Assembly (NCBI GenBank): GCA_951406725.2
Contig: OX597821.1
Location: 97,712,001-97,776,000, forward strand
Reading direction: 5' to 3'
DNA from: Octopus vulgaris
Taxonomy: Eukaryota
DNA length: 64,000 nt
Shown in pieces: positions 1-64,000 of this stretch. The translations under genes were made by a program, and so were the position numbers. The notes beneath the pieces are model-generated. The model ran no database searches, had not been told where the DNA came from, and worked only from the letters and a program-made list of their open reading frames with translations. Position 1 is the first letter of the stretch. Each line of letters begins with the position of its first letter.

Positions 1-90
1 TATATATATATATATACCTTCTATCCTGACAAACTTTCCTTATCTTATCACCATTGTAGCACGTTTTGCGTGTCCAACCTCTATCTTGAA

Positions 91-99
91 TTATTATCA

Positions 100-166
<67 letters not shown>

Positions 167-205
167 CATTATTATTATTATCATTATTATTATTATTATT
201 ATTAT

Positions 206-241
<36 letters not shown>

Positions 242-270
242 CAGTAGTGGTGGTGGTGGTGGTGGTGGTG
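91..270. repeat. Compound trinucleotide microsatellite (TTA)n(GTA)n(GTG)n
   Basis: Read directly. Confidence 0.95.
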
Positions 271-718
271 AGAGCAGCACACTGCCATCAAAGTGACAAT
301 ATATCCATCATGGCTACATGCCTGACAAGGGTACACCAGGCATATGCACCACAATCATATCTGCACAACTTAATAACCTCATATCAAGGTGATGAACAAA
401 ACACCCATGTTTCCAGAGGTGAACTAATCAAACACCAAATAATTCCTCTCAACACATGGCTATGATGCTCCCCCACTACTCCTGTTCATTTGACTGAGGA
501 AGGCAGACTAGTCAAAACCTTAAAGTGACTATCAACCTTTTCCTTTTAAAACTTAATAAATATGTAATCTAGCAAAAAATTTTGAGTATCCAGCAGCTTA
601 ATGCTAAATTGTTTTTCTATATGAGTAGATGTAAAAACAAATTATTTGTGTGTGTGCGTATGTGTGCACACGCACACACACACATACATATATACGGGGC
701 GGGGTGTATATATATATA

Positions 719-945
719 CTTTATTTAAAGCAGCAGAAAATTCAACAAAACCTGTTACTCTGAGTTTCCCGTTGCCGTTAATCGGACAGTTTTAGCAAAA
801 ACTGTCCGATGAACGACAACGGGAAACTCAGAGTAACAGGTTTTGTTGAATTTTCTGCTGCTTTAAATAAAGCATATTACTCTACCACTGGTATTTGAGT
901 ACTCTTTTTTCCACCTTGTTTCACATTTATGTGTTTACTCCGGTA
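719..945. mobile_element. Fold-back element (about 75-bp arms, 719-872), probably a Penelope-like terminal-repeat remnant, between (TA)n tracts
   Basis: ctttatttaaagcagcagaaaattcaacaaaacctgttactctgagtttcccgtt... is followed by its near-perfect reverse complement and contains a hammerhead-like motif. Confidence 0.65.
802..839 (+). ncRNA. Putative minimal type-I hammerhead ribozyme (family 1)
   Basis: CTGT-CCGATGA-A-CG ACAA CG-G-GAAA-CTCAGA-GTA-ACAG: stem I CTGT/ACAG, stem III ACT/AGT, GUA cleavage triplet, core with U4C. Confidence 0.5.
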
Positions 946-1259
946 TATATATATATATATATATATATACGTATACTGCTTGTATGATCTACATATGTAT
1001 AATGTATGTATTTCTATATATATATATATACACATCTGAATTTACGAACAAGAGGAAGTGCTCAATTCCAAAGTAGAATATTACTATTTGTTATAGTACT
1101 GATATCATTCTGGCTTTGTACTCTGCAGAGTTCCAGTAGAAAATAATCTCATTACAATGTTTGTGTGTGTGTGTGTACTTTGGTTCCATCAATACTGATA
1201 ATTAAACTTTACGACAACGGTGACTTTGTTTCTACAAATTTTATTAATTCTTTTTTTAG

Positions 1260-1455
1260 ATGCTTTTCATGTGGTCACCATTTAACCCCCAAAAACTGTT
1301 GGTCAAACCAGTTTGATCCTGAAGACAAAGAAATCTATTGCATTTCTCACTATCCTAGAGTTGGAGCAGCCCATGTCACTAAAGAGGCTGTTGGTATAAG
1401 ACAAGCCATCGCTGCTCAGAATGACATCAAAGTTCTCACTGGAACCTCTGATCAG
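1260..1455 (+). CDS. Hil: Hillarin/LTD-1-like gene, first visible coding exon (second half of LIM domain)
   Basis: Acceptor ttttttag at 1258-59 and donor CAG|gtaat. Encodes (R)CFSCGHHLTPKNCWSNQFDPEDKEIYCISHYP, a CxxC...CxxH second LIM zinc finger. The phase-2 start implies an upstream exon outside the window. Confidence 0.85.
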
Positions 1456-1644
1456 GTAATATATCATAGTTTTGGTTATTGTGTTATTGTTTGGGAAAAA
1501 AAGTCTATAACTGGAATTGCATATGTGTGTGTGTGTGGGGGGTGAGTGCATGCATGTACGTGTGCCCTCATGTAGTGCATGGTTCAGGGGTTAAGAAATT
1601 TGCTTGGCAACCACTTGGTTTCACGTTCAATCTCTTTGGACAAG

Positions 1645-1880
1645 TATGTGCTGGCAGACTCGTTAGCACACTGGGCGAAATGCTTAGCGATATTTCGTCT
1701 GTCATTACGTTCTGAGTTCAAATTCCGCCGAGGTTGACTTTGCCTTTCATCCTTTCGGGGTCGATAAATAAAGTACTAGTATCGCACTGGGGGGGGGTGT
1801 TCATGTAATCGACTTAATCCCTTTGTCTGTCCTTGTTTGTCCCCTCTATGTTTAGCCCCTTGTGGGCAATAAAGAAATAT
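1645..1880 (+). mobile_element. tRNA-derived SINE family B (about 230 bp)
   Basis: GCTGGCAGA..CGTTAG A box, GAGTTCAAATTCC B box, core GCCTTTCATCCTTTCGGGGTCGATAAAT, tail GTTTAGCCCCTTGTGGG...AAAGAAATA. Confidence 0.85.
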
Positions 1881-2162
1881 ATATTCTACTACAACTCAGA
1901 ACTGGTCCAAATTTTGTGAGTGAATTTGGTGTATGGAAACTGAAAGAAGCTTGTTACACATGCACACACACGCACACATGTGTGTGTTTGTATCTTGAAA
2001 TTACATAATAGTTGTAAACAAGGGTCACCATTATGCAAATGATGTAGTTTGAATGAAAACTTCTTAAGTACAGCCATGCCCGTGTGATTTCTCTGTGAAT
2101 TTCTCTCATTCTATCTCAATTAATGTTTACCTTTCTCTTTCTCTCTCTTCATGCATATCAAG

Positions 2163-2378
2163 GTTCGTCTACCTAAGGATACAGATGCCCCTCTTCTGGA
2201 CAACGAAGCTGTACACATCAAGCATGCTCTCAGCAAGAAAAATAAACAGAGGAATTCTGACAAACATAAAGCCAATATAGATGGCAATGCCCTTCACATT
2301 AAAGGGGCTGTTGAGGCCCAACAGCTTCAAAGACGATACAATCGAAAGCAGGATAAACATCATTACCCACCATATATT
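2163..2378 (+). CDS. Hil: Hillarin-like gene, exon 2 (short-repeat region)
   Basis: Pyrimidine tract plus aag| acceptor, donor ATT|gtaagt, phase 0/0. VRLPKDTDAPLLDNEAVHIKHALS...DKHHYPPYI. Confidence 0.8.
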
Positions 2379-2407
2379 GTAAGTAGCTTCCTGTTTCTTA
2401 TTTGATT

Positions 2408-2820
2408 TACTCTCTTTACTCTTTTACTTGTTTCAGTCATTTGACTGCGGCCATTCTGGAGCACCGCCTTTAGTCGAGCAAATCGACCCCGGGACTTATT
2501 CTTTGTAAGCCTAGTACTTATTCTATCGGTCGCTTTTGCCGAACCGCTAAGTGACGGGGACGTAAACACACCAGCATCGGTTGTCAAGCAATGCTAGAGG
2601 GACAAACACAGACACACAAACATATACACACACATACATATATATACACATATATACGACAGGCTTCTTTCAGTTTCCGTCTACCAAATCCACTGATAAG
2701 GCTTTGGTCGGCCCGAGGCTATAGCAGAAGATACTTGCCCAAGGTGCCACGCAGTGGGACTGAACCCGGAACCATGTGGTTGGTTAGCAAGCTACTTACC
2801 ACACAGCCACTCCTGCGCCT
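2408..2820 (-). mobile_element. tRNA-derived SINE family A (about 410 bp)
   Basis: A box TGGCTGTGTGG, B box GGTTCAGTCC, CORE-like YCTTGGGCAAGT, internal (TA)/(TG) microsatellite and (GTAAAAGA)n tail. Confidence 0.9.
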
Positions 2821-3329
2821 ATTTGTTATGATTTTGCATATTTTGCCTCTTTTTAAACCTGAATTACAGAATCTCATTGTTTCCTTGTAAGCTTACAAGA
2901 AATACATTTATGCTGGATATAGCTGAACTATTTCTGCTAAGTCATTTTGGCAAAATATCCCACTTGAGTTGTTGTTGTTTTTTAAAGAAATACTTAGCTT
3001 AAGTGTAAGCCATCCTACATAGCTTTCAAAGTACCAAGAGGTGTTTGACTAGGTCTTTCACTCTGTGACCTGATAATTGCTAAGCTTTGTTATATTGTGT
3101 GAAGTTCATACAAGCTTTATGCAGGGGCTCTGTCAATAAACTGAAAGTCAGCCGCAAGTATATTATCAAATTTAGCATGCTAGCAGGGGCTCAGTTCTCA
3201 GTTGACTTCTGTTTAACATACACCACCAGACCATAACTAAACGAGTCTTAGACTGGGTATCTAAAATAGAAATTCCTGTATACCAATAGGAATTCCTATA
3301 TGCTAATGACCTAATTCTTATTCTGAATC

Positions 3330-3875
3330 TTTTATAGAATTAGGGAAGAAATTCTGCATATAGAAGCAATATCTAGAGTTGAGAGGCTTCAAAATAAATT
3401 TTGCAAAGATTAAAGTATTAAGTTAGAAAGAAAACAGGACCCCGCTATCCTCAAAGAAATGATGTTGCTTGATACTCAGAAAAGGAGTAGGTAGAAATAC
3501 CAAACTGTATACTCAGTGTAAACTATGGACATTTTAGAGATACAGTGAAATCACAGACAGGCTAATGGAGGAAGCAGATGTTTTTATTGTAGGTACTCTG
3601 GAATAATAAACACTAAATGCACATGGGAAATAGGTGCTCTCAAATGCCTAAAAGGTCTCCTAGAAGCAGTCTATAGCTTCTGTTACTTAAATGACTTAAT
3701 TAACAGTGTAGGCGGATGTTCTGAAAGTATAGTAATCAGTGTAAGAATGGGTTGGAAAAAGTTCAGAGAGCTATTTACCTTAGCCGATAACAAAGGGTTT
3801 CTATATCAAAAGAGAAAGTAGATTTTTAAATGATTGTGTACAAACTACATTGCTGCATGGTAGTGAGATATAAGT
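3330..3875 (+). mobile_element. Old RTE fragment covering the RT end and PHD region
   Basis: ctagagttgagaggcttcaaaataaattttgcaaag (LE.RG.K.N.AK), agaaaaggagtaggtagaaatacc...cagtgtaaactatggaca (RKGVGRN..QCKLWT), ggttggaaaaagttcagagagcta (WKKFREL). Confidence 0.7.
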
Positions 3876-4282
3876 TCTTCACAAAACCCAACACCAACAA
3901 TTAAGTACTGCTCAAATCTATGAGTCAACGTTGTTTCAGTTTAACACCACCATCTAACCAGCATGTGCTTTTAAAAGAGTCTGCCCTGTTGTAAGTATTC
4001 AAACCAAATCTCTTCAGTTTGAGAATAAATTGATATCTTCATATGCTTGCTGCTCCATACTACAGTAACCTATAAGCTATAGTTCCTGCTTCCCTTTCCA
4101 CCACCAGTCTTGGCATCCCTGCAAACAGATCATGGAGGCTACCTTTCTTTCTCTGACTAAACAGTAAAATAAAAGTTGAAAAATTAAATAATCCAAAAGA
4201 AGATGAACATCAATACATTATATTTATTGTATCCTGCCTCTCATATCACTTCATGCACCTTCTTACTGACTCACCACCTATT

Positions 4283-4512
4283 TCTTTATTACCCACAAGG
4301 GGCTAAACACAGAGAGGACAAACAAGGACAGACATAGGTATTAATTCGATTACATCGACCCCAGTGTGTAACTGGTACTTATTTAATCGACCCCAAAAGG
4401 ATGAAAGGCAAAGTCGACCTCAGCGGAATTTGAACTCAGAACGTAACGGTAGACAAAATACTGCTAAGCATTTTGCCCAACGTGCTAACGATTCTGCCAG
4501 CTCGCCGCCTTA
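4283..4512 (-). mobile_element. SINE family B
   Basis: Reverse match flanked by the direct repeat cttactgactcaccacctat (4262-81 and 4509-28). Confidence 0.85.
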
Positions 4513-5122
4513 CTGACTCACCACCTATCATCCTCTTGTCATCCTTGCTGTGAGAATTTCACCCCTCAAAACTAGCACTAAACACTTTGTTCAATTATTC
4601 CTTCCCAGATCTTCTATATCTCTCTCTCACCACTTACATTAACCTATTTCATCTACATTGCCCTATAATCAGAGATGATAGGGTGTGATTTGACAGAGAT
4701 TTAGCTACTATCTCTAGGTCGAGCAATTGCTTAAATACTTACTCGCTGGCATGTGAGTGCACTGGGAGATAGTTACGGTGCCAGCTATATCAATCTTATT
4801 CCAGTCTGAGAGGGTCCTTCAAAGGTCAGCGGGTATTGCCTTCTTTATCCAGCAAAATAATAATGACATTTCTCTTCATATTCTAGTTTAAAAAAAAAAA
4901 AACTTGCATTCAACAAATAAGGCAGCTAATTGTAGTTAAAAGAAGACGCTAGACATAGAATTAACAGCTTATTGTCAGGAATGTAAACTTAAAGGAATCC
5001 AAACACCCAATCTTTGGTGTTATAACAATTCTAATTACTATACTGTGTCCAGTAAATCCAACATAAACCGTATAAATATATGGTAAAATTTAAAACTCAA
5101 GATCCCTTCACAATTTCCTCCC

Positions 5123-5234
5123 CTTCTTCTTCTTCTTCTTCTTCTTCTTCTTCTTCTTCTTCTTCTTCTTCTTCTTCTTCTTCTTCTTCTTCTTCTTCTT
5201 CTTCTTCTCCCCCTCCTCCTCCTCCTCCTTCTTC
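5123..5234. repeat. (TTC)n / (CCT)n microsatellite
   Basis: Read directly. Confidence 0.95.
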
Positions 5235-5309
5235 ATTTTAGGGCCATGTTTTATTTTCTTTCCAATGTCTCCCCATTTGTTGTGATCCTTCATCATCTCC
5301 TTCATGAAC

Positions 5310-5570
5310 TTCAGCTACCTTAAATCAGCCTCCACCACTTCTTCCCATGTTTTCCTCCAACTTTTTACTACAGGTTCCTTCCACTTGGATCACTAAGCAA
5401 TTCTCTACCCAACAGTTATCTTTCATATCCATCTCATGTCCATACCAGTATAATATCTTCTCTTACACTACAGCTGATTGGATCACTTAGGTAGCAAAAG
5501 CTATCCACCACTTCTAGAGAGTCTTGCAAACATTTGAATGAATTTATTAATTGGGTACTTTCACCGCTAA
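5310..5570 (-). mobile_element. Old RTE C-terminal fragment
   Basis: Track ORF segment SLEVVDSFCYLSD and downstream RKTWEEVV-like sequence. Confidence 0.55.
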
Positions 5571-8034
5571 CTGCTCTTGTTAGTTGTAGTTCTGGAGTAT
5601 GAGTTGCATACAGTTTGTCTTGATTCTTCTTCATTCCCATGTACTTTACCTGTACCCTTTTCACACATCAGAATAATCATTGTGATGTTGCCCAACTTGC
5701 CGGTGCATATGCAGAAATACAATGTTGATATCATATTGTCTATAACAAGTCTAAACTTAATTACACAGTTACATACCCTGACAACCTCATTATTTCACCT
5801 ATCCGTTTCCCTGTTAACAATATGTCTACTCCATGTACTCCAGTTGTTACATACTCAAAAGAATTTGTACCTGTGTTCCTTGCCCATGAGGAGTCTGACT
5901 GAGGTTCCCTTCCATCATACCTCTTGTATACAGCATACATCTACTTGCCTCTGTTGCAACACCTCAAGTATCTCTCTGGACATAACTTTCATCATACCAA
6001 TGCTGATGGTGACAACTCTGAATTTGTGTACCTAACTAAAAGGAGAGAGATTCCTGTGGATGGTCTCCTTGATGTCCATTTTCTATATCTGAGATGAAGA
6101 GGGTAGGTCCAATTGTTTGATCACAATTTAGAAGTTACACATGGTCAGCTATATGTAGCCACAAATGCAGTGAAAATGGAAAAGCTATATACCATTAGAA
6201 GGGCTGTATGCTACTAGAGAAGGTGTTGTAGGATTGAAGTGTCTCTACAGCCAGGGCTGGCATTAGGAAGTGGGGGACCCAATTAGAGAATTGACTGTGG
6301 GGCCCCACTACTCTTCAAAAGCTGAAGATTGATGTGTTGTGCTTTCTGTAGTACACCAGTCCCAGCCAAAAAGCATTGAGTGCTTGAGGCTCCACCATTA
6401 GCTGCAATGATATACTAAAAACATTGTAGCATCCTTTGCTGTAGTTGGCAAAGTTTCTAACTTCTCCAAATAATTTTGAACATCATTATTGGTTTTGTTC
6501 AGCCTGCACAACTTCCTTTATGGGTTGCTTTCACTATGGCTGAGAATCCCCTTCTCAGTGTTATGAGAGTTGGGTAGAGAGTTTTTAATTAATAGAGGTA
6601 GCCAGGGCGACAACTAAGGCCACTGAGACACTGAAGCAAAACATGTTCTTCCAACACTTTGGATCCTGTTGAAATGCAAGATATTAGTCAACAACAGGTG
6701 GCAAGTAGAGGAATCAAACCCAAAACCACATTTGCAAGAGATACAAAATAAATTTAAACTTTTCAGATGAAATCTTTTGTGATATTTACTCTGTAACAAG
6801 TTACCAGTATCCACTAAATGTTACAAATGCAGTGAACTAGTGATTAGCCATTTATAAACCTGTGATATGAAATCCTATTTACTAAATTTTACTCAGAAGG
6901 CATTGATCAAGCCAAGTCAATGGCAGGACCCACCCAAGATGCCATGCAATAGAATTGAAACCAAAACAAAAGGGTTGTGATGTGAATTTCTTAACCACAG
7001 CCATATTGGCAACTCTTCCTCCTCCACCTCCCCTTCCCCACCTCATCCACCCCTCCCCATCCCCTCCTCCACCACCTCCTCCTCCTCATCATCATCATCA
7101 TCAACGTCATTTAACATCCATATTCCAAGCTAGCATGTGTTGGAGGGTTTGACAGAATCTAACAGGCTCACTTGTTTACATTGGCTTGGTTTCTATGACT
7201 GGAGGGGCCCTTTCTAATTCCAGCCACTTTACAGCATGTACAGTGCTTTTTTGCATGCCACCGGCACTACTGAAGTTTGTGAGACTAACAACCCCAAGAG
7301 AGACAGCTTTATACTGGGAGGTGAGTGGTCAAGGTGTTAGAGAAGGGGCCAGAGCAGAACAGGTTTCTTGCTATAGAGAGGCTATGTGGCTACTCACATT
7401 TTAGAAGAAATGTGGGGCTGATTGGGGTAGAATAGAGAAGAGATGAAATAGTGGTGATGTAGTGTCTATGTTGACCCTCAGAGTACAAGGTGAGTAAAAG
7501 TGAGAGAGGTGGGAGAAGAAATGGGAATGTGGGTAGGTAGATGTTGCAAGGGTGTACGGGAGAGTAAGAGATGGGAAGTGGGTGAGGGGATGAATATGAT
7601 GAGTGAAGAACAAGTATTGAATGGATAAGTATGGGTGGTAGGGAAAAGTAGGTAACACCTGTTGAGATTGGCCACGGTTGAGGGCTGAATGTAAGGAATG
7701 ATGGAGAAAGAGTAGCAAGGTGAATATGATGTATGAGACAATTACCAATGAAGAGAGGCACAAAAAAATTCAGTGACCAAAGTTTAAATCTTTTTTGTTT
7801 TCATCTTTTAATCAAGAGAGAAAACAACGCCTATAACCCATTATAGAACCTTTGAGATTGCTGGGAGGGAAGGTGAGAAGTCAGTATCCTCAAGCCAGAA
7901 ATATTTGTGACAGAGTGGGGTCCTGTATTTGTGTCCAAGTTGCTAGGTTGTGGTGATAAACTAGGTGGCAAGTTAAATCTTCTACACATGTAGGCTATGG
8001 TAAGATTTGAACTCAGAACACTAACATAGACTGT

Positions 8035-8382
8035 GTGGCAGTCCCTCTGTGTGGCATCTTGGGCAAGTGTCTTCTGCTATAGCCTCGGGCTGACCAAAGC
8101 CTTGTGAGTGGATTTGGTAGACGGAAACTGAAAGAAGCCTGTCGTATATATGTATATATATGTGTGTGTATGTGTTTGTGTGTCTGTGTTTGTCCCCCCT
8201 AGCATTGCTTGACAACTGATGCTGGTGTGTTTACGTCCCTGTCACTTAGCGGTTCGGCAAAAGAGACCGATAGAATAAGTACTGGGCTTACAAGGAATAA
8301 GTCCCGGGGTCGATTTGCTCGACTAAAGGCGGTGCTCCAGCATGGCCACAGTCAAATGACTGAAACAAGTAGAAGAGAATAG
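8035..8382 (+). mobile_element. SINE family A, 5'-damaged
   Basis: Body and tail match the other copies. Confidence 0.85.
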
Positions 8383-9185
8383 AACAAATACTGCAAGGCA
8401 TCCAGGTCTGACATTCTTAACAGTTCAGTTCTTCAACAATTGTCCTTAAGAGGGCAGTGATGCTGCTATTTCTAACGGGTCAAATCAGTCACTTAAGAGC
8501 TCATTGACCAGCTTGGGAAAGTATCCAATGTCCTAGTTCAGAGGAGTTGGGGAAGAGGGGGGTCAACACAGACCATCATTTGTTTCTTTGGACTCCATAA
8601 ATTGTTGTTACTTTTGTTGTTATTTCTACTCCAATCACTTATTTTGCCAGTTGTAATCTATTTAACTTAAAGGTAAAAAGCACACATTCGTAGTATGGCA
8701 TGTGTGTTAGCTAGCACAACGTTGCTGGTGGAGAAGGTGGTTTAGTTAGGTAGGTAGGTAGGTAGGTAGGTGGTTGGTCTGAAAGAAGAGTATGTGTGGG
8801 GGGGGTAGGTGGGATAGGTGGGGTATGGGGATTGGCTCAAGCATCTATTACTGTCAACATTGAGTGACAAGAAAACAGAAAATCCTTCACATACTTCACC
8901 ATTAAAAAGTATTTGACATTTAAGTGCACTTTGGAGGAATTATACAATGGAGTCCCTGTGTGAATGTGTGTATATGTGAGTATGTATCTGTGTGTGTGTG
9001 AGTGTGTGCATATGTTTGTATATCAGTTTGTGAGTGTGCATACATGTGTGTGTGTGTGTAAATGAGTTGGTTGTTGCTTGGTTGGATGGTTGGTTTGGTC
9101 CATATGAATGTGTTGTATATTTACTGTGTGTATATACCTGTAATATGTATACATGTATTTATGTGTGTACATATATATGTGTATG

Positions 9186-9239
<54 letters not shown>

Positions 9240-9258
9240 CACACACACACACTCTGTT

Positions 9259-9290
<32 letters not shown>

Positions 9291-9531
9291 AAGTAAGTGG
9301 ACAAATGAAAGAAATTGGTACTCTTCACATTTGGTAGCATTTACTTGTATTCTAAATAACAGTTTGTCTTGACATCATCTGATACTTGTGAACGACTGTC
9401 TACATATCCACACAATTTCCATCTACCAAATTCACACACAAGCCATTAGTTGGTCTGGAAGTTATAGTCCAGGACACTTACCCAAAGTGCTGCACAGTGG
9501 GACTCAACTTGAAATGATGTGGTTGCAAAGT

Positions 9532-9940
9532 AGGCGCAGGAGTGGCTGTGTGGTAAGTAGCTTGCTAACCAACCACATGGTTCCGGGTTCAGTCCCACTG
9601 CGTGGCATCTTGGGCAAGTGTCTTATGCTATAGCCCCGGCCGACCAATGCCTTGTGAGTGGATTTGGTAGACGGAAACTGAAAGAAGCCTGTCGTATATA
9701 TGTATATATATATGTGTGTGTGTATGTGTTTGTGTGTCTGTGGCTGTCCCCCTAGCATTGCTGGAGTGTTTATGCTGGAGTGTTTATGTCCCCGTCACTT
9801 AGCGGTTCAGCAAAAGAGACCGATAGAATAAATACTGGGCTTACAAAGAATAAGTACCGGGGTCGATTTGCTTGACTAAAGGCCGTGCTCCAGCATGGCC
9901 GCAGTCAAATGACTGAAACAAGTAAAAGAGTAAAAGAGTA
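9532..9940 (+). mobile_element. SINE family A
   Basis: Full-length match. Confidence 0.9.
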
Positions 9941-10204
9941 CAGTAAGCTTCTTAATCACACAGCCATGCCTTGTGCAATAAAATGTAAGGCATCCATCCA
10001 CGGGCACAGATCAGACTTGATTTTCTGAGAACTATGTCTGAAGAGGTCATGTGAGCTCTGAGTACATTATTAATAATAGTAAACTGCAAGACAACACCAT
10101 ATACAGAACCCAAAATCTTTGATTGGAGAGTTATTACCTCAGGAAGGCAATATTGAGTAGATGCATAAAAAGAAGTATGTAAAAATATATGGGTCTTAGA
10201 GAGC

Positions 10205-10745
10205 CGTTACATTCTGATTTCAAATTCCGCCGAGGTCGACTTTGCCTTTCATCCTTTCGGGGTCGATAAGTTAAGTACCAGTTACACACTGGGGTTGATG
10301 TAATCGACTTAATCCGTTCGTCTGTCCTTGTTTGTCCTCTCTGTGTTTAGCCCCTTGTGGGTAGTAAAGAAATAGGTATTTCGTCTGTCATTACGTTCTG
10401 AGTTCAAATTCTGCCGAGGTCGACTTTGCCTTTCATCCTTTCGGGGTCGATAAATTAAGTACCAGTTACACACTGGGGTTGATGTAATCGACTTAATCCG
10501 TGTGTCTGTCCTTGTTTGTCCTCTCTATGTTTTAGCCCCTTGTGGGTAGTAAAGAAATAGGTAGTGTGGCATTGACAGTGTCAGGTTGACAGTGTTGGTA
10601 GTAGTGGTCGACTTTGCCGTTCATCCTTTCAGGGTCGATTAAATAAGTACCAGTTACGCACTGGGGTCGATATAATCGGCTTAATCCGTTTGTCTGTCCT
10701 TTTTTGTCCCCTCTATGTTTAGCCCCTTGTGGGCAATAAAGAAAA
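10205..10745 (+). mobile_element. Three tandem 5'-truncated SINE-B units
   Basis: Core repeated at about 10235, 10419 and 10607. Confidence 0.85.
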
Positions 10746-11173
10746 AAGTGTTGGTAGTAGTGATGATTTTGGTTGGTTTAAAATTGAATACGGGAGTAAT
10801 TGACCATGTTGAGTTAAGAGTTTTGTGACAGCATTTTGGTGAAGAGAGAAAGAGAGTGGGGAGAGAGAGTGAGAGATGGTGGTGTAAAAAGTAGGAATTC
10901 ATGGATGTGCGGTTAAGTGCATGATGGGAGACATAGTTTTGGTATTGGATTTGGAAGGATTAGCAAAGCAATGACTGCTAAGCTGCAGAGAGAATCAGAA
11001 AATGTTTCATCTTGAATATGATGGTGATGGTGGTGTTTGTGGCAGTGGTGGCAGGGGTAGTGGAGCTGACAGTCAATCTTCCAATCAAATCCGGGAAACA
11101 GTTTCCTTGGTTTTTCAAATTGCTTATATTATAAAGCTAATTGGCCACAACCTCTCTAATAAATGTCGGAGTG

Positions 11174-11495
11174 ATGGTGTGTGGCCTAGTGGTTAGGGTA
11201 TTTGGCTCACAATCATGCAGTCATGAGTTCAATTCCTGGTGGTACATTGTGTCCTTGAGCAAGGCACTTTATTTCACATTGCTCCAGTCCATTCAGCTGC
11301 CAAAAATTAGTAGTACCTGTAATTCAAACGGACAGCCTTGTCACATCCTGTGTCACTGAATCTCTCTGAGAACTATGTTAAGGGTACGCATGTCTGTGGA
11401 GTACTCAGCCACTTGTGAGTTAATTTCACAAGCAGGCTGTTCTGTTAATTGGATCAACCAGAACCCTCGTTATCATGGCCAATGGAGTGCTAGTA
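11174..11495 (+). mobile_element. tRNA-derived SINE, third family
   Basis: TGGCCTAGTGGTTAGG A box, GAGTTCAATTCC B box, then GTGTCCTTGAGCAAGGCACTT core. Confidence 0.7.
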
Positions 11496-11960
11496 ATGAA
11501 ATGTCAGTGACTAAGTAGTATTTGAACTTAGATACCAGATACAAGAACAGATACTACAAAGCATCCCATCTGATGCTCTAACAATTCCACCAGTTCACCA
11601 CTTTGGACTGGTACTCACTTTTCATCAACTCCCAAAAAGATGGAAGACAAAGTTGAACTCAGTGGGATTTGAACTCACAGTGCAGAGCATCAGAGCATCA
11701 GAATAAACATCACAAGGCATTCTATCCAACACTAGTAAATGAGAGAAAGACCAAAACCAAGAGTAATAAAAAAAAAAATCTTCAGTAGGCAGTAACATAG
11801 TAGTGTGGTAAGAAGTTTGCTTCCTAATCACATGGTTCTGGGTTCAGTCCCACTGTGTGGCACCTTAGGCAAGTGTCTTCCGCTATAGCCTCAGACTGAC
11901 CAAAGCCTTGAGAGTGGATGTGCTAAGCAGAAACTGAACTGAAAAAAGCCCATTATATGT

Positions 11961-12000
<40 letters not shown>

Positions 12001-13693
12001 ATTACAACAAAGGATTGGCTATAAGCCTCTCCAAGCGCTAGAAAAATAGATGCCAAAAAATGCTTATTACCACCTTAAAAACTCCGAAAAATATAACTTT
12101 TGGTTAAACATGTACAAAATCCCATCTCAAGCTTAAGGTAAAAAAAAATTATACCTACTGCTCTCTTCAGCAATCCATAGCATATATTTACGAGTATCTA
12201 CACATATGTATACGAGCAGCAACTTTGTACAGCAATATATATACACACTCGTAGATATATACAGTAAATTAGAGTTCTCATCTCTCTTTTCATCCATGTG
12301 TAGTATATCAAAACAACTCTGCAGTGAGTGCAGTTTTGATCAAGGAGTAAATTTTCCCAATATTAATTATAATAAAGAGTGAAAATAATTAATGATTTTA
12401 CCAAGGGGTCAGCATGGAAATTAAAACCTTATAGGTAAATTTTACAAATATTTTAATAATTATATACATAACAAGAGATTCTTGTGGCAGGGTCTGTGGT
12501 TGTAGTCCATCATCATTTTAAATTGTACCATTTTTTCAGTGTTCTGCTGGGTAATAATCTGAAGTGACTGACAAAAATATCAATAATTTTCTAGGTCATT
12601 CAATTTTTCTCAACTGATCAATAGGCTGATTGAGTAAATCCTATCAGTTACAAACTTATAATGACTGCTGCAAACAGCTGTAAGTCAAATTTACTACAGT
12701 AAAGTAATATATAATGACCATTATGTATGCCTTGTCTCATATATCTCACACAATAAAACAGTTTGTGTATGTGTGTGTGCACATATGTTCCTTATGGAAT
12801 CAGTTGCCAATTTTGATATACGAGATATCAAAAGATTCAGTAATCTTTCAGTTACCAAATAAAATATGTTCTTTGCACAAAAATTCTTTTTTACTACAAA
12901 AATAACCTCGAAAACAAGGTTGGGGCACACAATTTCAAGGTCTTTAGCTAAGGGAAGCAACTGTGTGTGTGTATGTGTTTTGCTGTAGTGAAAAAAATAC
13001 TTTTTCTCAACTTCAAATTACAATTTTTAATTGTTGATAGTCAAGTAAACTGATATGCACATATAATGTTATCATATAAAGTGGAAGTTCAAAATAAAGT
13101 TTTGAACTCGTTATCTTGTGGTTATTAACCTATTACCTTAAATTCAAAGCCATTAAGTCTTTAAACATTATTTCACTTGGTTTAGTCTTTCAACTCTCAC
13201 CATGATGTGGTATCACCTTCAAAAATTGAATTGATCATACTGACCTCAGTATGTATTTCAATCTGGCATTTATTTTATAGATTTCTGCTTGATGAACTGC
13301 AAACTTCGAGAAATAGTGGGACACAATCCTTGATTTAACAATAAATGTAAACACACACACACACACACATTAGGTGCAAGAATGGCTGTGTGGTTGAGAA
13401 GGTAGCTTCCCAACCACATGGTTCCATGTTCAGTTCCTCTGCATGGTACCATGGGCAAGTGTTTTCTACTATAGCGCTAGGCCAACCACAGACTTGTGAC
13501 TGAATTTGGTAGACAGAAACTGCAGTATTGTTCATAAGAAAATGACCAAAAACCATGTTTATAAAGAAGAGCTGTTTGCTTCAGAGTCCTCGTATGCTGA
13601 TTCTGCCCATAAAAAAGGAACAAATAATATAATGTAGCTGTAGGTCATAACACCACTGGGGTGCATTACTAGTGTGTGTGTGTGTATATATAT

Positions 13694-14058
13694 AAAAAGC
13701 ACCATCTGAACATGGCTGATGCCAGCGCCGCCTTGAGTGGCTTCTGTGCTGGTGGCACGCAAAAAGCACCATCCGAACGTGGCCGATGCCAGTGCTGCCG
13801 TGACTGACTTCCGTGCCAGTGGCACTTTAAAAGCACCAACCGATCGTGGACACTGCCAGACTCCCCTGGCACGTAAAAAGCACCCACTACACTCACGGAG
13901 TGATTGGTGTTAGGAAGGGCATCCAGCTGTTGAAACACTGCCAGAGCAGACTGGAGCCTGGTGCAGCCTCCTGGCTTCCCAGATCCCCGGTCGAACCATC
14001 CAACCCATGCTAGTGCGGAAAACAGACGTTAAACGATGATGATGATGATGATAATGAT
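13694..14058 (+). mobile_element. RTE 3'-UTR fragment
   Basis: Matches the 20673 UTR in reverse and ends gttaaacgatgatgatg. Confidence 0.85.
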
Positions 14059-14069
14059 GATATATATAT

Positions 14070-14229
14070 AGTTAATCCAAACATGAAAACACAAAGGGAA
14101 AAAAGAAAGAAAGAAGGAGGATTTAACGTTTTGAGCGGAGCTCTTTGTCAGAAACATAGAAAAAGGAAAGGTCCAAGGAAGGGAAGACGGAGAAAAAAAA
14201 TCGCCAACGATACACATGCGGTCACATAT
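14070..14229 (-). mobile_element. Hammerhead family-2 element, internally deleted, core mutated
   Basis: Same ends as the 16640 copy. The core reads CTGACAA...AAAAC on the - strand. Confidence 0.7.
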
Positions 14230-14251
14230 TGAATCAATATGAATATATCAT

Positions 14252-14306
<55 letters not shown>

Positions 14307-14338
14307 GTGCACAGGCATGGCTATGTACTAAGACATAG

Positions 14339-14760
14339 GTGCAGGTGTGGCTGTGTGGTAAGAAGCTTGCTTCCCAACCACATAGTTCTGGGTTCAGTCC
14401 CACTGCATAGCACCTTAGGCAAGTGTCTTCTACAATAGCCTTGTGCTCACCAGAGCCTTGTGAGAGGAATTGGTAGACAGAAACTGAAAGAAATGTGTGT
14501 GTGTGTGTGTGTGTGCATGTGTATGTATCTGTGTGTGTTTGTGTCTGTCCCCAACCACTTTTTGACAACTGGTGTTGGTTTGTTTATGTCTTCATTACTT
14601 AGTGGTTTGGCATAAGAGACCTATAGAATAAGTACCAGGCTTAAAAAACATAAATGGAGGGAGAAGATTCTTTTAACTAAAACTCTTCAATGCTGTGCCC
14701 CCAACATGGCCACAGTGAAATGACTGAAACAAGTAAAAGATAAAAGATAAGATAAGAATA
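14339..14760 (+). mobile_element. SINE family A, older subfamily
   Basis: Diverged head and body, (ATAAAAG)n tail. Confidence 0.8.
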
Positions 14761-15003
14761 AAACAAAATATTTATCGGCTGATTGCAGCTACCGCTGGTT
14801 TGGTGAGGTGGTCACATGGATCACAAGAAGAAGCTTCTAAAGTTGTGGGTCAAAAGAATGCAGAGTGTGTGTGGGCAGGAGAGACATTCTTTGGTAACAT
14901 CTATGTTTCTCAGTAATACTAAAGCTGCCAGAATTGTTGTGATCTCCAGTCAACAGCTGTGCAAAGTGTATGTAATATACATTTATATATGTCTTTGTTT
15001 GAG

Positions 15004-15380
<377 letters not shown>

Positions 15381-16084
15381 CCTCTCCATCAAACTACCTG
15401 TCTACCCACCATCTCACACACTACCTTACTTACATGCTTACTTACCCACTTCTCACCTCCCCTCCACAACCCTCTCTCTCTTTCTCTCTCTCTTTTTTCT
15501 GTGTTGAGAGATGAAGTAATTTACCAAAGAAACTAGATCAAGTTAATATGTAAATAGTAGAACTAATGCTTGGTGGGTTGTGGTGATAGTGGTGGCACTT
15601 TGGTTGTGGTGGTGGTGGTGATGGTAGTGGTATTACTGGAGATAAAGAGAGGGATGAGTTCCGACCCTCTCCCCCGCCTGCCGCACCATGCCTGTAAAAA
15701 GAAAGAGAATCCCTGTCCCCTACATTCCAGAAGTGCTAACTATAACATTCCATGTGTTCTGTAAAGTAAAGAGTTACATTGTGTAGGATGGACCATGGTG
15801 ACAAGGAGGAGGGGGTGATGGAGAGGTTATGCACGTACATTTTGCTGCTGGTCTGGTCAGAATTCTTAAACTCTCCCTCCTCTTATCCAAGCCAACCCAA
15901 CCTACTGCACTTGACTGTTTTGGCTATTTTTGATGGTGGTCATGGTTGTGGCGGAAAGGAGTTCTACATTTAAGATGTTTGTCGGGCTTCTTTGTAGTAA
16001 AATGGTAAAATTTTTGTGTAAACACTTGTGTCAACAGTGTGTGTATGCTTGTGTATATGTTTACATGATTTTGTTTGTGTTTGT

Positions 16085-16115
<31 letters not shown>

Positions 16116-16639
16116 AGATCATCGTTGTTTATATGTCCACTTTTCCATGCTTGCATGGATCAGGTGGACGTCAGTCAGGCAAATTTTCTATAGTTTGATG
16201 CCCTTCCTGCCATCAATCCTCCCCTATTTCCAGGCAAGATAATGTTTCCCCATATCCAGATATGTTTATCTCGAATATTCTACTCACTATCATTTGATGT
16301 CAAGACAAGGAGATAAAAGCATAGACACTTCTACATGGCTACACTCACACACACACACACACTCGTAAATGTATACATATCTTTTATCTTTTACTTGTTT
16401 CAGTCATCAGACTGTGGCCATACTTTGGCACCGCTTTGAAGAATTGTTAGTCAAATGAATCAACCCAAGTACTTATGTTTTTTTTTAAAATCCAGCACTT
16501 ATTTTATTATTCTCTTATGCTGAATTGCTAAGTTATAAGGATGCAGACACACCAATACTGGTTGTCAAGCAATGCAGGGTACTAATACAGACACACACTT
16601 ACACATACACACACACATTATATATATATATATATATAC

Positions 16640-16836
16640 AGTTAATCCAAACATGAAAGCACAAAAAAAACACAACGCGAGGACGTTGAACAAATATAGT
16701 ATTATTGGAAGCTCAGGAAAGAAGGAGGGTTTAATGTTTCGAGCAGAGCTCTTCGTCGGAAACATAGAAGGAAAGATCCAGAGAATGGAAGACAAAGGAA
16801 AAAAATCGCCAACGGTACACACGAGGTCACATTTTG
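16640..16836 (-). mobile_element. Hammerhead family-2 element nested in the internal (TA)n of a SINE-A copy (about 16380-16990, -)
   Basis: agttaatccaaac...tttcgagcagagctcttcgtcggaaacatag...ggtcacatttt is flanked by TA repeats, and SINE sequence continues on both sides. Confidence 0.75.
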
Positions 16837-17389
16837 TATATATATATACAACTGGCTTCTTTCAGTTTCAGTCTACCAGTTCCACTCAAGGTTTTAGTTG
16901 GCACAAGGCTATAGTAGAAGAGACTTTGCCTGCGGGACTGAACCTTGAACCATGTTGTTGGGAAACAAGGCTCTTACCACACAGCCATATGATAGGTTTC
17001 TTTCAGTTCCTCTCTATCATATCTATTCTCAAGAGTTTAGTCAACCTGTGACTATAGCAGATGATATTTTCCCAAGGTGCCATGCTGTGGGATTGAACAT
17101 GAACCAATGCAATTGGGAAACAAACTTCCTAAATACACAGCTATGCCTGCTCCAACATATAATTTTTAATATAAAATTTTCACTGTTCTTGGTTCTGTTT
17201 ATGGCTTGTGCTCTCAGCTGAGTATATATCTGCAATTGATGTAGCAGATATTTTAAATTTTGTCTTTGGTAAACCTAATTAACAAAGACTAACCAGATTT
17301 ATAATAACAAACATTCTGGAAAGTCCGAAACTCGAGCACTAGGTTATCCATTTTCTCTAGCATTCTCCCAGAGGTAAGACAAAACTTTA

Positions 17390-17659
17390 TTATCATCATC
17401 ATCATCGTTTAACATCCGTTTTCCATGCTAGCATGGGTTGGACGGTGCAACTGGGGTCTGGGAAGCCAGAAGGCTGCACCAGGCCCAGTCTGATCTGGCA
17501 ATGTTTCTACGGCTGGATGCCCTTCCTAACGCCAACCACTCCGTGAGTGTAGAGGGTGTTTTTTATGTGCCACCGGCACAGGTGCCAGACGAGGCTGGCA
17601 AACGGCCACAATCAGATGGTCCTTTTTATGTGCCACCGGTACGGAGGCCAGGCAAGGCT

Positions 17660-17662
<3 letters not shown>
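17390..17662 (-). mobile_element. RTE 3'-UTR fragment
   Basis: (CAT)n cgtttaacatccgttttccatgctagc... Confidence 0.85.
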
Positions 17663-17721
<59 letters not shown>

Positions 17722-19347
17722 CACACATGCATATACACACACATTTTTAAGCATGTATATATGTATATACATAGCATCATCAGCATAATTTTGCATCTGC
17801 TTTCCATGCTGGCATGGAACCCATTTCAACCCAAATCATTTCTTATTGAGAACCATTTCTCCCATAGACTGGAGCTTGTATATGTCATTTTGGCTAGGTT
17901 TCTATGGTTAAGTATTCTTTCTGGAACTAACCATTTCATGAAGTCTAATGAATATATTTTGTCATAGCACCAACGCTAGAGGAGTTGACAAGTCCTCGGT
18001 GAGATTGAAATAAAGAAATCATTTAACCTTACATTTTCTCTAACTCATTTGTCATCCACCTTTTGGTTTGTGCTAGGTGTATTATTTCAGGCACCAACAC
18101 CAAGGAGGTTATCAGGTCCTTGGTTAGACTAGTCTGTACTTCTGCTTGCTCACCAAGTCACTCATGAGGGTATGCAAAAAGGAAAGGCCTTTCATTTTAG
18201 CACCAGCTTATGCAAGAAGGTACCTTGTAATCTCTTAGTGTAGAAAATACTCAGTAAACTGAGATGTGTATTTTTGCTCAAGTAATGCAATCAAGGAGGG
18301 GAACAGCAATTGACCAGAATAGGTCGATAAAAGGAGCAAGAGTAGGGTGGTAGAGATAGAGTTATTGAAGTGGTGATGAGAGGAGAGTGATGGGTAATGG
18401 CAGAGGTGACTAGGCAATGGGTGATAATAGACATGATCCAGAGGTGAAAGAGGGTGATGGATGGCAGTACAGAAAGAGTGAAAATAGAATGTATTGAGTA
18501 CAAAGGGTTCAATGTTGTCTCTTATATAGAGCTCTTGAGTGATGAGGATGATCCTGTGCAATTTCTTATACATAGGCTTTGTGAGAGAGGGTTGGTAGTG
18601 TGATGAGGATGGAAGTAGAGTTACCAGTCAATGTTTTCTCAAATGGTTTTGCTGTAGGTGTGCAAAGAAATTTTGAATTGTGTTCAAATTTTTCATCTTT
18701 TTTTGCAAAATATGTGAAATCCATTTGAGAAATTATTCCTTAAATTCCTTCAGTTAAAACTATCTGATTTCATTTCAAAACATTGTGTGTGCACCTTTCC
18801 TAGTTGTAAAATGTGTGTGTACACACTTGCATGTGACTTAGAAGGAACACTGGTTACAGTGTCCTAACAGCAAACAACTGGTGCAAGTAGTTTATTTCAT
18901 GCTTCAACAATTCTGAGCATGAAAAATGTTTCAATAAGTCATGGGTGTTGTGCTGATTTTTTGATTTTTATAAGCAATTGCTGCCTCGAGATATTTTTGT
19001 GAACAAAAGAGATTGACAGTTTACAGCAGTGTTTACTGTAAAGATATGCTTTCATTATTTTCATTATAACTGAAAGGACTTTATGCAAAACTTGTTTCCA
19101 GCTACAGTGGCTCTACTCCCTTGTCTGTGCTCTGGCTAAGAGACCATACCAAAGTTAAAAAGTATGATTAGAACCAAATGTCCTGCTTTGCTAATGAGAT
19201 CTGGTGGCCTTATGTGAAAAAAGAATATTTAAGTATTCTTGCTGATATTTGTGCTAAGGTAGTTGTCCAAACCAAGACCACATGAAAATTTCTACAATAA
19301 TAACAGTAAAAGGGTAGTTTCTATCTGCCTGTCTATCTATCAATCTA

Positions 19348-20647
19348 TTAGGTTGTCGAGTAGGAAATTTATAGTAAGGTATATGGTAAATCGTGGCAGC
19401 TGCTCATTTTGCGCCATTATTATATTTTGACAATCTTTAATTTTTTTTTTAAGCTGACACATCTATTTCTTTATTCTAACTCATTTTGTGCATTATAGTG
19501 TATTTATAAATCATTTTTTTGCTGTTTTTGTTTAGATATGGATAAGTCGGAAATTCGTATAGTTTTGAAATATAAGTTCCTTCTTGGAAATACATCACAG
19601 ACAGCTCAGAGTATTAATGGAGTATTTCATTTTAATGTTATTACACAGCAGACAGTATCAAATTGGTTTGCAAAATTTCGTTCTGGTAACTTTGACCTCA
19701 CAAATGAGTAATGTGGTTGCCCAGAAACAAAGGTGGATAATGACGAACTGAAAGCCACCATCGAGTCAGATCCATCTCAAAGTGCCTGTGAATTATCGTT
19801 GTTGTTTGGTGTTAGCAAGCAAACAATACTGACTCACCTAGTTCAAATTGGTAAAGTGAAAAAGTTGGATAAGTGGGTTCCACATGAACTCAATGAAAGC
19901 CAGAAACAGCAATATTTGGGAACCTGCATTATGCTACTTTTTTGTCACAAAAATGTATCATTTTTGAATTGAATTGTAACATATGATGAGAAATGGATCC
20001 AATACAACAATCGTATATGTTCAGCACAATGGCTGGACAAAGATGAGCCACCAAAACACAGTCCAAAAGCAAAATTCATCAAAAGAAGCTGATGGTGTGT
20101 GTTTGGTAATCTGGTGCAGGTGTGATCCATTATGACTTCATTAAACCTGGCTTATCAATCATGGCTGAAGTACACTGCAGCCAGCTGGACCAAATGATGC
20201 AGAAACTTACCAAAAAACAACCTAGATTAGTCAACAGATCCACTTCTATTTAATTGCAAGACAACGCCAAACTACACATTGCAAAAATGACATTGGCAGC
20301 CCAGAACTGTAAAAGCCTGGCAATCTAGAATCACTAAAACCTTGGAAGGCCTGTTTTACAGCATCGTCAGAATCAAATTATTTTCCTATCAAAAACTTAT
20401 CCAAATTCTGGAAGAAGTGGTAGTCAGTGGGGGCAAGATCAGGTGAGTATGGTGGATGATGGAGAACTTCCAACTCCAACTCCTGTAGTTTTGCCAATAT
20501 CATTTTTGCGATGTGTGGTTTGGCTGAAATGGCAAAAGTGTATTGACAATATGGGTGCATACTTTGATGAATAAAACTATTCCTTGTATTTATAAAACAT
20601 TAGCAAACTTTTTTTTCTTTTCTACATATTCATACTTGATGACCTAA
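19348..20647 (+). mobile_element. Full-length (1.3 kb) inactive mariner transposon with an internal inversion
   Basis: TA-flanked TIRs TTAGGTTGTCGAGTAGGAAAT and TTAGGTCATCAAGTATGAATAT (reverse complement). Transposase from ATG 19538 with WVPHEL, IVTYDEKW, QDNA, YSPDLAPTDY (inverted) and WQKCIDNMGAYFDE*. Confidence 0.92.
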
Positions 20648-20672
20648 TATCTATCTATCTATCTATCTATCT

Positions 20673-23123
20673 ATCATCATCATCATCATCATCATCATCA
20701 TCGTTTAACGTCCGTTTTCCGCGCTAGCACGGGTTGGACGGTTCGACCGGGGTCTGGGAAGCCAGGGGCCGCTCCAGGCTCCAGTCTGATCTGGCAGAGT
20801 TTCTACGGCTGGATGCCCTTCCTAACGCCAACCACTCCGCGAGTGGAGTGGGTGCTTTTTACGTGCCACCTGCACAGGGGCCGGGGGGGTCCGGCATCGG
20901 TCACGATCGGTTCGAGCTTTTAATGTGCCAGCGGCACGGGAGCCAGCCAAGGCGGTGCTGGCAACGTTCCGATGGTCTTACCAGCACAGAGGCCAGTCGG
21001 GGCAGCACTGGCATCGGCCACGTTCGGATAGTACTTTTTATGTGCCACCGGTACAGGCATCATAACTCCTATTTCCATTGATATTTATTTTGACGTTCAT
21101 GTTCATGTACTTGACTCAACAGGTCTCCTCAGGCACAGCAGGACGATCTGGGATCCGGGGTACTTTGAATGGGCAGGGGCTATGTGGAACTGATGCAGGA
21201 AGCAGCCCGGGTCTTTGCAGTCACAGCATATCTCCAGAGATCTCGGTCCTTCGCCATTGTCTCAGTGAGGCCCAAGGCTCTGAGGTCATGCTTGACTACC
21301 TCATCCCATGTCTTCCTGGGTCTACCTCTCCCCCTGATACCTTCAACTGTTTGGGAGTGGCACTTCTTCACACATCTCTCTTCATCCATCCGCAGCACAT
21401 GACCATACCATCGCAAGCGTCGCTCTTGCACACCACATCTGATGCTTCTTATATCCAGCATTTCTCTCAGGATGCTTACACTCTGTCGTGCATGCACACT
21501 GACACTACACATCCAGCGGATCATGCTAGCTTCATTTCTTTCAAGTCTACGCATGTCCTCTGCAGTCACAGCCCATGTTTCATTACTGTGAAGCATGGCA
21601 GTTCACACACATGCATCATACAATCTACCTTTCGCTCTGAGGGAGAGACCCTTTGTCGCCAGTAGGGGTAGGAGCTTTCTGAACTTTGCCCAGGCTATTC
21701 GTATTCTAGTGGTGATACTCTCTGTGCATCCACCTCCGCTACTAACTTGGTCACCCAGGTAGCGGAAACTATCAACTACTTCTAGTTTCTCTCCCTGGAG
21801 TGTGATGGAATCTGTTTTCTGAGTGTCTGTTGTGTCTATTGCCCCTATGCATCTGCCGCACATGAAAGCTATCTTATCTGTTAATTTCCCTTTAATGTTG
21901 CTGCACCTCTTATGCGTCCATAGCTTACATTGGGTGCATCTTATGGAGTTTCTACCTGTACCTTTCCTACAGATTGAGCAGGGCCACCTACCCGAGGGGG
22001 TGTGTGCTGAGTACGCCTTGCTGCTTACTATTACTTTGGTTTTTGCTACATTTACTCTAAGGCCCTTTGATTCTAACCCTTGCTTCCACACCCGAAATTT
22101 CTTTTCTAGTTCCGGTAGTGATTCTGCTATGAGAGCTAGGTCATCAGCATAGAGGAGCTCCCAGGGGCATCCCGTTTTGAATTCCTCTGTTATTGCCTGG
22201 AGGACTATGATGAATAAAAGGGGACTGAGGGCTGAGCCCTGGTGCACACCTACTTCTACCTGGAATTCTTCACTATATTCGTTGCCAATCCTAACCTTGC
22301 TGACAGCCTCTCTGTATAGAGCCTGTACAGCCCTTATTAGCCATTCGTCAATCTCCAGTTTCCGCATCGACCACCAGATAAGGGAACGGGGAACCCTGTC
22401 AAAGGCTTTCTCCAAGTCCACAAAAGCTATGTAGAGGGGTTTATCTTTAGCTAGGTACTTCTCCTGCAGTTGTCGGACCAGGAATATAGCATCAGTGGTG
22501 CTTCTACCTGGTACAAAACCAAACTGCATTTCATCTAAGCAAATTCTCTCCCTAATGAGATGGGTTATGACCCTCTCTGAGACCTTCATCACCTGGTCCA
22601 ACAGTTTGATACCCCTGTAGTTATTTCTATCTAGAGCATCACCCTTACCCTTGTAGCAGTTGACTATGGTGCTGCTGCGCCAGTCATTGGGTATGACTCC
22701 ATTGTGAACTACCTGGTTTACAATGCGGGTAACTATGCCATAGCCCACATAGCCAGCTGTTTTAAGCATCTCAGCAGTGATTCCTGATGGGCCGGGGGCT
22801 TTACCTGGTTTCATATCCTTAATTGCCTTATCTACAAGGGAGCTGTCTATTCGGGTAGCTGGTCCCTCTACTGGGTCAACATTTGGCAGGCTCTCCTCCT
22901 CCCATTCATTCTCCTCGTTCAGCAGTCTTTCATAATGGCTTCTCCAAGCCTCTTTCTTTTCACTAACAGTAAAAGCAAGTGCCCCATCATCCATGCGGAC
23001 ACATTTCTCTCCTGTAACATCACTATTTTCTCTGACACACTGTCTGGCAATCCGAAATACCTCAGCTCTTTGGTCCTCGCGTCGCTGGACATTGGCAAAC
23101 TTCTTCTTTTCTGCTACATCTTC
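20673..23123 (-). mobile_element. 5'-truncated RTE-type non-LTR retrotransposon, young copy, (GAT)n tail
   Basis: RT motifs KAPGPSG, NYRGIKLL, QFGFVPGRSTTDAIF, AFVDLEKAFDRV, GVHQGSALSPLLF, LLYADD. C-terminal RLRWYGHVLR and RGRGRPRKTW. About 500-bp 3' UTR ending in (CAT)n on the + strand. Confidence 0.93.
21180..23120 (-). pseudogene. LINE ORF (RT, PHD finger, C-terminal region), one in-frame stop at 21603-21605, endonuclease domain lost by truncation
   Basis: Track ORFs 21603..22994 and 21180..21596 share a frame (YDACV*TAMLH). The frame also stays open upstream of 22994 to about 23120. Confidence 0.88.
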
Positions 23124-23605
23124 TATATATATATATATATGATAAAGAGTATAGAGACTTGTACATCCACAAAATTTATGTAGTTATATACAGCATATAA
23201 TGATATGTTGTATATAACTAAAAAATAAATTTTGTGGATGTACAAATCTCCATTTTATTATTAATAATATTAATATATACTCCAGACAATTTTTTCCATC
23301 CAATGAAGAAGGATACACGGGATTACCCATTGGAAGAATTTACAGAGCAACTAACAACTAATTGTAGTCACAGATATTAGATACTGATCATTGTGGTTAT
23401 CCTTTAACTGGAACTTAAATGAAAATGTTATTTGCCTGGATAATATATCGCTCCAAACTCTCTATTATCCACCCATGCCAGCATGGAAGGCAGACGTTAA
23501 ACGATGATGATGATATAGATATATAAATGTAAGATCCAAGGATTGAGGTGTAGCTTGGATTGTATCTACTCCATTCCTTAACTCTTCGATATATAAATAT
23601 ATATA

Positions 23606-24010
23606 GGCGCAGGAGTGGCTGTGTGGTAAGTAGCTTGCTAACCAACCACATGGTTCCGGGTTCAGTCCCACTGCATGGCATCTTGGGCAAGTGTCTTCTG
23701 CTATAGCCCCGGGCCGACCAAAGCCTTGTGAGTGGATTTGGTAGACGGAAACTGAAAGAAGCCTATCGTATATATGTATATGTATGTATGTGTATGTGTT
23801 TGTGTCTGTGTTTGTCCCCCCTAGCATTGCTTGACAACCGATGCTGGTGTGTTTACGTCCCCTTCACTTAGCGGTTCGACAAAAGAGACCGATAAAATAA
23901 GTACTGGGCTTACAAAGAATAAGTCCCGGGTTTGAGTTGCTCGACTAAAGGTGGTGCTCCGGCATGGCTACAATCAAATGACTGAAACATATAAAAAAGA
24001 GAAAAAATGA
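23606..24010 (+). mobile_element. SINE family A
   Basis: Full-length match flanked by (TA)n. Confidence 0.9.
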
Positions 24011-24011
24011 G

Positions 24012-24065
<54 letters not shown>

Positions 24066-24245
24066 AGATGTAGATAGATATCCATACACATATACAACCC
24101 ATGTGAGTATGGAAAAACAGCTGTTCAATTATGATGATGGTGATGATGGCATTGTTGTCATTGTAATCATGTCATCATCATTGCTATCATTTAATCTGGA
24201 TTTTGTTTTTTTTAATTTTAACATCAGCTGAATGTGTGCGCGCGT

Positions 24246-24280
<35 letters not shown>

Positions 24281-24361
24281 AACCCTAACCCACACCATCT
24301 TCAAAAATTAGAATGCTAAATGTTGCTGCTACAACTCATGACGTGTGTATGTATGTATTAC

Positions 24362-24402
<41 letters not shown>

Positions 24403-25384
24403 AATGTGTGTATATGTGCACACACATTACAATTACCAGAATTACACAAGAATTTATCTTCCTCTAATATAATAGGATAATTATTTACTTATCTTTGATA
24501 ATTAACCCTATATGAATTGGTTAATTATAGATTACCATTGTAACATCTTCCCCCACCACTCTTGCTGTTCGTTCTTCAATTTCACTATCATTAGTACCAT
24601 CACAACCATTATCATCACCACCAACACTATCACCATCATTAGTATCACTACCATCACCACAGCCACCATAACTACTGCAGCCACTACTACCTCTACTACC
24701 ACCATTACTGCCACCTTTACTAATATTAATCTTTACCACTTCCTGCCCCACAGCCACACAATCACTCCAACACCCTTCTTTTCTCTTTTATCTCCTTTAC
24801 CCTTCCCCATTGCTTAGTCATTACCATTGGCACTTCTTCACTACCACCACCACCCCTTTCATCAACACTAACTGTCATAGTGATCATCTATATGGTTACT
24901 AAACAATGCTAGAAAGAGCAATCACATTTCCCTCAAATCGTACCACATATGCATGTACAGAAGCATGTGTACAAGCATACATGCATACATACATCATATA
25001 TATATATATACACACTCACACACACATACGTACGTGCGTGCATGCATGCATGCATGCATGCATACATACATACATACATACATTACAAACAAAACACACA
25101 CACACATACTTCAAAGTACTGACCTGTGGCAGGGACTAAAACACCACTCCTTATTCTTACAAACTAGCCAGCCTTACTACTAGCCTGTTGTTTACAGCTA
25201 CAACCACACACACATATACACACACATGCACACACACACACGCACACACACATGCAGACCTCCGCGCACACACACATCCACACTTACACACACATTCCCC
25301 CTCCTAACATTCCGCTGTCTTTGACTATACTACTCTTCTGTCTTTGAAAACATCTTTCTTCACCCTTTTTCCTTCCGGTCTTTC

Positions 25385-25594
25385 AAAATGTGACCTCATG
25401 TGTACCGTTGGCGATTTTTTTTCCTCTGTCTTCCCTTCTCTGGATCTTTCCTTCTCCTATGTTTCCGACGAAGAGCTCCGCTTGAAACGTTAAACCCTCC
25501 TTCTTTCCTTCTTTCCTGAGCGTCCAATAATACTATATTTGTTCCACGTCCTCGCGTTGTTGTGTTTTTTTGTGTTTTCTTGTTTGGATTAACT
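25385..25594 (+). mobile_element. About 210-bp dispersed element carrying hammerhead family 2
   Basis: Homologous to reverse-oriented copies at about 14070-14229, 16640-16836 and 41490-41620. Followed by a long (TACA)n. Confidence 0.75.
25461..25495 (+). ncRNA. Putative minimal type-I hammerhead ribozyme (family 2)
   Basis: GTTT-CCGACGA-A-GAGC TCC GCTT-GAAA-CGTT-AAAC: stem I GTTT/AAAC, stem II GAGC/GCTY, palindromic AACGTT stem III. Confidence 0.5.
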
Positions 25595-25600
25595 CCATAC

Positions 25601-25602
<2 letters not shown>

Positions 25603-25631
<29 letters not shown>

Positions 25632-25862
25632 CATACCTGCATACACACATACATACATACATACATACATACATACATACATACATACATACATACATAC
25701 ATACATACATACATACATACATACATACATACATACATACATACATACATGCATACATACATACATACATACATACATACAGACATGCATGCATGCATGC
25801 ATGCATGCATACATACATACATACATACATACATACATACATACATACATACATACATACAT
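25603..25862. repeat. (TACA)n microsatellite with (TGCA) variants
   Basis: Read directly. Confidence 0.95.
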
Positions 25863-27477
25863 AAGATAGAGAGGAAAAGAGAGGGGGATTCCAACCATAC
25901 TGCCATTAAAAAAAAAATTAATATGCCCTTGGCTGGAATCTGATCATCATGGGTTTGTTCAATTTAGGTTAATTCAGGGTTAAACAACATCCAACCATTA
26001 AGTGGTTTACACGATAATGAGATGTTGTAATATTCATACTTCTTGTAAAAAGCATCAAGCTTATATAAAGGAACTGTTTCCATAGAATTAACTTAGCCAA
26101 CTTCTTTCTCCATATTCAACAATCATTCATTCACTATTTATTTACCAGGGTACTTTTCTCTCCAACTGGAGGACCCCTCTCTCAATTCCATCCAGCACTA
26201 TTTATTTGGCCTTTTGTTTTAAGGATTTTGCTTTACCAGCCCTGCAGGTTGGTAAGAGGTGCTTTTTTTACCCTTTTACTGTGGAAATCAGACATAACCA
26301 CTCAAAATTATCCTTAACTGCAGAAAGCAGTTGTATATACTAATCTAACATTTGTTGAGGAATGTCATGTTTGATACTTTTTTCTATTGAGATTTGTCAA
26401 GTTTATAGAGACAATTATGACTTTTAGGAAATACCAGTTCTATTTTCTTGTTAGATATTTAACATCATTACTGAAATAATCACAAAATTTAATCTTGCAC
26501 TTAAAGGGTTAAAATCAACAAAAATTTCCTTTGAAATTCTATTTTAATTTATGTTTCAAACACCACAAATACCATTGACTAAGGAATTACAACCGTGTTT
26601 CATGGTCTGCTACCACAACAGCTCCTTTATAAGATCCAGTAAGGCCATTAGGGTCAGTGCTTTTTAGGACCACATACTTTCAAGAAAGAATATAAGGATC
26701 ACAATATGAATAAATCATATAAGCAAACATAATAAAAAGACGTTTTCTTATTATGTCTTGCATTTAAAACCTGGACTCTTCTTCCACTAATAATTATGAA
26801 TATCAATGATTGCTGTCGGAAATGTTTGTTGAGTATGAAATCATCATGATATTGAAGTATGTATTCATCCTATATTTCTCCCTTTTCATTAGCTCCAGTT
26901 AATTCCTGGCTCCCCCACCACCATCAGGGACTGAAAATCGGGGGGGGGGTTATACATGGGTGCAGCTTATGCACCGGCAAATACTGTATATGTATACACA
27001 CTTAATTATTAAACCAGCAAAGGCATCATAAAAACTTACTTAGAGTTTCCCCCCGTTTGCAAAATGTAGGTAATAAATGCAGAGGACATGTTGGCAGAAC
27101 ATTGCTATTGCCCGACTTCCTGAGTTTCAAGCTGGTGTCATTAGACAAGCCTTTTTATGCATTGTCCTCTTGAGTTCGTGACTAAGACTGGTTGTTTTCT
27201 TTGTTGTTTTGTGTAACAGATACAGTACAGCAACCAAGTACAGTGACAAGTGGTGAGACATTGTGGGACCAGACCAATTTATATTCAATATGGTAGTGGA
27301 GGTGGGGATGAAAAGGATTTGGTAGTGTAGTGAAAGTGGGAGGGGGCAGCAACAAGACAGACAACATTGATGATGGTGATAGTGTTGGTGGAGGGAGTGG
27401 AAGAGGAGAATTGCGTAGGGAAGAGTATAGAACAGACATGTCTTAACAAAATATAAAGTTAAACAGAACACCACATT

Positions 27478-27745
27478 CATCATCATCATCATCATCATCG
27501 TTTAACATCCGCTTTCCATGCTAGCATGGGTTGGACGGTTCAACCGGGGTCTGGGAAGCCCGAAGGCTGCACCAAGCCCAGTCAGATCTGGCAGTGTTTC
27601 TACAGCTGGATGCCCTTCCTCAAGCCAACCACTCTGTGAGTGTAGTGGGTGCTTTTTACGTGCCACCGACACAGGTGCCAGACGAGGCTGGTGAACGGAC
27701 CACGCTCGGATGGTGCTTTTTATGTGCCATGGGCACGGGGGCCAC
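27478..27745 (-). mobile_element. RTE 3'-UTR fragment
   Basis: Same UTR and tail. Confidence 0.85.
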
Positions 27746-28998
27746 AAATATCTATGAAATAGCTATGAAGTCTTGCAGAAAAAAAATAATAATAATGGTG
27801 TTTATAACTACATTAATTTTTGGGTATTGTTGGAAGTTCTTGAAAATCAACTCTGGCATGACTTATTCCCTGGGAATGTTAGCTTCACTCTGCAGGTAGA
27901 AGTATAGCAGTTATATGACTTACTGAAGGTTGAGCTGTTAATACTAAAGACTTCACTGAGGATACAAATGGGCAGTGAATTTGCTATGTCTTCAGAACAC
28001 CAGATAAAATGTCTTGTGATAATTGTTCTGGTTTCAAATCCCCTCTACGTAAACTTGCCTTTCAATTTTTTCATGATCGATAAAGTAACAATCAAATATT
28101 GGTCTCTGTTTGTCTGTCCCTCTCTCACACCCACACACACTTTCTACCTTGTTCCTTCAAGGAAATGGTTAAAGTAAGAGGAGATGTGATGTGTATGAGT
28201 TACTTGGGGAGAGTGTTATTGGTTGTGAGAAAGGCTCAGAGTTTCAATTACATGTATAGACGCACCTACATTTGCATCATTATAAAATGTGTTGGAAGGA
28301 TATATGATAAAATTGTCATTGAACACAGGATGTATTGAAATATTACCTGGGATTTGAACACAGGATGAATAGGAACAATATCTGAATATTTTATCTGAAT
28401 TTCTACCTATTCTATCATTCACCTGTTTTTGTTTTTTTTAATTGAATTTCAAACTTGGAGAAATGGTAAAAACTCAGTATATTTACTACTTTGTTTTAAC
28501 TTGATACCAAGACATTGTATTCTTGAAGGATGAGAGAAAAGTAAAGGTTTTGTTGTGTCGTTCATTCCTTTCCCAAAAAGAATTTGCAGTGTAAAGGATA
28601 TGAAATTAAATTACATGCAATCTGAAGCATGCAACAATTATCACCACCAATTAATGTCTAAAATAATGACTTAATGATCCTGTTTCGTTTTCCCTTACCA
28701 TGCCCGTCATCACTAACGTGCAAGTAATTAAAGTTTCGAACATGTTTATGTTGCTGTGGTCATCTTGTTTCCTAGAGATGTCTTTGGGATTAGTAGGAAG
28801 GGGATAAATTTTATTACAAATCAATGTTGATGGAGAGGTAGACAAGTTGAGGCTGGGAGCAACAGAAGCAGTGGTGGTGGTAGCGGCAGCGGTGGTCATA
28901 GTGATGTTGATCATGGTTGTCTTGGTGATGCTGTTGGCAGTGTTGGTGTTGGTGGTGGAAGGAGTAATGATGATGATGATGCTTAATTCAGGAACTTA

Positions 28999-29519
28999 GG
29001 CGTGGCTGTATGGGTAAGAAGTTTGCTTTCCAACTATATGGTCTTGGGTTCAGTCTTCCACTGTAGCCCCCAGGCCAACCAAAGCTTCGTGAGTAGCTTC
29101 GGTAGATGGAAAGTGAATGAAACCCATCATGCTGAAGTGTGTTTGTGTGTGTATGTGTGTATGCATGTATGCATAGCTATGTGTGTTTGTCATTGTGTTT
29201 GTCTTTGTCCTCCCCCCCACGACCACCACCACTTGATAGCTAGTGTTAGTTTGTTTATGTCTTGTGGTTCGGCAAAAGAGTCTAATAGAGTAAGTGCTAG
29301 GCTTAAAAAATAAGTACTGGGGTCAATTTATTATTCAACTAATCAACAGGTGCAGGAGTGGCTGTGTGGTAAGTAGCTTGCTTACCAACCACATGGTCCC
29401 GGGTTCAGTCCCACTGCGTGGCACTTTGGGCAAGTACCTTCTACTATAGCCTCAGGCCGACCAAAGCCTTGTGAGTGGATTTGGTAGATGGAAACTGAAA
29501 GAAGCTTGTCGTATATATG

Positions 29520-29550
<31 letters not shown>

Positions 29551-29822
29551 TTGTTTGTCCCCCCTAACATTGCTTGACAACCGATGCTGATGTGTTTATG
29601 TCCCCGTTACTTAGCGGTTCGGCAAAAGAGACCGATAGAATAAGTACTGGGCTTACAAAGAATAAATCCCGGGGTTGAGTTGCTCGATTAAAGGCGGTGC
29701 TCCAGCATGGCCACAGTCAAATGACTGAAACAAGTAAAAGAGTAAAAGAGTAAAGAGTAATCTCTTCAAGGTAATACCCCCAGCATGGCTTCAGTCCATT
29801 GACTGAAATAAGTAAAAGATAG
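28999..29822 (+). mobile_element. Young SINE-A (29349-29760) nested in an older SINE-A
   Basis: The old copy is interrupted at ...caactaatc and resumes taatctcttcaaggtaatacccccagcatggc after the young tail. Confidence 0.85.
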
Positions 29823-29995
29823 GGAGAAAAACCAAATATTTTAATGTTAATGGGCAACAGAAAATATTCTTAAACAGAAGATGCAGGAATCAATGTGGAT
29901 CATTTATTTTCTTTCTCTCTTTTGTTTTCTCTGTTTTTACATTCCATTTTTATTTGTTTTCTATTTCCTCATATTTTTGCTTTCTTTTTTTGCAG

Positions 29996-30214
29996 ATCCG
30001 CAAACGAGAAGAGTTATTTGATCTTCAAAAGAAATTGGAACAACAACTACAGAAAGAAGAAGATGAACTCCTGAAATCATTCCAAGAACAAGGAAAACAG
30101 GAAAATGAAAAACTGACTCAACAAATCGAGGAGGAATGGGAAACTAAGCTGCATGAATTGACCAAAAAATACTCTTATAAAAAAAAGAAGAAAGTAGAAG
30201 ATGGTGAAATAAAG
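29996..30214 (+). CDS. Hil: Hillarin-like gene, exon 3 (coiled coil)
   Basis: Long pyrimidine tract with tgcag|, donor AAG|gtcggt, phase 0/0. IRKREELFDLQKKLEQQLQKEEDELL is E/K/Q-rich with heptad character. Confidence 0.85.
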
Positions 30215-30409
30215 GTCGGTTTCTAGTTAACCAAACATTGTCTTTAAGATTAGCTTTTGATCAAATAAATGTGGTGGTGGTGGTGGTAGTGGGGGAGGAG
30301 CAGGGTGGTAGGTATCAGCAGTATTGTGAAATTTTCTAGATACAGCTATATACTGTGTAAAGTCATTCATTCAACTCATCCACAGAGGCAAAGTGGCTGA
30401 ATTCCTTCC

Positions 30410-31068
30410 GAGTGTTGGGCCTCACAGGTAATGACTGAGACCCTTGCCTTTATGTCGTGCATGAGATGACCCATCAAGCCGAGCAGAATTGCAGTCACGG
30501 CAGATACTGGTATCACACAAATGGCATCCGTGCTGGTGGTACGTAAAAGCACCCATTACACTCTCAGAGTGGTTGGCATTAGGAAGGGCATCCAACTGTA
30601 GAAAACCATGCCAAATTAGACTGAAGTCTGGTGCAGCCTTCCAGGTTGCCAGTCCTGGTCAAACCGTCCAACCTATGCCAGCATGCACAATGGACATTAA
30701 GTGACAAGCACCATCCGAACGTGGCCGATGCCAGCGTCGCCTTGACTGGCTTCTGTGCTGGTGGCATGTAAAAAGCACCATCTGAACGTGGCCAATGCCA
30801 GCACCACCTTGACTGGCTTCCGTGCCGGTGGCACGTAAAATGCACCAACTGATCGTGGCCACTGCCAGACTTCCCTGGCACCAGTGCCAGTGGCACGTAA
30901 AAAGCACCCACTACACTCACGGAGTGGTTGGCGTTAGGAGGGGCATACAGCTGTAGAAACACTGCCAGATCAGACTGGAGCCTGGTGCAGCCTCCTAGCT
31001 TCCCAGACCCCGGTCAAACCGTGCTAGCGCGGAAAACGGAGGTTAAACGATGATGATGATGATGATGA
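30410..31068 (+). mobile_element. Two tandem RTE 3' ends: short-UTR variant at about 30410-30700, repeat-bearing variant at about 30705-31068
   Basis: Both contain ...acgtaaaa(a)gcaccca(t/c)tacactc...ggttggc(a/g)ttagga.gggcat. The second ends in (GAT)n. Confidence 0.8.
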
Positions 31069-31084
31069 TATATATATACACACA

Positions 31085-31412
31085 AAGGTGTCCCCAAAAG
31101 AAACCAGAATTTGGCAATATCATTTTATTCACTTAATTTTACATGTTTACACTTTTATCACCTTCAAAGTATTCTCCATTTGATGTAATGCATTGGTCTA
31201 AACGTTTTTACCACTGTTCGAAGCAGTCATGGAACTCTTGCGAAGTGATGCCTTTTAATGCTTCCATTGTTTTTTCTTCACCTTTTCCACATCTGCAAAA
31301 CGTTTTCCTTTAAGGACTTTTTCATTCAGGTGAACAAAAAAAAGTCGTAGGGAGCAAGATCGGCTGAGTAGGAAGGGTGGGTAAGCAGGGTCATGCCATT
31401 TTTGGCCAAAAG
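31085..31412 (-). mobile_element. Mariner transposase 3' fragment
   Basis: The - strand reads PYSADLAPYDFF...LKGKRFADVE...RLDQCITSNGEYFEGD. Confidence 0.75.
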
Positions 31413-31934
31413 GGAAATTGATAGAAGCCCACTGCATACGCGCACACACACACACACACTTACATATATGCGTGTATATGTGTTTGTGTATATATCTTTA
31501 TCTTGACATCATGTAGCAGTTGTAATTGAGCATCACCTTCATACAAGCAACATTGTTTGATCCCAGTCATCCCTAAGAAAAAAAAAAACGACTGGTCATG
31601 TGGAAGTATTAGCTTGCATGGAACAGGTAAGGATTGGTGACAGGAAGGGTATCCAGCCATCAAAAATCTACCTCAGCAAATTCTGAGCCATGCAAGCATG
31701 GAAAAAAAGGCCTTTGATAAAGATGTATATATTGTGTCTAAAATTCCTTGAGTCAGAAAAAACAGATAATCATATATTAGTTAATTGAGTAGCTTTATTG
31801 TTAATAAAATACAATATTATAATCTCATCTTTGCTGCTTTACTTATTGGTTTCATACCTGGAATTAGGATTAACTCCAGCAATTGTTAGAAAAGGTTGAA
31901 AGGGGTGATTGGAGAATATAGTAGTGTACTTAGT

Positions 31935-32392
31935 AATGGTTTCAAATTTTGGCACAAGGCCAGCAAGTTCAAGGGAGGAGGTCAGTTGATTACATCAACC
32001 CCAGTGCTCAACTGGTACTTGTTTTGGCAACCTCAAAAGGATAAAAGGCAAAGTCACCTTGGTGGAATTTGAACTCAGAATGTAAAGTGGGACAAAATGT
32101 TGCTAAGGCATTTTGCCCAGTGTGCTAATGATTCTGCCAGCTCGCAGCCTTAATAGTGTACTTGATAACAGTAACAACAGTAATTATCCTTTTGACTATA
32201 GGCGCAAGGCCTGAAATTTTAGGGGAGGGTGCTAGTCAATTACATTGACCCCAGCATACAGCTGGCACTTATTTGATCAACCCTGAAAAGTCGATCTTGG
32301 TGGAATTTGAGCTCAGAACATGAAGTTGGACGAAATGTCGCTAAGCATTTTGTCTGGTGTGCTAATGATTTTGCCTGCTTGTCACCTTAATA
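31935..32392 (-). mobile_element. Two older SINE-B-related copies in tandem with a different 3' tail
   Basis: ggaatttgaactcagaa...gctaatgattctgccagctcgc pattern occurs twice. Confidence 0.75.
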
Positions 32393-32580
32393 ACAACATT
32401 AATAATGTATGTATGTATATACAGGTTGATTTAAAAGTTCTTTTAGCATTTTAAAAGCATTTACTATCTAAATGGTAAAGGTGCTTTGAAATCACATTGT
32501 ATACACTGTATGTGAATTTTTATGTATGGATGTGTGAACACCTATATGTGTGTGTATATCTATGACATATTTATATATAC

Positions 32581-32765
32581 GGCACATAAAAAGCACCCAC
32601 TACACTCTCGGAATGGTTGGCATTAGTAAGGGCATCCAGCTCTAGAAACACTGCCAGATCAAATTGGAGTCTGGTGCAGCCTCCAGGCTTGCCAGTCCCC
32701 AGTCAAACCATCAAACCCATGCCAGCATGGAAAACGGACATTAAACGATGATGATGATGATGATA
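32581..32765 (+). mobile_element. RTE 3'-UTR fragment
   Basis: ggcacataaaaagcacccac...ttaaacgatgatgatg. Confidence 0.8.
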
Positions 32766-33212
32766 TATATATAGAGAGAGAGAGAGCTATCTACACACAC
32801 ACACACACACACACTATATATATATATATATATCAATAACATATTTATGTGTGCTTGTGTGTGTATCATATAAACATATATACATATGCACACACACAAA
32901 CATAGATATATGAATATATATATTATTGATATGTATGTATATATAGGTATGGTTATTGCTGCAGGCATGGCTGTATGATTAACAGTTTGTTTCACCATCA
33001 CATTACTTTGAGTTCAACCCCTTCTGTTCCACTGCATGGTACCTTGTAAAAGATAATTGCACACACCTATAAAAGAATTACCTTTGTAAGATTTGAACTT
33101 TGAACATCAATGTTATCAACTAAATACTGCAAGGCACTTTGTCCAGCTTGCTACTGTTTCCTTTTAGCACTAATTATTTCATGATTGACAAATCTTTAAT
33201 GCTATTTCACAG

Positions 33213-33449
33213 GCAATGACTATTCAATTTGAAAACCAGAAGAAAGACCTGGCAAAAACAATGACTTTAAAACGAGAGAGGAAGAAGCAGCATTTGACTA
33301 TACGACTACGAGAGATTGCACAGGAGCAAACATCTACAATGGTGAAGAGGCAGAGTGCTCAAATGTTGAAACTTTTCTCAGAAATGAAGAGTGAGTTGTG
33401 TACAGAACTTAAAAGTGAGTTGCTCAAAGGGAAAACAGAACAAGTAAAT
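33213..33449 (+). CDS. Hil: Hillarin-like gene, exon 4 (coiled coil)
   Basis: tttcacag| acceptor, AAT|gtaagt donor (alternative in-frame donor after 33443), phase 0/0. AMTIQFENQKKDLAKTMTLKRERKK... Confidence 0.85.
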
Positions 33450-33870
33450 GTAAGTAAATTATGCTCATGCAAGTTATACTGCATCACATCTACACTAAAG
33501 AGCATAATTTGCCATGTCACTTAATGTGGACAGACAAGTGTTATTGATCAAGATCTTTCTACAGGCTACTGAAAATTTTCTAAGTCAAAATCACAATCTT
33601 GTAATGAGTGAGCAGAAAATACCTAAAAATGTGTTTGTTTATTCAACTGCTTATAGTGTCTTTACTTATGGCCAGATTATTGTGAAAATGGGCTGAATTA
33701 CAAAAGAGACTTAATTAGTTTTTAATGTTAATTGGTCATTTGTGTTAAATTTATAATTGTTAATAAATCATTTATCAACTTCAAAATAGAAACACTCAAA
33801 AGAAAGATGAGGAAAAGAAGGAGGTTGGTAATGGATTAAATGTAATTTCTAATTGACATAAATATATATA

Positions 33871-34260
33871 GGTGCAGGAGTGGCTGTGTGGTAAGTAGCT
33901 TGTTTACCAACCACATGGTTCCGGGTTCAGTCCCACTGCGTGGCACCTTGGGCAAGTGTCTTCTACTATAGCCTTGGGCTGACCAAAGCCTTGTGAGTGG
34001 ATTTGGTAGACGGAAACTGAAAGAAGCTCGTCGTATATATATATATGCGCGTGTGTGTTTGTGTTTGTCCCCCTAGCATTGCTTGACAACCAATGCTGGT
34101 GTGTTTATGTCCCCATTACTGAGCGGTTCGGCAAAAGAGACCGATAGAATAAGTACTGGGCTTACAAAAGAATAAGTCCCAGGGTCGAGTTGCTCGATTA
34201 AAGGCGGTGCTCCAGCATGGCCACAGTCAAATGACTGAAACAAGTAAAAGCGTAAAAGAG
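33871..34260 (+). mobile_element. SINE family A
   Basis: Full-length match. Confidence 0.9.
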
Positions 34261-34715
34261 TATACAAACATCAAAAGAAAAAAAAAATGTTTACCCCTGC
34301 TATTTTGCAGCTTATTCATTATGAAATTTACAAGTAACTCCTAATTAAGTTTCTTTTAATCAGAAACAACATATATTAGTTTCATCAAGACAAGTAGGAC
34401 AAAGCTGTCTGCACCTTTTTGTTCTGCATATAAACTGGTTGCATGATTGTATCAATTAAAAGTCAATGGAAACTGTTGCAAAAATACTCAAGGTTTCACA
34501 TAAAGTCCTAAAGGTATTCCTCGGCCATTAACATGTGCCAAAGTTCAGTGTCTGACTATTCTTCAGTCAATATTTTATCTGAATCATTTGATAAAACATC
34601 AGATGGATCGAAGTCAGAGAGATCGCCTGTATTCATGGAAGAAATGAATACATTGTTCTGGTTATCATCTCTAGTGCCTTATCTGCCATTAATTCACTGA
34701 TTAAATTATCAAATA

Positions 34716-35020
34716 CTAGCAGTATCGCCCGGCGTTGCTCGGGTTTGTAAGGGAAATAACTATATAAGCATTTTAGAGAGTTACTTCCCTTATATAACCC
34801 GAGCAAAAATCATTAAAAATGCTGAAAAATGATGGTAATTTTTTTTTAAATCATAGACTCATCGTAGACGCGCGCTAATACTCAGAAGGGCTTGATATGA
34901 ATGACGACTATAAGATACCCGCTTTTGGTTAAACTGCACCGCAAAATGTGGGAATAGTTAGGAATCTAAATCAGAGGAGACAGAGTCTCACACACACAAC
35001 TTCAATTTTATATATAAAGA
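34716..35020 (-). mobile_element. Non-autonomous Helitron, same family
   Basis: Reverse complement of 47805-48110 with the same ends. Confidence 0.85.
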
Positions 35021-35965
35021 TATTGTCATTCAAAGAATGATTAACAACTATTTTCCAAAGAAAACGTTTGAGAAAATTTCTGGAAAAACATCCAAAAAAT
35101 TCAAATCCATGTGGATCAGTATAAATAATACATTACAGAATGTAAATAAATGGATGAAAGTTTTCATTTTTAGAGTAGAGAGTTCCTAAGTTCCTTTAAC
35201 CTTTTAGTATTCAAATTACTCTATCAAATGTAATACTTATTTATTCACATTGTTTTGAATTAATTATGATTTATCTTATTTTGAGATTTTGACAAAATGG
35301 TTATTTATTTTTAGAATGATGTAGGATAGGTGTGAGAAGCCAGATCTGGTCATTTTAAACATAAGACAGGTTGAATATTTGGGCCAGATAAGGCTAGTTT
35401 GCATACTAAAAGGGTAAGAATGAATGTAAAAAAGGTGGTAGAAATAGTATGGCTTCACGTGATGTAGAACTAATAGACCAATATCATGCTATGTGGATTT
35501 GTGTGATACATGATGTTAAGAGTTAATATTTAGAATGTGCAATTCATAAGAGAACAAACACTGATATTATTATTAATTAGAGGCTTCTCTATAAAAAAAA
35601 TGTTTTGAGTTAGTTTCTTGATAAGCATACTGATTATAATTCTTTTTTTTTTTTGTTCACATCCTAGAAAATTCAATTTAAATTTAATTGAGCATATAAG
35701 TCTTCAATTTTAATTTACATACTAAAATAACCGGGGAAGTAATAGGAGGCTGAATTAAATTCTAGTGGAGTATCAGGTAAAAATAGATGAATTCTTGAAA
35801 ATTTGTTTTCCAGATTGGATACATAATCAAGCGAAGATAATTCATTTAAAATATTTGCAAGGAGGGTATGTTTTAAAATGTATAGACGCCTGCCCCTTCT
35901 TTCCTATTTTAACCCTTCAACATACAAAAACTGTAAATTGATCTCTCTATCCAATTTCTTTACAG

Positions 35966-36157
35966 GTTTCAGATGCTGATATTTCTAACATGGAATTAGA
36001 CAAGGAAGATTCAGAAAGAATTGACCAAGTAATTAATGAATTTGTCAAGCTTCCTGTTTCTTCTGAACCTCCATCACCTCATCCTCCAAGTTCTCGGAAG
36101 AGTGAAATTTACACCGATCCCTCTGTCTTTAGGGATCTTGATGATCATGTCATTAAG
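35966..36157 (+). CDS. Hil: Hillarin-like gene, exon 5 (Pro-rich linker into the transglutaminase-like region)
   Basis: ttctttacag| acceptor, AAG|gtaggg donor, phase 0/0. ...EPPSPHPPSSRKSEIYTDPSVFRDLDDHVIK. Confidence 0.85.
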
Positions 36158-36728
36158 GTAGGGATTCAATATTATTTAATAGTACTTCATTGATGAGATA
36201 TATCACATGTTTATATATAGCTTATTTTATATCATATATTGAGATTCAGGAGCAAGTAATATTATATACTAATAAAAACATGCTGGTATATCACATACTA
36301 ATGCATATGTTAACAATTTATCACATACTCATGTATCATATACTGATACATCCCATCCTGATATATATATATCTCATAAATATACTACACTGTAACATAC
36401 CACATAATGTATAACATATTTATCTTGCACATAGTTAATTACAATATAGTAATATATTACACACACACATGCACACACACACATATATATAATAATAATA
36501 ATAATATTAGGGAATATAACTCCAAACTTACAGGGAAAAATTCAATTTAGTATTAAATCAAATTTCACAATATAAATATATAAAATATAAATTAGAGATA
36601 AAACCACTATTATGTTGAGATCTAGTTATATGTTTTATAAAAATATATAATATTTGTTATTTATGTTTTGGTTTATGTCTATCACTGTTTGAGTTGCATA
36701 ATAGTGGTTTTATCTCTAATTTATATTT

Positions 36729-36768
<40 letters not shown>

Positions 36769-37254
36769 ACTAATATGTCTTGTAATATCTAACATACTAA
36801 TGTATCACGCCAATATATTGCACACTAATATATGTATATATGTATAAACTAATATATTTCCAAACATAATGTAAAATAATAATATATTACATATTGGTAG
36901 ATCATATGCAAACATATATTATGTTAATGTGTAATATCCCAATGCACAAGATTAACTATATCACATTAGTATAACATATTATTATATCATTCTCACATCT
37001 CAAAACCTTATTTTACTTTAGTAAGATAAAAGTATGAAAAATATTGTATTGGTAAAAATTTAACATAAAAATGTTATAAGGTGTAAAAAATATCAGAAAT
37101 CCCTATAAGTTGGAAATAATTTCATGATTGAATATTAATATAACATTACAGTAAGTTATAAATAATGAAGAGATTAAAATAGAATGAAGATATTTAAAAG
37201 GATTACAAAGTAAAATTTCTAAAATATGGCAGAATTTTTATTTGATAACTATTT

Positions 37255-37513
37255 CCATGCTGGTGGCACGTAAAAAGCACCATCCGATTGTGGCCGTTTG
37301 CCAGCCTCGTCTGGCACCTGTGCCAGTGGCATGTAAAAAGTACCCACTACACTCACGGAGTGGTTGGCATTAAGAAGGGCATCCAGCTGTAGAAACACTG
37401 CCAGATAAGACCGGAGCCTGGTGCAGCCTTCTGGCTTCCCAGACCCCAGTTGAACCTTCCAACCCATGCTAGCATGGAAAATGGACGTTAAATGATGATG
37501 ATGATGATGATGA
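37255..37513 (+). mobile_element. RTE 3'-UTR fragment
   Basis: Same UTR with (GAT)n tail. Confidence 0.85.
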
Positions 37514-38795
37514 ACTGATATAAATGTTGGTTGGGTGATTTCTCCAGTCATGTTTTGCATCTCGGAGAGAGGTCAGAAAGAGAGAGAGAGAGAGAGAAAG
37601 AGAGATGCAGAGAGAACTAACATAAGAAATTCAGGATGAGAGCACATACTATGTTTGGTAGCAAGCAATGAATAAAGGAACATAGCACACACAAAGTGAG
37701 AAAGAATTAGGGAGGCAGAGGAGGAGGAGGAGAAAGAATAAATGACGAAGTTGTAAAAATTTTTCTTTTGCAAATTAGTACATATTTCATCATTTTGTAT
37801 AAACAACAAGAAATTTGATAAAAAGTTAAACTATAATTATGGTATGTAGGACATATTTTTTTATATTACCCATACTAGCAAATGTATACTTTCATAGTTA
37901 CCTGTCAAATGACAGGCAACTTTCTAGTATCAAACCGACTATCAGCTGTTGTTTTACACCACTTGTCACAATGCGCTTCTTTGTACTGTTGTAGCTTTTA
38001 AATAACACCACTCCAATGGCTAGGTGGGCAGTTCAACATTTCTTCTGAAAGAAGCACCAGTCCATTGCAGAATTAACCATTTACAGCTGAGTGGTTTGGA
38101 GCAACATGAAATGACATGTTTTGATCTTCAACACAAACTATGAATTTGCAATCAAGAGTGCAAATATCTAACCCCTTGGCCATGAATCTTTTACCTCTAG
38201 TATTTATAGTAAGACAAAAACCTAAAATAAAATCTTTATAATTCAACACCAGCAGTAACAAATATTTTAAATCCATTTTCTATTCCAAAGCTCTGTTAGC
38301 CTTGTGGGTCCATGATAAGCTTCGTAATTAATCATACTCATCAGTGTTCACTTTTGAGGCAGAGTTTTATGCCCAGGTCCCCATCCTGGTGCCAACTCTG
38401 TTAGTTGCCTCTTACGACACAAGGATATATTGTGCCCATTCTAAAACTGGAGTACATACAGTCAAGGGATACACATAGTGAAAAAATGTTAAGATGTGTA
38501 AAATATTTTATAATACACTAGAAATTTTGTATCAAATTAAACATAGATGTAATACAATAAAAATGCTATGAAACTAGAAAATGTATAACACGTTAAAAGG
38601 CTACAAACAGGTATAATACAAATTTATTATAAGCTAATCATGTTATATTATGGCACAAAAAATCATATGAAACTAAAATATTTTCAAGTGTAAATACTTC
38701 TGCAAAAATATTGGTATAAGAACATTTAATGATAAAAAAACATCAATTGCAATAACAATAAAATGAAAAGTTCATTATTGATTTATATTTTATAG

Positions 38796-38878
38796 ATATC
38801 TGAAACTAACCAAGGTACCTACACTGACCTCATCAGGTTGCTTACTGAACAACTTCAATCTGATTTGGAGAAAGCAAG
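38796..38878 (+). CDS. Hil: Hillarin-like gene, exon 6 (83 bp, not in ORF track)
   Basis: ttttatag|ATA...GCA AG|gtaat. Encodes ISETNQGTYTDLIRLLTEQLQSDLEKA(R). Phase 0 in and phase 2 out bridge exons 5 and 7 exactly and give the family motif EKARAIYRWI. Confidence 0.9.
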
Positions 38879-39397
38879 GTAATATATACATGTACAAATA
38901 CAGGTGTATGAAATAACCATTCAACGTAAATTCTACATTTATTACAATTATTTCCGTCTCTGAAGGATGTGTCATGGTTAACAAATGATAGTTTAGCACT
39001 CCCTATGACGAGGGGAGACAATCTTAAGAATCAAGACTTCTCCAAAGCTGACATGCCATTAAGGAACTGGACAGGCTTATTGTCTGGAGATAAGAGGATG
39101 GTCATGGTTACATGTTTCTACCTTAATAGCCATCATCAGCACAATTGTCCTAACCTAACCCTCCATCTCATCATCATTAGCTTCACCATTTTACATCTGA
39201 TTTCCATATTGGCATGTGTTGGACAAGCTGTAAAGATCTGCATCAGTTCTTGTTGAGAGTTACTACATTCCTAGATGGGTCAGAGAACTGCATCTTCCTT
39301 GTATGTTTCCTGTTTATCTTAATCCTAACTTCTCTTTTTACAGCTTGAGTGCATTTTATCAATTGGTTCTTGGTTTTTATTATGTATTGACTTATCG

Positions 39398-40681
39398 TAG
39401 GGTGGGGCAGATAGGACATACGTTTTTGAAAAATTCACAAAATCATTAATTTTACCTGCAAATAAATTTTATTGACATTAATGTATTCGTATTGAATTAG
39501 CATTTGTCAAAATCAAATGTAGAAAACAACATCCATCATATGGTATCTGTTTACATTGATGCATTTCTGAAGGTGTTCTTGGAATTTGGCCTACACCTTC
39601 CGCAGCATTGTTCTGTCAATTTGGGCAACTTCCACACAAATAGCTTCCTTCAAATCATCCAGTGTATGGAGCTTATGCACATACACATGTGCCTTGAGGT
39701 TCCCCCACAAGAAATAATCACACATGGACAAATCAGAGGACTGAGGGGGGGGGGGGAAAGGGATGTCAGCATACCTGGAAATGAGGTGGACACTGAAAAG
39801 AGGGCAAAGAACGTCCATTGATGGCTCTATGGTCCGTCACCCCATCCTGCTAAAACCACACACTTCGAATAGGCATACGTTTTTGTCATAATTCAGGCAC
39901 AAAGAAGTTGTTAATCATCTCGATGTAATGCTCAGAGTTCACAGTAACAGCATTTCCATTATTGTCTTAAAAAAATTAAGGACCAATGATGGCAGCTTTT
40001 CCAACAGCATACCTGACCATCACTTTTGGGCTGTGCAGTGGTCTTTGATGCAGTTCTCTCAGATTTTCAAGACCCCAACAATGACAGTTCTGTTGATTCA
40101 TCATGCCATTGAGATGAAAACGAGCTTCATCACTCATTAACAAAATGAGGTTGTCGTTTGCTTCAAAAATTGCTTCCATCTGATGTGCAAAATTAAGGTG
40201 CTGTGCATAGTCCCATGGTTTCAGCTGTTGCCTAATGACCATTTTTATGGGTGGAAATGCAGGTCTTCATGCAAAATGCACCTTGCCATTCGATTACTGA
40301 TGCCAAGTTCAGTGGAATCGCTCGGAGCAGAGTGATTCAGACTCCATATCAAAGCTTGTCTGACATGTTCAACCGGTCTCGTGTACAAAGTGCATTCACC
40401 CAATGTAAGATTGTGTTACGGGTGGGAACAGCTTGATTTTGGTGAATGTTGAAGTAGCGTCAAACCTCATACTGAACTGATGTGACAGACTCATTATTCT
40501 TCACATAACTGTCATAGGCAAACATGCGATGCTCTGTCGTCCACAGCACCATGGCTTCACCTGGAAAGCAAAAAGATGCTAAGACACCATGAACTAAATG
40601 GTACCTGTCAGACATATGCACCTCCTCTTGGAGCTGTGTAATAGCCATTTCAAAAACATTCAGCCTCTCTGCCCCACCCTG
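39398..40681 (-). mobile_element. Tc1/mariner-superfamily transposon, inactive
   Basis: TIRs (C/T)AGGGTGGGGCAGA.AGG...GTTTTTGAAA at both ends. Fragments MVLWTTEHRMFAYDSY, LMSDEARFHLNG and PPQSSDLSMCDYFLWGNLKAHVY. Confidence 0.85.
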
Positions 40682-41064
40682 TATATGACTATCTTTTTAT
40701 TTTGAACACATATTTTTCAAAATATTTTAAACACATTAACAAATATCTCAAAAACTAAAATTATTCTGTAGTGTTATAGTATTGTAAAACTTAAATAAAT
40801 GTAAGTGGCATTATAAATATAAATACATTACATGCACTTTGTACACGAGACCAGTTGAACACGTCAGACAAGCTTTGATATGAAGTCTGAATCACTCTGC
40901 TCTGAGCCATTCCACTGAACTTGGCATCGGTAATCGAATGCATTGAACTCTCTCATGCACCAAATGGCAATTGCTCAAAAGCATTCATGAAGTAAAATCA
41001 TGTAGCAACACCAAATGGCGGTGCCCCAGCATGGCCACAGCTCGTGAGCTGAAACTAGATAAAT

Positions 41065-41322
41065 CACCGTTTAGCGTCCGCTTTCCATGCTGGCATGGGT
41101 TGGACAGTGCAACTGGGGTCTGGGAAGCCAGAAGGCTGAACCAGGCCCAGTCTGATCTGGCAATGTTCCTACGGCTGGATGCCCTTCCTAACGCCAACCA
41201 CTCCATGAGTGTAATGGGTGCTTTTTACGTGCCACCGGCACAGGTGCCAGACGAGGCTGGCAAACGGCCATGATCGGATGGTGCTTTTTACGTGCCACCA
41301 GCACGGAGGCCAGGCGAGGCTA
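41065..41322 (-). mobile_element. RTE 3'-UTR fragment
   Basis: cgtttagcgtccgctttccatgctggc... Confidence 0.8.
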
Positions 41323-41489
41323 ATTTCAGAGATCTACTTCCCCGACAAGTGATTTGATCTGAGACCCATTGATATATATATATATGGAGAGAGAGAGAGG
41401 GAGAGAGATACACACACACACACACATATGTACATATATAGGCATGTGTGTGTGAGAGACCATCATCACGATCATTTTTCATACTGTCA

Positions 41490-41617
41490 TGGATTGGACA
41501 GGAAGGAAGGAGGGTTTAACATTTCGAGCGGAGCTCTTTGTCGGAAACATAGGAGAAGGAAAGATAGAGAAGGGAAGACAGAGAAAAAAAAATTGCCAAC
41601 GGTACACACGCGGTTAC

Positions 41618-41620
<3 letters not shown>
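41490..41620 (-). mobile_element. Hammerhead family-2 element, partial, core mutated
   Basis: ggaaggaaggagggtttaacatttcgagcggagctctttgtcggaaacatagg...cggttacatt, then (TA)n. Confidence 0.7.
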
Positions 41621-41653
<33 letters not shown>

Positions 41654-41847
41654 TGCAAACATGTGCTATACGTATGTGTTGTGTGTCAATGTATATTTTT
41701 GTATTGAAGTATATATGTCTATATTCATGTACATGTATGTTTATACCTACATACATACACACATACATGCATACACACATATATGCATCTAGACAAGTTA
41801 ACAATTGTATAACACATGTGAAGTTATGTGGGAGATTTTAGATTGTA

Positions 41848-42353
41848 CTAGCAGTATCGCCCGGCGTTGCTCGGGTTTGTAAGGGAAATAACTATATAAG
41901 CATTTTTAGAGAGTTACTTCCCTTATAAATTCGGGCTTTCTTAGCCATTTTTGTTTTGGTGTCTTCAAGCCATGAAGTCGTTGTTCTAAAAGAACGCTGG
42001 TTTCCTTCACAACGCATTACGACGTTGATTTCTTTACACTCCCTTCCCCACAGCTTCACGAGGGAGGGAAGGGGGAGAAGCAAACAGGTGCAGCTGTGAG
42101 CGTGGACGCCAACTCCGCCGCCATCGACATACGATGCATTTTATGCATTAAAATGGAATAAAAAATGATGTTAAATTATTTTTAAAATCGTAGACTCATC
42201 GCTGACGCGCGCTAATAGTCAGACGGGCATGATATGAATCACGACTATAAGATACCCGAATTTGGTTAAACTGCACCGCAAAATGTGGGAGGAGTTAGGA
42301 ATCTAAATCGAAGGGGACAGACACTCACACAACTAGAGTTTTATATATATAGA
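41848..42353 (-). mobile_element. Non-autonomous Helitron, longer variant (about 505 bp)
   Basis: Same termini plus about 200 bp of extra internal sequence. The empty site is visible in the paired inverted arm at about 43225. Confidence 0.85.
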
Positions 42354-42438
42354 TATCAAGCATATCAGATCAGAGATAAAGAGTTCAAGAGATTTATAAG
42401 AAAAGCAGCAGCTATAAAACTGATTAAATTATCTCTGT

Positions 42439-42945
42439 ATCATCATCATCATCATCATTATCATCATCATCGTTCAACGTCCGTTTTCCGTGCTAGCACG
42501 GGCTGGACGGTTCGACCGGGGTCTGGGAAGCCAGGAGGCTGCACCAGGCTCCAGTCTGATCTGGCAGTGTTTCTACAGCTGGATGCCCTTCTTAACGCCA
42601 ACCACTCCTTGAGTGTAGTGGGTGCTTTTTACGTGCCACCGGCACAGAAGCCAGTAAAGGCAGCCTTGGCATTGGGCACGTTCAGATGGTGCTTTTTACG
42701 TGCCACCGGCACGGAAGCCAGTCAAGGCGGCACTGGCATTGGCCACGTTCAGATGGTGCTTTTTACGTGCCACCGGCACAGAAGCCAGTAAAGGCGGCGC
42801 TGGCATCGGCCTCATTCAGATGGTGCTTTTTACGTTCCACTGGCACAGAAGCCAGTCAAGGTGGCGCTGGCATTGGCCTCGTTCGGATGGTGCTTTTTAC
42901 ATGCCACCGGCACAGGTATCACAACTACTATTTCCATTGATATTT
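42439..42945 (-). mobile_element. RTE 3'-UTR fragment with four full and one partial 67-bp tandem units (42622-42915)
   Basis: (CAT)n tail plus UTR matching 20673-21085. The unit starting gtgctttttacgtgccaccggcac begins at 42622, 42689, 42756, 42823 and 42890. Confidence 0.9.
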
Positions 42946-43535
42946 ATATCTGTATTATTTACAATTACACCCACACAACAATATACATGAAAAAACGATA
43001 CAAGTGTATACATCTGTCCGTATATCTGCATGCATACATACGTACATACCTACAGCCAGATAGACAGATGGATGTATACATGTATTGTTTTTTTATGTGT
43101 GTTATTGTTGTGTAGGCATTTGTGTATAGAGAGCAGATACACATTGATATCATCATCAGTTTCATGATTGCTCCTTTTTTTACAAATCTCTTGAACTCTT
43201 TATCTCCGATCTGACATGCTTGATATACAATCTAAAAACTCCCACATGAATTCATATGTGTTAAATACAAGTGTTAACTTGTCTAGATGCTTGCTTGATT
43301 TGATTCCACACTCCTTCTATCTTATATAAGTTGGCAATCAAACTATTCAGTTTTTTTTTTTTGATATTCCTGTATCCCTGGTGAGATGATGTAATCATTG
43401 CATAGAAGAGAAAGTGGTATTGTGTTACTGAAACGAACTCAGGAAATGAATCTGTTGAAGTATCAATAATATTATTTTCCTGTTATTTTTTCTGATGAAA
43501 GATATGTGTGTGTGTGTATATATATGTGTGTGTGT

Positions 43536-43567
<32 letters not shown>

Positions 43568-43911
43568 TGTATGTATGCATGTATGCATGTATGCATGTAT
43601 GCATGTATGTATGTATGTATGTATGTATGAATTGTATATGTGTGTTTGTGTGTGTGTATATATATATCTGGATAGGTGCAGGAGTGGCTGTGTGGTAAAT
43701 AACTTGCTTACCAACCACATGATTCCAGATTCAGTCCCATTGACATTGAGTAGCGAGGTCCTTTCCTCCTCCACATTCTAGAGAGGCCACTCGCTAGGGA
43801 GGCCTTAAGCCAACAGGTTTTGGATCTAATGCTTTATGGATGTGAAACCCAGGGTAATCCCATAAACCAGCCTTATCTAACTTTATTTATATGTATGTAT
43901 ATATATATACA

Positions 43912-44322
43912 GGCGCAGGAGTGGCTGTGTGGTAAGTAGCTTGCTAACCAACCACATGGTTCCAGGTTCAGTCCCACTGCGTGGCATCTTGGGCAAGTGT
44001 CTTCTGCTATACCCTCAGGCCGACCAATGCCTTGTGAGTGAATTTGGTAGATGGAAACTGAAAGAAGCCAGTCGTATATATGTATATATATATATGTATG
44101 TGTGTGTATATGTTTGAGTGTCTGTGTTTGTCGCCCCTAGCATTGCTTGACAACCGATGCTGGTGTGTTTACGTCCCCGTCACTTAGCGGTTCGGCAAAA
44201 GAGACCGATAGAATAAGTACTGGGCTTACAAAGAATAAGTCCCGGGGTCGATTTGCTCGACTAAAGGTGGTGCTCCAGCATGGCCGCAGTCAAATGACTG
44301 AAACAAGTAAAAGAGTAAAGAG
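43912..44322 (+). mobile_element. SINE family A (left member of an inverted pair)
   Basis: Full-length match. Confidence 0.9.
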
Positions 44323-44656
44323 TATATATATGTGTGTGTGTGTGTGTGTTTATATATATCATTCAGTGTTCACTTTTTATGCTGGCATGTGTAGGCCAGT
44401 TTCACAGGGAACTGGCAAGCTGCCAGGCTGCAATACATATATACATACACACACATACATACAGACAGTCAGATTGATAGATATAGATTTATCTGTAGAT
44501 TTTTATATATTTACCCCAGAGGGTGACAAGTTAAAAAGGAGATATGTCTGGAAACTTAAAATAAAGTACTTGAAGTTCTTGATGAGCCATAAACAAAACA
44601 GAATATATCTGGCTGGGCTAACAACTATTGATTAAATATTTACATGTGTGTGTATG

Positions 44657-44697
<41 letters not shown>

Positions 44698-44699
<2 letters not shown>

Positions 44700-45102
44700 T
44701 TTTACTCTTTTACTTGTTTCAGTCATTTGACTGTGGCCATGCTGGAATACCGCCTTTAGTCGAGCAACTCGACCCCGGGACTTATTCTTTGTAAGCCCTG
44801 TACTTATTCTATCGGTCTCTTTTGCCGAACCGCTAAGTGACGGGGACATAAACACACCAGCATCGGTTGTCAAGCAATGCTAGGAGGACAAACACAAACA
44901 CACATACACACACACACACACACATATATACATATATACGACAGGCTTCTTTCAGTTTCCGTCTACCAAATCCACTCACAAGGCATTGGTCGGCCCGGGG
45001 CTATAGCAGAAGACACTTGCCCAAGATGCCACACAGTGGGACTGAACCCAGAACCATGTGGTTGGTTAGCAAGCTACTTACCACACAGCCACTCCTGTGC
45101 CT
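44698..45102 (-). mobile_element. SINE family A (right member of an inverted pair)
   Basis: Full-length reverse match. Confidence 0.9.
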
Positions 45103-45509
45103 TATATATATATATATATATGTAGTAGCATTCTTTGATGCAGTATACTTTACCAGATATTTATGATTCAGTATTTAGATCAACATTTCACACCTCCATA
45201 CATGTTGCATTATAACCATGTTATCCTAGTAGGGAAGGCTGGGTTGTTATAAACATGAGTCACATAATATTTGAATAATAACAACATCAAGGTATTTCAC
45301 TTGTAAGGACTAAAGAGATTGGATATCTGCAGAATAACATATATATTAAATGCTATCAAAATGTTAATAATTTACTTTGTTATTATTCAAAGATACATAT
45401 ATACATGTATGTGTGTATGTATATACATAAATGTGTGTGTTTGTGTGTGTGTGTAACTATTGAAGTACCGAAAACTTACCATGATAATTGTTTTCTGTCA
45501 TTTGTCTAG

Positions 45510-45653
45510 AGCAATCTACCGATGGATAACAGTTATGGACCTGAATGTGATGCAGTTTGATGATATTGTAGACAATGATACACCACTAGGAATTCTGAGA
45601 GGAATTAAATATGGCACTGAAACCTACCACGTACTTTTTATGAGATTGAGCAG
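45510..45653 (+). CDS. Hil: Hillarin-like gene, exon 7 (transglutaminase-like domain, N-part)
   Basis: tttgtctag|A GCA..., donor AG|gtaaag, phase 2/2. AIYRWITVMDLN...TPLGILRGIKYGTETYHVLFMRLS. Confidence 0.9.
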
Positions 45654-46852
45654 GTAAAGTAATAAAGGAAAAAAAAAACAAACTGTCCAACGTATTGATT
45701 TATTACTTTGATTTTTGACCTAAACTTATGACATTAACTTATGACTTTTTGACTTATGACATTCACTTATGACTTTGTCTTGTAATTTCATCTTTTGTTA
45801 TCAATTTACATCAGCTTTTGATTTTGAATCAAAAGTTTTAACATGTGACTAGTAACATTGACTCTTTAAAATGTTAGGAGTACATTATTAGAGAGATGGT
45901 CCTAATAGCATTGAATGGGTTGGGAAGTGGAGGCCAAAGGTCAATATTTTGTCACTGACATTGTACTGTGTTAGTGGTCACAACAGTTAACTTGCAAATA
46001 GCCCAGTCTACCTAGCTGTAAACAATTACTGCAGCTTCAGAATAACATGTTCTTGTCAGCAGAGGCAGCAGAACTGTAAAGTTGATTTCTGTTTTGTTAG
46101 CTTAGAGTTCAATTGCTCTTGTGGTATGGGTATGGGTATGGCTATGTAGTTGAGGGGTTCACTTTTCACTTCTATGGTTATGGTTCTGATCCTAATGTGT
46201 GGTCTCTTGAACAGGTGTCCTTAGATGGTAAAACTGGATAAACTGAAAATATGTCAAAGCTTGTTTGACTGGGCTGAACCTATTCTTGGTTTGCAGATAT
46301 TCACAAAAGGACCACTAATTCATGGCCAAACTCTAACCTTTGACCCACAAGTACATGGTCTCCTTTCTCTGGCTGTTTTACTGCTGCTATAATGGTCTCT
46401 CTCATTGGAGCTGGCTGAGTTCATGCCACCAACCACTCTGGTATTCCTATCCCACTCATCTCTCTTCCTCTCCATCACCTTGTGCTGTCCAGCCTCAGAC
46501 CTTCTACTAATCACTTTTCCCCAGACCCAGCAAGTAAAACAAAACAAGACCTAATCCGTTACCCAAATTAACATCACTATCTGGTCCTTGGATATCTTCA
46601 GCAGAGTCCACTGTATTAAAAGCATTTAGAGCTGATTTCTAATCTGAAAGTTACTCTTGAGGTATGATTTATTCCTCCCTTTCTGCCAACCAGTAACAGA
46701 GGGTTTTGCAGAGTCATGGGGCTGGTCCTACCCTTCTTGCTTAGAATAAAACACAGAATAAAATAGCTTAGACAGGAATGGGTTTCACTGGGTTGACTTG
46801 ATCTAGATACAAACACACCACCTTGTGATAATTTAGAGAGATCTACAACCTT

Positions 46853-47127
46853 TAGCCTCGCCTGGCCCCTGTGCCGGTGGCACGTGAAGAGCACCATCCT
46901 ATCGTGGCCATTTGCCAGCCTTGTCTGGCACCTGTGCCGGTGGCACGTAAAAAGCACCCACTACACTCACAGAGTGGTTGGCGTTAGGAAGGGCATCCAG
47001 CCGTAGAAACATTGTCAGATCAGACTGGGCCTGGTGCAGCCTTCTGGCTTCCCAGACCCCAGTTGAACCGTCCAACCCATGCCAGCATGGAAAGCGGACG
47101 CTAAACGATGATGATAATGATGATGAA
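46853..47127 (+). mobile_element. RTE 3'-UTR fragment
   Basis: Same UTR with (GAT)n tail. Confidence 0.85.
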
Positions 47128-47252
47128 GACTTACCACTACACACTCATGGCATGTTACACATGTACTGTGTGACCTTGACATGTTTGAAAAGCACTGGTC
47201 TAGAGGGTAATCAGTGTCCTTGACTCTTTACATAGCTGAAACTGATGGGAGG

Positions 47253-47284
<32 letters not shown>

Positions 47285-47804
47285 AAGGTATCCCCAAAAT
47301 GGTGGTGTTGTGGGACAGTATTAATAGTAGTGTTGTGAAGGGAGGAAGAGTGTGATGATGGCAGCAGCAACAGCAGTAGCAGCAACACCAGTTACTTGAT
47401 GTGTTTGGAATAATTTATTTCTAAGTACCCCTGGTATTTTATGTGTGACAGATAGAATAGAGCAGCATGTTCTGCATTCAAATGTTTGTTCAGAATAAAC
47501 TTTGGTGAGGTTTTTTTCACCTTAAGACCTAATCCATTACCCAGATTAAGACTGCCATCTGGTCCCTGAATGAACTACCAAGCATCCCTTCTTGTAGTTA
47601 CAGTGGAAATGATCAATAAAATAATTGCCAATCAGTGATTGAAAATAGTTCAATGAACCATGATTACCTTCTCTTGCAGTCCCACTAGGAGCGATCAATA
47701 AAATGATAGGTTGTAAATTACTGGATCTGAATAAATTGATCATGGTCCCATCCCTCTCACACACACTTCACTCTCACATGTAAAAGAGAAAAAGATAACT
47801 GACA

Positions 47805-48110
47805 TCTTTATATATAAAATTGAAGTTGTGTGTGTGAGACTCTGTCTCCTCCGATTTAGATTCCTAACTACTCCCACATTTTGCGGTGCAGTTTAACCAA
47901 AAGTGGGTATCTTATAGTCGTCATTCATATCAAGCCCTTCTGGGTATTAGCACACATCTACGATGAGTCTATGATTTAAAAAAAATTTACCATCATTTTT
48001 CCGAATTTTTTATGATTTTTGCTCGGGTTATATAAGGGAAGTAACTCTCTAAAAATGCTTATATAGTTATTTCCCTTACAAACCCGAGCAACGCCGGGCG
48101 ATACTGCTAG
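47805..48110 (+). mobile_element. Non-autonomous Helitron (about 305 bp)
   Basis: A|TC 5' end, subterminal hairpin CCCGAGCAACGCCGGG, CTAG|T 3' end, no target-site duplication. Confidence 0.85.
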
Positions 48111-48171
48111 TTCTATTATAAAACATTCTGTTGACTTTCCTTCATACGTCTGTCTGTCTGTCTTATTTCAG

Positions 48172-48327
48172 TTATGCCGGGCTGCAGTGCGTCGAAATCA
48201 AGGGTCATTCCAAAAGTGTTGGCTATGAGCCAGGTATGAAGATCCTTCCAGAAAACTTCCAAAATACATGGAATGCTATTTACATTGATGGGGACTGGCG
48301 ATTGGTTCAGTGTAACTGGGGTGCCAG
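48172..48327 (+). CDS. Hil: Hillarin-like gene, exon 8 (transglutaminase-like core)
   Basis: ttatttcag|T TAT..., donor AG|gtaaga, phase 2/2. YAGLQCVEIKGHSKSVGYEPG...NTWNAIYIDGDWRLVQCNWGAR matches the KY/CYK3/hillarin pattern. Confidence 0.92.
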
Positions 48328-48454
48328 GTAAGAATCATAGCTGAGATTATATTTGGTATAATAAACACCAGTTTGAGATGGAACAAGAGTAACAGGCCAT
48401 CTTACAAGATTCAAACAGCCATGTATCAGTTGCCAATCCCAAGTAAACAGCTAT

Positions 48455-48850
48455 ACTCTTTTACTCTTTTATTTGTTTCATGCTGGAGCACCACCTTTAG
48501 TCAAGCAAATTGACCCCGGGACTTATTCTTTGTAAGCCTAGTACTTATTCTATCGGTCTCTTTTGCCAAAGCGCTAAGTTACGGGGACGTAAACACACCA
48601 GCATCGGTTGTCAAGCAATGTTGGGGGGACAAACACAGACACACAAACATATACACACATACATATATATATATATATACATATATACGACGGGCTTCTT
48701 TCAGTTTCCGTCTACCAAATCCACTCACAAGGCTTTGGTCGGCCCGAGGCTATAGTAGAAGACACTTGCCCAAGGTGCCATGCAGTGGGACTGAACCTGG
48801 AACCATGTGGTTGGTAACCAAGCTACTTACCATACAGCCACTCCTGCGTC
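48455..48850 (-). mobile_element. SINE family A
   Basis: Reverse match with a small deletion. Confidence 0.9.
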
Positions 48851-49564
48851 TATTATTCTTTTTATAATTAATAGAGATGTCAAACCTACCAATAGCCTTT
48901 ATTTCATCTTTTTCTCTCACCATTTGGGCTTATAATGTTAAATATTATTTATATTAAAACCTTAACAATCAATCATAACAAAAATCCAAAGATTTTCAGT
49001 ATTTTTTTTTTTTTTGTAATTTCTAAAAAAGTATTGAAAACTTGTTCTTGTTTTTCATGATATTCACCTCTTCAATCATTCTCTATTTCTAACCATCACT
49101 CACTCGTCCATACACTCTTGTGACCCCTACTCACCTTGTATCTTGAAGGTCCACCCTGACACCTTATCATCATTAATTTTATCTCTTTCTTGCTTCACCC
49201 TCATCACTCCCGTCTTCTATATAGTGGCTTCCACTTGTAGCACCTTGGGCAAGTGTCTTCTACGATAAAAAGCATTGGTGATGGTGCCACACAAAAAGCA
49301 TGGTATGCTATATTGAAGGAACTAACCACTAGGGTTAGTATACCCAGTATTATGCATTAGCAATAGTGAAGACATCTAACCTAGAAGTAGCAGTCTGCAC
49401 ACCCCAGCAGTAATCCTTATACCAAGATACAGTTATTTGTACTGTGCCTGTTAAACAATAGATGGAACACACTATCCAAACCTCTTATCCGTGACTATTA
49501 TCAGGAGTTGCATTACCTGATTCACACAATGATGATTTTACTATCTAATTAAATAATATCAATA

Positions 49565-49795
49565 CCTATTTGTTTACTACCCACAAGGGGCTAAACATAG
49601 AGGGGACAAACAAGGACAGACAAACGGATTAAGTCGATTACATTGACCCCAGTGCATAACTGGTACTTAATTTATCGACCCCGAAAGGATGAAAGGCAAA
49701 GTTGACCTTGGCAGAATTTGAACTCAGAACGTAATGGCAGACGAAATACGGCTACGCATTTCGCCCGGTGTGCTAACGTTTCTGCCAGTTTGCCG
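49565..49795 (-). mobile_element. SINE family B
   Basis: Reverse match. Confidence 0.85.
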
Positions 49796-49944
49796 TGTAC
49801 TACCTGTGTAGTATTCCAAATTGTTAATCATTAGACTACTTCCTACTGCTGGCTTTCTTTGATATCCAGTCTGGTATTTCCTCTAACTCAGTGATAGGTG
49901 TAGTTTATTATATAAGGGGTTTGTGGTTTGCTTGCCTTCCTACT

Positions 49945-50750
49945 TATTAGGACTTTGGTTTTAGCTAGGTTGACTCTAAGGCCCTTCGATCCTAATCCTT
50001 GTTTCCACACCTGAAACTTCTCCTCTAGTTTTGATAGGGACTCAGCAATTAGAGCAAGGTCATCAGTATAGAGGAGCTCCTGTCCTGAATTCCTCTGTTA
50101 TTGCCTGGAGAACTATGATAAATAGGAGGGGGCTGAGGACTGAACCTTGGTGGACCCCTACCGCTACGCGGAATTCTTCAGTATACTCATTGCCAACTCT
50201 CACCTTACTGACAGCATCCCTATACATGGCTTGCACAGCTCTCACTAACCATTCATCTATCCCTAGTTTCCTCATTGATAAGGGATCGGGAGACCCTATC
50301 AAAGGCTTTCTCCATGTCAATGAAAGCCAGGTACAGAGGTTTATCTTCTGCAGCTGTCTTACCAGAAATATAGCATCAGTGGTGCTTTTCCCTGGCATGA
50401 ACCCAAACTGCATCTCATCTAAACTCTCTCCCTAATTAGTTGGGCTATGACCCTCTCCGTGACCTTCATTACCTGATCCAACAACTTGATACCTCTGTAA
50501 TTATTTGTATCTAAAGCGTCACCTTTACCTTTGTTGCAGTTGACTATAATGCTGCTACACCAGCCATTGGGAATGACTCCTTTGTTTATCACCTGGTTAA
50601 CTATACTGGTGACTAGGCTATAGCTGACACTGCCAGATATTTTGAGCATCTCTGCAGTGATTCCTAATGGGCTGGGGGCTTTCCCTGTATTCATATTCTT
50701 AATTGCTTTATCTACCAAGGTGCTGTCAACTCGGATAGCTGGTCCCTATA
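49945..50750 (-). mobile_element. Decayed RT fragment of the same RTE family
   Basis: KAPSPLGITAEMLK, NYRGIKLLDQVMKV, QFGFMPGKSTTDAIF, GVHQGSVLSPLLF, with frameshifts. Confidence 0.9.
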
Positions 50751-51101
50751 CAAAATGGGACAAGAATGCAAAACATCCAGACAGTTAGGTGATACAAAAA
50801 AATGACAACAAAACATCAAGATAGACGATGCTAAGAAAACAAGAATGGGTCATTCGGAGTTTTCTTTCCTCAGTTGAGTTCCAGATTATCTTTGCAATTT
50901 CAGCTGGTTATACTCAAGATTGCTCCAATCTGGCCAGCCCCAAGGAAAAACTAAGCTAAGAGCATTAGATTCCTTGGAAGAAAGCAGCGAATATATACAA
51001 AAACAAGGACGGGAAAAAATGATGGAGAATGTTACACAAATGCAAATAACAGGACATAACAATAGGTGTCTTTTGACTAAGGATGAATTAAATTACATAT
51101 A

Positions 51102-52397
51102 TCAGATCATTAAGAACGAAATGTCTAATTTTGAACTGAAAGTTATTTTACTTTATCCCAACAAAAGGCAATGCAGTTAATCAAAGTATGCACCTAAATT
51201 ATCAACACATTTTTGCCGTTAATCAGTAGCTTATTTATGCCAGCAGTGAAGAATTCTGGAGAGCAAGAGGGGATGAAATCACAAAAGGCTCTTTTTGCAT
51301 CTTCTTCAAATTTGGAGATTTTTACCTTGCAAAACGTTGCCTAATGCCTGGAAAACGTGATAGTCAGTTGGTGCAAGGTCTGGTGAATATGGTGGATGAC
51401 ACAGTACTTCCAGTGATAGTCAGTTGGTGCAAGGTCTGGTGAATATGGTGGATGACACAGTACTTCCAAGTTCAGTCCATGTAACTTGAGGAGCATTCTT
51501 AATGCAACGTGGTCAAGCATTGGCCTGTCTCTATTGACCAGTCTTCATTGTTTAATTGCAAGTTCACTCATCATTTCATCCAACTGATTGATGTATACAT
51601 CCACTGGAATTGACCAAATCTCATGAAGCTGAAGTGGATGACACAAGTGCTGGACCACCAAACAGACACCATTAGCTTTTTATGGTGAATATTCTTTTTT
51701 GGATTGTATTTTGGCACTTTGTCTCTATCCAACCACTGTGCCACATGCTTGCTATTGTTAAAAAGAATCCATTTTTCATCACACATAAGATGATGCAAAA
51801 ACAGTTTGCTTTTATGCTGTGATAGCAAAGAACAGCAAGTTTCAAGATGACATGTCATTTGACGCTAGTTCAGTTCATGTGGTACCCACTTGTCCAGCTT
51901 CTTTACCATGCCGATTTGTTTCAGATGGTCCTGAAATTGCAACATCAAACCTTGCTGCTAACTCACACATAATTTGAGATGTATCTACTACTACATTTTC
52001 CAGCTCATCATTATCCATCTTGGTGACAGGTCTACCACGGGGCTGATTTCCAAGAGTAAAGTCGCCAGACTGGAACTTCTCAAACCATCAACGTACAGTG
52101 CTCTCATTCACCACATCTTTACCAAATACCTCATTGATGTTTTGAACTGTCTGGGATGCATTGGTTCCCTGACTGAATTCATATTCACAAACAACACAAA
52201 TTTTTCATCTATCTATGGATTCACAAAAATTGATTTACATGAGAAAACTCGCAATACAATCAGACACCATGAATTGCATTTCGAAAAGTGTTGGTGTAAC
52301 TCTTCAATGTTATAAAACAAAGAATTGTCAGGATAAAACATTAGACTGTCAAACTTGGTGCATAAGAAAATCGGACATTTCATTCTTAATAACTTGA
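51102..52397 (-). mobile_element. Full-length inactive mariner transposon
   Basis: TA-flanked TIRs TCAGATCATTAAGAACGAAATGTC and TCAAGTTATTAAGAATGAAATGTC. KWVPHEL, CDEKWILF and HPPYSPDLAPTDYH on the - strand. Confidence 0.9.
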
Positions 52398-52496
52398 TAT
52401 ATATATGTGTGTGTGTGTGTGTATATATGTATGTATGCATATGTATTTTTACATATATATGATGATGATGATGATGATGATATATATACCACACAA

Positions 52497-52887
52497 CAGG
52501 AGTGGCTGTGTGGTAAGTAGCTTGCTAACCAACCACATGGTTCCGGGTTCAGTCCCACTGCGTGGCATCTTGGGCAAGTGTCTTCTGCTATAGCCCCGGG
52601 CCGACCAATGCCTTGTGAGTAGATTTGGTAGCCTGTCGTATATATGTATATATATATATATGTATGTGTGTGTGTGCTTGTGTCTCTGTGTTTGTCCCCC
52701 TAGCATTGCTTGACAACCGATGCTGGTGTGTTTACGTCCCCGTCACTTAGCGGTTTGGCAAAAAAGACCGATAGAATAAGTACTGGGCTTACAAAGAATA
52801 AGTCCCGGGGTCGATTTGCTCGACTAAAGGCGGTGCTCCAGCATGGCCGCAGTTAAATGACTGAAACAAGTAAAAGAGTAAAAGAGT
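52497..52887 (+). mobile_element. SINE family A
   Basis: Near full-length match. Confidence 0.9.
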
Positions 52888-53092
52888 ATGTACGCATATG
52901 TATTTATATATATAAAATTAGAAAAAAACACCTTTTATCATTCAAAATGAACAATTAAATTACACCATCTAGAAAATTACATATAATAGAAAAATTGAAA
53001 TTAAAATAACAATAAAATGTCAAAGATTAAGTAAATTGCAAAAAATAATAATAAAAACGTATATAATAGGTAGAAAAACCTATTATATGTAA

Positions 53093-53123
<31 letters not shown>

Positions 53124-53171
53124 GTTTCTCTGTTTCTAATTCTTTTCTTTTGTTTTTCTCTCGTTTTCTAG

Positions 53172-54648
53172 ACACCTGGTTTTAAATAAGGATAAAATGC
53201 AAGAAAAGAATAACCGGGACCACATCAGATACCAGTATGATGAACACTACTTTCTGACAGATCCAGATGAATTCATTCAGGAATTTTACCCCTATGATCA
53301 GGAATGGCAACTGCTACAGAAACCGATATCACTGGAAAATTTTGAAGCTATGCCTTTTGTTCGTTCCATTTTTTTCCACCATCACATGAAGTTTGAGAAA
53401 GCTTATCAATCAGTGCTGTACACAAACAACAAAGGTGGAGTTGATTTAAAGATACGGGTGCCAGAAGACCTTGAAGATTCACTGTTGTTCTTCTACCAAC
53501 TTCGTTCTGCTGATAAAGAAAAACAAAATACTTTGCATAAAAATATTAATTTTCAAGACTATGTGTTCCAGACAATGCATGATAATGTTGCCATCTTTAA
53601 CATCCATGTTCCAACAACAGGTGCCTATTATATCGAGATCTTTGCCAATAAAATTGAAGATGATAAAAAGTTTCCGAACCATTTCTCTGTCAGCTCACCA
53701 GTTCGGTTGAAATGCACTTGTAAATTCAAGGTTGTTTGCGAAGAAATAACTGGTAAAATGCTTCCACTCCCACAGTGTGCTTCTGGTGAATGGGGGCCTA
53801 AAAAAGCAATGCGTCACTTTGGTATCAAACAGATTTATCCTGAAGATATGGAGTTGACTGATAAAGAAAATCTAAAAGGTGGTCTCTTGAATGTTTATAA
53901 TTGTGCAGAGCTGTTGTTTGAAGTGCCCTATCCACTGAAGCCAGTGGTAAAACTAAGAATGAACCGTGTTGCCGACAGTTTTCTTGAAAAATATGTATCT
54001 GTTGACATAAAGGGCACAAAAATGGTTGCGTCATTTACATTACCAAATTCTGGCCAATATGGTCTCGATGTATTTACACATACAACTTCCAGCACTGATG
54101 GTAGTCAAGTGGCTCATATATGCAAGTACCTGATAAACTGCTCAGGTGTTGATATTCCTGTGACAATTCCATACATTGAAAAGTCAGATACTGAATCAAC
54201 AACTCCTATTCCTAAAGAGAAATCATGGGGACCAACAGATAACTTCAGTAACTTTCAAATACAGACTGTAAGCCACCCTGAACCTCACATTAATGTTAAT
54301 TCAAGCCCACTACAAATTAAACTTAGTTGTCTAAAAGACACAGAGTTTGCTTGCAACCTGACAAAAGAACGAAATGTTGAATGTCCAGATACTGTAGTTA
54401 TCAAAAAAAATGATTCTTCAACTAGTGTGAAGTTGGTAGTATCACTGCCTGAGAAAAATACATATATGTTGTCCATATATGCTAAGAACAACCAGAAAGA
54501 CAATACAGGTTTTATGAATGTATACAACTACATTATCCACTACACTGATGACAATTTTGGCACCCTGAGTCAGTCATCCACTCTCAGCAGTAATGGTAAA
54601 TCAGAAAAATCTCAGTTAAAGCGATTTTTCTCTAAAAAAATCAAGTAA
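53172..54648 (+). CDS. Hil: Hillarin-like gene, terminal coding exon (YDEHYFLTDP motif and three KY/hillarin-type beta-rich repeats)
   Basis: ttttctag|A CAC CTG is in frame with the 483-aa ORF and ends at TAA 54646-48. Motifs YDEHYFLTDPDEFI and WQLL.KPISLENFE, repeated P..G.Y.(I/L)x(I/V)(F/Y) (PTTGAYYIEIF, PNSGQYGLDVF, PEKNTYMLSIY), and WGP twice. Confidence 0.93.
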
Positions 54649-55881
54649 ATTTTGGTTTCCATTCTTTTAATGAAACATTGCATTTTATATATACTATACA
54701 TACTTACATATAAATATATATATATATATATACTTGTCAAAGAGGACAATAAATGTTAAGGCAAGGCAAACATCTCAAGTCATATACATTATTATTATTG
54801 GAAAAAAATTCAAAGTCTTAACAGCTGTTTCTGGGATAGCCCAGAATATGGGATATTCTGTCATTGGAGACAACATAGAGGACAGGAGAAAGGGAATAAA
54901 GATATAGGTTAATGAAATGACAACATAGAGGACAGGAGAGAATGTATTTGACTTGAGATGTTTGCCTTGCCTTAACGTTTGTTATCCTCTTTAACAATTA
55001 TATATCCGCTATATTGGAAATCTACAATGGCTCCATAACTATCGTCTCAGCCCTAGTAATCCATAACTACATTAGAGCCCTAGTTATCCATTACAGCACT
55101 TACCTACCATACCTAGTAATTTAAATCACCTGTGAACTAGACCCCCATATTTTGTATTTTGTAAATGTATATTTATGAATACATGTATACATGATTTCAT
55201 ACATGTGTATATGTGTATATATATATAATATACACATATGTATGTATTTGTATTTATATACATATGTGTGTATATATGGATATATATATATATGGATATA
55301 TATATATATATATATATATGTGGATATATATATATATATAAATGAAATTACATACATATAGATTAATTTAAAATATCCATACATACACACACATACACAT
55401 ATATCATATGAATACATATGTATATAAATGCCTATATTCATACTTCCATACAAACATACATGTAAACATTTAGTTTTATCCATTTATGCTATTATATACA
55501 CAATTAAAGAATAGAACCACTCTATACTATAAGATTTACTATTAAAATAACTATGATAAATAATACTTAATACTAAATAAATTAAATAATTAATAAACTA
55601 ATTACTATGTATACTCTAAAAATCTTATGAAATTAATAAATATATAAAAAATTATAGTAATGCCTCAACGTACAAATAAATTCTATCCCAACTACGCTTT
55701 TATATATTTTATATACATATATATATATAAATAATTTACAATTTTTTTTCGGCATATTTGGCATTAGAATTTTCCTTTTGCCCTTATATTGTAAATTATT
55801 TATAAATTTAACCTTTAAAGGTATTTTTTGATATGCTGGCCATTGATGAAATTTTTTTTCCAGAAAAAAAATTTATCCTAC

Positions 55882-55919
<38 letters not shown>

Positions 55920-55950
55920 GTATGTATTTAACATATATAAACACATATAC

Positions 55951-56010
<60 letters not shown>

Positions 56011-56198
56011 GATGAATCACATTCCTTACAAGAGACATGCCACTGTTTACCTTTTATTATCATGTTAAATATTAATGAGTGTGTGTGTGTGTATCCCAGT
56101 TAGAGATACAAGAATGTATAGTTGGTTATAAATTAAAAAACTTTTTTAGCTGAAATTACATAAATTGTGACAATGATATATTTATTGTTTTGTGTATG

Positions 56199-56230
<32 letters not shown>

Positions 56231-56231
56231 C

Positions 56232-56374
<143 letters not shown>

Positions 56375-57892
56375 TCAGACATACACATATACATTAAGTT
56401 CATTATTGTTGTTGTACTTGTTCATTTTTCTTGTTATACTTATTATGAGTGACTATGTTTAGTGAATGTGTTGAATACATTCTTAAGTTCCTTGATGCAG
56501 CTGGTCAGAAGTTATGTTTCACATTACGAAACATTAGTTGCTAGTCAGCATATTCACTTGTAAAAATATTTATATTCACTTTCAGCTTAAACTGGTATTG
56601 ATGTATTTAAGTTGAAGATTTTGGCTTTTCATATATATATATAAGAAAATAAAAAAAGGAAAATACGCACACTTACATGGTTATAATATAATTTTTAATG
56701 TATCGACCAGTTTCACAATCGCTATTCATGATATAATGTTTAATTTATATGAATATATATTTTTTCTTAAGAAGAAATTTGGTCCATGTTATGTATGTAT
56801 GTGTGTGAGTGTATATATACACACACATATGCACACACACACACATAATAAATATAAGAGGCACAGACATGGCTTGCCCAAGCCAACCAAAGCCTTGTGA
56901 ATGGACTTGGTAGACAGACACTGACGCTTATCATAAATAAGTGTGTGTGTGTGCATGTGCATATGTTGGTGGGCATGTTTGTGTCGGCAAGATAATTGTA
57001 AATAAGTATCACCAGCATACAAGCGGTGTCGTTTCTTTTCCAATCTTATGTGGAATTATGTCTGGCTTTGGGGAAATATTACTTTGCTTGGAAACTGGTA
57101 AGATTTGGTGACAGAAAGGGTATCATCCAGGCTACAGAAAGTTTCTCCTATGAATTCTCTCTGACTAATGTGTGCATCGAAAATTGGACATTAAAACAAT
57201 GATGATAATAATGATGATATATTCATGCATATACTGTAATATATATATACATACGTATGTATGTATATATCCTTCAGCTAATCTGCGCTAGTACTTTTTA
57301 GTTTCTTTCAAGCCAGATTGCCGACAATATTATCTAGAAGTAGTCTATATGTATGTGTGTGTGTGTGTAAGACAAGGCATAAATAATGGTCATTACTTTT
57401 TTTTCTTTATTGTAGTAAATTTGACTTACAGCTGTTTCTAGTAGTTATTATAGTTTTGTTATTGATAGGTTTACTCAATTGGCCCGTTAACCGGTTGAGA
57501 TTGAATTTACTACAATAAAAAAGAATATGCTATGACCATTATTTATTCTGGAGCACAACCATGGATTTACAATATAGAATAGTGATGAACTATAATCTTG
57601 GATCCTGTCAGAATACGCAGAGTTCTTTACTGATCTAAACATCATTGTTACCTTGGTGTACTAATAGAGAGCTTATAAAGTATTTTGTCTGGATTGATAA
57701 TCCCTCACTAATAACTCTGTTTATCTATATGCATTCATACATGTGGTTGTATGTAATCTTTCGAATTGAATTTAATGTAAATTTTTTAACTTGTCCAAAA
57801 CAAGGTTGTAAAGAAAATACATTTAATAAAATATAAAACATAAAGGTGTTTTATTTTTGTTTCTGTATATTTTATTTTATTTTATTTTTGTA

Positions 57893-58313
57893 TACTCTCT
57901 CTCTTTTACTCTTTTACTTGTTTCAGTCGTTTGACTGCAGCCATGCTGGAGCACCGCCTTTAGTCGAGCAAATCGACCCCGGGACTTATTCTTTGTAAGC
58001 CCAGTACTTATTCTATCCGTCTCTTTTGCCGAACCGCTAGGTGACGGGGACGTAAACACACCAGCATCAGTTGTCAAGCAATGCTAGGGGGACAAACACT
58101 AACACACAAACATATACACACACACTTATATATATATATATATATACATATATACGACAGGCTTCTTTCAGTTTCCGTCTACCAAATCCACTCACAAGGC
58201 TTTGGTCGGCCCGAGGCTATAGCAGAAGACACTTGCCCAAGATGCCACGCAGTGGGACTGAACCCGGAACCATGTGGTTGGTTAGCAAGCTACTTACCAC
58301 ACAGCCACTCCTG
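57893..58313 (-). mobile_element. SINE family A
   Basis: Full-length reverse match. Confidence 0.9.
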
Positions 58314-58619
58314 TGTGTATTGTATTCTTTTTTATTTTATTTTTGTACAGCCATTCATCCTTTAAATTTTGAGATGTTATGCAGAATTTTGTTTTCATGA
58401 TCAAAGAACTAGGGGAAATATTGCCTTGCTTGGAAAAACTATAAGGATCAGTGACATAAACAGGATCTGATCATAGAAAATCTTATTCAAACTTGTTTGT
58501 TGTTTTTGACACATCATCTCTTTGTACAGCTCAGTACAGGATCAGAGCTCATTGTAAACTCCTCTTGTAAATTGTTATGTTATTCTCATGATTAGAATTG
58601 TTATCAGTAAAAAAACTGC

Positions 58620-59220
58620 AGAACTTCCTCTATAAGTGCCAACCCTTTCACAGTAATTTTTGTTGTCAATTCAAATGGTGTAGGTAGAACTTCTGTTGTC
58701 ACATCTATATTCTCAGCTTGTTCTTTTTCTAACATCAGCTCCTTGTAAGATAAACTTTCTCTCTAAGACACTAGCAACTCGATCACATCATCATCTATGA
58801 CTTCATCAAATCCTCGGTCCTTTGCAAATGTTACATCTTTCTGAATCTGATGTGGACTTTCTGCTTGAGGAAAACTTCTAATGTCATGGATACATTATTC
58901 ACAATTGAAGGTTTCACTTCTTCCCATGACCCAGCTATATATCTACAGCATCCATTATGATGAACTTCTTCTTGAAATCTCTGACTCTAGGTTTATCCTC
59001 CCCGTCAATTACTTTCATAAGCTGTTTGAAAATTCTTCTTATATATATAGTTAGCTATCACATTTTAATCTATTGACAGGAGCAACAAAGTTGTATTCTT
59101 AAGGATATATTCTATTCTCACAGTATCAGAAAGGTCATCTAACGCTAGCTGGGGGTCTCAGAGAATTGTCTAAAATAAGCAATGCTTTGTTAAAAATAAT
59201 GTTATGATTAACATCTTGAT
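58620..59220 (-). mobile_element. Highly decayed DNA-transposon (pogo/Tigger-like) coding relic
   Basis: The - strand has patchy transposase-like text (FKQLMKVIDGEDKPRVRDFKKKFIIMDAVD, GFDEV). No TIRs identified. Confidence 0.35.
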
Positions 59221-60059
59221 TAAAAATTATAACTAAATTTACCAAAGTACTGTTTTTGTATGTTCCTTGATCATCCAAATTATATGATATAACTTACAAC
59301 CTGCCTTAAGTGACTGAATTCATGATTTGGCTGTTTGGACGAAAAAGGTTGTGCATCCCTTATGCACATTATATGTACATGTTTGTATGTGTGTATGCAT
59401 GTATGTGTGTAATATGATGATAGTCTTTCGAATTGTTTATTATTTACTTTGATCTTAACTAAAACACAAGTAGTCATTGAGGTAAGAAGAAAGAGTAGTT
59501 TTGAACTGTTAATAATTTAAAGCTACACAATACAAGTTTCTGTAAGAATGGAATTACAGATTGTATCCCAAAATTAATGGTCATATACATTACAATTTCC
59601 ATAAGTGTGAAATCACATAACCTCATGCATGTATGTAGGTATGCATGCATATATGTATATATATCAGTCTACAAAATTGCAGACAATGACATTTATAAGT
59701 ATCCTACAAATGTTGCCTTTTGCTGGGAATATGATTTCTTATATGTTGGGATATGAAGAAGAATTTGCGAGTGAAGGGTGTCAGCCACCTCTTCTAACTG
59801 ACTGACTCTATCAACCACTTCAGGAAAGTCTGAAAGTGTAAATAATAACAATGAATAAATCTACAATAATGAATACTCAATAAATATGTAAATGTTGTTA
59901 AATATATCTACTGACAGCTTGTGATACTTGAACTACTGGCTTGTAACAATCACCATGAAAACAGGTTTTGCAACTGTTTAATGAAGCAGTCAGTTTAACC
60001 AGGGTACAAATGTACATGAAATATACAGATTAAATACTTTCAACGAATCATGAAATATA

Positions 60060-60972
60060 CAGTGTTTGGACAAAATAATGGCAACACCTTAAAATTTCAA
60101 ACAAATTTATTTTAATATGGGGTAGGACCACCTTTGGCAGTAATTACAGCTTGAATTCTATGACGTATGTACTCGTATAAAGTTTGAATTGTTTCGAAAG
60201 GAATTTTTGTCCATTCTTCAGCTAAAACAGTCTCCAGTTCTTGTAGTGATGATGATGGTGGAGTATATTGACTCCTTACTTGTTTTTCTAAAATGCACCA
60301 TAAATGTTCAATAATAATGAGATCTGGGGACTGTGTTGGCCAGATAGGATGTTCAACTTCACTAGAATGTTCCTCATGCTATGCAGCAACAACTTGAGGT
60401 GTGTGAATTGGTGCATTATCATCTTGAAAGATTGTGTTTCCCTCTGGAAACAGGTCCACAACCATAGGATGAATTTGATCAGATAAAATGCTTAAATAGT
60501 CTTGACTATTAATTCTGCCATGAAGGGAAATGAATGGGCTGGCAGATTTCCAAGATATTGCCCCCTAGATCATTACAGATCCTCCTCCATGTTTAACAGT
60601 TGGAAGAAGGCAATCTGGGTCAAATGCTTCTTTTGGCTGTCTCCACACGTATACTTAGCTGGTGGTTGGAAATAAGGTAAAGGATGACTTGTCTGAGAAA
60701 ATAACATTCTTCCACTGCTCTAGGGACCAATTCTGTAGGTTTTTACTCCACTCTAAACACTTTGCAATGTTTGTTTTTGTCATTTTAATGAATTTTAATT
60801 ACCTTTTTCTGATGATATCTGAAAAGAAAGAGCAATTTTAGCAAAACATATTAAGCAATACTAATGATAAATCGAAAAACATAAAAATAAACAAGCTTTT
60901 GACGGTTTTATAGATATTTTAAAATTATGATGCTATGATGCTAGGTGTTTCCGTTATTTTGTCCAACCCCTG
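60060..60972 (-). mobile_element. Internally deleted Tc1-like transposon
   Basis: TA-flanked 30-bp TIRs CAGTGTTTGGACAAAATAATGGCAACACCT and CAGGGGTTGGACAAAATAACGGAAACACCT. The - strand reads IFSDKSSF, FQDDNAPIH and QSPDLIIIEHLW. Confidence 0.85.
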
Positions 60973-61754
60973 TATTTCACAAACAACCAAATAGACAGAC
61001 AAGCAAGTATGCATGCATGAATAATTACACACATACATACATACATACAAGATGATATGACAGGTTAAAGTTATATATTCAATTATAAAATTTGTACAGT
61101 TGATTCCACCAAATTGTACTGTACTTATTATGTTAAAGAATGGGTAAATAGTTCTGTCATGAGCCTACAATTCACTCTACCATTTGAACCCACAAGTATG
61201 CTTTGCAGGTGTAATTTTATTTGACTTATATCCATCAAAGAAAAAAGGTGATCATGTGGTTTTGTATTTATGGCTTGCTAATTGGCCAAAATATTATTTT
61301 CAGCCATAAACGCAAAACCGTGTGTTACTCTCCACTAAAGCATATTTGTAGTTTCAAAGGTTAAGCCAGGGCTTATCTCTGTTTCCTAAATGTATAAATG
61401 ATCAAGAGCACTATACTCCCCTTTGAATCAGATGCCAGTCAACCATGAGGTTAACTCCCATCTGTTGCTGTTGGTACTCATTTTACAGATGAGTAGACTG
61501 GAGTAATATGAAGTGTTTTGCTTTAGAACACAACAGGTCAACCAGTCTGGGAATTGAAACTACAACTTTATGGCTGCTGGCATAATTTCAATCTACTGCC
61601 ACTGACCTATCAGCTTCAGTATGTGATAGACTGGATCGCATCGAAGGCCTGTCCATTCCAATATGATGAACACCAAAGAACATTTGTGGTCACTTACCAG
61701 TCATCTTCAACACATGACCTTACCAACCAATAGAAACCTCTACCACCACATAAC

Positions 61755-62166
61755 TCTCTCTTTACTCTTTTACTTGTTTCAGTTATTTGACTGTGGCCAT
61801 GCTGGAGTACCGCCTTTAGTCGAGCAAATCGACCCCGGGACTTATTCTTTGTAAGCCCAGTACTTATTCTATCGGTCTCTTTTGCCGAACCGCTAAGTGA
61901 CAGGGATGTAAACACACCAGCATCGGTTGTCAAGCAATGCTAGGGCGACAAACACAGACACACAAACATATACACACACATACATATATATATACATATA
62001 TACGACAGGCTTCTTTCAGTTTCCGTCTACCAAATCCACTCACAAGGCATTGGTCAGCCCGGGGCTATAGCAGAAGACACTTGCCCAAGATGCCACGCAG
62101 TGAGACTGAACCCAGAACCATGTGGTTGGTAAGCGACCTACTTACCATACTGCCACTCCTGCGCCT
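61755..62166 (-). mobile_element. SINE family A
   Basis: Full-length reverse match. Confidence 0.9.
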
Positions 62167-62307
62167 CTCTCAACTTTTCTCACTTGAAAGCTAACCATAT
62201 TCTTCTTTGCCATAGTGATACAAAGCATCTGATGAGTTAGATGTTCTCATTCGTTTACAAAACTTCATGTATTTTGGTACTGAATCCAACATTACATACA
62301 TATATAT

Positions 62308-62538
62308 ATTTCTTTACTACCCACAAGGGGCTAAACACAGAGGGGACAAACAAGGACAGACAAAGGGATTAAGTCGATTACATCAACCCCAGTGCGTAAC
62401 TGGTACTTAATTTATCGACCCCGAAAGGATGAAAGGCAAAGTCGACCTCGGCGGAATTTGAACTCGGAACGTAATGACAGACGAAATACGGCTACGCAGG
62501 TCGCCCGGCGTGCTAACGTTTCTACCAGTTCGCCGCCT
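62308..62538 (-). mobile_element. SINE family B
   Basis: Reverse match. Confidence 0.85.
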
Positions 62539-62847
62539 TTACATACATATATATGGCTATGTGGTTACAAAGTTCTCTTTGCAGCTATGTTGGCACCTTG
62601 AACAAGTGTCTGCTGCCATAGCCTCAAGCTCACCAATGGTTTGGGACTGAAACTTTTATATATCCTCAATAATAGGATCTATTGTCAATAAAAGTACTTT
62701 ATTTGATAAATGAGCAAGGGTTGGTAACACAAAGAGCATCTGGGCACAGAATATTGCCTTGGCAAATCTCATTCAACCCATATCAACATGGAAAAAGCAG
62801 ACATTTAAACAACAATGATGAAGATGATGATAGTGAAGATGATATAT

Positions 62848-63366
62848 GGTGAGGCTGTGAGGCAAAAAGTTTGCTTCCTAGCCACAAGGTCTGGGTTGAG
62901 TTCCACTGAGTGGCACCTTAAGCGATTGTTTTCTACATTAGGCCTGGGCTGACCAAAGCCTTGTGAGTCGATTTAGTAGATAGAAACTGAAAGAAGTTCA
63001 TCATATAGGCGCAGGAGTGGCTGTGTGGATATAGTCGCAGGAGTGGCTGTGTGGTAAGTAGCTTGTTTACCAACCACATGGTTCCGGGTTCAGTCCCACT
63101 GCATGGCACCTTAGGCAAGTGTCTTCTACTATAGCCTCGGGCCGACCAAAGCCTTGTGAGTCGATTTAGTAGATAGAAACTGAAAGAAGTTCATCATATA
63201 GGCACAGGAGTGGCTGTGTGGTAAGTAGCTTGTTTACCAACCACATGGTTCCGGGTTCAGTCCCACTGCGTGACACCTTGGGCAAGTGTCTTCTACTATA
63301 GCCTCGGGTCGACCAAAGCCTTGTGAGTGGATTTGGTAGACGGAAACTGAAAAGAAACCCGTCGTA

Positions 63367-63406
<40 letters not shown>

Positions 63407-63630
63407 TGTGTGTGTTTGTGTGTCTGTGTTTGTCCCCCTAGCATTGCTTGACAACCGATGCTGGTGTGTTTAAGTCCTCGTTACTTAGCGGTTTGGCAAA
63501 AAGAGACCGATAGAATAGATACTGGGCTTACAAAAGAATAAGTCTCGGGGTCGAGTTGCTCGATTAAAGGCGGTGCTCCAGCATGGCCGCAGTAAAATGA
63601 CTGAAACAAGTAAAAGAGAGTAAAGAGTAT
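62848..63630 (+). mobile_element. SINE-A cluster with tandemly repeated 5' halves
   Basis: Heads at about 62848, 63008, 63034 and 63201. Only the last continues directly to a tail. Confidence 0.85.
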
Positions 63631-64000
63631 ATATATATATATATAAATGTATGTACATGTGTGTTTGTCTTTGTCCCTCACCATTACTTGATAACCTGTG
63701 TTGGTTTGCTTAACTTTCCATGTAACTTAGAAATTCAGCAAAATAAAAAAAAGAGCCAGGTCACTTCAACTCCTGTCTTTTTACAGCTCCTATTGATCAT
63801 TCTCTCCTTCTCTTACTAAATGTGAGTGACCGTGAAGCTCTTCTACAAGGACCTGTTCTACGTGCCCTCCTTTTTTCAAACTCTAACCCTTCATACTGAG
63901 TATGAAACCAACCTCACCGCCCTCTAGATTTATAGTCTTATGAGCTGGATGGTGATTCCAATAGTGCTAGAGGCATAAAAAAAAGAAAAAAATCATCCTG

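What the first reader, a model, noticed from the sequence alone, without database searches (positions are those of the whole stretch)
25385..25594. A short dispersed element family built around a minimal hammerhead motif (four copies; retrozyme/Penelope-like)
Seen: an element of about 210 bp at 14070(-), 16640(-), 25385(+) and 41490(-), each abutting a (TA)n or (TACA)n tract. I found no Pol III boxes, TIRs or ORF in it. Its centre is GTTT CCGACGA A GAGC TCC GCTC GAAA CGTT AAAC: a 4-bp stem I, a 4-bp stem II and a loopless palindromic AACGTT stem III. Known: palindromic stem III is typical of minimal hammerheads that cleave as dimers in Penelope-like elements and non-LTR retrozymes. Only the 25461 copy keeps the whole core; the others have CpG-type hits at G8, G12 or stem III. 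Inference: a possibly undescribed ribozyme-bearing mobile RNA family, with the intact copy in sense orientation in the 27.6-kb intron.
Basis: partly seen in the sequence, partly recalled or inferred. Interest (0 to 1): 0.75.

Follow-up and report, generated by a model that had tools for sequence, protein, structure and literature searches.

The report
Penelope retrotransposon ends with minimal hammerhead
The repeat is the end piece of a known kind of jumping gene (a Penelope-like retrotransposon) and carries that gene's usual stripped-down, predicted self-cutting RNA motif; most copies stop at one point about 210 letters from the end, which likely marks where the element's RNA starts.

Summary
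The four copies are real, but they are not a stand-alone ribozyme RNA family. [quoted passage not shown] In 17 of 20 endonuclease-anchored loci this 210-bp end follows the gene, and three complete copies carry it at both ends. The motif fits the minimal hammerhead described for such elements in 2014. The 25461 copy is not special: the genome holds 4,524 exact copies of the 35-nt motif, and this copy carries a G10.1·U11.1 wobble and is really about 520 bp long. Head-to-tail arrays are rare (22 junctions), so it is not a retrozyme array. One feature is unusual: 30 of 30 position-ordered copies are 162-217 nt, with 5' ends piled at a conserved TTCA motif. Every common variant of short copies also occurs in long copies. 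This fits run-off cDNA of an uncut transcript's 5' leader. Neither cleavage nor the start site could be tested. The scan noted the same pile-up earlier in other genomes. Verdict: new member of a known kind, with a modest mechanistic lead.

The parts
25084..25594 (+). 5'-truncated copy of a Penelope-like element (family B): last ~510 bp of the 3' UTR plus pLTR; the 5' edge is blurred by CA-rich sequence (25068-25096)
   Evidence: 84-88% identity to four long copies over 25068/25096-25594; shared upstream sequence in L031-L060
25382..25594 (+). pLTR unit of about 212 nt; starts at TTCAAAATG, where most genomic copies begin (inferred RNA 5' end)
25461..25495 (+). minimal type I hammerhead motif: stem I GUUU/AAAC, core CCGACGA (U4C), extra A between 9 and 10.1, stem II GAGC/GCUU (G10.1·U11.1 in this copy), GAAA, palindromic ACGU, H17 = U; predicted cut 25491^25492
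   Evidence: sequence; family-wide counts; covariation in related families
25595..25860 (.). (TACA)n microsatellite at the 3' junction; a similar tract lies at 25040-25083, so no target-site duplication can be defined
16640..16836 (-). short solo pLTR copy in (TA)n; 16.2 G>A breaks the stem III palindrome
14070..14233 (-). short solo pLTR copy, subfamily B2, about 50-nt internal deletion, G8>A and G12>A
41500..41620 (-). pLTR fragment lacking the last 84 nt, G8>A and 15.2 C>T

Best explanation
The element is the terminal repeat (pLTR) of a (TA)n-inserting Penelope-like retrotransposon with an RT and GIY-YIG gene, and the motif inside it is that class's minimal hammerhead, predicted to cut only weakly and only as a dimer; the abundant ~210-nt solo copies are likely run-off cDNAs of the 5' leader of the element's uncut RNA. 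Steps. (1) Shown: the 210-nt end follows the gene and precedes it in complete copies. (2) Shown: the upstream pLTR continues into TTATATA, which matches the (TA)n target, and insertions end exactly there. (3) Inferred: transcription starts in the pLTR at the conserved TCA motif about 212 nt before that junction. (4) Inferred: a nicked (TA)n target primes reverse transcription at the junction of the 5' pLTR, the RT passes the uncut hammerhead and runs off the RNA 5' end. Closure there gives a solo copy; a template jump there gives dimers, chimeras or long copies. (5) Inferred: the window copies are dead, neutrally decaying insertions and the 25461 motif is probably inert in the host intron. Confidence is about 0.95 for steps 1-2 and about 0.55 for steps 3-4.
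For: Linkage: L061 reads RT, linker, GIY-YIG, stop, 2-kb CA-rich UTR, then the 210-nt end at 96.7% identity to the window copy. 17 of 20 loci anchored on that endonuclease end terminate in the same 210 nt, 1.1-2.3 kb downstream (three of the 17 are near-duplicates on C5). L291, L198/L295 and L193/L296 have pLTR-ORF-UTR-pLTR. A young sister family (A) has 949-aa ORFs, 8 of 8 compared 99.5-99.9% identical, in 6.2-kb tandem units with the motif at each unit end; its homologues carry RVT_1 and often GIY-YIG (822 hits). Hammerhead: 33 of 35 nt identical between A and B against 59 of 103 and 71 of 105 alignment columns in the flanks. A pattern excluding the B stem gave 757 matches against 1 control, with other stem II pairs (GGAC/GUCC, GGCU/AGCC); an extra A sits between 9 and 10.1 in 30 of 30 loci, and stem I pairs 4 of 4 in 17 of 30, including 6 of 12 not alignable to B. 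Pile-up: 30 of 30 position-ordered motif-anchored copies are 162-217 nt, 24 of them 190-217; the stop rate is 0.059 per nt there against 0.004 in the 135-189 zone; a 22-mer inside the unit has 6,950 exact copies, one about 40 nt upstream of it has 81; of 30 copies passing 11 nt beyond the point, 22 run on at least 40 nt. Short copies of A and of older families start at the homologous TCA. All 7 direct head-to-tail junctions among 22 join a 3' end to (T)TCAAAATG. All common variants of short copies occur in long copies (166 short, 76 long). D. virilis Penelope has an internal promoter and starts within the upstream pLTR (PMC2377424, passages).
Against: No RNA evidence: all 20 runs were contigs and none is on record as RNA. 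The 81-versus-6,950 ratio overstates the drop because subfamily B2 has a different upstream sequence; among 13 incidental copies 2 were longer than 217 nt and 4 shorter than 135 nt. The cap-like extra G is weak: 5 of 24 B2 copies (4 independent events) against 5.6% background, p = 0.009 before collapsing the duplicate, while 9 of 24 carry the templated C one base further. The point is AT-rich (AAAAT), so microhomology with (TA)n may sharpen it. Family A copies mostly run far past the point (2 of about 17 stop there), which needs efficient jumps or another template. PMC3846280 (passages) argues for an antisense, self-primed template. The motif has U4C, reported to lower activity considerably in vitro (PMC3088659, one passage), and the monomer's predicted fold is not the hammerhead (-6.5 against -3.8 kcal/mol).
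Confidence: 0.8

Rival explanations
1. The ~210-nt unit is a self-propagating, SINE-like non-autonomous derivative: solo pLTRs are transcribed from their internal promoter and mobilised in trans by the Penelope-like RT.
For: Short copies outnumber long ones roughly 5- to 80-fold depending on the sample. Solo copies keep the whole inferred internal promoter. T-subfamily short copies are more diverged than long ones (median 0.046, n 49, against 0.024, n 59). pLTRs suffice in cis for mobilisation in a rotifer (PMC3846280, passages).
Against: Apparent short-only markers (G-197 in 34 of 78 short, 0 of 54 long) vanished once B2 long copies were fetched (14 of 76 long). Only six minor variants (6-11 of about 165 short copies) were absent from long copies. 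B2 short and long copies are equally diverged (0.053 and 0.058). L358 has the 5'-UTR tail that only an upstream pLTR carries. The long T set was chosen by similarity to the window copy, which biases it young.
Confidence: 0.2
2. The pile-up is only a 5'-truncation hotspot of ordinary target-primed reverse transcription from the 3' end (RT pause or AAAAT microhomology with the TA target), with no link to a transcription start.
For: 5' ends scatter over about 30 nt and most abut (TA)n. PLE insertions are usually 5'-truncated (PMC8557442 section 6).
Against: AT-rich tracts nearer the 3' end and further upstream do not collect ends. The point is homologous across families whose surrounding sequence is about 60% alike. 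Family A RT passes the same motif in most copies.
Confidence: 0.25
3. A non-LTR retrozyme: tandem hammerhead repeats that give circular RNA and re-insert.
For: Monomer size (about 215 nt) and G+C below 50% fit; one trimer and one tetramer exist (L342/343, L354-356). A 2026 preprint treats retrozymes as pLTR derivatives, with monomer fractions up to 1 (10.64898/2026.07.22.740005, main text read).
Against: 22 head-to-tail junctions against at least 6,950 copies. The motif is minimal, not canonical type I. No insertion end lies at the cut site: 0 of 13 incidental copies start there. A circular template would give no fixed 5' limit.
Confidence: 0.05

Closest known systems
Minimal hammerheads (min-HHR) in pLTRs of metazoan Penelope-like elements (Cervera and De la Peña 2014, PMC4209133; parts 1-2 of 4 read: abstract, results, discussion, bioinformatic methods)
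   Same: In both pLTRs of an RT + GIY-YIG element; short helix I; one unpaired nucleotide between 9 and 10.1; G10.1-C11.1; palindromic 15.2-16.2 without loop; most motifs solo and from truncated copies; thousands per genome.
   Different: Helix II is 4 bp (7-8 bp in Schistosoma); U4C core; GUU triplet in family B and GUC in family A. The sections read describe no fixed 5' limit of solo copies, and no cephalopod family; supplements were not seen.
Neptune / Nematis clades of EN+ Penelope-like elements (Craig et al. 2021, PMC8557442; 12 passages and section 6 read)
   Same: RT then CX2-5CxxC linker then C-terminal GIY-YIG with CCHH; DKG motif; partial tandems forming pLTRs; inverted 5'-truncated copies; optional short tail; (TA)n bias.
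   Different: 3' UTR is long (2-3 kb) and CA-rich. Neptune versus Nematis was not resolved, since no named references were on hand.
Metazoan non-LTR retrozymes (Cervera and De la Peña 2020, PMC7229834, 12 of 18 passages; Li, Clavereau and Pollet 2026, 10.64898/2026.07.22.740005, parts 1-3 of 5)
   Same: Size, low G+C, type I hammerhead, derivation from pLTRs.
   Different: Defined by tandem repeats and circular RNA; here solo copies whose ends are unrelated to the cut site, with a coding parent in the same genome.
Minus-strand strong-stop DNA of LTR retroelements (recalled, from no call)
   Same: Short cDNA from an internal priming site to the RNA 5' end, followed by a jump. This is what the solo copies would work like.
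   Different: Primer would be nicked (TA)n target DNA, not tRNA; the product is integrated as it is; no integrase or true LTR.

Membership tests
EN+ Penelope-like element | single ORF with RT and GIY-YIG endonuclease | tested here: met
   L061 and 17 of 20 linked loci; sister ORF 949 aa: Pfam RVT_1 E 0.0018 and GIY-YIG E 0.013, both below the curated cut-offs; 822 homologues with RVT_1, many with GIY-YIG
EN+ Penelope-like element | pLTRs from partial tandems; inverted 5'-truncated copies | tested here: met
   L291, L198/L295, L193/L296; tandem units of family A; inverted pieces in L011, L014, L070, L185, L420
Neptune or Nematis clade | CX2-5CxxC linker between RT and C-terminal EN; CCHH in EN | tested here: met
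   CSRSRCNTC, then CIKCNLC...EHL...HF in the family A ORF; same linker in L061
Neptune clade specifically | RT phylogeny groups with named Neptune elements rather than Nematis | not testable with these tools
   no named PLE references among the 120 homologues listed; no Repbase or Dfam
min-HHR of PLEs | core C3, G5, A6, G8, A9, G12, A13, A14, A15.1, U16.1, H17 | tested here: met
   present at 25461-25495; 71 of 109 copies not picked on the motif keep core and stem III; position 4 is C in 80 of 109
min-HHR of PLEs | extra nucleotide between 9 and 10.1, G10.1-C11.1 pair, palindromic 15.2-16.2 | tested here: met
   family-wide A 109 of 109, G10.1 105, C11.1 105; the 25461 copy has U11.1
min-HHR of PLEs | covariation in helices I and II across families | tested here: met
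   stem II GAGC/GCUC, GGAC/GUCC, GGCU/AGCC; stem I GUUU/AAAC, GUAU/AUAC, UCUU/GAGA; 13 of 30 loci do not pair 4 of 4 in stem I, and family A has a U·U mismatch there
hammerhead ribozyme (function) | self-cleavage after H17, as a dimer | not testable with these tools
   no raw RNA reads; no Rfam hammerhead match at E <= 10 in 25384-25594
non-LTR retrozyme | tandem repeats of hammerhead-bearing monomers | tested here: not met
   22 junctions genome-wide against at least 6,950 copies
non-LTR retrozyme | abundant circular RNA | not testable with these tools
   only contigs available; no back-joint listed in four RNA-guess runs
tRNA/7SL/5S SINE | Pol III A and B boxes | tested here: not met
   none by two recalled patterns in 25084-25594
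independent non-autonomous PLE derivative | lineages of short copies with diagnostic changes absent from long copies | tested here: inconclusive
   major variants shared; six minor variants only in short copies; sample 166 short and 76 long, long set biased

The most novel reading that the evidence does not exclude
Penelope-like elements replicate by a strong-stop and template-jump route primed on the (TA)n target inside their own 5' pLTR, and the strength of the hammerhead sets the outcome: the weak GUU family leaves tens of thousands of 210-nt run-off copies (30 of 30 short), while the GUC families mostly make long copies (9 of 30 short). The solo copies would then be a genomic map of the transcription start and the first in vivo read-out of what the ribozyme does.
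Probability: 0.2. Interest if true: 0.7.

Novelty: new member of a known kind. Interest (0 to 1): 0.33.

Why it matters
As a motif it is ordinary: minimal hammerheads in Penelope pLTRs have been known since 2014. What could matter is the replication cycle of these elements, which the papers read call unresolved. This genome holds an old family with a sharp 5' limit and a young sister family with intact ORFs, the same ribozyme core and a different cleavage triplet. That pair makes the questions 'where does the RNA start, where is it primed, and does the ribozyme matter' directly testable. In practice, the family contributes tens of thousands of short inserts that repeat pipelines could mislabel as SINEs.

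Tried and rejected
Rfam: no hammerhead family among the 150 best of 188 matches in the window (38 not shown) and none among 3 matches in 25384-25594. Whole-element fold: z = +1.19, less stable than shuffles, so no viroid-like or retrozyme-like rod. Short-only subfamily markers were rejected after fetching B2 long copies. Insertions starting at the cut site: 0 of 13 incidental copies. Selection on the motif among dispersed copies: non-CpG differences 0.027 inside against 0.037-0.048 outside, CpG 0.085 against 0.057; not taken as selection, since subfamily and alignment effects inflate the outside figure. Sequencing runs: no RNA holder listed; contigs from four RNA-guess runs cover the 210-nt unit and from one run the family A ORF start, with no splice or back joints listed; uninformative for start, cut or expression. 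PDB sequence search of the ORF: 0 matches. No PLE ORF in the window itself. The scan's look-up by sequence returned nothing. The energy printed for family A's constrained fold forces a U·U pair and was ignored. Literature searches gave no paper on this family or on strong-stop copies of Penelope elements; one search returned one Copia paper, seen only as a listing. The library lacks most subscription papers, and Repbase, Dfam and the octopus repeat library of PMC13282606 (supplements not seen) may already hold the family.

Full report
Observation. Four copies exist at 25385-25594(+), 16640-16836(-), 14070-14233(-) and 41500-41620(-), 86-91% alike. Only the 16640 copy is a plain 200-nt unit. 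The 14070 copy has an internal deletion, the 41490 copy lacks 84 nt at the 3' end, and the focal copy extends to about 25070-25095. The CpG-type lesions named for the other three copies are right. The window is G000:C8:97712001-97776000 in a 2.8-Gb genome. Its repeats resemble octopus SINEs (recalled, not tested).

What it belongs to. The 30 best genomic matches all end at or within 2 nt of GGATTAACT, nearly all followed by TA-rich simple repeat, and several share upstream sequence. Walking upstream reached L051, with an RT fragment, and L061, which reads RT, CX4CxxC linker, GIY-YIG, stop, 2-kb CA-rich UTR and then the 210-nt end at 96.7% identity to the window copy. I fetched 20 of the 40 best matches to that endonuclease end (ranks 2-21): 17 end in the same 210 nt, 3 do not within the stretch fetched. 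Three complete copies have it on both sides of the ORF; in L291 the unit is 5.36 kb and the ORF is broken (6 stops in the best frame). The upstream pLTR continues into TTATATACCGC, so the element carries a short match to its (TA)n target exactly where insertions end. A sister family (A) is intact and young. Its protein hits Pfam RVT_1 and GIY-YIG below the curated cut-offs and has 822 homologues. Domain order and linker place it with Neptune or Nematis as described in PMC8557442; the two were not separated.

The hammerhead. The motif has every hallmark listed for PLE minimal hammerheads in PMC4209133: short helix I, one nucleotide between 9 and 10.1, G10.1-C11.1, palindromic 15.2-16.2. It is conserved between families A and B (33 of 35 nt; flanks 59 of 103 and 71 of 105 columns). 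It covaries in other families of the genome (757 matches, control 1; stem I paired 4 of 4 in 17 of 30 loci). It is common: 4,524 exact B motifs and 1,467 of the GUC form; 31 of 109 copies not picked on the motif are exact and 71 keep core and stem III. Copy number: at least about 16,000 from the exact fraction (biased to young copies), 5 copies in 140 kb of position-picked DNA (about 100,000, 95% range 32,000-233,000), 13 pieces in about 440 kb of incidental DNA. Activity is untested. The 2014 paper found no monomer cleavage and low dimer cleavage for a Schistosoma motif; the 2026 preprint found cleavage in 1 of 9 Xenopus dimers; U4C lowers activity in vitro; that GUU cuts worse than GUC is recalled. 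The focal copy has no same-strand partner in the window and is probably inert.

The short form. Position-ordered samples show a sharp upper limit. All 30 motif-anchored copies are 162-217 nt, all 30 copies anchored on a 22-mer inside the unit are at most 215 nt (this set overlaps the first), and the five copies at 87% identity or more in 140 kb of position-picked DNA are 190-211 nt. The stop rate rises 15-fold in the last 28 nt. 3,581 copies reach TTCAA and 376 match 11 nt further; of 30 of the latter, 22 run on, 7 stop within a few nt and 1 is a chimera. Against a perfect limit: 2 of 13 incidental copies are longer and 4 are under 135 nt, and the focal copy is itself a long one. The limit sits at a TCA motif that is homologous in family A (2 of about 17 copies start exactly there) and in older families; in subfamily B2 it reads TCATTC, an initiator-like word (recalled consensus). 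Head-to-tail junctions number 22; the 7 without a TA spacer all resume at (T)TCAAAATG. A possible cap-derived G is seen in 4 independent events, a weak sign. I first took some variants as private to short copies, but B2 has its own long copies, some with ORF pieces upstream, and the major variants are shared. So the short form arises from each subfamily and is not shown to be an independent SINE.

Mechanism. Shown: pLTR identity, fixed 3' end at a target-matching TATA, 5' pile-up, ends unrelated to the cut site. Inferred: transcription starts at the TCA in the pLTR, as D. virilis Penelope starts within its upstream pLTR from an internal promoter; the nicked (TA)n target primes at the junction of the 5' pLTR; RT crosses the uncut ribozyme and runs off the cap; closure gives a solo copy and a jump gives dimers, chimeras or long copies. 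The contrast between GUU (30 of 30 short) and GUC copies (9 of 30 short; Fisher p 4e-9) suggests that ribozyme strength affects the outcome, but copies are not independent: this compares a few families of different age, and one GUC family is 4 of 7 short. Rivals are a SINE-like solo lineage, a plain truncation hotspot, and a retrozyme, which fails its tandem test.

Prior art. PMC4209133 already describes the motif, its place and the solo truncated copies. PMC3846280 (12 of 13 passages) describes 193-218-bp pLTRs with initiator-like sequence, solo pLTRs and tails. PMC7229834 and the 2026 preprint define retrozymes and derive them from pLTRs. PMC13282606 lists 31 recently active Penelope-like families in an octopus and has no occurrence of 'hammerhead' or 'ribozyme' in its main text (supplements not seen). 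PMC6962438 reports 235 Rfam hammerhead hits in the giant squid (2 passages). My searches found no paper on strong-stop copies of Penelope elements, within a library that lacks most subscription journals. The scan's notes hold 438 findings with these words, and two on other genomes (e1-9854223, e1-9849966) report the same fixed start. I had stated that reading before the look-up; their agreement is not independent evidence. Two other notes report copies beginning at the cut site, which prompted the check (0 of 13 here).

Verdict. A real, high-copy feature; a new member of a known kind. Interest 0.33, for the sharp 5' limit and the young sister family that makes it testable.

Noticed in passing
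window 1147-54645 (+): Host gene with an N-terminal LIM exon, coiled-coil exons near 29990, 33200 and 35970, and a 1.5-kb last exon with three KY-like Ig stretches (PF23265, E 1e-52); hillarin-like (name recalled).
   Followed up: partly
L101-L120 (e.g. G000:C10:97802000-97831999, C16:15977000-15996999): Very young, intact Penelope-like family A: 949-aa ORF, 99.5-99.9% identical among 8 copies compared, arrays of 2-3 units of 6.2 kb, 3-kb CA-rich 3' UTR; 1,467 exact copies of its 35-nt motif, shared with two related GUC families.
   Followed up: yes
L386:1096-1743: Mini element: pLTR, about 230 nt of 5' UTR, then a second pLTR; a natural two-hammerhead unit of about 450 nt.
   Followed up: partly
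L409 and L358: Chimeras that join the 5' limit of the short unit directly to ORF sequence (L409) or to a pLTR with a 15-nt 5'-UTR tail plus one G (L358); they look like template jumps.
   Followed up: partly
L342/L343 and L354-L356: A trimer (219-nt unit) and a tetramer (215-nt unit) of the short pLTR, the only retrozyme-like arrays seen.
   Followed up: partly
L311, L312, L324, L333, L334, L337: Other minimal-hammerhead families with different stems; no PLE ORF within 1.5 kb of any of the 30 loci.
   Followed up: no
window 23589, 29348, 33858, 43895, 44653, 48451, 52480, 57900, 61760, 63200 and 17389, 20660, 27477, 30700, 32581, 37253, 41063, 42430, 46855: Two abundant dispersed repeat families (about 410 bp and 270-420 bp), resembling octopus SINEs (recalled).
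   Followed up: no
window 21997-22871, 49916-50751; 19712-20250, 51574-52087, 60115-60564: LINE RT fragments (RVT_1, E 3e-7 for 50066-50431) and Tc1/mariner fragments (Transposase_1, E 8e-15 for 51574-51864).
   Followed up: no
   Followed up: no
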